Assembly (NCBI GenBank): GCA_023920165.1
Contig: CP089275.1
Location: 4,526,001-4,590,000, forward strand
Length of the DNA stretch: 64,000 nt
Source of the DNA: Curvularia clavata
Taxonomy: Eukaryota
Direction of reading: 5' to 3'
The notes under the pieces are model-generated. The model was not told the DNA's origin and did not search any database. It saw nothing but the letters and a program-made list of their open reading frames with translations. Below, piece by piece: positions 1 through 64,000 of this stretch (the stretch's first letter is position 1; each line of letters begins with the position of its first letter). The translations under genes and the position numbers were made by a program.

Positions 1-1855
1 ATTGCTCGGTGATGACTTTGATGACTTCCTGCGAGACTATACCGCCTGCCAAAGCGCCAATATTGTGTAGTTCAGCGCCGCCAGCTCGTGCACTATTTAA
101 CAATTAGCTTGTTGTCTCGTAAATCTGCCCGATGGCTTTGAAGAAAAGCGCTCTGGCGGTAGACTGGGGCACTTACAGCTCACTTGCGTACTCTCTGACC
201 TGTGACTTGATCGCGTTATACTCTTCTTCCTCAAGTGAAGCGTTGGCTTCCTTGATCAGGTCATCTGTGATCTTGAGAGCAATTCCAGTAAGCTTCTCCG
301 CATCTGCGTCTGGATTGTTTTCTCCAGCAACTTGAGGTGCTCCTCCAAGGCCATCCTTGTCATGCGTCGCAGCAAACTCGTCCCAGGCGAGGAATGCAAT
401 GTAGAGTGGAATTTGCGAGTCGGGGAAGGTGAGCGTTTGAGCTGCAAGCTGTCAGCTCGCATTTCTAGTTATCTTGTCTGTAGACTTACCAATTGACTTG
501 GCGCGGTCACCCCATTTGATCTTCTCTCCCGTCTGCACGACATGAAAAGGTCGACCGCGCACCAACTTGATGTGTGCGGCGTTTTTGCAAAATGTTTCAA
601 TATCCTTCTCGTCAATAGCTGTGCTGCGGTTGGCATTTCGCTCCAGGAAGCGTACACTCTCGACCACCTCTGCTAGATCTCGTCGTGCCTTGGATTTGTA
701 AACATTTTGTAGTTGAATATAGTCTGCTGAGCGGGCCTTCATGTCCGGTACAGAGCCAGGGACTGGGAGAACGTTGTATTTTGTATAAAATAAGCCAATG
801 GCGTTTGCAATGACCCAGAAGCTTGGCGAGTCTTCGCGGATCAAGAGACACTCTGGCGCTGTGAAAATCTCCTTCACGGCGCTGCTCGCTTGGGGCGGAT
901 TGAGTGACTTCAGCACAGCTGCTACTGCTTCATCAAAGTTCTCTTCACCACCTTCTGGATTGTTTGTACGCGCAGCTTGCGAAACGGAGGTCCTGAACTC
1001 CGTCTTTTCTTTGTATGTCTGTGGTACTTCTCCCCCATGTCCCTTCTTCCATTTTTCCAGGAAATGTAGCAGCAATGCTATCCATGGCACGTGTCCATGG
1101 TCTTCCTCCTTCATGTTTTCAAGATCGGCCGTCTTTTCCTCTGCATATTGAACTAGCTCGGGCCATGGTTGCAGCAGTCGCAGGTCTGATGTGGTTTCGG
1201 GGCTGGGGTGTGTATCTACGATGGGGAATGCGGGGGGTAGGTGGACGGAGAAGTGGGCGTAGAAGCCGACCGAGTGGATGTAGAACAACGGAACTAGTGC
1301 AGCATCTGTATGGCTCCGTAGCTTGGTGAGGATATCGGGGCGAATAGGTGCGGTCGCAATGATCAAGGTATATGGACGCAGGGCATCAGGCTGCGATAAC
1401 CACGACTCGATAGGCTGGGCCGATTAGCTAGAGACGGAGAGTGAGCAACTGGTGGCCGTACCTCTGTGATGAAGTGGCCACGCACGTCGGGATTTAGCTC
1501 TTTGAGCAGATTGCATGTGTGCTCTGCACGGAAGCCTCCCAGGTGGCTGTCTTCTAAAAAGAAGTTGACACCCAGGTCTGCTTCACTGACCACGGCCGAA
1601 TCTTGAATCGTGAAGTCGCCAATACATGGTAGGACGAGGTTCTTGAGTGTTTCGACGCCAACAACACCCGGCCCTGAGTTGATGAGCAGAATGTGTGAGG
1701 CCTCTAGTGCAGCCTGGCCTGTAGCTCCCCAGAGGCGTAGTTGACGATCGTACCTGGTACTGTTAGTAGGCGGTGGTGCAATGGAACAGTAAAGAGAGGA
1801 TGCACTTTTTCTCTTTAGCCGTTGGGCCCTGGACGGGAGGCGGAAGGTCTGCCAT
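1..1855 (-). CDS. ULA1: NEDD8-activating enzyme E1 regulatory subunit (multi-exon, 3' end beyond window)
   Basis: The spliced start reads MADLPPPVQGPTAKEK|KYDRQLRLWGATGQAALE (intron 1754-1805). Also present: ETLKNLVLPCIG, NFDEAVAAV, LPVPGSVPDMKARSADYIQLQNVYK and a last visible exon ARAGGAELHNIGALAGGIVSQEVIKVITEQ, all typical of APPBP1/Ula1. Confidence 0.93.
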
Positions 1856-2161
1856 TCTGGTGGCCTTTCTTTACTTTTGGGGAGGTAGCGGATGGGAAGA
1901 ATGGCAAAGCGTGTTTGTCACGGCCGTGGGAGCTTGGTATCAGGCACCGGGACGCGCTCGAGCTGTCGGCGTGCGCTAGGCCTCATCCCTGCCGCGGGGT
2001 ATTTCCGACCATAGAGCGGGGCACGACATCGTCATCTTTCGCCGCATGCCCGTCGCCTTGTCACGAGCAAATCATTCACTTGCATCGCCCCAGCACCGCC
2101 GTGTTCCGTTGCTGAGGACTACAGGCCCCCAGCTGCACTGTATCCTTATGCGTGCCGGCCC

Positions 2162-3250
2162 ATGCCGTCGAGACTTACAAACGTCTGCACTGCGAGTATA
2201 AATCAGCAATTGCGCACCATCAGTCATCTCAAGCCTCCACTGCCCCTCCAAATTCTACCAATCTCTAAATTGGCTCTCCAGCCATCCCGCGCCTACACCA
2301 CCGGCAAATCTCTTTCGACAAAACCGCTCCACCGACCCAATCCGCCATTTCACCGTTTCTTCCATACCACCTCATCACTTAAAAACGCGAAAACCATGAC
2401 CGACACAAACGTTGAGGCCGCCAAACGTGCGGCTGCACAGCAAGCCGTAGCGGACCACTTTGATCCTGCCGCTACACACGTGGGAATTGGATCTGGTACT
2501 ACCATCGTCTACGTCGTTGAGGCCATCAAGGAGCGCTCGACCAACCCCAACATTCTCTTCGTCCCCACTGGCTTCCAATCGCGCCAGCTGGTTGTCAATG
2601 CCGGTCTGACTGCCATCTCCTTTGACAGTCTCCCCGACCATGTCATGCTCGATGTCGCCTTTGACGGAGCCGACGAAGTTGACGCCGAGCTGAACTGTAT
2701 AAAAGGAGGCGGCGCGTGTCTGTTCCAGGAGAAGTTAGTAGCCGAGCGCGCCAAAAAGTTTGTCTGCGTCGCAGACTACAGGAAACGACAGGAGCGCCTC
2801 TTGACCAATTGGCCAACTATCCCTATTGAAGTCGCGCCCCTGTCTCAGCTAAAGGTTGCTGCTGCCCTCAGGATGCTGGGGTCAACAGGACCCAAGCTAA
2901 GGACTACTTTACTCGAGAAATCAGGACCCCTGAAGACGGACCAGGATTTTTACATCATCGATGCCCCTTTCCCCCCTCTGCTCACTTCTGCCGATGTAGC
3001 CGCTGGAAAAGGAAAGGGCGACGGAACCGATGGAACATGGGAGGTCAATACCCTTAGCCGGGCCATCAAGGGCCTCACTGGTGTCCTTGAGGTCGGTATC
3101 TTCTCCGGATTGAACGGTATCGATGCCCAGGCTCTTCGCGAAAAGGACCAAAGCACAAAGACCGTACGCGGCGGTCAGAAGCCTGTTGCTGTGTACTTTG
3201 GAATGCAAGATGGAAGCATCAAGGTGCGCACCATTGAGGGAGAGAAATAG
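2162..3250 (+). CDS. RKI1: Ribose-5-phosphate isomerase A (core start ATG 2396; optional N-extension from 2162)
   Basis: RpiA motifs VGIGSGTT, VPTG, DGADEVD, IKGGGACLFQEK, PIEV and GVLEVGIF in one intronless ORF. Confidence 0.95.
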   Translation: MPSRLTNVCTASINQQLRTISHLKPPLPLQILPISKLALQPSRAYTTGKSLSTKPLHRPNPPFHRFFHTTSSLKNAKTMTDTNVEAAKRAAAQQAVADHFDPAATHVGIGSGTTIVYVVEAIKERSTNPNILFVPTGFQSRQLVVNAGLTAISFDSLPDHVMLDVAFDGADEVDAELNCIKGGGACLFQEKLVAERAKKFVCVADYRKRQERLLTNWPTIPIEVAPLSQLKVAAALRMLGSTGPKLRTTLLEKSGPLKTDQDFYIIDAPFPPLLTSADVAAGKGKGDGTDGTWEVNTLSRAIKGLTGVLEVGIFSGLNGIDAQALREKDQSTKTVRGGQKPVAVYFGMQDGSIKVRTIEGEK

Positions 3251-3755
3251 ATAAGCAACGCTGAGAGCGGAGTTTCGCCATTTATATACGCCGACTATTC
3301 GACACAGAAAACGAAATGTCAACAATATCAGATCTTTTTTTTTTCATGCCCCGCCGAGCGTATCGAAAAGTGATGTTCGCCTAGCCTGTATCGTATGCGA
3401 GTTGGTTACTGCAAGGGCGTGTGCTACTGCGTAACTGTTGATCAAAGAAAGCGGGCTGCATTGCACTGACAACCAGCCAAAGCGGCGGTGGCATATCTGT
3501 ATCATACAGAGCATGATTCATTCATATATATGCTAAAGAAGATGTAGTAGAGAAAAAGGCCTCATCAAAGGACAAATCTTATCCCAAGCCTACATGTTAA
3601 GAACAGAGCCACAAAAGGCTCGCGAACGTTTGCTCAACCAAACAGGTCGCAGAAAGTAATACAAAAAAGGTGGGTCCACTCTTTGCCCAAAACCCGGTCT
3701 AAAAGACACTTGGTCTTCAAAACACGTCGATTTACCAAAGCATATATTTACACAC

Positions 3756-5328
3756 TTAGGCGCGGTACATGTGCCTCCTCGGGTAAACGTGAGCACGCTT
3801 CTTGTAGTCTCCCGCTCCAGGTGTAGGCGTAGCAGTTACGTAGACAGTAGTAGTGACAATCACCAAGTCAGTGACGTAAACACACCTGTATCCCTTGGGG
3901 CAAGGCTCCTGGGTGGGCGCGGGCGCGCCAGGCGTTGAAGGAGCGACAGTGATGGTGGAGATGGGTGCTTTGCTCAGCGTAGAAGGCTTGTTGTGCGAAG
4001 GCGCGGGAGGAGCAGGAGCAGTGGGCTCCATGATGGGCGGGCTGTCGTACTGGTCGTTGGTTGGGGGCTGGGGCGCAGCAGCAGGGGAAGAAGGAGTCTG
4101 CTTTGGTTCCTCACCGGTAGGCGTGGACTTTGCAGGCGTGTCGTTGGGTGCAACCTGCTTGTCACCGGTGGAAGGGGGTGGCGTTGACTCAGGTGACGAG
4201 GCAGCAGGAGCTCCTTGGGTCGCCATGACCAAGCCTACATCGATCTTCTTCTTCTCGGGTGTAAGAATCTTACCCTTGTTGGGCGGGCCAACCCAGTTGC
4301 CAGCTTCACACTGCGCACCAATCTCCTTACACCTGGCTTGATAGAGCTTGCAGTTTGCGCCGCCGGTTGGAGGAGCCGAATCGTAGCATACGTCGCTCTG
4401 GGCCCAGCAGTCCTCGGCAGCGGCCCAGCATCCCTTCTCGTCAGTGTAGGACGCGACTTCCTTGGCACACCAGTTTCCGTTCTCCATGATGCAGCCTTCG
4501 GGTTTGAGACCTTTGGTTTGCACAGGAGTGGAAGACTTTTTCGCACCACTGGACGTGAGCTTTGCGATCTTGGGACCGGGCATAACGTACGTGCTGGCAT
4601 CCTTGTTGTAGATGTCAAAGCTGGTAGAAGGCTCGTCATATTTGACGTATCCAGGGATAGACACAGTGGACTCAGGAACGAGGTTACCAGTGCTCTCGAC
4701 GAAGATTTGCGCACAGCCAGTGTAGAATTGTGGATCTCTGTCATTGGCGGCGTGGAGAGCAAGAATTTCGGGACGGGCAAGGTAGTCGCCTCCCAAGAGG
4801 CCCTTGGGGAGGTTAACAGAAAGGAGACCGTTGTTGTCGATGATCTCGTCACTGCACCAGCGCTTGGTGGAGCTGTCGTAGCCGTGATCAAAGATCTTGA
4901 ACCAGCCGTCACCGGCGCCCTTGTCAGTGCTGGCATCGTCGACCTTCTTCAGATAGACGGCGCAAGGGCCCTTGTGACCGCGATCAAGACGTTCCTTTGA
5001 GGGGTCATCAGGCCAAGAGCGAATCTCAAAGGTAAGAAGAGCGCCGTCCTTGACAGACTGAGTGCGCGACAATCCTTTGGTACCTTGGACATTGCAGGCC
5101 ATATCAGTGCTGTCGAGACTACCGATAGGGGCGCTGACGTGGTCTCCCGAAGGGTTCATGCGAATGGCAACACCATCACCCTGGTTACTGTCAGCAAAAG
5201 CCAGATACCAAAGAAGCGGCAAGATGTACCTGGGGCATGCCATCGACATAGAAGTCGCTAAAGACTGTGTGGGCAAGGGCTGCTGGGGCCGAGCCCAGGG
5301 CCGCAAGAAGGATAGACTGTGTCTTCAT
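3756..5328 (-). CDS. AA9 (GH61) lytic polysaccharide monooxygenase with Cys-rich module and P/S/T-rich tail
   Basis: Signal peptide MKTQSILLAALGSAPAALA is followed by His1 (HTVF); intron 5181-5229. Motifs HKGPCAVY, WFKI, GDYLARPEILALH and PQFYTGCAQ match the AA9 His-brace/Tyr set. Confidence 0.92.
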
Positions 5329-6899
5329 GATGTTCGATTTCCGGAAGAGCAGCGTGGTTGGAGAATTGATGACGTTCGAACTCAAGTGCAAGGGCTGGGT
5401 TGGTCACTAGGACTTGATGGTAAAGAATGAAAGTGCCGAACTAGCGACAGTGAATGAACGAAACAGGCTGCTGAGCGCCTTTGCGAAGAGAGAGGGAAAG
5501 ACAAGAAGTTGGATTTGGGAGTTCCGGTAGTGTGGCAGAGGAAAGGTCAGAAAGTTGACGGGGCGGCGTCTTACATACTAGGCGTTTGATTTCACTCTCG
5601 CACCGCTGCGCCGAGACCCGATGGGTAGTGCACATGTCTCAATCAAGTGATTTCCACGACGGTTCCCGCCAGCACGCAGGTCTTTCTTGGCATGTTAGGC
5701 CTCCTTGTAACACATCTGCCGTACGCCGCAGTATGCTGTTATTGTTTTCCTGTAGCAGCGACGCCTGGATGTGCAGCATGCAGTCGGCCTGGGAGTCCTA
5801 GGAGTCCTGGCAGCCACTAAACGGAGAGATGAGGTTGTGCTTCTGAAACATGAAACACAAACGGACGATTTTAGCGATTGCGCTAGACATGTTTTAGGAA
5901 TGGCCCATCCGCTAGCTGGCGTCTTCTCCGGCGGCGCCAAGGTCAGGTACGATGCCTCTCATTTCCAGCTTTTTGGCGCCGTCACCGGGCCCAAGGTGAT
6001 TTCTGACTATAGCGAGGCGCCTGTATCACGTCAGAGGCGGGGGGCTATCGATATGAAGCAGCCATCTCCCAGGAACCGCGCCGATCCAGTCCTCGCCCAA
6101 GCGCTAGAGAATATCGAGCCATGTGGAATTTGGTTCAGGAGCTCCTGCTATATTAACGTGGCGCTTGCAAAAGGGTGTTGCCCAGACCGATGTTCATTTC
6201 GCCAGTCCTCACACTGCAGACAGCAACCTGTGCCGCTAGAAGGGAACCCCGGGCGGCTTTCATGTTAATTGCGATCCCTGCTGTTGTTGGAGGGCCGTAC
6301 GAAATGTCAGCTTGGCGCATCCTAGTCCCCTGGGCCAGAACACAAAGACATTGCAGGACTCAATTTGGCATCTTCGGGCAGAAACGACAAACATGCCTGT
6401 GTACTACACGTAGTCGCATATCCTGCTACGGAACGCGGGCATCCATCTATGTGCAAACTCATCCTTCTCTTTTCATCGAGGGAGGAACATTGGCCGTTAT
6501 CCGCTGAGCATTACAATATCCGTCGTTCCCAACGGAAGCACAGGCTCGGGTTGATTTTTCTGAAGCCCCTTGTATTTTCCAGCTCTTTTCATGTGGGTCC
6601 CAATGGGGCGGATGCTCGTAACACCCCACCCACACCAGTCATTTCGATTACCAAAGATACTTTTGTTCCGGCTCCCGAGCCGCGGAGATCGTGATAATAA
6701 TACAAATACGGCCCCACCTTCAAAGCATCGCCCACTGTTGGAAAGGGCTCCAGACACAAGCTTCTGAATGCTACGCACGCCAGTGCGTGACGTTGCTGCT
6801 AAAATAAGGAAGCCGAATGCGTTCATCCACAGCATAATACAAGGTCCGTATTGTCGTAAAAATATCTCATTAGTTCAGGAGAACAAAAGCTCCCCCAGC

Positions 6900-9387
6900 T
6901 CAACTATACATGCCCCTCTTCTCGTATGGCGATGCACTGGGCGCTTGTAGGTATTCATAGGAGCCGCTGAGATGCGCGTTGAGAAGTGGCTCTGACCGAC
7001 CATCCTCCTTTGCTTCTGCTCTCTCCAGGATACCTTTGACAAGGTCACTAAAGTCGGTAGTGCTTCGATATTTGTGCGCTATATAATCCGGGGCTCCTGC
7101 TCCAACCTTCCGAGTGGCCCATTTCACATCCGATACTTTGATACCATATAGCTCTCGCCATGGCAGTTTGCTGAAACGGATTTCGACGCCCTCTGTGTAA
7201 GACACGCCTTCACGTTTTTGGTTGAGGCAGCAGACGATCGACGGTTCGAAGCAATGCTGGGAGTTCACAATCCCCATTTCTTTTAGGCCGTTTTCAACGG
7301 CATTAATCAGCCATCGACTGCCTCTCTTAGTGAGATAATGCATCTTTTTCGAATCGCCTAACGAGGCTCTAGGTATTTGGCGGTCAAAGAGAGGTTTGAA
7401 ATGCCTCGCAAGCTGTACGGTACCCATGTAACGATCCAACTGGACAGCGTCCCAAGGACTAAACAACGGATCATATGCGAGTGGCCATTTGCTAAGAGAG
7501 ATTAGAGAGTTCAAGATAAACCCCTCCGACAGTCTCATTTCATATCTCGGTCGGGGGGCTATGTTGTATGTCGGCCGTATCCATGGCGCTACCGGGTTTG
7601 GATTAGTGCTGGTTGAGCCAGCTAGTTCGTACACACTTTTCCTGATATCCATCAGTAGTCTATTCTTCTCCACAACTTCTGCAGACGAAAGAATATTTGT
7701 TGGGTCAAGATTGAGACTCAGAGTGCCTTCAATCTGTTTGAAAACGTTCAGCCAATTGTCGAGAAGTATGATTTCCACTGCAACTTGTCGAGTCAATCGG
7801 CTGGTCGTGCCAAAACGTGCGACAGATCCTTCGTAAGCAACGCTGTAGGCAAGTATGGCATTGGCATGTTCTTGAGTATGTAAGCAAAGGTCTCCCAGCC
7901 ATCGCGCAGCCGCTATGTCTCCCTCATCCAGATTCTGGAGGTTGAGGAAGCTGCCGTGGAAGACATCCTCAAACAATTTCTTTGCCTTTAGAACCTGGCC
8001 GGTGAGCGAGGCGCACGCTCCAAGCAGATGCTTGAGAACACGATGGTCAGGTTGGCCACCTTGGCCACCGGATGGTCTCTGCCCACGTTCCACTGCTGCT
8101 AATTGATCCTCGAGGTGCTTTTCTGCAGTGATGAAGTCATTCCTATACCATGCAGCCACCGCCTGTCGTGCTGTCCACTCCATATCTATGACAACAGCCA
8201 TACCTTTTTCAAAGTAAGATGGGGGCACATCGCCATCCAAAGGAAGGACAGGAACTGGAGGTGGTTGTGGTGAAGGAATGGTTGGTGGTCCTCCAGATGA
8301 ACTTTGCAGCACACTACTCGTGTGTGAAACAGGCATATGTGGAGTGCCAGATACATTGGAGCGAATGGAGGGTGTGAGAAGCGGTGAGCGCTCTGGGTCT
8401 GCATACAGTGAAGCGTGATCCGAATCGACGTCTTGTGTTATACTTGACAAGGATGTTACGGAGTCCCCATGCGAAGCAAGAGAATTTGTTGTACTTGGAT
8501 GAGAATGTGGAATGGGTGGACGAGGTATAGGCGGACGGGGTATGGGCGGAGGTGGTCGGGAAGGAGGTGAAATCTCCACTGAGGGAACAATCGTAGGTAT
8601 ATCCAGGCCACTGAATGATTCCCCAAGCTCAATTTCTGCAAGCGCCGTCCCAAGGTCTTCTGAAATGGAACCATCTGCGACTGGCTCCATTGGTCGCTCC
8701 TCAAGAAGTTTCCCCTCATTTACTGCGGTAATGAACCAATTCACAATATATTCGCGGTAGCTTAGTGCTTGATGTTGAGAGATTCCAACGTCTTCCAGGT
8801 CGCGGAGAATCTGGTGCCATGCCTCGTCGTTTTCGTAATCTTCCCGACCCCCCGAAGTAAGCCGCTCAATCGAAGCAATGCTCTCTTCGCGATGACCACC
8901 CCTGTAATCCCTTTGTAGGCTCTCTAAAGCCTCTAGTATCAGGACCTGATTGTCGTGTATCAAGGAAGTCCAGAAGGTGTTTAGCATCACCACGCTTGCA
9001 ACAAGCCGCTCCCGCAAGTTTCGAAAATTATTAGGATCAAACGTAATACGATCATATGTTCGCTTGCTTTTTGTGTCGAGCTTATTGTAGTGCAACAGGA
9101 GCCGATCGAGCTCTTTTAGAACTTCGATGCATGGCACATATGCATCAAAGAGCTGTTGCTGTTTGCTTTCAGGTATCTTCTCAAATTTATCCTGTATGTC
9201 GCCCAGGAGATTGGTAAGACTGCGTGTTTCGACTGTCAGAGTTTTGTACTCTCCAGGGCAGTCACGGCCTACATCAAGATCAGCATACGGGAAGCTGCAG
9301 GAGTGCAAGTGACGGACAGTTCTTGTACACCTTTCCTCCTAGTTCGCACAACTTGATTATGTCTCCGATACCTATACCGAAGCTCAT
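6900..9387 (-). CDS. Uncharacterised protein: HeLo-like/SesA-type N-terminal domain, Pro-rich linker, TPR-like helical C-terminal region
   Basis: Exon 1 MSFGIGIGDIIKLCELGGKVYKNC, intron 9269-9317 (GT...CTGAT...TAG), then the 802-aa ORF. The N-terminus fits the MSFGxxxGDI pattern of fungal STAND N-terminal domains. The C-terminal half has TPR-like helices (AEKHLE, LLGACASLTG, WLGDLCL..ANAILAY). Confidence 0.7.
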
Positions 9388-11154
9388 CTTGTCAGTTGGC
9401 GGGATGTGTCCACATCGAACTCAGAAAGTAAACACGATGAACTATGAATGCGCGCTTTGCTAGGTATGAAGAGACGGTTATATTGCACACGAGGCTGGAA
9501 AGCTAGTAATTTTGTTTGTTAAAAGGGGAGGCCTGATTGGAGATTTGGGGGCGAAAAGAGCTGACGTCACCCAATAGCCTGGGACTGCACATGAATGTGA
9601 CCAGGCTGCAATAGAAAAGCTTGATCGGTGCGGTCTTATCATAACAGGATGTTGCACCGTGCTATGTTTGTATATGTCGTGGCGTTGGTGTTGATATGAC
9701 AGGCGTGTGGTAGCGAAGCAGAAATCCGTATGGTGGACATCCAAAAGGTATTACTGCGGGCTCCCGATCGATCAGTAAAACCGCGAATAGGCCACCAAGT
9801 GGTGATTCCCACCAAAATTCACCACTGTTAACACGAAATATCACGACAGCTATCGACTTTTTTAAAATTTTAAAAACACTAGGTTGAACATTTAGCCTTA
9901 GATTTAGTACGTATTCGATTTAAAAAGATTAAAAGTTGAAATATAGCATTATAGTCTTGTTAGAAGTAACCATTCTTACAGAGCTACTGTGTTGCTACAG
10001 TAGCTTATTCGCGGCCCACCGGGAGGGGTGCGGGCCACTTTGCAACACCTGTCGAAATAATCGGCTTATCTAAGCAAAGCCACTCCTCAAAGCGTGAGCT
10101 TTACTCGACGGTGACCCGAGGACACCTCCTTGATCTATGTCGCCACCGTCTGCCAATTGGCATGGCTGATCTGGAGCCGAATCTCCCTAGGATGCGAACC
10201 AAGCGCCACATGCTACCATTCATGCAGGGCAAAAAGCCACCAGCTAGGACTAAGTCCAGTTGTCTGGTAATCTGGTCAAAGACGCCTCAGCCTTGCGGCG
10301 GTCTATGCTAGAAAGCACTCCCCTCGCAAGGCTGGAGGCTGTGCCGGCTAATGTGCGGAGGTCTAACTTGGGAAAGCACTCATACATTATAGCTCTACTT
10401 TATCTTTCCGTCAACACTCACGCGATTGAGTCTCTCGGCCAACTCTGAGTGTGAGAGCCTCTGCCAAGGTCATATCACAACTGGGTCTCAGATATTCCTG
10501 AACTTGGATGAACTTGTAAAGTTTTGCAAAATGGGATTTTTGAGAATGCAAATTAGCTGGGGAAAATGGTATTCATGTTCCCTTCATCATGAAGACTTGC
10601 ATTCTCATTTCTTCTAAGAGTTTCTTTTTGCAATGTGATGTGATACATGTCTTTTGTCTCACAAAACCATATGCAATGATTCTCAAGTCTGTGAATTCAT
10701 CCTCTGTTTATCTCTCTATATCCACGAATCTCGGGATTGGAGTTAGTTAGTTTGTGTTTTGCTACGTCTTGATTTGGCCAGTTTGACTTGTGTTTTTTGT
10801 TGGCACTGTGCACGCACTGCTATGCTTTGCTGGTTTTTCCTCTCACTTGACTTTCTTCTAGGATGCTATGGGAATGCTTATGAGGAATCTCTTTCTTTCA
10901 CTTGGCCTCAGTCTCTCTTTCGCTTGAGGTTCACTCTCCGCTTAAGGTTCCCTCAGTCTCTCACCTCCTCACTCCCTCACTTCCTGACTTTGTATCACTA
11001 GGCTAGCGCTGGCTGGGAATTATATAAACCTTCACGGATTGGGTCCACGACACCTCTTACTCCACAGCTAACCTCACATCCCACTTCAACATCTCTTATA
11101 TATTCTCTAATTCCTACTTGAGCATCTCTTTGAGGACTGCATTCTTCCAATACC

Positions 11155-14100
11155 ATGACGACTAAACCCCAACCCCACGAGGCCGACACCGGAATGACTG
11201 GAGCACAAGACTCGTACTCGCAAGCTGAGCCTTCTGTTGACGAGCCCTTGGGCAACGGTGTCAGTCAGGTGCATCATGGCAGCGATGAAATGGAAGTGGA
11301 CGTTGCCGCTCATCATGATAGCGATCAACCCGGTTCCTCTGATGATTCGTCACGCCATCAAGCCGATCCATTCCATATCTGTAGCGAAGAGCGTCCTCAA
11401 GACGAACCCGACTCATTGTTCGTTCCAGAAAATGATTCCACTCCCCTCAGAAACATTCGTGAACCTCCTGCCCCGGAGGATGGGACTGATTCTTCACATG
11501 TGCCAGCTCCGTCTCCGGCTCCAAAACCTCGTCAGACGGTACCCATTAATTCATCATTCCTGGACCGGATCCGCAATATGAACAAGAGACACACCGACAA
11601 GAAACGGAATCGCGGCCAAACCCAAGGAGCAGGAGTTGATAGCAGCGCCTACAGCAAGCAGTACGCCCTCGATGATGACGAAAGAGCACACAAAAAAGCC
11701 CAGGAAGAATTCGAAAAGAAAGCACGGTACTACGACGAAATGAGGGAAAAGCATGGAGGAAGTCTTCCCTTTGCGCTCGATATCGAATGGATGAGGGTTA
11801 AATCTCATGAAGAAGCGAGGCTGAAAAAGCGAGCCCAAGACATTGCCAAAGCCCAAGAGGATGAAGACGACAGTTCAAACGCATCCCATCTATATGAACG
11901 CATGCAAACTCGCGAGGAAGACGAGCAATCAGACACCGGCATTGACCAATCTCACCCTCCCAACAACATTTCTATTGAGGGTGTCGAACTCCAAAGCATG
12001 AGAGTCGCGCTCGAAGCCGAGAACGACGACCCGAGTAAGAAGCGGAAGAAAAAAGACAAGGGGCCCGGAAACAAGGCAAAACCCAAGCAAGCCAGGAAAA
12101 GAAAAGACCCAGCGGCCCCGAAGAAAGTTACTAAGAGACAGTCAAAGAAGAACAAGAAAGCGATGGATAACGCGGCCAAGCAAGCGTCCTCACTCCTCTA
12201 TTCCAACATCTTCACTCAGCAGGCTGGCCCAGATGCAGCAGAGCAACCATCTTTCACGTCACGGAACAGGAAAGAGGCATTGAAGGAGCTTATTGCTAGC
12301 GTACCCCTAGAAGATGAGAAGCAGGCGAAAAGCGACATCTCGCAATTGTCGAAAGCAGCGGCAGCTTTCAGCCGGCAAGCCGTAAAGCCCGATGCTAAGG
12401 GTGGTCTCTGGTCCGTCAGAGGCATGGAGACATCTTTGAAGGCGTACCAACTCCTCGGCAGTGCATTCATGCGGAATCGCGAGAATTCTGTGCAAGAGCC
12501 AAAAGGAGGTTTGTTGGCGGACCAAATGGGACTTGGCAAGACGCTTATGACTCTGGGTAAGTGACTTTGCAAAACCATATGTCAAAGGTAATCGTACTGA
12601 CTTCCTTTCTTTTCTTTCTCGCAGCAAACATCCTTGATGGCCGGCCGCCCAAAAACAGCACGGGACCCAACACGACGCTCATTGTTGCCAGCCCCGCTCT
12701 GCTCACTCAGTGGTGGAGCGAGATCGAAAAACACAGCTCAGCCAAACTGTCCATCATGCGTTTTGGCGCAGGGAACCGAGTTGACTCGAACAACAATATT
12801 AAGGTTCTGAGTAGCTTTGACATTGTGCTCGCCACGTACACCGAGGTGATGAAGTCTTATCCAAAGAACAGCCCACCGCCTTCATGTGAGACAGACGAAC
12901 AGAAGGAGCGGTGGTGGGCTGAGACGTACGAGAAAAGGCGAGGCCCTCTGCACCGCATACATTTCCTCCGCGTTGTCCTGGATGAAGCCCAGGCCATCAA
13001 GAACCACTTGTCGCTCACATCGATCGCCTGCCGCGGCCTGATAGCCGACCACAAATGGGCTCTCAGCGGAACACCGATCCAGAACAGCTTAACTGAGCTG
13101 TATCCTTACTTCAAATTCATCGGTGTTCCGTATACGGGCGATTATGACAGCTTCAAGGAATATTATTGCAAACCCAAAGATCCAGTGAGGCTTCTGGTAC
13201 GTCTCAATCAGTTTATGCTGCGTCGGACGCATGCGGATGAGATGTTTGGTGCGCCGATTCTCAAACTGCCGCAGGCGAATCAGTCCACATATTGGTGCGA
13301 GTTTAATTCGGTGGAGCGCTGCATCTACGGCATTGTACAAGAGCGCTTCATCGAACGCATCAAGCGATTCATGACCGAAAGGGTTTTGAATAGGTCGTAC
13401 AGCAACCTGCTTGTGTAAGTCACGTCAATTCCCTTTCGTCGTATGGCTAGAGTTCTCTAACAGAATACAGCATGTTACTCAGACTACGCCAACTAGCCGC
13501 CCACATTCTGATGCTTCAATTTGTCATGAGAGATCTTCTGGAAATGCGAGATATTGAGCGCATCAGAGAGGTGGTTGAGAGACAGGCAGCTGTCAGCAGC
13601 ACTCAAGGTGGAAAGACAATCATTGCGATTCGAAAGCAGCTTGACAAACTGGCGGAGGACGAGAAGAACCGGAAGAAGACAGGACCTGACGATTCGGGAG
13701 CGAACCGCGACGAAGCCGAGGATCTCGACGAGAACAATATCGACGAAGGAAACCCCGAGACAGCTCGTCGTTACAAAGCAGGTGGAAAATTCGGAAAAGA
13801 GTACAACTTCAAGCCCTTTATCAACAGCCTAAGAACAGGCGAGAGCTGGGAGAAGGCAAAGAGAGAAGCGAAGTGTGGGGCCTGCGGGAAGCGGCCGAAA
13901 CTTCCTATGCTCACCTCGTGCGGACACCTCATTTGCGTCAACCCCTGCTACGAAAATGCTTGTATGGAAAGTGCCGAACAAGGCGACGAGAATCCGGCTT
14001 GCACATCCTGTGGCGAGATACCTCAATGGGTGCAGCAATGTGACCTAGACGATTTAGATTGGTCCGACATGCCTGCCTCTGGCACACGACTGAATGTTAA

Positions 14101-14989
14101 GAAGAAGGAAGACCGACGTGCGAAGCGCCTTCGCAATGAGAAAATTCAGGAGGATTGGCTGGCTAGCTTGGGAGATGATGTATTACCGTCAGCAAAGACT
14201 ATCGCAGTCAAGTCGCAGATCATGAATTGGCTCAACGAGGACCCGAAGGTCAAGATTATCGTCTACACCCAGTTTCTTGCCATGTAAGTCGGGCTCAGCT
14301 TTTGTCTATCTGCGCTAACAAGCCACAGGGTTCAGATTTTGGAACGTGTTTGCCAAAACGAAGGCTGGAAAGCTCTTCAGGTGAGTTACTGGATAGATTG
14401 CTGGGGCGTATACAGCCACCCCAGGAACTTGACTTACTGACCACGTGCGCAGTATCACGGTAACATGACGCTACTGGCTCGCAACAAGGCGATCCAGGCG
14501 TTCGAGAAGGACGAAGAGGCGAGGATTCTCTTAGCAAGCATGCACTGCGGTGGTTGTAAGTGCTTGTATTTGCCACAGCTATCCATAAACACTAACAGCC
14601 TCATAGTAGGACTAAACCTGACCATGGCCTCCAAAGTTATCATCATCGACCCGTGGTGGAACACGGCGGTGGAACAGCAAGCTTTCTGCCGCGTATTCCG
14701 CATTGGTCAAGACCAAGAGACTTACATGAGCCGTCTCTGCGCCAAAGCGACAGTCGACGAGAAAATCATGAAAATTCAAGAGAGAAAGGAAAAAGAGATC
14801 AAACGAGTTATGGAAGAAGGAGGAAAACCAGTAGAGGGGTGCGTTTTACCGACTGCAATGTCTCTGCAAAGCTAACCAAATCGCAGTATGAGTGTGCGTA
14901 GACTGATGGAAGTGTTTGGGGTCGTTGGAGAGGAGGGCAGCGACGCCGAGGACCTGGACGAGGTCCATGACGATGAAGACGAGATCTAG
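11155..14989 (+). CDS. SNF2-family ATPase with inserted RING finger (Rad5/Rad16/Uls1-like), about 7 exons
   Basis: GGLLADQMGLGKT (Walker A), RVVLDEAQ (Walker B), ALSGTPIQN, RING CGACG..SCGHLIC..C..CTSC, SAKT, GLNLTMASKVIIIDPWWN and QAFCRVFRIGQ, with GT-AG introns joining the ORFs. Confidence 0.92.
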
Positions 14990-15267
14990 CGGCGGTATGG
15001 ATGGTAGCTAAAAGTGCTTTTTCGACTGGATGGATATGGGATCCTGTGGCAAATACAGCCACTTCTTCTACTGAATGCATATGGATTCGTGTGGCAACTA
15101 CGGTGCTTTTTGCTTTGGAGTAATCGATCGAGGTCAAAGATAAGCTGTAGCTGCCACGACTATTTACTCGAGTATCTCGGGCCAATCACGGGCCGAATAA
15201 TAGCAACGCCGTCCGCCCCACCATCACCCCACATACTGCATCTCCGGTAAACCTCCCAAGATCTGTA

Positions 15268-18170
15268 ATGGAGAACAGCAACACTGCGGAAGCGCAACCA
15301 ACGGCTTCCGAGACGCCTGCCAAGAAAGGACGCAGAGGCAAACGCGACGCCGGCGGCGACGACTCGAAGAAGAGGCGGTGCATTTCCTCTGCCTGTGTTC
15401 CCTGCAGGAAGCGCAAGTCCAAGGTAGGTCATGTTAGGTAAACGGGACTTGGCCTGACTCCCTTTCTCCGGCACACAATATGCCTTCTCCGGACATTCAC
15501 CACCCCGCGCTGCCCTCGCCCTCCATGTCACGAGCCGTGCGCTGATTCGAGACATAGTGCGACGGAACGACACCCGCCTGCTCTGCGTGTGCCGCCGTCT
15601 ACAACACGCCATGCATATACGATCCGAACTCGGACCACCGGCGCAAAGGCGTCTACAAGAAGGACATTGACAACCTCAAGACGCGTAGTTCGACCCTCCA
15701 AACCCTCATCCAGGCCATCCTCAACTATCCCGAAGAAGAAGTCGCTGGCCTGGTCCACCAGATCCGGACATGTGAGAGTTTGGACTCGGTCGCAGAGGCC
15801 ATCATTGCAAAGGAGAACGGAGAGGACGACGACGATGAGCCCCTCAGCCCCACCACAGCGCCCACGACGGCGCCCGCAGAGGGAAGCTTCGAGAGCCAGT
15901 TGAGCGGAAAGATGGGAGAGTTGCGGTTGGAAGATGGTTCTACAAGATACATTGGCGGTACGTCGCACCTGATCTACCTGGGCAAGGCCAACGACACCGC
16001 CGACTCGCCCGACACGTATTCCGACGACCCATACACGGAGATGCAGGACCCCTTCTGCTCATGGACCACCGTAACCTCGGACCCGGAGCTGGTACAGCAT
16101 CTGATCAGTATGTACTTTTGTTGGCACTACAGCTTCTTCACAACATTATCCAAGAACCTGTTTCTGCAGGAGTTTAGGCTTGGAAAGCCGCCGCCTGGGT
16201 CTGCAAGGAAGAACCAATACTGCTCACCTTTGCTAGTTAATGCCATGTTAGCACTCGGGTGTCACTTCACATCATGGCCTGCCGCCAGAGCTGTCCGCGA
16301 CGACTCTGCGACAGCTGGAGATCATTTCTTCAGGGAGGCAAAGCGACTAATCATGGAGGACGACTTGCACGAGGTCCCAGCACTGACGACAGTGCAAGCG
16401 TTGGCATTGATGTCTGTACGGGAAGCCGGTTGCGGACGAGAAGCCAAGGGCTGGGTGTACAGCGGCATGTCCTTCCGGATGGCTTGCGACCTTGGCCTCA
16501 ACCTCGGCATGCATAGTAGAGACGCCATTGACGAAAACGAAGAAGACGCACGAAGAATCACATTCTGGGGCTGCTTCTTGTTCGACAAGTGTTGGAGCAA
16601 CTACCTTGGAAGATTGCCGCAACTTCCAAACACAATTATCACGGTGCCCAAGTTCGATGTCTTCCCTGTGGAAGATGCGGAGACATGGAGTGCAGTCACT
16701 GACTCTGGCCTCAGTCAGGCACATTCTCAACCCAGCAGGACGCGCGCGGTCGCTCTTCAAATTTCAAAACTTTGCGAGATCTCCAGCGACTTGATGAGTT
16801 CTTTCTACAATCCTATTGACATGGACAAGGTCAAGGGAAAGCAGGCAGAGCTGAAGAAGCTCAGTGAGATACACATGCGGTTGGAGACATGGAGACGGGA
16901 GCTTCCGAAAGAGCTAGAGCCAAAAGAAGGTGGCTTGCCCCATATGCTTGTCATGCAGTAAGTATTGCCAAATGTCTACATATACTTGTGCTGATGACTG
17001 CATAGTATGTTCTTCCAGTTATTGTACATCCACCTCTTTCGTCCATTCCTCAAGTACAACCCAAACAATTCACCGCTACCTGCCCATGTCTCGCCTCGGA
17101 AGCTTTGCACACAGGCTGCTTCCACGATTTCCAAACTGCTACGATTATACAAGCGATCGCACGGGCTTCGGCAGATCTGTAACATTTGCGTATACATTGC
17201 GCACTCTGCGTGCACGATACACCTTCTCAATCTGCCTGAGAAGAACGCGAAGCGTGATATTATTCATGGTGTCAAGCATTTGGAGGAGATAGCAGAAGGA
17301 TGGCTATGCGCTAGACGGACGCTTGGAATTCTTAGCGTGCTGGCAAAACGCTGGAACGTTGAGTTGCCAGAAGAAGCCGCCGCAGTACTATCCCGTACCG
17401 ATGCCAAGTTTGGTCCCTGGAATGAAATCAGCACTCCGAAGGCACACCGCCGTGCATCTGTACAGACCAGCAACCACCATCCTTCGCCAGCGGATCAAGC
17501 TTCGCCAAGTCTTCAACCATACAGCATGAACATTGCCAGCATGGCAGCCCCGCAACTCTACAATCAAGCGGCAACAGCCCACACTAACTCCGTAAGCATT
17601 AATCCTCCTGCACGCCCTTCTAGCAACCACTCCATACCTCCCTCGGACCCAAACGCTCTGGCTTACATCCGTACCCAGCAACACCCGTCCACACCTCAGA
17701 GTTATCCAGCCGCTTTGAATGCCCCTACTCCAGCTTCAACACAAGGACGCCGGTCCGTTGATGGCGGACACACCACTGCTGGAAACTCACCCAGCCACCT
17801 CTTCGGTGGCGTAGATCAACTTTTGCGTGAAGGTCAAGACTGGATCTACCGAGACCAAACCCAGCTTGCAAATGATTTCGAGAACTGGAATCCACAGAGT
17901 GTAGATGACATTGCTAGTTGGTTTGCAAGTACAGCAAATTCCACAGGCGCGTTCCAGCCCGTGACGAGTACTGCGCCTGTGACCACCAATGAGCTTAATG
18001 GAGGCCCAGTGGGTGGCGGTGATGGTGTTGCCGTCACGGCAAATAGGTTTCCGAACGGAGGTTTCAGCGGTAATTCGAATGGTCAGAATTTAAACAGATT
18101 CGGGAGTATGGATCTCAATGGTATGGGCTTGCAAGGGTTTACGTATGACGAGCAGAGTTGGTACCAGTGA
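15268..18170 (+). CDS. nirA: Nitrate-assimilation Zn2Cys6 transcription factor NirA/NIT-4
   Basis: The spliced Zn cluster CISSACVPCRKRKSK|CDGTTPACSACAAVYNTPC followed by IYDPNSDHRRKGVYKKD matches NirA/NIT-4 as recalled. Fungal_trans domain (RRITFWGCFLFDK); introns about 15424-15557 and 16958-17005. Confidence 0.9.
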
Positions 18171-19068
18171 GGGGACCGAATTGGGTGCGTATGCTTTTCT
18201 TGGCTGTGGTGTCAAAGGAATTACCCACTTTAGATTTTTTTTTGGAAGGAACATCAGGCGTTGCGTTTTGACTTGTCAAACCGTCACTTTTCATACACAG
18301 AGTACATGAACTTTGTTATGTTTTTTTTTTTGAGAGGGTTTTTCGGTTTTGATCAATACATGTAGGGCGTTTTTCTGGAGGCTTTGAAGACAAGAGGCGT
18401 TCTCGTATAGGGGGTTTAATGAACGAAGACCGGGACGGTACGCAATCACATTCTTGTATTGGTTCACTGTTTAGAGGTTGTTGAACATCACATCCCATTC
18501 TATGCATGTGCCTTGATCCGTATGCCCTGTACATGCGGCTCTCGAGGAACGAAAGTTGATATTACCGAATCCTGCAATGAGAAGCTGTTCGCTGGGCGGA
18601 AACGCAGTGTACTTACAAAGAACCGCGTGCAGCCTTATCGGTTGGGACGAGCGGTTGATCTTCAAGTGCTGGCTGTGTGCATGCGCAACATTGGTTCTCT
18701 GATCTTGAGAGGATATCTTGTAGCAGGAGATCTGTATTCATTGTTACCATACTGTTCTTTAGAAGAGCAACGCACTTGAATGCAGGCTCGTTCCAACAGA
18801 CAAGAGAGGTGGCAATGCAGAGATAGAAATTAAACATTTTTTGTTTCTTTCAATGTCAACTACGCAGTTTTCTGTGCCTATTCATAGACATGAAGGGGGT
18901 GTTGGGTATCCGCAGCACTTTAATAAAAAGAAAATTACAAAAACTCCGTTTCCTAATAACCCAACATAAGAGACCTCATTGTTCGCCTAAGCTTCTTGGA
19001 CAAATTTCCAGGGGCGAAAGTATTTACATGAATGAAAGAACAAAACGTATTAACAATACATAAAAGGT

Positions 19069-20804
19069 CTAGCACTGGTTCTCTTGGATATCGGGGTAGA
19101 ACCACGCGGCAAGCGCAATGATGACGTAACTTGCCATGAGCAAAACACCTTCGAGCCAATCTGCATCTTGTTAGGAAAATGTTCAAAACATGTAGTGTAC
19201 AGTGTGGACTTACGTGACTTTCCGTCTTGAATCAGGTAGTTGACAAGCAACACCGAGACAAAGAGTGTGGCGATTTGGAAGGTATCAAAGTAGAGAGTCA
19301 TGCAATCCTTGCCCAGGATCCAACCGAGGATGACGATAAGAGGGAAGACGAGAAGCGCAATCTGCATACTGGATCCGACAGCAACACCAATGGAAAGGTC
19401 CATCTTATCCTTAATGGCAACGGTGACGGCAGTGGCGTGCTCAGCTGCGTTGCCAACGATGGGGAGCAGGATAAGACCAACGAAAGTGGTCGAAACACCA
19501 CCAGTAGCGGTAAGACCATCGATACTCGAGACCATGAATTCAGAGCAGAAGGCGACGAGGGTAGTGGAAATGGCGAGAGTGATGAGAGCACCAATGATCG
19601 AGAGCGATGGCTCTTCAAACTCTTCCTCGTCATCGTCGTCTGCGTCGGTGCTCTTGATAAGCTGTTTCAGGTTTACATTGCCACCAGAAGCTGCGGCAGT
19701 ACCGGCGCCAATAGCTGCAATACCACGTGATGCATCGCCTTCTTCCTTCTTGCCGGACTTGCGCTTGGGCACCTTCTGGCTGGGCTCGTTGTACATAGTG
19801 ACGTGTGTCTTCAGCTGGAATGCAAGGTAGCAACCGTAAACGAGTAGAAGAATGACGGCAGTTCCATGAGACAATTCCTGGTTCCTCACAGCATCCTCCC
19901 TGCCGTTGTGTTCGACTGCGTCGTCTTCGGCGATGGTGTTGTGAAAAACGGTCGGAATGATAAGGGATGCAATGCAGAGAGCGAGCAATGAAGCCGCCGT
20001 CTGAGCCACTGTCACGTTGAAAAACTGTTCCGTTCGGTTGAGACCTCCAAGGAAGAAAGACATTCCCAGAACAAGCAGTAAGTTGGACAGCATACTGCCG
20101 ATAAGCGAGGTCTTGACGATAGTGATCTCGTTCTTGATCAAGGCTTGGACAGACACGATGAGTTCGACAGCGTTGCCGAAAGTGGCGTTCAGAAGACCGC
20201 CGAGGGTCTCACCGACGCGAATGGCGAGTTCTTCAGTCGCATTACTCAACATGGCTGCCAGTGGGATAATGGCAATGAAGTTGATGATGAAAACGGGCAC
20301 AGGTTTGAGCCCGGCGTAGTAAACGGCGAACCCGACAGGAACAAAGAGGAGGAGGATGTTGATCCAAGCACCAAATAGGACAAAGCGGATTTGGGCACCG
20401 ATGGGGATCTTCCTCTTGAAGGCCTTCTTTTTGCGCTCTTCCAATGACAGGTCGTCTGCCTCGGGGGCTTCGAGGCCAGCATGCTCCTGGTCTTCGTGCT
20501 CTTTTCGGAAAATGCCCTTGAACTTGGCTCGTCGAGTGGGACCAAGGTTCTGCTCCTCGTGTGGGGGTGCAAGAGTACTATCGGCCGATGCTTTGTGGTT
20601 AGTGGCTGTCTCGGGAGCGCTGTCTTCTTCGGTTGATGACTTTGGAACGGCCGTTGAGGCAGTTGCATGCGTTTGCGACGAAGAAGCGGGCTCTGTGTTG
20701 TGGTGCTCTGGCATTCCAAATTCTTTTTCTGATTCCATGGTTTCCAGTCTTCTTTGTGCTTCAATGGCCGATGTTGCATTTCCTTCGGATCGTACCCTGT
20801 GCAT
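19069..20804 (-). CDS. VCX1: Vacuolar Ca2+/H+ exchanger (CAX family)
   Basis: Alpha-repeats GLLNATFGNAVELI and LLPIVGNAAEH, acidic loop DDDDEEEFEE, and a last exon HWLEGVLLMASY after an intron at about 19162-19213. Confidence 0.93.
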
Positions 20805-22390
20805 TGGGTTTTCTATATCATGATTTTCTCGCGACCTTTGGCGAGCGAAGGGGTTGTAGTTGTTGGCTCCATTGCTACCGTGTTGTGACGCAACACGATG
20901 CGCGTGTCTCCGTACGGTGTCTGTATGTGTCGTATTGCGTTAGTATGGTGGATCTGGCGATGCTGTGGGCTTGATGTGGATAGACAGGGCACAGGGTCCG
21001 CTTACGCATTGAGATATCACTGTGTCCGGACCGTTTCACTCAACACAGGGGCGGGGAATCGAGGGTGTTTGGCTCGAGTAAGGTGTGGAAAAGCAAGTCT
21101 CGAGGTGGTGTCGAGGTGGGTGGGCGCAAAGGACGGGTGGAAGGAAATGAGAAAGGGAGAAAGGGACCAACGGGGGATAATAAAGTGGCCCTGCCTTGCT
21201 TAACGCAAAGACAGCGCACAGTCGTACGTAGGCGCGTCAGTTGTTGTGGCGCAAGGCGAAAGCAACAAATAAGGACAGCAGAGCGAGTCTTCAGCCACAG
21301 ATCTGCTCCGGCCGGACTGCTCTGTTATGTGGCGGTGTTGGGTAGCGCAGCGAATCGCGCAGCACAATTGAGTTTGGAGGCTGTGCCGGCGGCAACCATT
21401 GCTTCAAATGAAAACATCGACACGAAGATTCAACGTCATGATATTCAAGCTTCCAAGGACGGTCCCAAGCAGCGTCTTGATGGTCTTGGCTGCGCTTGAG
21501 CCTTGGATTCTGTGCAGGTCAAGCCTGGGCATGACGCAGGGGCGTAGGCTTATGCACGCTTAATTGGCTGTTTCTGGGCAACAATGCGTTACGATCGCCA
21601 ACAACTATCTGGGGAAGAGCCGTGATATCTTGTAAAACTTGCTTGCTTTTTGTTTTGTAGAGAGGGGTTTAGTCACGCATTGACGTATCAAACTAAACTG
21701 TACAGCCTCGCACGCCGTCTAGCATGCTAGCCAACCGTGAATACTTGTAAGTCGGGCCTTTGTCGCTCTAGGCCTCTAGTATCCGCAATGCATCGCCTTC
21801 ACCGTGCAAGAGTGCTGCCAAAGACACTAGGCCTCAGTACTTACGCCACCAACGCTTACGTTGCCATCTCTCAAGCATATCTGTGGTTGCTGATACCACG
21901 TAGCTGCCCAATCGCACAGTGTGCCCAAATAGGCAATTCGTTTTCGGCCGTAGATTGCGGCGGGCACGAGGCATGAGATATCCCGGGCCGGCCCTGTGGA
22001 TTGGTTGTCCAGTCCACGACGCCGAAAGCATGCCGGACCTACGTGCATGGCTGAATGCGGCCGAGTGACGTCGGATCGGCCTGCTTTTCTGCACCCCGCC
22101 ATTTAGCCTACTTGCAATCAATCTCTCTATCCCATACACACACTTGTACGTGTGGATGTAGTCGACTTATGCCCACTCACTCCGTGACGTAATAGTCAGA
22201 CAAACAAACAGATTCCACATTGCAGCCATGCTAGGCGAGACTACCCTCAAACCTACTGCCCATGCTCAACATCGATACCACAGTACGAGATCAACAGAAT
22301 GTCCATTTCCGTTCCATATCAATACAATATTACAACTCATTCCTTCCCAACGCCATGTCATGTCGCGTGATTCCAGATACATCCGCCCAC

Positions 22391-22988
22391 TTACTGATCC
22401 TGCACCTTGTGGTCGCCCTTGATCACATCGGCATATGTCGGCGGTGGTCCTTCCGGCTGACTTGAGCTTCCCTCGCCACCCTGAGCTGCCGGCGCACTTG
22501 GAGCGGGTGCGCTACCCTTCGCGCTCTGCTGTCCCTGAGGCTGTGGGAAGCTGTTTGTAACGCCACTCTGCTGTCCTGGGAATTGTCCGCTGCTCGGCTG
22601 GCTGGACACAGTACCGTAGTTCGTAGGTCTGCCCGCGGCCTGCTCGTGCGAGATAACATAGTATGTGACTCTTCCATCGCTGCTTCTTCCGTATTCGCGA
22701 TCGGGAACTTGCTGGTACGCGTCGTATGGATCGGGGTTCTGCAGGATCACGTACCAGGCGTGAAGGAGGCCGGGGAGGAAACCGAGACAGCAGAGGGCGA
22801 GGTTGATGAGCGAGTCGGCGCTACACAGGCCCTTCTTTACCCACACACCCACAGGTGGGAACTGGGAGATATGTTAGCTATTGAACTAAAACAATCCCAG
22901 ACCAACAGTCGCTGCCTATTCGGCTGACAGGCATGCGCAAACGTACCAGGACGCTGAGGAGCATCAGGAAACAGTCAGAGCCACACAT
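22391..22988 (-). CDS. Pmp3/UPF0057 (Sna3-like) small membrane protein with C-terminal PY motif
   Basis: MCGSDCFLMLLSVL|FPPVGVWVKKGLCSADSLINLALCCLGFLPGLLHAWYVI, with a tail containing PPPTY. Confidence 0.88.
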
Positions 22989-24512
22989 GGTTGCGACTTC
23001 TGCGTATGATATAGTATCAGTGTTAGTGTAGAATGCGCTGGACGCGGTTGTCGGTGCAATGGAACAGATGTCGTGATGGAAGAGTGTCGCCTGAACTTGA
23101 GCTGCGCACCACTGCATCAGATGACGCACCTAATGGCTCAGATGTGTGGCTTAGCTGCACCGTGCACAGACCTCATTGACACATCTTCAAAGTCCAGTTC
23201 GTCAATATTATATTACTCTATATGGTTATCTTTATCTTATCGTGCGAGATCTAAAGACTCTTTCTCTATAAAATCAGAGGAAACCCATTTGATGATTGTA
23301 CGAAAAGCAAGTCACTCGTTCAACATCCCTACAATTCAGGAATCCACAGCGTTGTGATGCCAAGAGAGGAACTTGGAAAGTCGTCATGTCAATACCGTCG
23401 CCCTATGGGTTTATTGTTTGGACATATGTAAGCGGATTTTGAAACTTCATTTCAACCATGATCAAGAAGAGGTGTAGCCCTTGGGCTCATTGCGCATTGT
23501 AGCAGCAGTCATATACGGACAACTCCCTCTTACTCGCAGCCTGTTGCGTGCAACTAATCGCTGATTCGAGTCCTACTTTCAGTAGAAGCTGGCAGGTAGC
23601 CGTCACTGCAAGAGTGTTGGACTATGCACCCCGCACGTCATTCATCTGGAGCAGACAGGTACTGTCCCAAAAATCTAAAAAGCTCCGGTAGAAGAATCTT
23701 TTTGCATGGTCATGTCCAGACAGGTCCATTCAGACACATCAAGCACCCAGTCATTATGCATAAAAATGCTTACTGCAGTGCAGTTGTGTGTGCATGTCAG
23801 TCGTGACGTAGAAACGCCATTGATAGGAGAACTCTCTCGACTTCGCTGTGACTGAAGAGGCAATGAGTAAAAAATTAGAATGTATAACGAAATTAGACGG
23901 GAAGAGATTTGAAGAAGAAGGGTTGACATAGTAACTGGCAAACTGGCCGAAATGTAAATGACGATATGAACGATTTAGAAGCCCAGATTCTTAAAGTCTG
24001 TGCTGCCAAACAAAGTGGAATTAGATGTAGATCTTCGTGAAGAAAGATGAATCGAAATAAGGAACGACCATAACAACAATGTTGAAAGTGATCATGATGG
24101 CGACAATAGTAATAGTAATAAGGATAACAATGAAGAAGACATAATGCGGCGACTGCCAGAAACGAAAATAAAACGCCTACTATCGCTGGTACCCGTGGAC
24201 AGCCTATTCTGATGCACCGAATTGGCCAGTTTTAGGAACAAAGCTGTCTCATGGAAACATGCATTTGGGCCTTAGCGACTTGAAATCGAAGTCTAAAAAT
24301 AAAATGCGATAAGTGAACAGTCCTGACGTATGAGAAATGGCAAGACGTAAGGCTTTCGTAGGTCATGAACGAAGCCGTATTAGCAGAAACGACCGTAAAG
24401 AAGATCCGTATCGTCTGGGAATGATAAAGAAAAATAGAAAGGTGACTGAAGGCCTAGCGAAGAAGAATTAAAGAGGCGATGAAACCTAGGCGCTGGGGTC
24501 GTAAATGGACGT

Positions 24513-26582
24513 TCAACGACGACTGCAGGACGAGTAAGAATCTCATAGGCAAGGGTGATGAATCACGTTGTCGTGATAAAGTCTTACCTATAAGCGGCAT
24601 CAACCTGTGAACGCCTCTTCCGCTTGCTATGGTCTTCGTGCTGTCGCAACTTTTCGTGTTCTTGGTCAGCGTCTTCATAGCTCCTCTTTCTAGAGAACGA
24701 GCTGTCGCTTCGATTGAGGGATGGTGCAGCAGGCGCATCCTGTTGCAACCCGTCACCTTGCTTTTCAGGCTCAAAATCAGAACCAGCCATCGTCCGATTG
24801 CTTCCTTCAGAGTGTGCGGGGCTTCCTCTAGGCTTGTCATAGCTATGGCTATTGGCTGGAGGTGCATTCCAGGTGTCGTACTGCTGTTCTGCTGGAGGAG
24901 GTGGAGGAGGCGGTGGTCTAGAGCTGACACCTGCTGACATGGATCCGTATGGACGAGGAGGAACAGATCTAGGCCCGCTGTGGTGGTAGCCACCATATGA
25001 CTGCGCCCGCTGGGCTGGCTGTGTATGCATTTGAGTTGATGTGGATGGAGAGGTAGCCGGCGACTTCTCGGCAAGTGGCGCAGATCGATACACGTCAGAT
25101 AGAGAGCAAGGTACCAACATTGGCTCGTTTGACGGTGGCTTTGGGGTTCCAGTCACGCCTAGTCTCGCAAGGATGTCCTCCTGGCTTCCTTGCGGAGGAG
25201 ATGCTGTCTCTCTCTTAGACGTGCCGGGCACTGCACTTCCGTGATTTCTACTGAGCGCCTGCTCGAGATTGTCCATAATATCCCATGTGACATCACGCAT
25301 CTCCATATCTCCGTCATCCTTTGCCACCTCTTCAGACTCATCAGGACGATCCCGCTGTGCGATACACTCTTCCAGTGTGACTAGGTTATTTTGCATCTCT
25401 TCGTCTGTGAAGACGACAAAAACTGGGTCGTCTTTGATGGTTTCCCAGTCGTCGGTTTGTCTCACGTTGAGGAAAGCTTCATGCGAATTCTCGGCGGTGA
25501 AGTACACAGATACCGAGTCTCCGTTATCGAGTTTTTCTGGTGTTGGTTTTAATGCTTCTTCTTCGGCCTCTGCGAAAGTGGAGGGCAATGCACGAGTCAC
25601 TTGTTTCGCGGGATGCCAGATGATGACTCCGAGACTCAGTGCGGGATCGACGGGCTCATTGCTCTTCGGCCAGATCGCACCGTCAAAGTCAAAATCCCAG
25701 TCATCCCAGGCCAAGAATAACTGCGGCTTCTCGTTCATACTCCCATCGCTTACGACACTGTTGGGATGGACAGATTGCTGGGAAGATTGAGATTTGTTGA
25801 GGTGGGCAGTTGCTGGAGTAGGTGTTGCCTCAGCATCTAGCATGGTTTGAGTGTTTGGCTGCCCAGTAAATGAGTTATGTTGTGACTGCCATGCTCCGTT
25901 TCTGCCATAAGTTGGATGGCCTGCATCAGCAGTAGCAGGCTGTGATGGGTAGCCCTGATAGCTATTCTGGGAAGGTGCATAAGATTGAGCAGGTAGATGA
26001 CTCGAGGCTTGCGGGTAGCCTGAACTTGGTGGATAACCAGGTTTGGGCCACTGATAATTGTTCTGTGCTTGAGAATACGGGTGCCCATATCCGGGTGCTT
26101 GGTTACTATAGTTCTGAACAGGATAGCCTTGTTGCGGATAGTTTGAAGACGCCTGAAACCCAGGCTGTGGCGACTTGTATGAGCTGGGAAACTTATTAGC
26201 ACCAAAGGGACCTGGGGGTTGTGCTGGTCCGCGGTAGCCTGGGGGAGGGGGATATCGAGTAATTATGGGGTTTCCCTTCTTCTTTGGTGGTCTATAACAG
26301 TGTCAGAACGAATGACGCACATCGTGGAAAAGATGTATGCCGATGAGCACGTGATTAACAGTTGATCAAAATCGGAAGTGGGACCTACTGTACATGCGGA
26401 GCGCGATGAGGGGGAACAGTGTGCGGAAAGCCAGCAACTGGCTGGTGTTGACCATATCTTGGCTGCTGTCCTGGCTGTTGTCCATATTGATAGGGTGGCT
26501 GTTGACCGTATGGAGGTGGGCCATTCGGATATGGTTGCTGTTGGAAAGGCGCCGCACCCCCTACGGGCCCGTTCCAAGACAT
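24513..26582 (-). CDS. Uncharacterised protein with Q/P/Y/G-rich N-terminus and basic C-terminus (3 coding exons)
   Basis: Exon 1 MSWNGPVGG...; intron about 26292-26387; exon 2 runs in frame into the 419-aa ORF; a final intron (GTAAGA...CTGCAG) gives the end KRKRRSQVDAAYSRR*. Confidence 0.72.
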
Positions 26583-27345
26583 CACCCTGTGAAATTCACC
26601 TGTTGAGATCGATGACAGAAAGAGAAAGATCCCGGCAGGGAAGATGATAGGGAACGATGAAGTGCTTGGTAGCGGTGGCGTAGTTTGCGCTATTGAGGAG
26701 AGTTCTTAAAGTATGAGATTCGCGTCCCAAAATTTGGTCAGGTTGAGCGCACGAGCCAGGACGAAGGAGAAGCCCAAGCTTACGGAGGGGCGTCAATTGA
26801 GTATATCCTGGTAACGTTGGAAATTTTGGAGACTGAATAACTATACCGTGGCGCTGAAGAGGGCAAGTGAGTTGACACAGAGAGTGAGACAAGCCTCGTT
26901 GGTGATATGAGGAAAAACTTTAGTGGACGGTATTGAGAGCATGAAGCAGTCGAGTAGCGAATTTAGGACGCCGCAGAGAAGTGTCCTCCAAGACTGAAAG
27001 GACATGACAGACAAAGAGAGGCCCAGCACTAGAGACTCCGGTGCCTCGTGAGGTTTGGAAAGCGTGTCCCGTGGAGAAGGCGTAAAAGGGAAGTCTGGAG
27101 CGTAGTCACGTTTTTCTGCGCATGGACCACCAAGCGGGATACCGCCGCATGTTGGACGGGACGCAGCACAAGTTGCCCCCCATATCATGTCGTTCGCGTT
27201 TGCGCCACCGCCTGTATAGCGCCTCCCCATGCGCCTCTGAGGATGATTGTACGCTACAGACATTTGCTAGCGACCAGTATAGACTCAATACCCTGAGCTG
27301 AGCCGCGGATGCTGTAACCCCCGTACCCACTCCACGAACACCACC

Positions 27346-28424
27346 ATGCCCGGCCTACCATGTACGTCAGTCACTAGGAAACCCCGCTACTACTCCACAT
27401 ACTCATACTGACTCTTTGTAGCCAGCGTAGACCTGGATGAATGCATATCCCGGTTGTCTAAGAAGGAACTGCTTGCGGAGCCGGTCATCGAGGCAATATG
27501 CGCAAAGACCAAGGAGCTGCTTATGAAGGAGAGCAACGTGGTCCACATCAGAGCACCCGTCACCGTTGTCGGTGATATCCATGGCCAGTTCTTCGACATG
27601 ATGGAGATTTTCAAGATCGGTGGACCATGCCCGGACACAAACTACCTCTTCTTGGGTGAGTACTGGTCTGCCCCTCATATGGGGCACGCGACCTCGAGCT
27701 GCCGAACTGACAGTGAGAAGGCGACTACGTCGACCGCGGCCTTTTTTCTGTCGAAACCATATCGCTCCTCGTATGTCTAAAACTCCGCTATCCACACCGT
27801 GTCCACCTTATCCGTGGCAATCATGAGTCTCGCGGCGTTACTCAGTCGTATGGCTTCTATACCGAGTGCTCTCGCAAATATGGCAACGCCAACGTTTGGC
27901 ACTATTTCACAGACATGTTTGACTTTCTTACTCTCTCCGTGGTCATCAACGACCAAATCTTCTGTGTACACGGTGGTCTGTCGCCTTCGATACATTCCAT
28001 CGACCAAATCAAGATTATCGACCGTTTCCGAGAAATCCCCCACGAAGGGCCCATGGCGGATCTCGTGTGGAGCGACCCAGATCCCGAAAGAGATGAGTTC
28101 TCACTCAGCCCGAGAGGAGCAGGTTACACATTTGGCGCTCAGGTGGTCAAAAAGTTCCTAGAAGTCAACTCCATGTCGCATATTCTACGTGCGCATCAGT
28201 TGTGCCAAGAAGGCTATCAAATTCTCTACGATGACAGACTGAGTACTGTCTGGAGTGCACCGAACTACTGCTATCGGTGTGGCAACATGGCCAGTGTGCT
28301 AGAAGTCAGCGACACGGGTGAACGTTTCTTCAACGTTTTTGATGCTAGTCCGGACAACGATGTCCACCGAGCTGAGCAACAACAGCAGCAAGGAAAGGAA
28401 GTGACGACAGAGTATTTCCTATGA
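27346..28424 (+). CDS. PPG1: PP2A-like Ser/Thr phosphatase catalytic subunit, Ppg1 type
   Basis: [14 protein letters not shown] start; GDIHG, GDYVDRG and RGNHE motifs; [12 protein letters not shown]-terminal YFL. Confidence 0.9.
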
Positions 28425-28608
28425 TACTGATACCCCATGTATATAGCGATGCATTTATGCTTCAACGCTCACTTTGCATTTGTCGGCGTTGGCAATAGAC
28501 ACAGCGATCATATGAACATATGGTGGTTATGTACGTTCTAGCGCGGCATCAAATCATATCAAGAGCGTGATTTCAACAGCATCATAGCTGTAGCCTCATG
28601 CTCTCGCT

Positions 28609-30011
28609 TCAACAACCTAGATACTTTGTTTCGACCCATCGCGCCTCTTCGTCGCTACCCAGCCTTGCAACCACAATTCTGATGTCCGGAAATACGCTAA
28701 AGACCCTATTCAATCCCACTTTTCCGGCAGTGTACGTCACAAAGACTATTTTGTGTTCTGGTACACCGTGATCAACAAGCACTCTGACCGCCATCAGCGC
28801 GGCCGCTCCTGTTGAGAATTGGGGATCGAGGACTAAGACGAGTCCATGCTCAGAAATGTTGCTTGGTAACGCCCGATAATGAAGCTCTGGCTCCCCTGTT
28901 CTGTAGTTTGTCTGAATCAATACTCGTCCCGTCCTGCAATCAGGAATTGTCCGTCGCAAACCGGTCTCGAAAGCACTACCGCCGCGTAGCACGACCACAG
29001 CACTGACTTCTGCATTCTTCTTCAATCCCTGATAAGTGGTGTTCTGGGGTGTCGTAACCTGGTGTGACACAAATGGTAAGAAATCCACTGCAGTCTCGAC
29101 AAGCAGTGCCACCATGCGATCGAAGTAAAAGACAAAGTCCTCCCTCGACGTGTCAGGGTTCAACAGCAATGTGTGCATGCCCCTGACCTGGTTCGTCTGC
29201 TTGAGTATGATTGCATTTTGACTCAGTGGCGTGTCTTCTGCAATCTTGCCCAGCCGTCTAAGTTCAGACTGGTGCTGTACACTCTTACTTTGGAGCGTTT
29301 GCCGAACCTGATTACTCACCATAGTAATGGCAACCTTATTCTCAATACCTCTTGGGATAATCAGGTCTGCAACCTCGCGTTGTGGGGCGACATATTTGTA
29401 ATAGTTGGGTTTGACAAAAGAGAACCACTGTTTGATGCAGCCTTCGATATCGCGGCCTCGTTCCTTTACGTCTCGCACAAGACGACGCGAGAGACACAGA
29501 TCGGCATCGGCCTCTGCGAAGATTTTGAGGTCCAAGAGATCCAATATCCGTGGGTCATGGAGGGCGAATATTCCCTCCAGGATTATAACATGTGGAGAGT
29601 AGATCGTTGTAGTCTTGGGCAGGCGAGCGTGCTTCTGGAAAGAGTAGATTGGGACCTCGGCAACCTTGCCGTTCTTAATGTCTTTCAGCCGGTCCACGAG
29701 GATATCGAAGTCTATAGCGTCTGGAGAATCAAAGTCGAACTCGTTACGAAACGCTGCCGCAGATTGCTCCGGTGTAAGAGGTTTGTAGAACGAATCCTAC
29801 ATGTAGTGTTCCTTAGCTGTTTGGGGCACGTGACCCAGTTTACAAGGCTGGAACGAACCATGGACAAGATAACTACCCAAGGCAAGTTGAGTGAGGCAAC
29901 AATAGCCATTGCCAGAGATGTTTTGCCCGAGCCCGAACTACCGGCTACCCCAATAATACTCGCGTTGCCCCATGGCGGTTCGTAATGCGTTCTTCGGCCG
30001 GCTGAAGCCAT
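28609..30011 (-). CDS. URK1: Uridine-cytidine kinase with C-terminal UPRTase-like domain
   Basis: P-loop IIGVAGSSGSGKT, ILEGIFA, RRLVRDVKERGR, followed by a UPRTase-like half (FVFYFDR, VLRGG, VLDPQFSTG). One intron at about 29798-29858. Confidence 0.93.
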
Positions 30012-30367
30012 ATCTGAGGTGCTCTGAGCGTTTTGAACGCCAAGAAGCTGTCCCTAGCCTTGCTATATAAGATCCCACCTCTTGCAGTGAAGTTTGAAGA
30101 TATCAAAAATATATGCAGGGTTCTAGGAACGATGGGTTTCTGCAGTGGGTGGCTCTGACCTTAGTGCCAGGCTTACCTAAGGACCCACCGGCACTAGTCT
30201 CGCCAAGCGCGCAAGCTCAATCTTCTTCTTTCACGAAGCTCTCTCGCAAACTTCCTCCTCTCACGCAAAACTTTGCGTGACCACCAGCACACTCGGCCAA
30301 CGGTCGAGCAGCTTGTATTTCTCACTGATGGACGTCGGCTGAGGCTTGCTGAGCGCCTCGCTTCACC

Positions 30368-31558
30368 ATGGTAAGCTCCCTTGCGCCTGCTATTGCGACT
30401 CTTCACGTCCGCTGACAATTCTGCAGAGCTCATCCACAGTCTCCGTCTCGGCGGCAACACCAACACAGCCTCATCCCTTCCAGAGAAAGGTCGATGATGT
30501 CAAACCATCCAAGGCGTAAGTTTACCACTGTCCGCGCCGCTTCCGCTGCCTCCTTCGTATGATGATTTCAAAATAAGTTGGGAATCTCTCCGAACCAACA
30601 TGTGGAGAACACATTAACTTGTATCTCTGATTCTTTGGCAGCGTCTGCACCGCGCGCTACTCTGCTTGCTTGGACATGGCGCATCAATACTAACGTTGCT
30701 TCTGCAGGGATATCAACTCCGTCGTCTATGACTACCTGGTCAGCGAAGGCTACCCTAGAGCAGCGGAAAAGTTTGCCAAAGAAGCAAACATCACGCGGTC
30801 TCTTGACAAGGAGTCGATTCAGTCGCGCGTAGAAATACGTAGGGCTATTCATGCTGGTGACATCGACACTGCTATCACCAAGATCAATGATTTGAACCCT
30901 GAGGTAAGCAATGTTCTCTTTCTCATTCTACACCACCTTGCAGGATTATACACAGTTTCATGCACCACGCAGAATCTCTTTGATGATAATCAAACCTTCA
31001 GTCCTCAGTATGATTGCAAGCAAACATATATACTTATCTCGCGTATTCGTCGTTGGACTTTGCTAATGCGCCAATCAGATCTTAGACACAGACCCAGCCT
31101 TGCACTTTGATCTGCTCAGGCTACAGCTCATTGAGCTTATCCGCGCGTGCACGTCGTCTGCTACATCCGACATTACGCCTGCGCTTAATTTCGCTTCATC
31201 TCAACTTGCTCCTCGCGCAGCCACCAACCCAGATTTCCTTAAGGATCTGGAGCTTACAATGTCGTTGCTTATATTTCTTCCGGCTGCCCCCGGTACCCTG
31301 CAAAGGGAGCTCAACGAGCTGTTGGAACCTTCGCTCCGTAGAAATGTTGCCAGCAAGGTCAATGAAGCAATACTTATCAGTGAAGGGAAACCCGGAGAGT
31401 CGCAGATGAGAAACTTAGTCCGCTTACGACAATGGGCCGAGACTAAGGCAAGGGCAGCTGGAAAGGATCTTCCCCCCTCCCTGCCTCTCGGATTGCAAGA
31501 CGCCGACGAGCGGCCGGCTAACGGCCACAACGAGGCTCCCGATGTGATGGTGCAGTAG
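30368..31558 (+). CDS. GID8: CTLH/GID E3 ligase subunit Gid8/Twa1 (LisH-CTLH-CRA), 4 exons
   Basis: ATG-only exon 1; LisH DINSVVYDYLVSEGYPRAAEKFAKEA; CTLH RVEIRRAIHAGDIDTAI..LNPEILDTDPALHFDLLRLQLIELIR; CRA LELTMSLLIF, VASKVNEAIL. Confidence 0.9.
30555..30635 (+). ncRNA. Intronic box C/D snoRNA, probable U79/SNORD79-like LSU rRNA methylation guide
   Basis: In GID8 intron 2: box C ATGATGA 30559-30565, guide TGGGAATCTC 30579-30588, D' CCGA 30590-30593, box D CTGA 30627-30630, flanking stem GCTGCC/GGCAGC. The guide is complementary to conserved LSU GAGAUUCCCA. Confidence 0.8.
30937..31020 (+). ncRNA. Intronic box C/D snoRNA, probable snR40/U32-like 18S methylation guide
   Basis: In GID8 intron 3: terminal stem CTTGCA/TGCAAG, C AGGATTA, guide CATGCACCAC 30959-30968, D' CAGA 30970-30973, C' TTGATGA 30980-30986, D ATGA 31010-31013. 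The guide is complementary to 18S GUGGUGCAUG. Confidence 0.78.
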
Positions 31559-33142
31559 ATGGATAGGCGCTGGGCGTCTTTTGACCACCAATTGTCTTGC
31601 GGGGTTCGCACTATGCATTGTGATGATTTGGATGAGCGGCAAGGCGTTTAGAGACACCCCCCATTGTGATGCCATTAGGTTCCGGTAACACGGAGCTTTT
31701 TATGCCTAATATACAATGATTCTTGATCAGCCTCGTGTTTCCCAAAAGCTGTTGTAGCATGTCGTCATATGTCAGTTTCGTGATAGTTGTGTGACACTCT
31801 AGCTCCTGTGATCTTGGTGTTGTGGGCTCAATGATACGCTTTGCCAAGGAGTGCCCCGCGTTGGGTCTATAGCAAGACATAACGTACACTCACTCTAAGC
31901 AGTCACAGAGGTGCTCATGTGTTTATCAGGGTTCTCACAGAGACGTGGAGATAAAGAGGGCCCTGCGTGGCCCGCTCCTTGCTTTTATACAAAGAGATTC
32001 CTTTTCATCTGACCGCCTTGCTTTGCTTGCAAGCCAACCGAAGACTGGTCTTTGGCATTCCTAGCAGATCTGCCAACCTTGCCGATCCTCGCGTCCTGGT
32101 CGACGTCCTGTCCTTTTCTCCGCAGCCTTGAACGCTTGTTGACACACGCCAGTGACTGGCTTCCCGCGCTCTACCCCGCGATTGCGGCCGCACTACGAAG
32201 ACGGTTCTCGGACCCCGACGCCCCCGCATGGTACGCCAGGAGCCGCATGCGGTGGATCTGTCTAAAAGCAATTTTGAGTGACGTTATTGGATCGTCCACG
32301 ACGTAGCACTTCCTGGAATGGAAATCACGGCTGCAAGGCATACGTGTGACTGAAAGGCTGGCGCATGGCGTCTGGGAATAGCGTTTCAACATTGCGTTCG
32401 ACCGGCCCAGTGGGAATGCTTGCTGTGCTCTGTTGGTACGATTCATGTCGAGTGTCTTCTCACATCAGCTGCCGTGGAATCGATAACGCAGACGTCAGGT
32501 GAAAATGGTTTGTTGAGGAACCGTATTATGGTCAGCCATGGAAGCACACCATCCAAAAGCCATTGTGGGCTTGGGAATGATCGCAAGACAATGCTCGATT
32601 TTTCGCCAGAGTTTTTCTCGTACGGTGGTCGCCGCGGATGAGAGCACAAAGTATCAGGAGATATTCGGCCGAAAGAAGCTAGCTGCGTTCTGTTGGAGCC
32701 ACTCCACTTCAGACCACTTCCTTCCTAATCACCCCTCACACCATATTGGCAAACGAGGGCGGCCCTCTGCGCTTGATCCCTGGGCTGATTTACACGCGCT
32801 AAAATCAGACCATTCTGACCTGGGCCTTCTCTTCGGGACCTCCACGCTCACGCTACTGTCGCTGCCACCTAGCTGATGCATCATGATCCGCAAGTCCGTC
32901 CAATCTTGACCTATGTACCCCTCCGGGAGGTCCACTGTACAAGTACACCTCGCAAACTTAGACCAATGAGGCAAAGGTATCATCCATGACTACCTCCGGC
33001 ACGCCGAGTGGGAGACTCGCCTTTGCCGTGGGTGAACGGACGCAATCCTACAGAGAAGGCGCGTCTGTATCCAGACCCTGGTGTCATCCGTTTGTTTCCG
33101 AGTGGGGTTACGGTCTTAAGTTCTCACTGCCTTGCCAGTGAG

Positions 33143-33150
33143 TATATAAA
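33143..33150 (+). promoter_or_regulatory. TATA box of ADH1
   Basis: TATATAAA about 90 nt upstream of ATG 33235, followed by a CA-rich leader. Confidence 0.6.
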
Positions 33151-33234
33151 CCACTTACCTTCCGTAACACAAGAACATCAACCACATTCCATCTACCAAC
33201 ACTACATTCCAAACACTCTACCGCCTCTACCACC

Positions 33235-34392
33235 ATGAGCAACATTCCCCAAGAGCAGTGGGCGCAGGTCATCGAGAAGACCGGCGGTCCAGTCGAGTAC
33301 AAGAAGATTCCAGTTCAGAAGCCCGGTCCCGATGAGGTTTTGGTCAACATCAAGTACTCTGGTGTGTGCCATACTGATCTCCACGCTGTGAACGGTGACT
33401 GGCCTTTGGTAAGCATAATCACCATCTTCAATTGGAATGGTACTAACATTGTCAAGCCAACCAAGCTTCCTCTCGTTGGTGGCCATGAAGGTGCCGGTGT
33501 CGTGGTCGCTCGAGGAGAGCTTGTCAACGACGTCGAACTTGGCGATCACGTCGGTATGACATACTTCTACTTTTGCTGTCAAGTAAGATGCTAACGCATA
33601 AAAGGTGTCAAGTGGCTGAATGGTTCTTGTCTATCCTGTGACTATTGCCAAACAGCAGATGAACCCCTCTGCCCGAAGCCACTTCTCTCTGGATATACTG
33701 TCGATGGCACCTTCCAGCAATACTGCATCGCCAAAGCCGCCCACGTTGCCCGCATCCCTAAGGAATGTGACTTGGCTGCAATTGCACCTGTCCTTTGTGC
33801 TGGTATCACGGTATACAAAGGTCTGAAGGAATCCGGTGTTAAACCCGGCCAATTCGCTGCCATTGTCGGTGCTGGAGGTGGTCTCGGCTCGCTCGCTTGC
33901 CAGTACGCAAAGGCTATGGGAGTGCGAACAATTGCTATTGATGCTGGTGAGGAGAAGAAGAACATGTGCGTTAATGATCTTGGCGCCGAAGCATTCGTCG
34001 ATTTCTCCACATCCAAGAACCTCGTCGCCGACGTCCAAAAGGCAACTCCTGATGGCCTTGGTCCTCACGTTGTCATCCTCGTTGCTGTCAACGAGAAGCC
34101 GTTCCAGCAGGCCGCTGAGTACGTCCGACCACGCGGTACCGTCATCTGCATTGGTCTTCCCGCCGGCGCCTATCTGAAAGCTCCCGTCTTTGAGACTGTC
34201 ATTAAGATGATCAGGATCCAGGGTTCGTACGTTGGCAACCGCAAGGACAGCTCAGAGGCGATTGAGTTTTTCCGTCGTGGCTTGATCAAGGCTCCGTTCA
34301 AGGTTGTGGGTCTGTCCGAGCTGCAAATGGTCTACGACAAGATGCATCAGGGTACTGTTGTCGGACGATATGTCCTCGACACATCCAAGTAA
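33235..34392 (+). CDS. ADH1: Zn-dependent alcohol dehydrogenase (MDR family)
   Basis: [16 protein letters not shown], structural-Zn cysteines [25 protein letters not shown] and GRYVLDTSK; two introns. Confidence 0.95.
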
Positions 34393-35359
34393 AGCACAGA
34401 GTGGCATTGCGAATGCATGGATGAAGCGATTGTACTGTATATATTTGAGATTATGATATCAAATGAGGAGTTTCTTCTTTTTTTCACTTTTTGGTGCTTC
34501 AGTTTGTCAAAGAGCGCGGCAATTACAGTCGTGATGATTTTGAATGACGACTTTTGCATTGAGATCTGTGTACGATCCTCAACAATTTTCGATTCGATAA
34601 TTGCTAGAAGGTATTTTCACATGCGACGTGAGTAAGCATGCATTCTACCTTACTAGACCAAACGCCTACTAGCATCCCATATGCCCTTATCCCCGCTTTT
34701 CTCAATCCACATCGTTCCCTCTACAACTCTCACGTTTACTTACAGCCCTCACTCAGCCCTGTACCCTAGAAAAAGATACACCAAAGAAAAACACGCCAAG
34801 CCAAAGATACTCAAGAATGGTGCTGACTGTACTTGCGTCCCCCTCGCCGCAACCGAAATGTCGCAAACCTAAAACGTGCTTCAGACCTCCACCCCGCATC
34901 TGTTCGTCTAGAAGAAGAGATAAGTAGACGAATGTATAGTATAATGCGTGTTTTGGCCTAGAACTACGAGCGCAAAGACCAGAAAGTGATGGGTGGTTTG
35001 TATGCGTGTGCTGATAAAAAGATTTGGATGGAACAGAAAGAGAAGAGGGTGCGGGATGTACTAGGTGCCAATGCGGCAAAGGTGTTTAGGCCGCCCATGA
35101 TAGGATAATGCACTAGGTAGTATGGGAAGAAAGGCTTGGGGTATGATACACCCTGCACGAGCCCCTTTTTCTAAATACCTGTACGTCGGGGTTAGATGTT
35201 CAGGCACAATACTCTCCTCAGCTTGTTAGTTGCGCGAAGTGAGTTTGGCGGGGTTATTCTTTTTCGTCGTCGCCGTCGAATTTTTGTCGGCAGATTTTGT
35301 CTTTTCCCATTCTATATATTTCGGCAATTTGAAAGCTAGTAGATTAGCAGGGTGCTGGA

Positions 35360-36880
35360 ATGCCGCGCGACGGCGACGATGACGAGGAGCGGGGTAAAAA
35401 AGGTGGAAGAGAAAGAGCAGGAACACGATATATATACACAAGGCGGCGATCCCCAATTGGGCTCCTCAAGCGCAATCGCCTAGTCCTAGCCCTCACAGTC
35501 TGTGTTCTTACATTCATTGTTCGCGCCTACCGTTACTATCCCGCTACTAGTACACAGTCACCACCATCACCATGTCCCAACGAGTTAGGCGGAGCATCAA
35601 ACGACATCCTCGTCGTGCTCCGAACCGGCGCTACCGAAGCTCTTTCCAAAGTCCCTATTCACTTTTCAACAACGCTTCGCTGCGTACCAAATTACGTGCT
35701 ATATTCTGATCTCGAAGAGAACATAGCCGGACACCGCGTGCACGATGTCTTTGCCAATGGCGCAATTAGTCATGCTTTGAGCGAGTCTCACGAGTTGAGA
35801 TTCTACCATCATCTAAAGAAGCTGGGACGACAGGGACTTTTGGCTCTTCAGGCAACTACCAAGCACGACTCTTCTCTCGGTACCACCTCCGATAATCCAG
35901 CTTGGCAACTCGACCGCTTCAAATTCCTACCCATGATATCACAAGCACTCAAACACCGGCCTAGCGCAAAATGGTTCGTCTTCATAGAAGCAGATACGTA
36001 TCTCGTTTGGCAGAATCTCGTTAGTTACCTGCGTCTCTTCGACGCCACAAAGCCGCTTTACATCGGCAAGCACATGTACATGGACGACGTACTCTTCGCA
36101 CACGGCGGCTCGGGCTTCGTGCTTTCACGACCCGCTATGCTACGTGTTGTTGAACAGCGGGATGCACATGTCGCGCGGTATGACGCGCTTGCTAAGGAGA
36201 GCGCGGCGGGAGATATGCTGCTTGGGAAGATTCTCGCAGACGTCCAGGTGCCGTTGTTTTCTGCGTTCCCGCACTTCCAAGGCGATGCTGTGACGGGGCT
36301 GGATGGGAATGTGAGTAAAGTGGAGAGGAGACCATGGTGCTATGCGCCGGTCACGTATCATCATATGCGTGAAGACGAGATTCGTGCATTGTGGGGGTTT
36401 GAAGAGAGGTGGATGCGCGAGAGCGACAAGTTACTTCGACATGCAGATGTTTTCAAGAGTTTTCTTCTTCCGCGCTTACGGCCCAAATTAGATGGTTGGG
36501 ATAATTTCTCGCTAGACAGCATTGACAGCAGTAGCGATTCTGCTGCCGCTGTGCCTTCAACCGCAGATTGCGAGGCGAGATGCGAGGCTAACTCTGCTTG
36601 TCTCCAGTTCTCGTACGAGACAGCAGCAGGAAATTGTGCGACTTCTACACGAGTTGTTCTCGGTGAAGCGGCGAGGAGGCAGTGTGTTGAGTACTCGAGT
36701 GCGGCGGGTAGGTGTGTAAGGTGGCAGGGTGATGGTGACGATGACAATAAGGACTCACGAATGGGGAACACCACACCTGGTTTGGTGCAGTCGGGGTGGA
36801 TGATGCATCGTCTGCAGCGGTATGTGGAAGAGATGGATAGCATGTGTAGTCAAGAAAAGATGAGTATTTGGGTTGTGTGA
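35360..36880 (+). CDS. Glycosyltransferase family 31-like type II membrane protein with C-terminal PAN/apple-like module
   Basis: N-terminal TM (LVLALTVCVLTFIV), W.LDRFKFLPM, KWFVFIEADTY, FAHGGSGFVLS, TYHHM, and CEARCEANSACLQFSY. Confidence 0.85.
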   Translation: MPRDGDDDEERGKKGGRERAGTRYIYTRRRSPIGLLKRNRLVLALTVCVLTFIVRAYRYYPATSTQSPPSPCPNELGGASNDILVVLRTGATEALSKVPIHFSTTLRCVPNYVLYSDLEENIAGHRVHDVFANGAISHALSESHELRFYHHLKKLGRQGLLALQATTKHDSSLGTTSDNPAWQLDRFKFLPMISQALKHRPSAKWFVFIEADTYLVWQNLVSYLRLFDATKPLYIGKHMYMDDVLFAHGGSGFVLSRPAMLRVVEQRDAHVARYDALAKESAAGDMLLGKILADVQVPLFSAFPHFQGDAVTGLDGNVSKVERRPWCYAPVTYHHMREDEIRALWGFEERWMRESDKLLRHADVFKSFLLPRLRPKLDGWDNFSLDSIDSSSDSAAAVPSTADCEARCEANSACLQFSYETAAGNCATSTRVVLGEAARRQCVEYSSAAGRCVRWQGDGDDDNKDSRMGNTTPGLVQSGWMMHRLQRYVEEMDSMCSQEKMSIWVV

Positions 36881-37377
36881 AGAAAACGCTGTTCAGTCAA
36901 CCCGGGTTATTTCTGGAGAGGCTTGCTTGGTTTTCACTTTTTTGTTGTTGAGTTTTTTTATTGTAGTGAAGGAGAATAGGAGCTGAAAGCATCTCTCTTC
37001 TTTTAAAATCCTACACTATAATAAGGGTATATAAACTGGTGGATATGTGTACATGTATCTACAAGAAATTAAGATCCCCAAGTTACGCTGGGACTAGATC
37101 CAATGCTAGGAAGGCTAAAGATAGAGTCGACGTGTATCCAACCATATTTTCCATGGGCAGCCCAATTAATCCCAATACCGACTTCTCATTACGTCGTTAC
37201 AATCGAAAATGACAAATAAATGGCTTGTCGTCAGATGGACGGACAGAGCAATAAATGAAGAATCCAACAGGGATGCCAACTTTGTGCGCCTAGTCCCTTT
37301 GTGTATATGCAAGAAGTGCTGTGAGGCAGTAGATTCGATATAATACATTGGGGTATGAAGCAGAGGGTGATTAATGG

Positions 37378-39497
37378 TTAGAAGAAATGGGCGCCATAGT
37401 CATTGACTCCGGTGAGTGGCGGCTGGAGAAGGGTGGGGGGTTGCTGCTGCTGAACAATGTTGGCTGGAACATAGTGGGCCTGATAAGGGTGCTGCGGCAT
37501 GCTGAAATCGGCGACAAGCAGAGGATTACCGAAGCCGGTTGGCCTTCGAGGAGCAGGAGCTGGGGCGGGGGCAGGCACTGGTGCTAGGGTGACCTGCGAC
37601 ATCTGCTGTTGAACTGCCAATTGTGGCTGCTGATACATGACGTTGCCATCCTGCATCTGTCCATTGAGCTGCTGTTGCTGCTGTTGAGGTGGCGGATGTG
37701 GTGGCTGTTGGTCTTGGTTTTGGGGAGTATCCCAGCCCCATTTCTGCTTCAACTCTGTATTGACAAAGCCCACACGCCAGCCAGTCTCTTGTCTAATCTT
37801 GTCAAAGATTTGGAGAACCTCTTCTTGCTCGCGCCGGTCTGTCAGAGGCTCAGCAGCAATGGCAAGTGACCTTAGTGCTACACTAGCGACGCCGCGGTCC
37901 TTGACATGGGCGCTAATGCCGCAGATGAACTTTGAATTTTGCTCCAACATGGCCCACATCTCCGGCTCGCTTGGTCCTTGTATAGGGTTGATTTGGGCTA
38001 GTAGGACCAAAGAGGTGTGGTAAAATAGACGCGCGATGATGGATGCTCGTTTGATCAACCAAACTTCAGGGAATGCAGATCCGGAGATGGTCTGTCCAGG
38101 GTAAAGGTAGGCCATTGGGTGCATAGTCCTAGGTATATTTTCGTTCCATCTGTCCGTCATGTCTTTGAGCCGCAACCACTCGTTGTGTCGGTCCTGTAAT
38201 GTCTGCCTGGCGACTTCTTGGTTCCGTGGTATGGAGGCACGGAAGTTGCATATTCTGGCGACAATGTACAAGATGCGATGTGTCCAGACTTCTTCCTTAC
38301 CCGACTCGGTTTCTGGAGTAAAGTCCATTTCGATGCCCCAGTCATCAGGATCCCAAGCGACCTGCCAGTTGAAGTGCAAACAGCTCAGAATCTCCATGCC
38401 GACGTTGAGCCAGAAACAGGCAGCTCCGATGCCTGTTGACCTAGCGTTCCAACGACACTCTTTGATCAAAGCACGAGCGCCGGCAATGTGGTTCATGCGT
38501 TGCAGTGCGCGTTCGGCCATGATCTCATACACATTTAGGATGACTGCAGTAGTGGCACATAAGATGGTGTCCCGGTCGGGATTTTGCAGAGAATGCAGTA
38601 GGTCACGGGTAGCCACGTCATAGTAGTGGAGGGCCTTTTCCTCGCTATACTTTGGGTTAACAAGAGCGAGATGTCGCGCACCGCATGCGAGAAAGGCATG
38701 CAGCAACATGGGTTCATTGAGCGCATGGAAGGGCAATAGGCGCGAAAAGTGCTTGTGAGCATCCATGCTATCCATCCAGATGCCAATCTCTTCGACAAAG
38801 ACTTGCATGTAGAGCACCTCTTCTTGGCTTTTTAGGTAGTCGCGTGTGGGAAGAGGACCTGGACTGGCCGAGTGTTCCATTGTGTAGGAAGATGGGGTTG
38901 GGCCGTTTGAGTAGGTGGATACTATACGAGTTAGCATGCATGCTTGGCCGGGTTGTGGACCAACTCACTTGAACGTCCGTGTTGGTGCTGTGTGCGGTGT
39001 TGGTCGAGGTTGTAGTTGAGCTGGGCTTGCTGGTAGGAGTCGTGGGCAATGGCTTGGATGGGCGGGGGGTGTTGGCGAGACGAAGCGGGTGGGCCCATAC
39101 CAAAGGCGTTGTCGCCCATGTGTATGTGAGGCTCTGGTTCCTCAGCAGGATACATTTCACGGCCTCCGACGTATTCCGAGGCAATTGTTCGAGATTCGTC
39201 CATGAAGGCTACTTGGTAGTCGACGCCCTGGGGGATCAGGTATGCGTTCCGCTCGCAGGTTGTGTCGAGGAAGTTGAGCTTCTTGCCCCAATTGCATTCT
39301 CGCTGCGATTTGAGGCAGTTGTTGCAGGTCGGCTTTGTCTCGTCGCATTTGAGATGGCGCTCTCTGCATGTCAGACAGCCAGTGCGTGTCCGCTTGGGCT
39401 TGTCGTCTGCTGTGCCATCGCTTGCCCGTTTCTTGGTCGGCTGCGCTTTGTTTGTGGGCGAATCATTGTTGGAAGGGGGTGTGGAAGTGTCTGCCAT
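37378..39497 (-). CDS. Zn2Cys6 transcription factor with Fungal_trans_2-type domain
   Basis: RTRTGCLTCRERHLKCDETKPTCNNCLKSQREC; one intron at about 38921-38967; helical C-terminal domain (LLHAFLACGARHL, NHIAGARALI); Q-rich tail. Confidence 0.88.
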
Positions 39498-40662
39498 GGT
39501 GCTCTGGCTTTGTCGCGCACAGAGCGGGTTCGTAGATGGTCGCTATGCAGGGGGACTGCTGACGGGAGACCACCACGGCCCTGGGGCAGGGCGTGCAGCG
39601 AAACAGCTACGTTGACCCCTCCACGTCGATGGTCGTTTGGCTGTTGGTTGTGTGGTAGCAGGCAGGGAGAAGGTGGGCGCTCTCTGTCAAGGAGGGCGCA
39701 GCACGACAAGTTAGCGACGGCGCGGGGAGTGGATGGCGTAAGACGGTCGCCCCGGCAATTAGAGTTTGAGGGCAGGGCGGAGTTGAGTTTGGTAAGGTGT
39801 CGAGGGCAAGGGCGCACGGGTCTTGGGCGCGGGAAGGGTGTTGATCTGGTCCTGTCTGGGCTCGGAGGAAGCGACGGGGCAGGGCAGGGCAGGAGCAAGC
39901 AAGACGGAGGCGGCGGGCGTGACAGAAAGTCAATCGAGAAGCGGCGTGCAAAAGAAAAGAAATGAGAACAAGGCCGTCGAGGGGCTTTTGCGCGAGGCGT
40001 CAGACGGGGGGAATATTGGCTTGTTGCTAGCTAGGCGGAAGGACGGGGAATAGGGAGCGCGAGCGTGAGCGTGAGGGCGAGGGACGGGATGAAAGCACGG
40101 TGCTGCTGTCAGGGCAGGAGGGGCAGGTGGAGGCGAGGACCGATAATCGAGGCGCTGCAGGTAACACTGACAGGGCACTTGAAACCAGGTGCTGGGTTGC
40201 GTGTGAGCTGTGTAGGTACATGTAATACAAGTCGAGTAAACTGCCGTACAGGCGACGAGACGAGGGGGTTGAGTAGCTAGCTATGGGATTGTGGCTGCGC
40301 CAGCGACGTATGAGGCGATCATCTGCGCGCCGGGCCGGCAGCAATGCGCAAACGGGCTTGGGCTCGCCGTAGCCGTGGCCGTGGCCAGCTGGCGGTTTCT
40401 ACGTGTGTGTATATTGTCCGGCCCGCGGAAGCTCTCTGAGCGGAGCGGAGCGTTGGAGCTGGTCTGGTGGTGAGGACGGTGTTGAGTGCCGCGCAGTGGG
40501 TGTGGCGTGCTCGTCGTCTATTGTTGCAGACTTTTGCAATTAAGCTCGTAGCTAATGAGATCCCTGCATGCCATCGGCAATCGCTGCGCCATAGACAGAC
40601 ATGGCCAGCATGGATGCCATTGCAGCTGATGGTTGGGAGCTGGCAGCTGGCAGCTCGCCGTC

Positions 40663-40705
40663 TGCAGCCTGCAGCCCACAGCCCGCAGCCTGCAGCCCAC
40701 AGCCG
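40663..40705. repeat. Short imperfect heptamer tandem repeat (GCAGCCT/GCAGCCC/ACAGCCC)
   Basis: gcagcct gcagccc acagccc gcagcct gcagccc acagccg, in the divergent intergenic region. Confidence 0.7.
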
Positions 40706-40914
40706 GCGGCGGACCAGGCGGCGGGCTGCGTGCATGGTGATGTCACGGTTGCGCAGCCAAATAGACAGCATCAGCTCGCCATCCGTGCGTGGGAGTTTGC
40801 TGGGGCTATTTTGGGCATGCCGCCGAGGTTGGGCCGCCCGTCCTGTGGCAGATCGCATCCCATCTCGCGCCGCCTTGCCCAAGAACACTACTTCAGCCTA
40901 CTTGTACCCATTCC

Positions 40915-42475
40915 ATGCCCGCTGCCGCCCTGCCCCCCGCCCTGCCCAGCTGCATCTTGCGCGGCCACGCATCGCACATCCACTGCGTCCGCTTTGTGCG
41001 CCACAACGCCTTTCTGCTCACGGGCGACGCCCACGGCTATGTCGTCTACTGGAGCCTCGCGACAAAGAGGGCCGTCCATGTGTGGAAGGCCCATGCTGGC
41101 CCCGTTCTCGCCATCGCCCAATGGGGACATGACAGAATCCTAACGTGCGTCCCTCTCATCCTACATCCACCACACCTCCACACCATGCCTGCACCCCGTC
41201 TCCACCCCCTATTCGTCGCCCAACTAACATGCTCGTCTGCCTCGTAGCCATGGTCGCGACAACTCCCTCCGCGTATGGCAGCTGAGGCCAGACCAACGCC
41301 CCCCAGACAGCATCCTTTTGCCTGCAGACTCGCCTGACCACGACCAACCCCTGCCATGGCTGCTACACGCTCTTCCTGTCAACACGCTCAACTTTTGCGC
41401 CTTTTCCATGTGCCCTCAACTTGCACACCCTGCTGTGAACCAAACTGGTCCCGACCCGATTCTTGTAGCCGTCCCCGCAACAGACGACAAGAAGATCGAC
41501 GTCTGGCAACTTCCAGACGAAAAGCTGAAAATCCTTGTGCCTCGAGTGCACACTGTAGAAACAGGTACTTGTGCCTCGTGATAGTGCTCCCGCCACAAAA
41601 GGGCGCTAACCCTACTAGGAATGGTCATGGCTGTCCAACTCGTCCGCCATCAACGCTCGCAAACCATCCTGCTTCTTGCCGGATACGAGGGTGGTGTCAC
41701 CGCGGCATTCAAGCTCCCATCTGACTGCACCGGCCCTGCCGTTGAGTCTGCTCAGCTCATCTATCTCAGCCAGCCTCACAGTCAACCGGTTTTATCCCTC
41801 GATGCTTCGCCCCATGGCGACTTGTACTTTACCTCTTCGGCTGACGCTAAACTCGCCATGCACCGTGTGCCGGAATTGGCTCTTGGTTCCACTGACGATG
41901 AGCAGGGCCATTCCTCTATGACGGCATCAGCTGCATCTGCAAGTCAAGCATTGGGAGCAGATAAGTCTCAACCCGCCGATTCCGAGGCAACACCTTCGTT
42001 CGCCAAGCAGTCTATCAAGTCCACGACCCAAGACACGCCCAAGCCAGGTGGTTTGGCTTCTCTGCTTGCGTCGTCCTCTACACCACTTCCCCGCATCAAG
42101 CCTGCGTCGCCAGTCCAGGCCGTAGTGCCAGTAGAGCCTCCATACAAAATTGTTGACACCAAACATGCCGGACAGCAGTCGCTTCGAGTGCGCTCCGACG
42201 GCAGGCTTATCATCACTGGTGGCTGGGATGCCCGCATCCGCATATATAGCAGCAAAACCCTCAAAGAAGTCGCCGTGCTAAAGTGGCACAAGGAAGGCGT
42301 GTATGCAGTCGCCTTTGCTGAGATATTGACGGCCCAAGACTTGAGAAAGCAAGATGCAACGCTAGACAGACGTGTTCAAAGCCGCGCACAGGAGCGCGAA
42401 GACGAGACTAAGATGAAGCATTGGGTTGCTGCTGGTGCCAAGGATGGTAAGGTCAGTTTGTGGGAGGTATTCTGA
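40915..42475 (+). CDS. ASA1: ASTRA-associated WD40 protein Asa1
   Basis: P..ILRGH start, LT|HGRDN, LPVNTLNFCAF, LAGYEGG, HSQPVLSLD, TKHAGQQSLRVRSDG and GAKDGKVSLW; two introns. Confidence 0.88.
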
Positions 42476-42906
42476 GCCAACAAGGATAACGTTGATGCTT
42501 CCTGTGATTCCTGAACGTCTTTGCAACGACAACAGGACAGTTATTTGTGCACTTGAAAAAGTATTGTGACGTCCTAATTGAGGGAACTTTCCGTGCCACT
42601 CGGGCGTTGAGCGAATCGGAGACGATGCTGCGCCGGCGTGCCTTCCCCACAAGCCGAGGCACGGTGATGAACCGGGGAAGTGGGTCCATCTTAACCTCGA
42701 CCGTCGCGCCGTCGCTTTCGACTGGCAATGCATCTCACGGCTTGTCAGACGATACCATAACATTGCCAACTCCTGGACGAGCCAAAATAACTTCCTACCG
42801 TGAGCCAAGGCGCGCCCATTCATGTGACCAGCGCCATTCGTCGCGCCTTCTACCCGACGACGAGACGTGCCGCCCTAGCAACGCATCCGCCCTTTGGACG
42901 CACGCC

Positions 42907-45549
42907 ATGGCCCGCTCAGATAAAGCGCATGGCTCCCCTACTCCACACTCCTCGAGCTCCGAGCAAGCTCCCGACCTCAGTATAACTACAGATGACAATG
43001 TGCACTTGCATGCAGCCGGCTACAACGAATCGCCCGAACGGGGCCTTATCCATAGCTTTGCGCGCTTTCGCTCCTCTCCCCTCGACTTTCTGCGCGAAGT
43101 ATCCCTTCACTTCTCAGGCACAGGATGGCGCTCTTTCGACCACCACATTGGCCAACCAGAGTTTTACTCGGGCTTCAGTGAGACCATGAAGGGAAGGGTG
43201 CTCAGCAGTCCAATCCTTGTCGCAAAAATACGCGAGCTGGCAAACAAGAGAATCGAGGTTGAAGCCAAAGAGGGATTGCTGGGCGAACAAGTGCTCAATG
43301 GTAGTTGTGGCGTAGGCGAGAACGACAGGAAATCAAAGAGGAGGGCCGAGATCGAAGAGTCGCTCATGCAGGTCAGCGAGAGCTGGACAGACTCGATGAT
43401 CTGTAAAATGGAAAGCAAGTCCTTCATAAGGGGCGCATACTACCTTGCCACACAACTTCTGACCAGGGCATACCACCAGGGTGTTCACGTTTCAAGTGAG
43501 GAAGTCCTACGGTTGCGTGCGGTAGCAGAGAAAGCAGCCAAGGACAAGCATTCGATAATCTTCCTTCCGTGCCATCGCTCACACGTCGACTATGTCTCTC
43601 TTCAGATCATCTGCTACAGACTAGGTCTCGCGCTGCCAACCGTTGTGGCTGGCGACAATCTAAATTTCCCAGTTGTTGGTTCGTTTTTACAGCATGCAGG
43701 CGCCATGTGGATACGGCGAAGCTTTGGAGATGATCAATTATACATCACGCTGGTCCAAGCATACATAGATACTTTGTTACGATGCGGATACAACTTGGAA
43801 TGCTTCGTCGAGGGAGGCAGGAGTCGAACTGGAAAGCTTCTGCCGCCCAAGTTTGGCATTTTGAGCTACATGCTCGACAGCGTTGCCAGTGGCAGAGTAG
43901 ATGATGCCATCATCTGTCCGGTTTCAACGCAGTACGATAAGGTCATTGAGGTTGAGTATGTCTCTAGGCGTTTTTCTTTTAGCAGCTGGAGATGAGAGCT
44001 AACAGCGAACAGTTCGTATATCAGTGAACTCCTTGGCCAGCCAAAGCCCAAAGAAAATCTCGTCGACTTTTTGTCTGCTTCGTCTGTCCTTTCCCTCAAG
44101 CTTGGTCGTGTAGACGTCCGTTTCCACGAGCCATGGTCACTCAAGTCATTCATCATACAGCAACGCGACCGCTTCTCCAAACTCCCCCAACAACTCGACA
44201 CTAAGGAAGAGCGACTCCGTATCCTTCGCACGTTGGGATACAAAGTGCTGTCAGAGATCAACGACGTCTCAGTCGTCATGCCCACTGCGCTTGTGGGTAC
44301 CGTCTTGCTCACGCTTCGCGGCCGCGGTGTTGGCAAATCCGAACTCATCCGACGCGTAGAGTGGCTCAGCGACCGTGTGAGAGCTCAAGGAGGCCGTGTA
44401 GCACACTTTGGCAACCTCCCCACGAGTGTCGTTGTCGATCGCGCACTCGAGGTCCTCGGTCCTGGACTCGTTGGTCTCGTCCCTGGTCTCCCAGAAGACA
44501 CTTTCTATGCCGTCGACCGATTCCAGCTCTCGTTCTACCGTAACATGACCATCCACCTATTTATCGAGCAGAGCCTTGTCAGTGCAGCACTATACACGCA
44601 CGTCAAGCAAGGCGGCGGACCCGAATACCAACGCATGTCCTATACCGATCTACGCGCCCAAGTCCATTTCCTTTCGCAGCTTTTCCGCGGCGAATTCATC
44701 TTTCCCACTGAAGGCCTTGACACCAACCTCACCAAAACCCTCCTCGGCCTCGAAAACGACGACGTCATCACTTTGACGCGCTCCTCCGAGCCCGACACCA
44801 GCAGCAACAGCAGCTCAGAGGAAGCCCCGAAAATCGAATGGATCGAGCTCTCCCCCACGGAACGCGCCCAAGGCCGCGAAAACTACGACTTTTACTGCTT
44901 CCTCATCTGGCCGTTCATCGAAGCCGCATGGCTCGGCGCAATCAGCTTGATGATGCTTACGCCGCCATCTACCATCACCGCCACTAATGCTGCTGCTACC
45001 ACACCGAAACCCAAGCCCAAATGGCTCGACCAAAAGAAAACCCAAGACCACGCCCAACTCTTGGGCAAAACCCTCTACCACCAAGGCGACCTCTCCTACT
45101 TCGAAGCCGTAAACAAAGAAACACTGAAAAACGCATACACGCGCTTCCAAGAAGAAGGCATGATTGTCGTTGCCAAATCCACTCAATCCACTGATAGTAG
45201 TAAAAAAGCAAAGAAGAATAATAAAACCGGAGCGAGTATCATCAGACTGGCGGATGAATGGGTCCCCCAACGGCGCGGGGATGGGGATAAGGGCATCGTG
45301 GCGAGTGGGCCGCTGTGGCGCTTCGCGGAGAGGATTAGTGCGAGCAGGCGCGAAGGAAAGAATCGGAGGGATGGCGCGACGGTGCAGACGAGGGTGTTGG
45401 GGTTGGTGGATTTGGTAGCAAAGGGGCTGTGGGAGGATGCTGCGGCGGTGTTTGAAGGGGGTGATGAGGATGACGTGGAGAGGGAAGGTGAGGAGGTGGA
45501 GACGAAGACGAAGAGTATGCGTAAGAGGGGGAATATGGCGAGGCTTTGA
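42907..45549 (+). CDS. PlsB/GNPAT-type glycerol-3-phosphate / DHAP acyltransferase with PTS1 (-ARL)
   Basis: Motifs HRSHVD, GAMWIRRS, FVEGGRSRTGK and PVSTQYD; intron about 43955-44012; C-terminus KRGNMARL*. Confidence 0.88.
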
Positions 45550-45643
45550 AGAGGCTTCGGAGTGGTAGTTTGGTATATTTTTTTCTTTCTGTCTTAATTT
45601 GTAGGCTAAAGACTACGTACCGTTTGTGACATGGACTAGGCTA

Positions 45644-48414
45644 CTACGACTTGATAAGATTACCGCGTTCGTCGTCCGTTTCCTCTTCCTCACTGTCGGT
45701 TTCGTATTCGCTCTCCTCCTCGCTCTCATCTTCTTCTTCCTCGTCCGTCTCTTCTTCGTCCTCCGTGTCCGTCTCTTCCTCATCATCATCGTCGCCTTCT
45801 TCCTCCGCTAGCCAGTCATCGAGCGTCTTCTCCTTGAGCGGTGCTTTGGGCATACCGACACCCGCATCTCCACCCAAACCGTTCAAGCCTCGTGGGCTCA
45901 TGCTTTGATCGGCCATCATTCGCCCACTGCTGCCTGCCGCTGCATCTAGCCTGTCGGCCGCCGACATGTTCTTTGCAGTTTCATACGCCGACACGTAGTT
46001 TGACGAGGACGTCGACACAACTTCGTCGCGTAGCGCTGGATCTGGTTCATGGCCTTCTTTGACCCAGCGAGGCAGGTCTTCGTATCCTTTGAGTCCCCCG
46101 ACGCCACCTTCGTCGCCAACAACCAGGCTGGCACTTCCCAACACATAGTCTTTTCGCGTTTCACTTGGACTTGGAATGTGCGGCACGGGTTTGGGTGCGA
46201 GAAGAAGCAGTGAGGCGAGCTGTGTCGAGGTAGGCGTCGCGAGTAGTGCCTTGTATACGCGAGCACGGTCGCGGAGGTCATACGAAGTGTCGTATCTTAC
46301 CAACAAAAGAACGTAGTTGTACAATGCCTCGATGATATGTGGCTTCTCCTCCTCTTGGATATCGTTTTTCTGGGCGAGAGCATCGAGAGGCTCGTCTCTA
46401 AAACCACCTTGTTCTTCTTGGAGACCGTCCATTAGAGATGGGTTCGGCTTAGGCTCTTCTACCTTGGGTTCCGGAGGTGGGTTAGCCGCCAGGTGGTGCA
46501 CATAGACCTTGGCCGCCAACAACACAATCTGGAGCTTCGCTGGCTCTGCTTCATCAGCAAAACCTTTGACCAGGATACGGAGGACGTCTGCAGCAATGTT
46601 GTTCTCTGGATCAAGGCCAGCAAATTCTCCAACTAGCCAGATGATGCTTGCACGAGCCTGAGGGCTGGTGGCTGCATCAAGATGCTTTGCTAACCGGATA
46701 ACGGTCGTGCGATGGGCATCTGGATCCCGTTGGATCAAATGACGGATGACCTCCAGGGACTCAGCTACCAGATGGGCATCGGCAGAACCAATGTGCTTGA
46801 GCAGCAACTTCAGACATCTGGCTGAGGTCTGCGGACTGGTTGCAGGACTCTGCGAGCAACGTCCAATTGCGCGTACAGACTCTTTAACCAACGCTAGATC
46901 TAGACTGCCAGAGTGGGAGAAATGGCTCAACTCGGCAAGTATCAAACTTTGTAACCTGACGTGCGCATGAGGGAATATTAACGTAAGGAGCTCAAGCTTC
47001 AGCTGCCATATATGTGGCGCGTCGGTAGATCGTACTAAGAAATGCGTGTAGTACTTCACAAACGGCTCGGGGTGCGCCAAGCAGACCTGCACGATGTTGT
47101 ACAGTGCTACGTGCTGGATGTCTCCTGCCGACCGGAGTAGGGAGATCAGCGGTCCAATGGCTTGGGTCAGGTACTCAGGTGTGCCAAGATAGAGATAAGT
47201 CCTGGCTACCGCTATTACGACTGCAGCGTTTCGAGATTGGAGTAGCGATTGGCAGCCTTTTAGCAACAACTCCAGGTCAGGGTCTAGCACAGCAATTTCC
47301 TCCATGTCCTGCTCTTGCTCATCTTCTTCGGATTCACTCTCCGAATCATCATAGAAACCCTTTGTAGATTGCGTAAGTTTGCTGCCCGTCTTGACGCCAG
47401 CCAATTTCTTGACCTTCTTGGTTCGCCGGGGAAAGCATTTTCGTGCGTAAACCATCATCAATCTCAACGTAGCCAACTGTCCCCATTCGTCCATGTCGAC
47501 AAGTTTCCGTACCAAAGCACGATAATGCGGGTGTATGAGGTCCAAGCGATCCGGACATAGCTCCAGGAACGATGCCACAGCGGCTCCGGTGACAAAATAC
47601 TGCTTGTCTCCCAGCAACGTCGACAGATATTCCAGCAGCTGAGGTTCGGTATTGGGGTCCAGCCGGTAGCACTTTGGGATTGCCAACGCCGCTGCCCTCC
47701 TCACATATGGCGACATATCTCCAGCACCGCGCTTGATTCCCAGGCTCACAATCTGGCTGATGACTGGTACCCGTATGCTTGACATGACCCGCAATGCCAA
47801 TGCGCGCAATTGCGGGTTCGTGTCGGTGAGCGACTTTTGTATGGTATTGATAGAAAGAAGAGCGGTATCTGGTTCGTGCTCGGCATGGTGGAGAAGGTAT
47901 ATGTAAACGAGCTTCTTGACCTGGAGCGAGGGCGAGGCGACATTCTTGATTACATGGGAGAAAAAAGGTAGTGTTTGTGCGAGGGGTTGTCGGTACGACA
48001 TCTAGAGGGGCTACAGTCAGTTACTACACGTCCCAACGCGCGCCATCTGTACTGAGATGGACCGAGTTCATGGCGGGGCAGGCATACAGTAATGACCCTC
48101 CGGAGCCCTTCCAAGACATCGCGCTCGGATCGGCTGTCGAGAAGCTTCTTGAGCTGGCTTGAGGGAAGCTCCCTAGTGGGCGCTCGGCGGACATTGCTGG
48201 CATCGCGGGCAGCTTCGAGGGTAAGGTCGCGCGCTGCAGAAAGAGACCAGTGAGCAAAGCTGGATGGATGCATTGTAACTGCGCGGAGCAATTACATATT
48301 CAAAGCCCCTGGGGCGCAGAGGGCAAGTGTACAGGAATTTCAGAAAGAAAGGAAAACAGAGAAAGGCGCCATACCTGTCTCCAACAAGCTCGATATCCGA
48401 CTGATGGATTCCAT
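45644..48414 (-). CDS. APL6: AP-3 adaptor complex beta subunit
   Basis: MESISRISSLLET|ARDLTL.., VKKLVYIYL, ALLSINTIQKSL, DMSPYVR, DMDEWGQ, YDTSYDLRDRAR and an acidic tail; two 5' introns. Confidence 0.93.
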
Positions 48415-48782
48415 GACAGCGACTTAGGCCCCGGGGAAGGGCCTTACTCCGGAGTGTGCACGACTCGACTCGTGTGCGCCGACAAACGCAGGGCCGGTTA
48501 TGCAGAGTCTAGTAGGAGATGGGCAGTAAGGGTTCTGGGCTTCGAGGTTGTAGTGATCCGTGGCAGCGTGCATGCGCTGCGGCAGTTGAAGGCATCGAAC
48601 AACAGTGGTGGGGGTGAGGTCGGGGAGCGGGTCTGCCGCCGATTGGCAATTGGAGGCCGTGCCCGACATCCATCACCCTTCGCGGGCTGTGAGCTGCCTC
48701 CCCGGCGCCACAAGACAGCAGATGTCGACAACGCGCTCGACGGGCACATGGCGGCCCAAACCCATTCGACAGTTTGCCTACC

Positions 48783-49511
48783 ATGTCGCCGATGCCGACA
48801 GTACTCCGTCCACTAGCGCTGCCTGGATTACTGCACCACGTCCTCACGACGCAATCCAGCACAAGCCCAACGTTGCTGATCATCTGCTCGGACCGTGCAG
48901 CTTTTCTCGAGCAACTTGCAGCTTCGCTACAAGAGAGTCATGGCGAACCAGAAACAGACGAGCTAGAGCGACTGCTTGCGCCTTCGCTTCATAATTTGCT
49001 GACGACTCGACACGTCAGACTTGCTTTCTGCCCATCTGTTCAGGCACTGCTAGCCTACTTGACCGCCTATGGTCAGTTTGCAGCTGGATCCCTGGCTGAG
49101 GCTGAACGAAAGGAAAGGGTCTTGTTGGTGAACCCACTCGCGTTGCATGCGGCGACGCCATCTTTTTCAGCCCAAGGATTGTCACGATGCTTTGCCACAG
49201 CAGCTGACACTGCGCTCAAAACTGGCGTTCGCCTTCAAGTAGTCGAGTGTGAGGGAAGGCATAGCCCTGCTGCAGCGCCTACGGAGGAGGATGTTGAGAT
49301 GGAAACCAATCCCGAGACCCGAGGCGAGACTATCACTGAAGATCCGTGGGAACAGGAAGTGTCCATTTTGAATGTTTCAGTACGGAGGTTTGGCTCTGGG
49401 AGCGGTGAGCGGGCATGGGCGGGTCGGACTGTCAAGACGAAGATGATTGCAGGACGGTGGTTTCACTTCGAGCAAGTCGACAAACGTCAAACACATTCGA
49501 ACCAAGAATGA
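48783..49511 (+). CDS. Conserved-looking hypothetical protein (possible degenerate RecA-fold)
   Basis: Intact ORF of about 242 aa filling the gap between APL6 and RDI1, with alpha/beta alternation (LLIICS, VRLAFCPSV, VLLVNPLALH, FSAQGLSR, WAGRTV). Confidence 0.7.
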   Translation: MSPMPTVLRPLALPGLLHHVLTTQSSTSPTLLIICSDRAAFLEQLAASLQESHGEPETDELERLLAPSLHNLLTTRHVRLAFCPSVQALLAYLTAYGQFAAGSLAEAERKERVLLVNPLALHAATPSFSAQGLSRCFATAADTALKTGVRLQVVECEGRHSPAAAPTEEDVEMETNPETRGETITEDPWEQEVSILNVSVRRFGSGSGERAWAGRTVKTKMIAGRWFHFEQVDKRQTHSNQE

Positions 49512-49731
49512 CAAGTAAAAGGCCCTGAAAATTTGATTTGTTCAATGCTAACAAGATCGATATCGGGTCGGATTTGTGTATCTGTCCAGATGGTCGAACG
49601 TCAAGCGTCGCTTCGTTACTTCGTGGGAGCGTGAGCACCCTGGATATCCACCGCTTTCAACTTAAAGAGAATGCCATTTTGCGCTGCCGTATGGCGACAT
49701 GACGCTTTTCCAACATGCAAACCCGGCTGGC

Positions 49732-50512
49732 TTATGACCAATCCTTCTTGATGTCGAAAGACCACTTGAACTGCAGGTGGGTTTGGTTGTCGTCGTCGAC
49801 GAACTTGGACAGGGCCGTGTAGTGGCCACGGCCAAGCATGCCAGAGGGAGCGGTTTCGGGTTCGACTGGGAGATGAGTTAGTAGGGTGACGTGGCAGTGT
49901 GTTGCAGAGTAATGTACGTACACTTCTTCTCGTAAAACGGCTTCTCCTCAGTGTTGGGGCCATATGAGCCCTGTTGTGTTGGTCAGCACACACATGTACA
50001 AGTACCAGCATAGCGAAGAAGACGTACCATCATCTCCTGCAGCTTGTCACTGACACCCATGCGGGTGACCCTCTGGAGGTACTTGAGACCAGCCAGAATC
50101 TCGTGCTGGACCTTGAACTGGACCTTCATGCGGAAAACAGCACCCTCTTTGATGGTGAAAGGCTTCTTCTCGAGGGCCTCGACGGCGCCAGGAGCGCGCA
50201 AATCGATGATGATGTCGGGGCGGCCTTCTACCTCGAGACCGAGGGAGAGGATGATGCACTTGCGAGGGTCATTGGGGTCGGAAATGTCCTTGCCTTGTCC
50301 AAGACCAAGGGAGGCCTTCCACTTTTGCAGAGACTCATCGTTCTGGTCTGTGGCGGTCAGGGTCAGCGAGCTGTAGCGGAGCGTTTTGCAGCGGGCAGCT
50401 GTGCTAGGAGCTGTCACGTACCTAGCTTCTGGTACTCGTCAATGGTCTTCTTCTCGCCGACCTTGAAGCCCTCGGTCTGCTCGGCGTGGAGGTCGTCTGC
50501 GTGGTCGGCCAT
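49732..50512 (-). CDS. RDI1: Rho GDP-dissociation inhibitor
   Basis: GFKVGEKKTIDEYQKL|DQNDESLQKWKASLG, FTIKEG, GSYGP, APSGMLGRG and WSFDIKKDW; three introns. Confidence 0.95.
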
Positions 50513-51765
50513 GGCTCGTGATAGTAGTTGGGAAGAGATGGGATGCTTGGGTGGCTGGCGTCGGGCGGCAGAAGAAAGTTGTGGAGAAGTTGAGGGTCAA
50601 TTGGAGAGACGAGGGGCCCAAGTAGGCGCGGCGTCGAGTTGAGCCTCGAAGTTAGCGGGGCACTTTCACCGCTCCAGCAGCCCCAAAGCGGCTAAAGCGC
50701 ATGGTTCCTGGCGGGGCCTGCCGTGGCGCTGGGTGGTCGGTGGACCCTTTTGATACGTCGCAAGCCGTCCAGACTTGTCTGCGACACGAGTGCATGGCAA
50801 AGACAAAAGGCGGCACCTTCGCTGACGGCCTCGATGTCTCACAGCCGCGCATGGACGTGACCCCGCCCGTTCACAGACAAAGAAAAAGAAACCCTCAAGC
50901 TGCCCGCCGCATCGGGCTGTAGCATGTCGCCGCAAACGTGCCGGGGCAGCTCTACACCGTGATGTGTTTAGTGCAGTCGATGTAGTCGGTGACAGTAAAC
51001 AGCCAGTTGCAGTTAGTTGCAGTCCATGGCATTCAGTCGCAGGCAGCCTGTGGCTATTGTCTCGGATACATCATCTGGATACAGTCCAACTACGGTATGC
51101 AGGCCATCGGCATCGGTTGCTTGGGAGGATAGTGCACGCAGCTGGCTCGCTTTGTTCTGTTGCTTCACCTTTGTCGACCGATGTCGGGGAAGTGAATGAG
51201 CTGACACTGGAACAGAGCAGCACCCCAGTGCAATTTGACGTGACCGGGTCCGTGAGCGATTGATTGACCGCATGCGTTACAAGCACGGAGATGTGAGAGG
51301 GATTGGATGCTGTCTTGCAGGCGATGAGAGGGAGCTTGCTAGTAGCGCGTCATGGTAAGACAGCACAACGCGTGAGTTTGCCGTCCCTTCCCATTCCCAA
51401 AGCAGCGCGTGGGAGGAGGGCGATGCCGCGAGCCAATCGGCAGCAAAAAAAAGAATAAGCATTCAAACGAGACGAATTGGGCCATAGCGAAATTCGATGA
51501 GGGCGACGACATTGCCCGGGGGCTGGGCTGGGCGCTGGCGGCGCTAGTGCACAGGGATAGTGCCCCCATCGCTCCTTGCCTTTACTGTCCGTCCGCCTCT
51601 GTCGCATCCACGCAGTCTTTCATCACAATCACGTCGATCGCGCGCGCGCATAACACGTAGTCTTATTTCGTCCGACCTCTTCGCGACATCCTCTGCGCTG
51701 CGCGCCGCACGTCGCCTACATCCATTGTAATATCCTTCTACACGACAAATCCATCCGTCGCCAAA

Positions 51766-53307
51766 ATGGTTGTTGATCGCGTTCTGCCCGAGAGGAGGAA
51801 CCCTCTGCTCGAGCCCACCGACTCGACGGCTGGTACGTACACGCCACCCATCTCGTCCCATCTCCCTGCGCGACTAACGAGCCTGCGCAGTCGAAATTCT
51901 CATTGAGAGACGCCGCTTGGGACAGACAAACCTGGGCGTCAAGGCTGGTGCCGCGGGCATCACAAACGCGACAAAGCCCGAGAACATGGGGACTTTCGAT
52001 TACGCGCACCTTCGGGTTCCGTTGCCAAAAGACCTCACAGGATCCGGCATCTTTTCGCGAAACCGCATGGCCGCTTACCCAGAGTCCTATTTCTTGATGG
52101 TACGCCATGCAAAACAATCAACCAGCGCATTGCCGTGAGCGCAGGCAGCGACTAACGCGACAAACAGCGACGCAGTAGCGACGGCTACATCAGCGCAACC
52201 GGAATGTTCAAGGCTGCGTTCCCATGGGCTTCGCTCCAGGAAGAAGAACTCGAGCGCAAGTACCAGAAGACATTTCCTTCTGCCGGCGCTGAAGAGGTAG
52301 CCGGAAGCGTGTGGATTGCGCCAGAGGAGGGTAAGTTTTTTCCTTCACTTGCTAATTTGCGCGTTCTGAAGCTGACACGATTCACTTAGCTCTTGCCCTG
52401 TCTGAGGAATACTCCATGCGCCACTGGATAGAGGCGCTCCTCGACCCCGCGCCCATCGAAAAGGGCAACAAGGACAAGTCCAACACCCATATCCAAATGC
52501 CTCCGAGATTTGATGTTAAGAACGCTCAACCCGCTGTTCTTCCCACACCTGGCCTTCGCGCGACTCGCGCGCGCTCCGCCCGATCGGTCTCACCTGGCAA
52601 GGCCATGACTCCGGGCCGCAAGTATGCCACTCCACGCAAGCCCCGCACCACAAGGAGTGCTGCGAAGCCAGATGCAGACGATGTTTTCAGGCCTATTGAA
52701 GCCGTTACCCCATCAACTGCGCTTCAAAACAGCATCGCTAAACACTCCACACCGGCGGAATCAATTACGTCATCGGTTGAGGGTGAGGTGAAGGAGATAG
52801 AACAAGAAGTCGAGAAGGCGCTCGATGCTGTGACCAAGCCAGAACCAGAGCGCGAGGTTCAGGAGGGTACTGTTCACATTGAAGTGCAACAAACCGTTGA
52901 GACGAACGGTGACACAGAGAAGACAAGCACTAGTGTAACAGTCGATGTGCCCCATGATCACGCTGCGCTCCCAGAGCCAGAAGACCCGACGGCTATGATT
53001 GAAGAAGCCAAGCGTATGGTTGCTGAGGCGCAAAGACTGGAAGGCGGTTCGCCTTCTCTCGTCGCCCGAACAACGAAGCGCGGAATCGAGGACGTCCTAG
53101 ATGAGCAGGACTTGGCCGAGGAGCGCCTGAACAAGCTTGCAAAGGTTGCGTACACAACTGAGCAGAAAATGACAAAGGAAAAGGTCACACGGAGAGCACT
53201 TGTCGGTTTGGGAGTCATGGCAGCCATTGGGTAAGTCTACGAAAACTCGCATCAAGTGCGCACCAGCTAATACTCTCAACAGAACGGCCTTCCAATACTT
53301 TGTATAG
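51766..53307 (+). CDS. bqt4: Bqt4-like APSES/KilA-N inner nuclear membrane protein with C-terminal TM anchor
   Basis: YFLM|RRSSDGYISATGMFKAAFPWA..GSVWIAPEEALALSEEY (APSES-like), and a tail anchor RRALVGLGVMAAIGTAFQYFV*; four introns. Confidence 0.82.
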
Positions 53308-53974
53308 TGACATTGTTATATCCCTGGTTTTCATCTCGCTTTTTCTTTTCTCCTCTTTATTTAAACGAACATTCCAGCGCCATGTGTCTTGGGTTTTACT
53401 TTTGGGGGTTTCGCTCGGATTCGTTGGAATGTTTAACCCTCCGCCCCTCCTTCTCTCTTGGAGAGAAGATACCATAACCACGTTTTTTCTCCAAATGTAC
53501 TACTTTTTCTCCCTCTCTTTGCTTTTCCACTCCACGGCGTATAGGAGGGAAAGAGGCTTTCTGTGATCTAGTGTTATGTACGTCGTCCGCCTCCTTTAGC
53601 ATATGATGGGTATGTATGGGGCTCATGGTAATTGTTTTCTAGTCCGCACCTGCACTTGTAGTAAGAGTGTCGTAGCTGCGCCTGCGCCTGCATCCTACGT
53701 AAACTTCAGGGCCCAAATAAAACTCGCAGCTATAGAACTTGTCTTCTCCAATCTCATTTCATTCAGGTTCACCCCAATCAACAAACTAACATGTTATCAA
53801 GGCGCCAATTGCTCCGCTTCACAGGCTGCTAGTATCAGCCCGTGTCGTCAGCAGCAGTAGCACCAGCAGCCCACAACCCCATCCTACATTATAGTAAAAC
53901 TACTACTTTCAAAAGTATTTGTGCTTGCTACAGTAATCTCTCACCCTCTCCCCGAAAACGACCAGGACAAAACC

Positions 53975-56211
53975 TCATATACCCTTACTTCCCCCTTCAC
54001 CAGCCAACTCACCCACCTTCCGCACTGCCTCTTCGTAATCATCAAAGGCATATATCGGCAGTTTCGCCTCGGCCAACACCTTCTGTCCCAGTTCCTCATT
54101 CGTCCCCCTCAAGCGTACCACCACCGGCTTCTCAACCCCGACATCTCGAAACGCGAGTATGATCCCTTCGGCAATCATATCGCAAAGCGTGAGCCCACCA
54201 AAGATATTCACAAAGACGACGCTGACACGGGGATCAGCGAGAAGCAGCTTGAAACTCGTTTTGATGGTCGCAGACGTGGCTTTACCGCCTGTGTCGAGGA
54301 AGTTTGCAGCAGACGTGGATGAGGGTGGGGAAGAGAGGCGCGAGGCAAGAGTGTCGATGGTGTTGAGGGCGAGGCCTGCGCCGTTGACGAGAGTGCCAAC
54401 CAGGTTTTTGGGCTTTGGTGAAGACGAGGATGATTCGAGTGGTATGTATACGATCCCAGCTTCTTCTGCTTCGCGGTCGGCGGCAGTGAGGGCTGTCTCG
54501 TCACGTAGGGCGTGCAGGTCGACTTGTCGCTTTGCGGATTTGAAGGCTGCGTCGTCGAAGAAGAGGTAAGGGTCGTAGAAGAGGAGCTCGTCGCTTGAGA
54601 CTGATAGGGCGAGCTTGAGGTGGGCGTCTATGGCTTCGTGGGTTGTGTACAGGTTCCAGAGATTGTGGATAGCTTGCACGAGTTGAGATTTGGACTTGGG
54701 TGGGAGAGCGGAGAGTTGCATGTGGGCGGTTGCGGCAGCGATGGCGGACGGGCTGGGGCCGGTGCGGTAGTCGAAGGGGAAGCGGCGAACACGGTGGGAC
54801 AGTTGAGAGGATTCGGCTGTCGGAGCGGCGATGATGGAGGGAGAGCGGGCGGAGCGGGCGGGGGAAATTCCCAGGTAGTGGGTTGACGGGGAGCCTTCTG
54901 GGGGAATGCCAAGGTCGATGCCAAATGATTCAAGAAGCTTTGTCGATTGTTCTTTTGTGAGGTGGAGTGAGCGTGTTTGCAGAGATGGGCCCGATGAAGA
55001 GGAACTTAGAACAACAGGCCTTCTCCTCAGAGATGTATGATAGGAGCGGCGTTGCTGGGCTGCTGACTTTTCCTGGAAGCTGTCAGCACATGCAGAGTAC
55101 ATGCGTTTTTTTTCCCGAAGGTATGAGCCTACAATTTTTCTTACGTTGCGACCAGACTTTGCAAGAATATCTTTCATCACTCCCCCAAACTTTGCTGGGT
55201 GATCAACCATGGTCACGCCAGCACTCTCCAAGGCCTTGTATTTTGACGCGGCAGTGCCTTCTCCAAGGCCTACCCAAGCTCCAGCATGGCCCATAACCTT
55301 GCCGGATGGTGCTTGGAAACCTCCAATGACAGCGGCAATTGGTTTGGGATTTTGAGCACGCTTTCTGTAGTCTCTAATCCAGTCTGCCGCCTCTTCTTCG
55401 GTGGTGCCACCAAGTTCGCCGACGATGATAATAGCCTCTGTATCTTCATCATGCTCAAATACTTTGAGAGCATCCACGAAGTTTGTGCCTGCTATCACGT
55501 CTCCGCCAACTGCAATACATAAACTCTGTCCGAGCCCAGCTCTGGTCAACGAGGCCACAGTCTCGTAGGAGAGTGTCCCGGACTTTGCTACAACGCCAAT
55601 GTGACCGGGGGAAAAGGTGGGCAAGGGTTGAAAGCCAATCCTGCATTTTCCAATGGCCGAGATTATACCTGGGGCATTTGCGCCTACAAGTCGTGATTTT
55701 GACTGGGATTGTAGCATGGAGTGGATCTCGTGGATATGTCAGCCTTTGTTTCTAAAATGTTGTCTGGAACTATGTTACTCACTCTCATCATGTCATGGAG
55801 TGGTATGTGTTCAGCCACGGCAACGATAAGCGGCACCTCTGCCTCTATTGCTTCTTCAATTGCAGCAGTTGCTTGATGAGCAGCAACGTAGATTCCCGTG
55901 GCATCGGGCTTGAGTTGCTCCATGGCTGCTCTTACCGAGGGCAGAACGGGCAGTCCCAGATGCTCTCCTGAGCCATTGGGCTTCACACCGCCGACTACGT
56001 TTGTCCCCCATTCTATCGACTCTTTTGCATTGGCTGTAGCCTGCTTGCCTGTGAATCCCTGGAAGATGACACGGGTGTGGGAGCCAATCTTGAGGTTGTG
56101 GATGGTATGGTCGTAGTTTGTGCGCTTGGCTGTGGTAGAAAACAAGGCTTGCCGTATCCGGTGCCCAGGGCTCCGTAGCCTACACAGGGTGTGTGCCTGG
56201 GGACAGATCAT
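53975..56211 (-). CDS. Succinyl-CoA synthetase alpha subunit fused to a degenerate beta subunit (mitochondrial)
   Basis: Alpha: VIFQGFTGKQAT, EHIPLHDM, KSGTLSYE, GELGG, MGHAGA. Beta: GTLVNGAGLA, ANFLDTGG, VNIFGG, VVVRLRGTN. Introns 55727-55782 and 55073-55132; presequence-like N-terminus. Confidence 0.9.
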
Positions 56212-57258
56212 GGTAGATGTGACGTGACGAAGGGTGAACGTGCGTCTTCAAGTACGCGTCATGGAATGATTGGCTGGCAGCTGGGACAAGAAGAGTTACA
56301 CAAACCAGTCCGAGCCAGACTCCTGTTGCATGCGGCCAGGTGTCTAAGAAGCGTCTTCCAAGTTTACCGTCTCAATGCCTCTCGCAGTTTGAGATGGTGT
56401 ATGTAGTCTTTCTTCAACTTGGCGCCATGTGCCTGAGTAGCCGATGCGCACTGGGCGGCGGTTGTATGCAAGTAGCCGACAGTACCCCTCATCCTCATGC
56501 ACCCGGTCCTCGGAGCTTGTCGGGAGGCGCCCTTAGACGTCGGCACACATGCCAGGTCGCATGTCTAGTATGCATGGTATTATTTTTCCCGCTTGTACCA
56601 CGAGGAGCCCTGCATGATGACAGCGAGAGCCGCCTTGGGCAGACATGGGCTCCTTTGCGTCTACTGGGAACTCGTCGGTGGCGCTGGTCTCGTCAGGATA
56701 GTCGTCTTTCCGGCTGCGAAACAAACGAGCACATGTATTTTATTTCTCGATGCCTCGGCTGGCTGCGGAATGCTGGATTGTGGGCGGGCATCGGATTCAT
56801 GTGTGGTGCAAGTTCCTTGCATGCTTACCCCGGATCCACGGGAGTGGGTCGCGTGACGTTGCTGGCGGTGACTCGCGTGGTCCCTTCGACATCATCCGCC
56901 AGCTGAATCAGGACATTCACAGCCCCCGCGACCTCGTCCACCGCCTCCTACTCGTCCACGCTACCCGCTAACTCTGGCACGGGGCCTGGCCATCATCATC
57001 GACACTGTCATGATGAGCCGCGACGGGTCATGGCGCGGAAGCGGGACGAGTCGAACGACATTATGCCCCGACGGCCCTTTATGTCTTTGGCCGTTTGCCC
57101 ATGCCCGGTTCTTGTTGTATCGCCCTTCTTTTTTCTTGTTTCTTCTTCCTGACGACTGTGACTTTGTGGGGCCTGGATGTGAGCTGCTAACAAAACTACT
57201 CTTCCTTCCCGTCACTAGCTCAACTACCCAAATCCCGTGGGCCTCCTAGGCAGTCATC

Positions 57259-58881
57259 ATGCTTCCTCACCTGCTCCTCCTTGCCGGCCTCGTCCCCTGC
57301 GCCTACACATTATCAATACCACGTCTTCCTTCTCTTGCAAGCTTCGCTGCTGCAGGCCGCTGGCAACAACAGGAGCCGCTTCAAGACACTCTTGATGCCT
57401 GGATACAACACGAAGAGCGCATTGCGCTAGAAAAGCTGCTCGCCAACGTTGCGCCTGGAGGCAGAAATGTCCAAGGCAAAGGTGTGGCTGAGGGCACAGT
57501 CGTTGCGAGCCCCTCTCAAGATGGCCCCGATTACTGGTTTCAATGTAAGTATCTCAACAACGTCATCTGCAACGCGTGCTAATTGTCACAAGGGGTCCGC
57601 GACGCTGCCATCACCATGGATACCCTCGTCCATGTCTACGCTGACGACCCCTCGTCTTCGCGCGCATCTGCTCTGTCCATTATCCTTGATGCATACACCT
57701 CCCTCCAAAGCGAAATTCAGCACACTTCAAACCCGTCGGGTACATTCGACGACCTCTCTGGATTAGGTGAGCCCAAGTTCCGCGTGGACGGAAAGCCATT
57801 CACCGGTTCGTGGGGAAGACCACAACGCGACGGGCCAGCTCTCCGCGCACTGACGCTCATGCACTACCTCCGTGAATACAATGCATCACATCCTTCGTTG
57901 TGGAGCTCTCCCAACTCGGAGGACTTTTTTGGGACTTTTTATACTGCCGAGATGCCTCCGCGCAGTATCATCAAAGCAGATCTCGAGTACGTGAGCCACT
58001 TCTGGAACCAGTCTGGATTCGACCTCTGGGAAGAAGTTGAGGGTCTGCATTTCTTCACCCTCATGGTCAGCGCCAGAAGTCTGAGGGAAGGCAGTCATCT
58101 TGCAAGATCCTTTGGCGATGCAGGTGCGGCAGATTGGTACCAAGAACAAGCTGGGTACGCTGAGAACCTGTTGCGCAAGTTCTGGAATGCACAAAAGGGA
58201 CATCTCGTTGAGACGCTATGGAGCAAGAGGAGCGGTCTGGACTGTGGATTGCTTCTTGGCTCTTTGCACGCCCTTCCCAAGACCGCATCTGAGGATCATG
58301 CTGTCTATCCGCCATGGTCGGATGAGATTCTGATTTCCCTCCTCGCTTTGACTCGCGATCAGCGTGACCGTTTCCCCATCAACAGCAGCCCAGCCGACCA
58401 AGACGACGAAGACGAGGTGGATGAAACATCGTTTCAAGGAACGGGCATTGGCCGCTACCCTGAAGATGTATACGATGGTTACGGAAACTCGAATCGTGGT
58501 GGAAACCCATGGTTCCTATGCACATCCTCTGCCGCTGAGATCCTATACCGCACTGCGTCGCACATAATATCCACCGGTAGTTTGACCATTACACCGGTCG
58601 GTCTTCCCTTTTACGAATCGCTTCTTGCTAGCTCCACTCTTGACGTCGACCTCGGTACCTTTGGCCCTTCTGATGCCCTCTTCCACTCGGTCATCGAGCG
58701 CCTACAGAGTGCCGGTGACGAGTTTCTCCAAGTCGTGAAGACACATGTTGATACCGAAGGCAGCATGAGTGAGCAATTTGACCGGGTGACTGGGTACATG
58801 AGGGGCGCCGAAGATTTGACCTGGAGTTACGGTGCTTTCCTGCAGGCTGCTAGAGCTCGAAAGATCTCTATGCAGCCCTGA
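57259..58881 (+). CDS. GH15 glucoamylase without starch-binding domain
   Basis: Signal peptide; VASPS, YWFQW|VRDAA, LGEPKF, WGRPQRDGPALRA, FDLWEEV, IGRYPEDVYDG, SEQFDR and DLTWSYG; the protein ends without a CBM20. Confidence 0.93.
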
Positions 58882-59441
58882 TATGCTTTGAAAGGACTCA
58901 TCTCTTATTCTTTTTTTTTCTGTTTTTCGGTCAAATAAAAAAATGACTTCACGATTTTTACGACTGGAATCACGACCTACCAATTAGCATGGAGTTTGGA
59001 ACCTTTTTTGGAAGCATCACGGCATGCAGTGCTATATACCCTCGCTTTGAATCAATGACTATTTTTTTTTTCTCTACCTTTTTTCCACAACTCTGATTGT
59101 GGCAATCTACAGCTGGAATTATCCGTGAATCCTCATATCCATCTTCGCCCCCTTGAAATCGTATGCACCCCCTTCTGTCAGACTTCAACAACTTTTGTCC
59201 TACTACATCTTCTACTTACGTATCAGCTCCTACGCACAATAGGGACAAAGACCCTCCTTTGTAGTCACTTCTTTAGGCGCGCCAGGGCATGGCTTCTGAC
59301 CCAACGTACGGCGGACGTCTTTGCAGAGGTCAAATGGGGCATCAATCGTGTGCTTGCATGCCGTGAAGTAGTGTTGGTTGGCCTTGCACATGATGGGTGA
59401 AGTTTACAGTATGGAAAATGGAGGAGTGTTTTCTTTTGCTG

Positions 59442-59588
59442 GTTGGTTGTTAGTTGTTGGTTGTTAGTTGTTGGTTGTTAGTTGTTGGTTGTTAGTTGTT
59501 GGTTGTTAGTTGTTGGTTGTTGGTTGTTGGTTGTTGGTTGTTGGTTGTTGGTTGTTGGTTGTTGGTTGTTGGTTGTTGGAGTTGTTGG
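59442..59588. repeat. Heptanucleotide microsatellite (GTTGGTT/GTTAGTT), about 20 units
   Basis: Directly visible tandem array. Confidence 0.95.
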
Positions 59589-59669
59589 GATTGATTCTTG
59601 TGTTTGGTTGTTTCGAGAAATGGGGTGTATGTAGATGGAGGTTTCTTATACTGGTGATGATGGTATGAT

Positions 59670-59741
59670 TGTATAGACATTGTGGTGTAGTGCTGTGTAA
59701 ACATTATGGTATGGTGTTGTATAGACATTGTGGTGTGGTGT
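59670..59741. repeat. Three-copy 24-bp minisatellite
   Basis: tgtatagacattgtggtgtagtgc / tgtgtaaacattatggtatggtgt / tgtatagacattgtggtgtggtgt. Confidence 0.85.
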
Positions 59742-60589
59742 GGTGTTAAGGTTTTCACAGTGCACATATGAAGAGGGCTAGAAGAAGAGCTTGTTCACAG
59801 TGCTTAATCGAGTTGTAATGAAGCTACAAAAAGTGTGTTTTAGCCTTGGAGACATGAAAGGCTTTTCTTGTGAAAAGCATCGTCTTTCTGCCTTTAATCT
59901 AGAAAAGTGAATCCTAAGGGAGCACGACGGTTTTCTCGTTATGGTGAGAAGGCTTCGAACTAGCATAAATTTACAAGAAGAGTAAATTCTACTATTAGAT
60001 ACCAAGGTGGCTATCGTTTCTCAGTTCTCTCATGTCCTCGAGCAATTGTCGAACAAAAAGGAGCTAGCAAGAGCACCGATGACTTTTGACAACAAAACTC
60101 GTCACAACACGCAGAAAACAAATGGAAATGGAGCCCTCACAACGAAAGCGGGAGGGCTTGATGGTCCTACTGTGTTGGAAAGGGTTCCCTCTGCCCGTAC
60201 AGCACAATGCCTCAACCATGCAATATCCAACCTGCGCAATATGACCGTTCCAAATTTACACACTCTGTTTCAATCTACGCACAGCCTTTTTCTCACGTCT
60301 TCGTCCTTCATAAACAACAGGTTCAACCAAGCTCCACATACGCAGCATTCTTCCGCCGGGACAAGCCTGGACAAGACATCTTGTACAGTACCAAGAGACT
60401 GGGCGCGCCGGAACGTAATGCTATGTACCCCTCAAATCCGGGGTGCAGGCACTTAGGTAAACTAGTAGGTAGTTACCGTAAACTCACCTTGCGCAATATG
60501 TTGGGTAAATTGTGATTCGTGGGTCAGGCACCCCAAAAATCACCAGCACGCTACAATTCTCCGCATGCCGGCAAGCGGTACGCCTATAA

Positions 60590-62614
<2,025 letters not shown>

Positions 62615-64000
62615 ATTCTTCAAGACTAGCATAGCTTTGAAGGCCTCAAGCAGGGGGTTGGAGACGAAGGGGTGTGGTGCCGGTTGCCTGGTGTGCTAGC
62701 TAAGCTAGTGGCTTCTTTTCTGTATATATTATCGTCGTGGTCTGCGCGCGCTTTGTCTATAGCTTAACAATGTCAAGATCTTGCCATTACTCCTTGAAGG
62801 CTCATCCTGCTTGGTTTGCACGTGAAATGGTGATATCTTGCGACTCTTAATGGATATCGAGAATAGATTGTGCTGACGAGCTGAATTCCCTAAGTTATAA
62901 GTCTCCCGACGAAGACGGGCCCGCTCTGTGTGTGTGTGGATTGCACTCAGCAGAAACTTTTCTGCCTGTAGCAATCACTGATCAAAAAGATGTCCCTTGT
63001 TGATGTGCCAATGTCACAAGCTGCCTTGCGTTTGTTGGACTATTCCTATTTCAGCCACATTCACCTTCACTGCCAAAAAAAAAGACGCAGTAAGAAGCAA
63101 AAATCAAGCGTTTGCCTCTCCCCCCAGCTTTTGATATTTCTTAGAATCGAACAGGGTATCCTTCTAGCTACGACACCGGTATTATTTCTATCCTATAACC
63201 TGTTAGCAGGGGGAGGGGGTTTTGTTTTGGGGGAACCCAGTGTCGTGTTGTGCTAGAAGACCACCCAACTAATGCTGAGAGGAGAGGCTTGCTTGATAGT
63301 AGGACGCAGGATCTTGCAATGTATATATTGCATGACGAGGGGCACTAGGTAGTAGTGAGAGTAACCAAATATCGGGGCGTTTGTAGGGATATGCGAGGTT
63401 ACCGAGCTGCAAACGGATCAACAACTACGGCACCTACAGTCTTTCAGGATAAGTGACGCTTCTATGTCAAACAAGCGGCCAGGCTTGTAGGGTAGTCATG
63501 TATTACCTCGTGTCATGACCACATTGCTGTATTCTCTACACATAACGAATAGTTCGCCAGATGCCAACCAACACCGTGTATCATCACTGCACGACACACA
63601 ATTAGCAGAGGGATTGCATCGAACTAACAACCAAGGCTCATGAAAATGGTAAAATCTCAAGCATTCACCTGGAACCCTTTGGTAAAGTCATATTGCAGAG
63701 CCCACAAATGATTCAACACTCTTCGATGCCTCTGTTAGCCCAAGCCAAAGTCAACAAGCCGTCACAATCAAGCTCAAGAGATAGTACGCAGCCAGGATAA
63801 CAAAACAGGGATCTAATATTCCCGTGGGCTGCGTCGTCGCAATGCTCTCGCCTCCTGTATCAGCGCTTATATATCCGTAGCGCTTGCACTACCATGACAT
63901 GTCAGTCGAGGCCCACACAAGGATAGATGGCGTTGAACAGCACACAAGCGATTCTGGTAACACAAATGAGTGGCTGATAACCCCATATAGTGGTCTAGCA

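What the first reader, a model, noticed from the sequence alone, without database searches (positions are those of the whole stretch)
53975..54960. Beta half of the fusion has lost the ATP-grasp nucleotide site
Seen: after the first helix (STKLLESFGI) the sequence goes almost directly to HYLGISPARSARSPSII, equivalent to E.YL.i..DR...P.ii. The KAQ..GGRGK segment and EINPL are absent, while the C-terminal ligase motifs (NGAGL, NFLDTGG, NIFGG, RLRGTN) are intact; the beta part is only about 330 aa. Established: the beta ATP-grasp fold binds ADP/GDP in SCS. Inference: this is probably not a normal TCA-cycle SCS. It may perform NTP-independent chemistry (acyl-CoA/acyl-phosphate exchange, CoA transfer, hydrolysis), act on another dicarboxylate, or be a regulatory pseudo-subunit pairing with canonical subunits.
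Basis: partly seen in the sequence, partly recalled or inferred. Interest (0 to 1): 0.75.

Follow-up and report, generated by a model that had tools for sequence, protein, structure and literature searches.

The report
Lidless succinyl-CoA synthetase paralogue in fungi
This fungal gene encodes a fused copy of both succinyl-CoA synthetase subunits that keeps the CoA/phosphohistidine site intact but has lost the part that binds ATP or GTP, so it probably does nucleotide-free chemistry that nobody has yet assayed.

Summary
The minus-strand gene (56211..53975, three exons, 702 aa) is identical to an NCBI Curvularia clavata protein. It is an SCS alpha fused to an SCS beta. The beta half lacks the ATP-grasp lid: 12 residues replace about 89. 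It carries His and Lys where E. coli beta has Glu197 and Asn199.

This is not decay. All 49 aligned relatives from five classes of Pezizomycotina share the deletion. None has a GGRGK-like or EINP-like motif. The catalytic His loop, its Glu and the beta C-domain motifs are invariant in 49 of 49.

The alpha segments of all fused fungal paralogues form one clade beside a canonical fungal LSC1. That clade includes permuted beta'-alpha forms in Taphrinomycotina and a lichen form with a whole ATP-grasp.

The disordered linker carries a conserved RSY/RGY motif like the MPP sites of Arg5,6, so the fusion may be cut after import.

Most likely it runs only the nucleotide-independent half of SCS chemistry, as CoA transfer or phosphate-dependent thioester cleavage. 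This is inferred, not shown. I found no paper on it. Canonical LSC1/LSC2 in this genome could not be checked.

The parts
55783..56211 (-). Exon 1: residues 1-143. N-terminal Arg-rich presequence-like segment (1-32, disordered in the model), then the CoA_binding domain of the alpha half.
   Evidence: Pfam CoA_binding 4.3e-19. Spliced translation equals P0001. pLDDT below 50 for residues 1-28.
55727..55782 (-). Intron 1, 56 nt, GTGAGT...AG, phase 0.
   Evidence: Read from the sequence. Splicing restores HDMMR|IHSML, which is continuous in all 19 orthologues of A1 and in P0001.
55145..55726 (-). Exon 2: residues 144-337. Alpha Ligase_CoA domain with SGT (192-194), GELGG (Glu247) and the phosphohistidine loop MGHAGA (His290 at 55288..55286).
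   Evidence: Pfam Ligase_CoA 9.8e-24. Aligns with human SUCLG1 over residues 35-327 at 278 bits. These motifs are invariant in 49 of 49.
55073..55144 (-). Intron 2, 72 nt, GTAAGA...CAG, phase 0. An alternative donor GTAGGC at 55132 would give a 60-nt intron and add VRKI.
   Evidence: Sequence. P0001 uses the 55144 donor. Most orthologues carry the four extra residues, for example NVRKIEQSA.
54968..55072 (-). Linker, residues 338-372. Disordered, with 6 Arg, 10 Ser and no acidic residue in 340-372. Conserved motifs are Q344-R-R346-S-Y348-H349-T350 and R371-S-L373. Read as the retained presequence of the beta half and possible internal MPP sites.
   Evidence: pLDDT below 50 for 340-371. R346 in 49/49, H349 and T350 in 47/49, R371 in 48/49. 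Composition. RSY and RGY are the internal MPP motifs reported for Arg5,6 (PMC8734313, passages).
54917..54967 (-). First helix of the beta half, residues 373-389 (LHLTKEQSTKLLESFGI), homologous to the N-terminal helix of SCS beta.
   Evidence: Helix 377-386 in the model. Compared with the canonical fusions P0187 and P0189, where MAFFT placed this helix only roughly.
54881..54916 (-). Junction, residues 390-401 (DLGIPPEGSPST). This is where the ATP-grasp lid (subdomain 3, with the Lys and the GGRGK loop) would be.
   Evidence: The junction is 13-28 residues (positions 386 to 402) in all 49 family members, and 0 of 49 carry GG[RK]G[KR]. No ATP-grasp_2 hit.
54404..54880 (-). Remnant of the ATP-grasp (subdomain 4), residues 402-560. 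Folded, but His488 (54622..54620) and Lys490 (54616..54614) stand where E. coli beta has Glu197 and Asn199.
   Evidence: Alignment to 1jkj_B. pLDDT mostly above 85. Family counts at these columns: position 488 has E 29, H 6, S 5, T 4; position 490 has R 15, K 8, S 7, N 4. 0 of 49 have E[IVL]NP.
53978..54403 (-). Beta C-terminal Ligase_CoA domain (subdomain 5), residues 561-702, with NGAGLA, NFLDTGGKAT, NIFGG and RLRGTN.
   Evidence: Pfam Ligase_CoA 3e-20. Motif residues are invariant in 49 of 49.
53975..53977 (-). Stop codon TGA.

Best explanation
The gene encodes a mitochondrial paralogue of succinyl-CoA synthetase, found across Pezizomycotina. It is made as one alpha'-linker-beta' precursor.

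Its site I is fully kept: the CoA pocket, the two phosphate-binding helix ends, the swinging His290 with Glu247, and the carboxylate-binding beta C-domain. Its site II cannot work. The ATP-grasp lid is deleted and the residues that hold Mg-nucleotide and the phosphohistidine there are replaced.

The enzyme can therefore most likely run only the nucleotide-independent half of the SCS reaction:
- acyl-CoA + Pi <-> acyl-phosphate + CoA
- acyl-phosphate + His <-> carboxylate + His~P

The only self-contained way to close that into a cycle is to run it backwards with a second carboxylate. That gives CoA transfer between two acids through a phosphohistidine. Failing that, the phosphate is lost to water, which gives phosphate-dependent thioester cleavage.

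The linker is probably the retained presequence of the beta half and may be cut by the matrix processing peptidase, giving separate alpha' and beta' chains that sit together as in SCS.

Shown: the anatomy, its conservation, the fold and the phylogenetic position. Inferred: mitochondrial location, processing, the chemistry and the substrate.
For: Anatomy:
- No ATP-grasp_2 hit, but two Ligase_CoA hits and one CoA_binding hit.
- The beta profile is matched only from position 142.
- His488, Lys490 and Asp504 face E. coli Glu197, Asn199 and Asp213.

Fold:
- AF2 model with pLDDT 84.8 and pTM 0.85.
- The alpha half superposes on human and pig alpha at TMt 0.95, rmsd 1.6 A.
- The beta half covers about 303 of about 393 columns of pig or E. 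coli beta, TMt 0.58-0.65.

Selection, in 49 relatives from Dothideo-, Eurotio-, Sordario-, Leotio- and Lecanoromycetes (names; lineages of four species):
- MGHAGA, GExGG, SGTL, NGAGLA, NFLD.GGKAT, N.FGG and R.RGT are invariant.
- 0 of 49 have a GGRGK-like or EINP-like motif, and the junction is 13-28 residues in all.
- Mean identity to the window protein is 0.73-0.80 in alpha, 0.65 in the beta C-domain and 0.39 in the remnant.

Origin: the alpha segments of all fused fungal forms are one clade (support 100/98) next to P0178, a canonical basidiomycete LSC1.

Linker: disordered, basic and Ser-rich with no acidic residue. R346-(S/G)-(Y/F/I/M/L)-H-T is conserved and matches the RSY/RGY R-2 sites of Arg5,6 (PMC8734313, passages). 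The permuted Taphrinomycotina forms carry RRGMHT, RRQFHT or KRTFST in front of their alpha half instead.

Established knowledge (recalled, not from a call): SCS catalyses the CoA/phosphate/succinate partial reactions without nucleotide.
Against: - No activity, localisation or processing data exist for any member that I could find.
- 29 of 49 members keep a Glu at the Glu197 position, and 9 of 49 still give a weak ATP-grasp_2 hit. Some residual role of the remnant is therefore not excluded.
- In two Taphrinomycotina relatives the lidless enzyme is fused to an AK3-type nucleotide kinase. This points to a link with nucleotides rather than independence from them.
- A phosphohistidine-based CoA transferase has no precedent that I know of.
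- The substrate is unknown. Family-specific invariant changes near the active-site motifs (TGGKAT instead of the GGGAT I recall in canonical beta, AEH for TEG, GAN.PG for GPNCPG) suggest it may not be succinate.
Confidence: 0.42

Rival explanations
1. It is still an NDP-phosphorylating (or NTP-using) ligase, but the nucleotide is held by another module in trans. Candidates are an adenylate-kinase/AK3-type enzyme, a nucleoside-diphosphate kinase, or the ATP-grasp of the canonical beta subunit. That module would take the phosphate from, or give it to, His290.
For: In Savitreella phatthalungensis (P0274) and a second relative (P0273), the beta'-alpha form continues in frame into an adenylate-kinase domain. 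The two are 67% identical over 775 residues. The domain's best solved relatives are AK3 GTP:AMP phosphotransferases at 201 bits, against 176 or less for other adenylate kinases. P0273 comes from an unnamed assembled contig. The phosphohistidine loop is invariant. Recalled: NDP kinase and SCS have been reported to exchange phosphate.
Against: The fusion is seen in only 2 of the 6 Taphrinomycotina-type proteins I have, and in none of the 49 Pezizomycotina members. It could reflect co-import or co-expression alone. Using the canonical beta in trans is geometrically unlikely, because the protein brings its own beta' half packed on alpha'. No docking was tested.
Confidence: 0.2
2. It is a phosphate-dependent acyl-CoA hydrolase or buffer. 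It would drain succinyl-CoA or a related thioester through acyl-phosphate and a phosphohistidine that hydrolyses, for example to control the CoA pool or protein succinylation.
For: The same anatomy as the main explanation. It needs no second substrate and no partner.
Against: It wastes the thioester energy, which is hard to reconcile with retention across the subphylum. Canonical SCS does not hydrolyse its phosphohistidine quickly (recalled).
Confidence: 0.13
3. It is a non-catalytic pseudo-enzyme: a CoA or acyl-CoA sensor, or a scaffold that pairs with canonical subunits.
For: Loss of one of two active sites is common in pseudo-enzymes. Recalled precedent: the SCS-like N-terminal domain of bacterial Pat acetyltransferases.
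Against: The catalytic His290, Glu247, both phosphate-binding motifs and the carboxylate-site motifs are invariant in 49 of 49. That level of conservation is not needed for binding alone. Alpha and beta halves are co-inherited, so pairing with canonical subunits is unnecessary.
Confidence: 0.08
4. It is a decaying gene, a strain-private deletion or a gene-model artefact.
For: None beyond the deletion itself. The donor of intron 2 is ambiguous.
Against: The reading frame is open over 702 codons and identical to an independent annotation. The same deletion is present in all 49 relatives examined. The model is confident. The ambiguous donor changes only four linker residues.
Confidence: 0.01

Closest known systems
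Succinyl-CoA synthetase (alpha/beta; E. coli SucCD, human SUCLG1 with SUCLA2 or SUCLG2, yeast Lsc1/Lsc2)
   Same: Full-length alpha with the phosphohistidine loop: 278 bits to human alpha and TMt 0.95. The beta C-terminal domain and the larger ATP-grasp subdomain are also present. The alpha segment branches next to a canonical fungal LSC1.
   Different: Both subunits lie on one chain in the order alpha-beta. The ATP-grasp lid is deleted and the Glu197 and Asn199 equivalents are replaced. Family-specific invariant changes occur at AEH, GAN.PG, MGHAGAW and TGGKAT. The NCBIfam beta score is 178 against a cut-off of 370.
NDP-forming acyl-CoA synthetases (ACD superfamily) with shuffled subdomains, e.g. 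archaeal ACD alpha [1-2-5] plus beta [3-4], and Nmar_0206 [1-2-5-4-3]
   Same: Subdomains 1, 2 and 5 are on one chain, and the swinging His loop sits between two helix N-termini (nomenclature from PMC11494057, passages). There is a weak sequence hit to an ACD-alpha-like chain, 2csu_A, at 3.1e-05, and a weak Ligase_CoA_2 hit.
   Different: Here subdomain 4 is kept without subdomain 3, and no separate lid or ATP-grasp partner is known. It descends from fungal SCS, not from ACDs.
Composite mitochondrial precursors cut internally by MPP (yeast Arg5,6; Atp25)
   Same: Two functionally linked modules are joined by a disordered, basic, acid-free segment carrying an R-x-aromatic motif. It reads RSY here and RGY or RGF in most relatives. 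RSY and RGY are the motifs reported in Arg5,6.
   Different: Processing has not been shown for this protein.
Permuted and less reduced fungal relatives found here: Taphrinomycotina beta'-alpha (P0137, P0271), the same with a C-terminal AK3-like kinase (P0273, P0274), Fusarium solani-complex alpha-beta (P0276), and lichen-fungus beta-alpha with a whole ATP-grasp (P0297, P0275)
   Same: All lie in one clade on the alpha segment, support 100/98. They share the beta C-domain signature and an MPP-like motif in front of the downstream module.
   Different: Module order differs, and so does the degree of ATP-grasp loss. ATP-grasp_2 scores 167 bits over the whole profile in P0297. It covers profile positions 31-196 at 38 bits in P0276. 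There is no hit in P0137, P0150, P0271 or P0272.

Membership tests
Succinyl-CoA synthetase (canonical, NDP-forming) | Alpha subunit with CoA_binding and Ligase_CoA domains and the phosphorylated His in MGHAGA | tested here: met
   His290 is invariant in 49 of 49. TMt 0.95 to human and pig alpha.
Succinyl-CoA synthetase (canonical, NDP-forming) | Beta C-terminal Ligase_CoA domain with the NGAGLA and NIFGG motifs | tested here: met
   Pfam 3e-20. The motifs are invariant in 49 of 49.
Succinyl-CoA synthetase (canonical, NDP-forming) | Complete ATP-grasp domain in beta (Pfam ATP-grasp_2), including the lid with its Lys and GGRGK loop | tested here: not met
   No hit at E<=1. The beta profile matches from position 142 only. 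0 of 49 have GG[RK]G[KR]. About 90 of about 393 beta columns are unmatched in Foldseek.
Succinyl-CoA synthetase (canonical, NDP-forming) | Site-II residues Glu197, Asn199 and Asp213 (E. coli beta numbering, counted from the alignment) | tested here: not met
   His488, Lys490 and Asp504 stand in the window protein. Across the family the first is E in 29, the second N in 4 and the third D in 9 of 49.
Succinyl-CoA synthetase (canonical, NDP-forming) | Score above the curated equivalog cut-offs | tested here: not met
   Beta scores 178 against 370. The alpha exons score 208.7 and 93.7 against 336, scored separately.
Succinyl-CoA synthetase (canonical, NDP-forming) | NDP/NTP-dependent interconversion of succinate and succinyl-CoA | not testable with these tools
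   Needs an enzyme assay.
ACD superfamily (NDP-forming acyl-CoA synthetases) | Five subdomains 1-5 present, in any order or chain split | tested here: not met
   Subdomains 1, 2 and 5 are present and 4 is present but degenerate. Subdomain 3, the lid, is absent. Nomenclature from PMC11494057. Whether a lid is supplied by another gene could not be tested.
Composite mitochondrial precursor processed by MPP | N-terminal presequence, plus an internal presequence-like segment with an R-2 motif at the module junction | tested here: inconclusive
   The motif and composition are present and conserved and the segment is disordered. The motif matches the RSY/RGY sites of Arg5,6. No TargetP or MitoFates run was possible, and cleavage is not testable here.
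SCS-like pseudo-enzyme domains (catalytic His lost) | Absence of the catalytic His or of the phosphate-binding motifs | tested here: not met
   The His, Glu and SGT motifs are invariant, so it is not filed here.

The most novel reading that the evidence does not exclude
The phosphohistidine of this lidless SCS does not need an ATP-grasp. It would hand its phosphate to a nucleotide held by an AK3/adenylate-kinase-type P-loop module, which is fused in Savitreella-like yeasts and separate elsewhere. A P-loop kinase would then have replaced the ATP-grasp as site II, giving a new route of substrate-level phosphorylation in fungal mitochondria.
Probability: 0.07. Interest if true: 0.9.

Novelty: new variant of a known kind. 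Interest (0 to 1): 0.6.

Why it matters
SCS is the textbook case of a two-site enzyme linked by a swinging phosphohistidine. Here evolution has removed one site and kept the other under strong constraint across a whole fungal subphylum. That subphylum includes Aspergillus, Penicillium, Coccidioides, Alternaria and Bipolaris.

Genome annotations call the gene 'succinyl-CoA ligase subunit alpha' or 'SCS-like'. Metabolic models may therefore count it as a second TCA enzyme, which it very probably is not.

If it is a phosphohistidine-based CoA transferase or a phosphate-dependent thioesterase, it would add a new reaction type to the superfamily and an unrecognised step in fungal organic-acid or CoA metabolism. 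The permuted and graded relatives give a natural series for asking what the ATP-grasp lid is needed for.

Tried and rejected
- Gene neighbourhood gave no functional hint. Within about 10 kb lie a GPAT, an adaptin, a GH15 glucoamylase and a GH11 fragment. No second SCS-like gene is in the window (tblastn).
- Literature searches found no paper on this paralogue. One search listed 20 of 324 papers, none relevant by title or abstract. One search found 4 papers that only use the annotation name. Searches gave 0 hits. One search gave 1 irrelevant paper.
- I tried to find the canonical LSC1 of Pleosporales by searching with P0178. All 120 listed hits that carry a name were basidiomycete canonical alpha subunits.
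- MAFFT did not place the short N-terminal helix of the beta half on the canonical helix. That correspondence rests on my reading of LHL...LL..(F/Y)G(I/V) and on the model helix.
- Complex prediction was not used. Alpha with beta is a textbook pair and would pass by likeness. A homodimer of the full chain exceeds the size limit.
- I rejected a pseudogene, an annotation artefact and a strain-private deletion.
Full report
**What is there.** The finding lies in the last exon of a minus-strand gene. From the sequence I derived three exons:
- 56211..55783
- 55726..55145
- 55072..53975 (stop codon included)

They are separated by a 56-nt and a 72-nt GT..AG intron, both in phase 0. The spliced translation is 702 aa. 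It is letter for letter the database protein P0001, which NCBI names 'uncharacterized protein yc1106_03322 [Curvularia clavata]'. C. clavata belongs to Pleosporales, Dothideomycetes.

Pfam finds CoA_binding in exon 1, Ligase_CoA in exon 2 and a second Ligase_CoA at the end of exon 3. It finds no ATP-grasp_2 at E<=1. NCBIfam sees SCS alpha over exons 1 and 2. It sees SCS beta over exon 3 only from profile position 142 of 388, at 178 bits against a cut-off of 370.

**Checking the observation.**
- Solved beta chains align only from E. coli residue 139 or human SUCLA2 residue 156 onward.
- Counting along the E. coli alignment, Glu197, Asn199 and Asp213 face His488, Lys490 and Asp504. 'EINPL' thus reads 'HLKLA'.
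- Upstream, the helix LHLTKEQSTKLLESFGI (helix 377-386 in the model) is followed by 12 residues and then by HYLGISPARSARSPSII. Canonical beta-alpha fusions found here (P0187, P0189) have the Lys/GGRGK segment between those two points.
- NGAGLA lies 195 residues after LHL here, and at position 253 in P0187 and P0189.
- The AlphaFold model built on 49 relatives is confident (pLDDT 84.8, pTM 0.85). Only residues 1-28 and 340-371 are disordered.
- In Foldseek the alpha half superposes on human and pig alpha at TMt 0.95 and rmsd about 1.6 A. The beta half covers about 303 of about 393 columns of pig, human or E. coli beta, TMt 0.58-0.65.

In the nomenclature of the superfamily, E. coli SCS is alpha(1,2)/beta(3,4,5), and subdomain 3 is the lid of the ATP-grasp (PMC11494057, passages read). 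This protein is then 1-2-linker-4'-5. The lid is excised. Subdomain 4 is still folded but has lost its ligands.

**Is it decay?** No.
- The 120 best homologues of the exon 2-3 reading frame are all fusions of about 700 aa, or fragments of them, from Dothideomycetes, down to 53% identity.
- A search started from a distant relative listed the same architecture in many other groups (order of halves checked). These include Aspergillus (A. fumigatus, A. terreus and many others), Penicillium, Talaromyces, Coccidioides, Paracoccidioides, Daldinia, Xylaria, Chaetomium, Helotiales and lichen-forming fungi.
- I aligned 49 of these. By source names they are 19 Dothideomycetes, 14 Eurotiomycetes, 9 Sordariomycetes, 3 Leotiomycetes and 1 Lecanoromycete, plus 3 unnamed. 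Class assignment is mine except for the species looked up.
- In all 49 the junction is 13-28 residues. 0 of 49 have GG[RK]G[KR] and 0 of 49 have E[IVL]NP.
- 9 of 49 give a weak ATP-grasp_2 hit, best E 1.1e-5. In the two members I looked at, P0121 and P0291, the hit covers only profile positions 108-196 and 93-197.
- By contrast MGHAGA, GExGG, SGTL.YE, NGAGLA, NFLD.GGKAT, N.FGG and R.RGT are invariant in 49 of 49.
- Mean identity to the window protein by region:

| Region | Mean identity |
|---|---|
| Alpha domains | 0.73-0.80 |
| Beta C-domain | 0.65 |
| ATP-grasp remnant | 0.39 |
| Linker | 0.36 |

- The columns facing Glu197, Asn199 and Asp213 are variable. The first is E in 29; the second is R 15, K 8, S 7, N 4; the third is G 15, D 9, S 9.

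Site I is therefore under strong purifying selection while site II is gone.

**Relatives and origin.** An exhaustive profile-free search gave 11,991 hits at E<=0.001. Among the best 150 were fusions in the opposite order.
- P0137, P0150 and P0162 are beta'-alpha and also lack an ATP-grasp_2 hit.
- P0137's named relatives are Taphrina deformans and Savitreella phatthalungensis, both Taphrinomycotina.
- Fusarium solani-complex proteins (P0276) are alpha-beta with a partial ATP-grasp. They keep a 'VVIKPQV' strand but have no GGRGK and no EINPL.
- Xanthoria steineri P0297 is beta-alpha with a whole ATP-grasp_2, 167 bits over profile positions 2-201. The unnamed P0275 is beta-alpha with the part of the domain that its apparently truncated N-terminus retains, 137 bits over profile positions 63-201.
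- In a maximum-likelihood tree of 47 alpha segments, all these fused fungal forms make one clade with support 100/98. Within it, the window's type is monophyletic (97/88).
- The clade's neighbours are P0162 with P0188, then P0178, then animal alpha subunits. One search shows that P0178 is a canonical basidiomycete LSC1.

The family is thus an old fungal paralogue of mitochondrial SCS. It has been permuted, and it has lost its lid to different degrees in different lineages. The branching among the fused subgroups is unresolved, so I cannot say how many times the lid was lost.

**The linker.**
- Residues 340-372 are disordered. They hold 6 Arg and 10 Ser and no acidic residue.
- They carry two conserved motifs: Q344-R-R346-(S/G)-(Y/F/I/M/L)-H349-T350 and R371-x-L373. 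R346 is present in 49/49, H349 and T350 in 47/49, and R371 in 48/49.
- In yeast Arg5,6 the internal cleavage by the matrix processing peptidase occurs in an internal presequence-like segment. Its candidate R-2 sites read RSY and RGY (PMC8734313, passages read). The window protein reads RSY, and most relatives read RGY or RGF.
- In the permuted Taphrinomycotina forms a like motif (RRGMHT, RRQFHT, KRTFST) stands in front of the alpha half instead.

I read the linker as the retained presequence of whichever module is downstream, and the fusion as a possible composite precursor that is cut after import. This is inference. No predictor or experiment was available.

**How it most likely works.** In SCS and its relatives the His on the swinging loop is phosphorylated at the ATP-grasp. 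It then carries the phosphate about 30 A to the CoA site, where acyl-phosphate and then acyl-CoA are formed (PMC11494057, passages). The lid is described there as important for binding ATP and for the transfer to the loop.

Here everything at the CoA site is kept and the nucleotide site is not. The reactions left are:
- acyl-CoA + Pi <-> acyl-phosphate + CoA
- acyl-phosphate + His <-> acid + His~P

A closed cycle without a partner is possible in two ways. The half-reaction can be reversed with a second acid, which gives CoA transfer. Or the phosphate can be lost to water, which gives phosphate-dependent thioester cleavage. I give this nucleotide-independent reading 0.42, with hydrolysis as a separate rival at 0.13.

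The main rival (0.2) is that a different nucleotide-binding module serves His290. Its support is a natural fusion. In Savitreella (P0274) and a second relative from an unnamed contig (P0273), the beta'-alpha protein runs on into an adenylate-kinase domain. The two are 67% identical over 775 residues. The domain's closest solved relatives are mitochondrial AK3 GTP:AMP phosphotransferases. That fusion may mean only co-import, but it is the one observation that ties the family to nucleotides.

A non-catalytic role (0.08) fits poorly with the invariant catalytic residues.

**Substrate.** Unknown. The family differs from canonical sequences at invariant or nearly invariant positions next to the active-site motifs (canonical forms from the alignment and from recall):
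- AEH for TEG
- GAN(A/C/S)PG for GPNCPG
- MGHAGAW
- LAMNT
- TGGKAT for the GGGAT I recall in canonical beta
- FGGLT

I could not map these onto ligand contacts because the tools return no coordinates.

**What stayed unchecked.**
- Whether canonical LSC1 and LSC2 are present in this genome.
- The organisms of the unnamed representatives (one search was unavailable).
- Targeting and cleavage predictions.
- Any activity.
- Supplementary files of the cited papers were not consulted.

**Novelty and score.** Databases label these proteins 'succinyl-CoA ligase subunit alpha' or 'SCS-like'. I found no paper that describes the lid deletion, the permuted relatives or a function. The library searched lacks most subscription journals.

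I rate it a new variant of a known kind, with interest 0.6. It is a clean and strongly conserved natural dissection of a textbook two-site enzyme, with an open and testable function.

Noticed in passing
window 55132..55144 (minus strand): The donor site of intron 2 is ambiguous. GTAAGA at 55144 is used by the database model P0001. GTAGGC at 55132 would add four residues (VRKI) that most orthologues carry, for example NVRKIEQSA in Alternaria. Both keep the frame, and the difference lies in the disordered linker.
   Followed up: partly
window 54965..55054 (minus strand; residues 344-373): The linker between the halves is basic, Ser-rich and free of acidic residues. It carries the conserved motifs QRR(S/G)(Y/F)HT and R.L(H/Y)L, which match the RSY/RGY internal MPP sites described for yeast Arg5,6. 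The fusion may be a composite mitochondrial precursor that is cut into two chains.
   Followed up: partly
P0273 residues 645-873 and P0274 residues 545-769 (relatives, not in the window): Two Taphrinomycotina relatives (Savitreella phatthalungensis and an unnamed contig) carry an AK3-like adenylate-kinase domain fused in frame behind the lidless beta'-alpha enzyme. They are 67% identical to each other over the whole length.
   Followed up: partly
P0137, P0150, P0271, P0272 (beta'-alpha); P0276-P0278 (alpha-beta, partial ATP-grasp); P0297, P0275 (beta-alpha, ATP-grasp_2 hit whole in P0297): The fused SCS paralogue exists in both module orders and with graded loss of the ATP-grasp in different ascomycete lineages. 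All fall in one clade on the alpha segment. The number of independent lid losses is unresolved.
   Followed up: partly
window 55675..55677 (minus strand; residue 161): The Cys of the canonical GPNCPG motif is Ala here (GANAPG). This Cys is the site mutated in the E. coli C123-alpha structures 2nu6-2nua. Across the family it is A in 21, C in 15 and S in 13 of 49, so the thiol is not required.
   Followed up: no
P0162 (672 aa) and P0188 (352 aa), unnamed representatives: A further divergent pair groups as sister to the fused fungal clade. One is a beta'-alpha fusion without an ATP-grasp_2 hit. The other is a stand-alone alpha with GANSPG and MFGHAGAIW. Their organisms are unknown.
   Followed up: no
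window 57259..58881 (+), 44071..45549 (+), 45644..48001 (-), 61711..62202 (+): Neighbouring reading frames match GH15 glucoamylase, the C-terminal region of glycerol-3-phosphate acyltransferase, an adaptin N-terminal region, and weakly GH11. There is no sign of a metabolic gene cluster around the SCS-like gene.
   Followed up: no
window 52416..53234 (+): A 272-aa reading frame just downstream of the gene has no Pfam match. It is rich in Pro, Thr, Glu and Lys and ends in a hydrophobic stretch. It was not examined further.
   Followed up: no

What the first reader, a model, noticed from the sequence alone, without database searches (positions are those of the whole stretch)
53975..56211. SCS alpha-beta tandem with an internal presequence-like linker: candidate MPP-cleaved mitochondrial polyprotein
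Seen: one reading frame joins a complete SCS alpha subunit (phospho-His motif MGHAGA, about 55278-55294) to a beta-like half. The linker KSAAQQRRSYHTSLRRRPVVLSSSSSGPSLQTRSLHL (about 54958-55070) is Arg/Ser-rich, lacks acidic residues, and contains RRSY/HT and TRSL/HL. Established: alpha and beta are normally separate genes (LSC1/LSC2), and MPP can split tandem precursors at internal R-2/R-3 sites (for example yeast Arg5,6). Inference: an ancestral beta gene fused together with its own presequence, and the precursor is cut into two chains after import, fixing 1:1 stoichiometry. I cannot tell from the sequence how much of this has already been described.
Basis: partly seen in the sequence, partly recalled or inferred. 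Interest (0 to 1): 0.8.

Follow-up and report, generated by a model that had tools for sequence, protein, structure and literature searches.

The report
Fungal two-in-one mitochondrial enzyme precursor
Many filamentous fungi carry an extra gene that joins both subunits of a Krebs-cycle-like enzyme through a strongly conserved mitochondrial cut-here signal, and the second subunit has lost its ATP/GTP-binding part, so it is probably split after import and does a job other than the normal enzyme's, though neither has been tested.

Summary
Real. A spliced three-exon gene (minus strand, 56211-53975, 706 aa) joins an intact SCS alpha to a beta-like half. It is an extra paralogue: canonical alpha and beta genes lie elsewhere in this genome. 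The alpha-beta fusion occurs across six Pezizomycotina classes. In 100 picked orthologues the variable linker keeps two Arg(-2) motifs (Arg 100/100 and 97/100) and has presequence composition (1% acidic versus 11%). Site 1 reads R-S-Y, like the proven Arg5,6 site. Site 2 is in register with the presequence end of free-standing fungal beta precursors (top hit in 93/100). Related fungal fusions in the reverse order carry the same motif type (7/9); bacterial-type fusions do not (0/10). MPP cleavage is likely (about 0.8) but untested. My best guess is a nucleotide-free, phospho-His acyl-CoA transferase or hydrolase. I found no description in 10 literature searches. This scan noted the same family on three other genomes.

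The parts
55783..56211 (-). Exon 1 (aa 1-143): N-terminal presequence and CoA-binding domain of the alpha half
   Evidence: Pfam CoA_binding E 4e-19; splice joint
56119..56211 (-). Predicted N-terminal mitochondrial presequence (about aa 1-31)
   Evidence: Family N-termini 0.6% D/E, 18% R/K; pLDDT <50 over aa 1-27; cleavage point inferred
55727..55782 (-). Intron 1, 56 nt, GT donor with unusual GAG acceptor
   Evidence: Skipped in contigs of 4 of 4 runs laid
55133..55726 (-). Exon 2 (aa 144-341): rest of the alpha half, with E247 (55417-55415) and phospho-His H290 (55288-55286)
   Evidence: Both residues 100/100 in alignment A1; Foldseek TM 0.95 by target to human SUCLG1
55073..55132 (-). Intron 2, 60 nt, in frame and stop-free, at the alpha/linker junction
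   Evidence: Skipped in contigs of 3 of 4 runs laid; two letters beside the joint differ in those strains
54968..55072 (-). Internal presequence-like linker (aa 342-376)
   Evidence: Core 1% D/E and 20% Arg against 11% and 5% in mature parts; disordered in the AF2 model
55040..55048 (-). Candidate MPP site 1, R350-S351|Y352
   Evidence: Arg 100/100, His 98/100, Thr 95/100; same tripeptide as the Arg5,6 site
54965..54973 (-). Candidate MPP site 2, R375-S376|L377, the ancestral beta presequence end
   Evidence: Arg 97/100, L/I 96/100; beta-precursor profile ranks it first in 93/100
54917..54922 (-). Point of the deletion (about 86 aa) that removes the ATP-grasp lid (K-A-Q-V and GGRGK motifs)
   Evidence: Alignment with the genome's canonical beta; no Pfam ATP-grasp_2 hit
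53975..54967 (-). Lid-less beta half (aa 377-706, about 35 kDa) with conserved NGAGLA, FLDTGGKA and NIFGG motifs; stop codon

Best explanation
Shown: one spliced gene encodes presequence + alpha' + presequence-like linker + lid-less beta'. Inferred (about 0.8): after import MPP cuts at R350-S|Y and/or R375-S|L, giving chains of about 34 and 35 kDa. Inferred (about 0.7): these stay together as an SCS-shaped heterodimer. Inferred (about 0.85): it cannot bind NDP/NTP itself, so it is not a Krebs-cycle SCS. Best guess for the chemistry (about 0.4): it runs only the CoA/acyl-phosphate/phospho-His half of the SCS cycle. That would make it a nucleotide-free CoA transferase (acyl exchange) or phosphate-dependent acyl-CoA hydrolase for a dicarboxylate other than succinate, with branched C5 acids such as itaconate the leading candidates. 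The confidence below is for cleavage plus non-canonical function; the substrate is much less certain.
For: Single gene: spliced contigs; a 2,961-nt contig of run X5 covers 53704-56780, and X9 bridges the junction. Motifs: two conserved islands in a spacer whose columns average 34/100 top-residue conservation. An R-x-hydrophobic-H-[TS] motif is in 194 of 217 full-length fusions. Linker composition equals that of the N-terminal presequence. Site 2 is homologous to beta precursor cleavage points: rank 1 in 93/100, and 87/100 using only the mature-part columns. Order independence: 7 of 9 fungal beta-alpha fusions have the motif type, against 0 of 10 bacterial-type fusions. RSY is the proven Arg5,6 site (PMC8734313). 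Nucleotide site lost: GGRG 0/217 and E[IV]NP 0/217, while the alpha His and Glu residues and the beta power helix are 100/100. Free beta2 relatives also often lose GGRGxG (kept in 20 of 86). Substrate hint: 8 Hypocreales gene models merge beta2 with an upstream hot-dog dehydratase, and one matches itaconyl-CoA hydratase 8KHG at E 1e-19.
Against: No proteomic or biochemical evidence of cleavage was found. The AF2 model folds as one chain with pTM 0.88 and a 32-residue loose linker, so cleavage is not structurally needed. The linker's hydrophobic moment is barely above shuffled (0.60 vs 0.56), though the N-terminal presequence behaves alike (0.61 vs 0.54). TargetP and MitoFates could not be run. 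The Trichosporon beta-alpha fusion lacks any motif. 23 of 217 models miss the site-1 pattern, about half because the model lacks the linker. The hydratase link concerns free beta2 only. Other beta2 models merge with sirtuin, SDR or other neighbours, and in this genome the hydratase-like gene is about 3.3 Mb away. The window's neighbours are unrelated.
Confidence: 0.6

Rival explanations
1. The protein stays a single chain; the linker is a relic presequence or a binding motif that is not cut.
For: The single-chain model folds confidently; ATP-citrate lyase and bacterial fusions work uncut (own knowledge; bacterial-type fusions seen); no cleavage data found.
Against: A relic would not keep Arg(-2) at 100/100 and 97/100 while the spacer drifts. 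The same motif type appears in reverse-order fungal fusions but not in bacterial-type ones.
Confidence: 0.13
2. Cleavage frees alpha' to pair with the canonical beta (LSC2), giving an SCS of altered specificity; beta' is a chaperone or inhibitory pseudo-subunit.
For: Alpha' keeps all catalytic residues while beta' cannot bind nucleotide; canonical beta is present in the genome; this would explain why cutting matters.
Against: Beta' keeps the power-helix and acid-pocket motifs at 97-100/100, with a family-specific invariant Lys in FLDTGGKA. That argues for a catalytic role beside alpha'.
Confidence: 0.13
3. The cleaved heterodimer hands its phospho-His phosphate to a separate kinase (AK3-type or NDP kinase) that replaces the lost lid, so it remains a ligase in trans.
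For: Two lid-less Taphrinomycotina-type fusions carry an adenylate kinase domain in the same chain (P0286, P0287).
Against: Only 2 sequences of one lineage; AK3 could be linked merely as a co-imported passenger or neighbour; no known phospho-His chemistry for adenylate kinase (own knowledge).
Confidence: 0.1
4. Two separate genes or transcripts mis-joined; beta' is made from its own start.
For: Some Fusarium solani-complex 'fusions' look like merged neighbours, each with its own Met and presequence. Intron 2 contains ATGs.
Against: No stop after splicing; spliced contigs bridge the junction; Met upstream of site 1 in only 11 of 100 linkers.
Confidence: 0.03

Closest known systems
Arg5,6 composite precursor of S. 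cerevisiae (Friedl et al. 2020, PMC8734313; passages and Discussion read)
   Same: Fungal nuclear gene, N-terminal presequence, internal presequence-like stretch at the junction, R-S-Y motif; the two halves form a complex.
   Different: Cleavage there is proven. Here the halves are subunits of one enzyme, there are two motifs about 24 residues apart, and relatives occur as alpha-beta, beta-alpha and separate genes. That paper's list of composite precursors has no SCS ('succin' 0 hits in main text).
Mitochondrial succinyl-CoA synthetase (SUCLG1 with SUCLA2/SUCLG2; PDB 6G4Q, 2FP4; fungal LSC1/LSC2)
   Same: Alpha fold (TM 0.95 by target, 45% identity), phospho-His loop, beta C-terminal domain.
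   Different: One precursor; beta lacks about 86 aa of the ATP-grasp domain and the GGRGK, EINP and DAK motifs; altered acid-pocket motifs; a paralogue beside the canonical genes.
Free-standing fungal beta2 paralogues and beta-alpha fusions (Fusarium, Trichoderma, Colletotrichum; Taphrina, Savitreella, Xanthoria); database-annotated only
   Same: Group with the fused halves apart from canonical LSC2 (SH-aLRT 99); alpha halves group together (96); presequence-end motif shared.
   Different: Separate genes or reverse order; many keep the lid, though often degenerate.
Bacterial-type single-chain beta-alpha SCS fusions and ATP-citrate lyase
   Same: Both SCS-type halves in one polypeptide.
   Different: Reverse order, ATP-grasp motifs intact, no MPP-type motif (0 of 10); they fall outside the fungal clade.

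Membership tests
MPP-cleaved composite precursors (Arg5,6 type) | Single gene and reading frame for two proteins | tested here: met
   assembled contigs only, no long reads
MPP-cleaved composite precursors (Arg5,6 type) | N-terminal mitochondrial presequence | tested here: met
   Composition and disorder only; TargetP not available
MPP-cleaved composite precursors (Arg5,6 type) | Conserved internal presequence-like stretch with an R-2 motif at the junction | tested here: met
MPP-cleaved composite precursors (Arg5,6 type) | Amphipathic helix in the internal signal | tested here: inconclusive
   Moment 0.60 vs 0.56 shuffled; the N-terminal presequence is similarly weak
MPP-cleaved composite precursors (Arg5,6 type) | Actual cleavage by MPP into two chains | not testable with these tools
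   No data found
Succinyl-CoA synthetase (NDP-forming) | Alpha with CoA-binding fold and phospho-His | tested here: met
Succinyl-CoA synthetase (NDP-forming) | Beta with complete ATP-grasp nucleotide site | tested here: not met
   About 86-aa deletion; GGRG and E[IV]NP 0 of 217; TIGR01016 152.7 bits vs cut-off 375.55 (searched exon by exon)
Succinyl-CoA synthetase (NDP-forming) | Beta C-terminal domain with power helix | tested here: met
   NGAGLA 100/100
Succinyl-CoA synthetase (NDP-forming) | Succinate + NTP + CoA ligase activity | not testable with these tools
   Needs an assay

The most novel reading that the evidence does not exclude
Ascomycetes have a second, undescribed SCS-derived mitochondrial enzyme that threw away its nucleotide site and works as a phospho-histidine CoA transferase or hydrolase. 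Its two subunits were fused in both orders in different lineages, and in each order MPP cuts them apart at a retained presequence. This would be a second widely conserved MPP polyprotein besides Arg5,6 and a new kind of chemistry for the SCS fold.
Probability: 0.35. Interest if true: 0.85.

Novelty: new variant of a known kind. Interest (0 to 1): 0.67.

Why it matters
Friedl et al. (PMC8734313, Discussion) call Arg5,6 the only widely conserved fusion of functionally related proteins of this kind known to them. This family would be a second one, present in tractable fungi (A. niger, A. oryzae). It comes with natural controls (separate genes, alpha-beta and beta-alpha orders) for asking why such precursors are kept and cut. 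Independently of cleavage, a conserved SCS-like enzyme with an intact phospho-His centre and no nucleotide site is unexplained. It is annotated in databases as ordinary SCS alpha, which may mislead fungal metabolic models, possibly including organic-acid turnover.

Tried and rejected
Gene-model artefact: rejected. Internal start in intron 2: Met is not conserved. No holder was on record as RNA; I relied on spliced joints instead. A metagenome scan for DNA of the Fusarium tandem pair found nothing, so 'adjacent separate genes' rests on protein models only. Literature: 10 searches gave no description. Most were seen as listings only, the locus tags used were recalled and unverified, subscription journals are not covered, and bioRxiv supplements are closed. 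The Podospora proteome supplement (PMC10886707; searched) named only canonical subunits. Plain BLASTP did not align the beta N-terminal stub; the profile test did. No complex prediction was run, because split halves pass by likeness. Both trees are quick trees with SH-aLRT only and long branches, and no one-clade test was run, so the order of fusion events is not claimed. No metabolic gene cluster in the window.

Full report
Gene. The region lies in a 32-Mb, 8-contig fungal genome; the nearest named protein is from Curvularia clavata. The coding sequence runs on the minus strand in three exons: 56211-55783, 55726-55133 and 55072-53975. Spliced in a script it gives 706 aa with one terminal stop. 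Four runs were laid, of 24 listed; none is on record as RNA. Intron 1 is skipped in 4 of 4 and intron 2 in 3 of 4. A 2,961-nt contig covers just this gene, whereas the X1 contig also spans neighbours; contigs cannot prove a single transcript. The genome also holds a canonical alpha, a canonical beta and an ACL-like locus, so this gene is an extra paralogue.

Distribution. The first search gave 1,437 hits among 8,000 candidates. Of 398 proteins held at that point, 269 had alpha-beta order, 35 beta-alpha, 73 alpha only and 21 beta only. Named alpha-beta members come from Dothideo-, Eurotio-, Sordario-, Leotio-, Lecanoro- and Pezizomycetes (class assignment from my own knowledge of the genera), plus one Mycena.

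Linker. I aligned 100 of 223 full-length fusions, picked for breadth and complete gene models, which favours intact linkers. Site 1 shows Q93, R100, H98, T95 and site 2 shows Q91, R97, L/I96. The spacer columns average 34/100. The linker core has 1% D/E and 20% Arg, like the N-terminal presequences (0.6% D/E, 15% Arg) and unlike the mature parts (11% D/E, 5% Arg). Only 248 of 55,760 mature windows are as basic. In the unpicked set, 194 of 217 have the site-1 pattern; 6 Fusarium models were dropped first, and about half of the 23 misses are models lacking the linker. The AF2 model has the linker and N-terminus disordered, with pTM 0.88. Friedl et al. (PMC8734313; passages and Discussion read) define the MPP R-2 motif and proved RSY as the Arg5,6 site; site 1 here is R-S-Y.

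Origin. A search with a Fusarium beta-like half returned 86 free-standing fungal beta paralogues of up to 470 aa among 112 new hits. A profile built from 65 of these 86, around their presequence end, ranks site 2 first among all windows in 93 of 100 fusions, and in 87 of 100 when only mature-part columns are used. Site 2 is therefore the ancestral beta presequence end. Quick trees place fused and free beta2 together apart from canonical LSC2 (SH-aLRT 99) and the fused fungal alphas together among eukaryotic alphas (96). Fusions in the reverse order exist in Taphrina, Savitreella and lichens. Their junctions carry the same motif type in 7 of 9 delimited cases: one near miss, Trichosporon lacking it, one undelimitable, and 10 cluster duplicates left out. 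Bacterial-type fusions carry it in 0 of 10, of which two are identical and two over-long; 5 more could not be delimited. A motif that follows the junction whichever subunit comes next is best read as a processing signal. That is inference, not proof.

The beta half jumps from its first helix straight to the second ATP-grasp subdomain, omitting about 86 residues, and EINP and DAK are replaced. GGRG and E[IV]NP occur in 0 of 217 fusions. The alpha phospho-His, both catalytic Glu positions and the beta NGAGLA helix are 100/100, and FLDTGGKA has an invariant Lys where canonical beta has Gly. The roles of these motifs are from my own knowledge of SCS. Free beta2 proteins keep GGRGxG in only 20 of 86, so loss of the nucleotide site recurs in the clade. 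The protein fails the SCS membership test but keeps the CoA/acyl-phosphate half-site.

Mechanism. Most likely the precursor is imported and cut at one or both sites, and alpha' and beta' assemble into a nucleotide-free enzyme that exchanges or hydrolyses acyl-CoA through phospho-His. The substrate hint is weak. Seven Trichoderma models and one Torrubiella model merge beta2 with a hot-dog dehydratase, and the latter matches itaconyl-CoA hydratase. Other merges differ, and in this genome that gene is distant. In A. niger itaconate turnover is already assigned to IctA/IchA (PMC6862759, passages). Rivals are an uncut chain, alpha' pairing with LSC2, and a trans-acting kinase.

Prior knowledge. Ten searches found no description, within the limits given under Tried and rejected. 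Three unchecked notes from this scan on other genomes reach the same reading of linker and truncated beta. I had reached both points before seeing them, and they are not counted as support. The reverse-order family, the free beta2 precursors and the profile test are not in the lines shown for those notes. Verdict: real, a new variant of a known kind, cleavage probable but untested; interest 0.67.

Noticed in passing
window 55727-55782: Intron 1 uses a non-canonical GAG acceptor, supported by spliced contigs in 4 of 4 runs laid.
   Followed up: yes
P0286, P0287 (Savitreella and an unnamed relative): Three-part chain: lid-less beta, alpha, then an adenylate kinase domain that looks AK3-like (subtype recalled); possibly a triple precursor.
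   Followed up: partly
P0289-P0291, P0343, P0348, P0357, P0363 (Fusarium solani complex and F. decemcellulare): Alpha2 and beta2 appear to be adjacent same-strand genes merged by annotation, beta2 with its own Met and presequence; a possible pre-fusion state. DNA not obtained.
   Followed up: partly
P0506, P0540, P0554-P0556, P0561, P0562, P0565 (Hypocreales): Free beta2 gene models merged with an upstream itaconyl-CoA-hydratase-like gene; in Colletotrichum merged with a sirtuin, in Ilyonectria with an SDR.
   Followed up: partly
P0125 (Mycena indigotica): A basidiomycete copy nested among Pezizomycotina fusions, with a very compact two-motif linker; transfer or contamination not tested.
   Followed up: no
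P0275 (Trichosporon): Highly diverged beta-alpha fusion with an acidic, motif-free linker; a counter-example that may stay uncut.
   Followed up: partly
P0402, P0438 (Aspergillus): Some models merge the fusion with the downstream adenylylsulfate kinase gene, probably an annotation error.
   Followed up: no
window 45644-48001, 49983-50438, 57250-58881: Neighbours are an adaptin-type (AP complex) subunit, a Rho-GDI and a GH15 glucoamylase; no metabolic cluster.
   Followed up: yes
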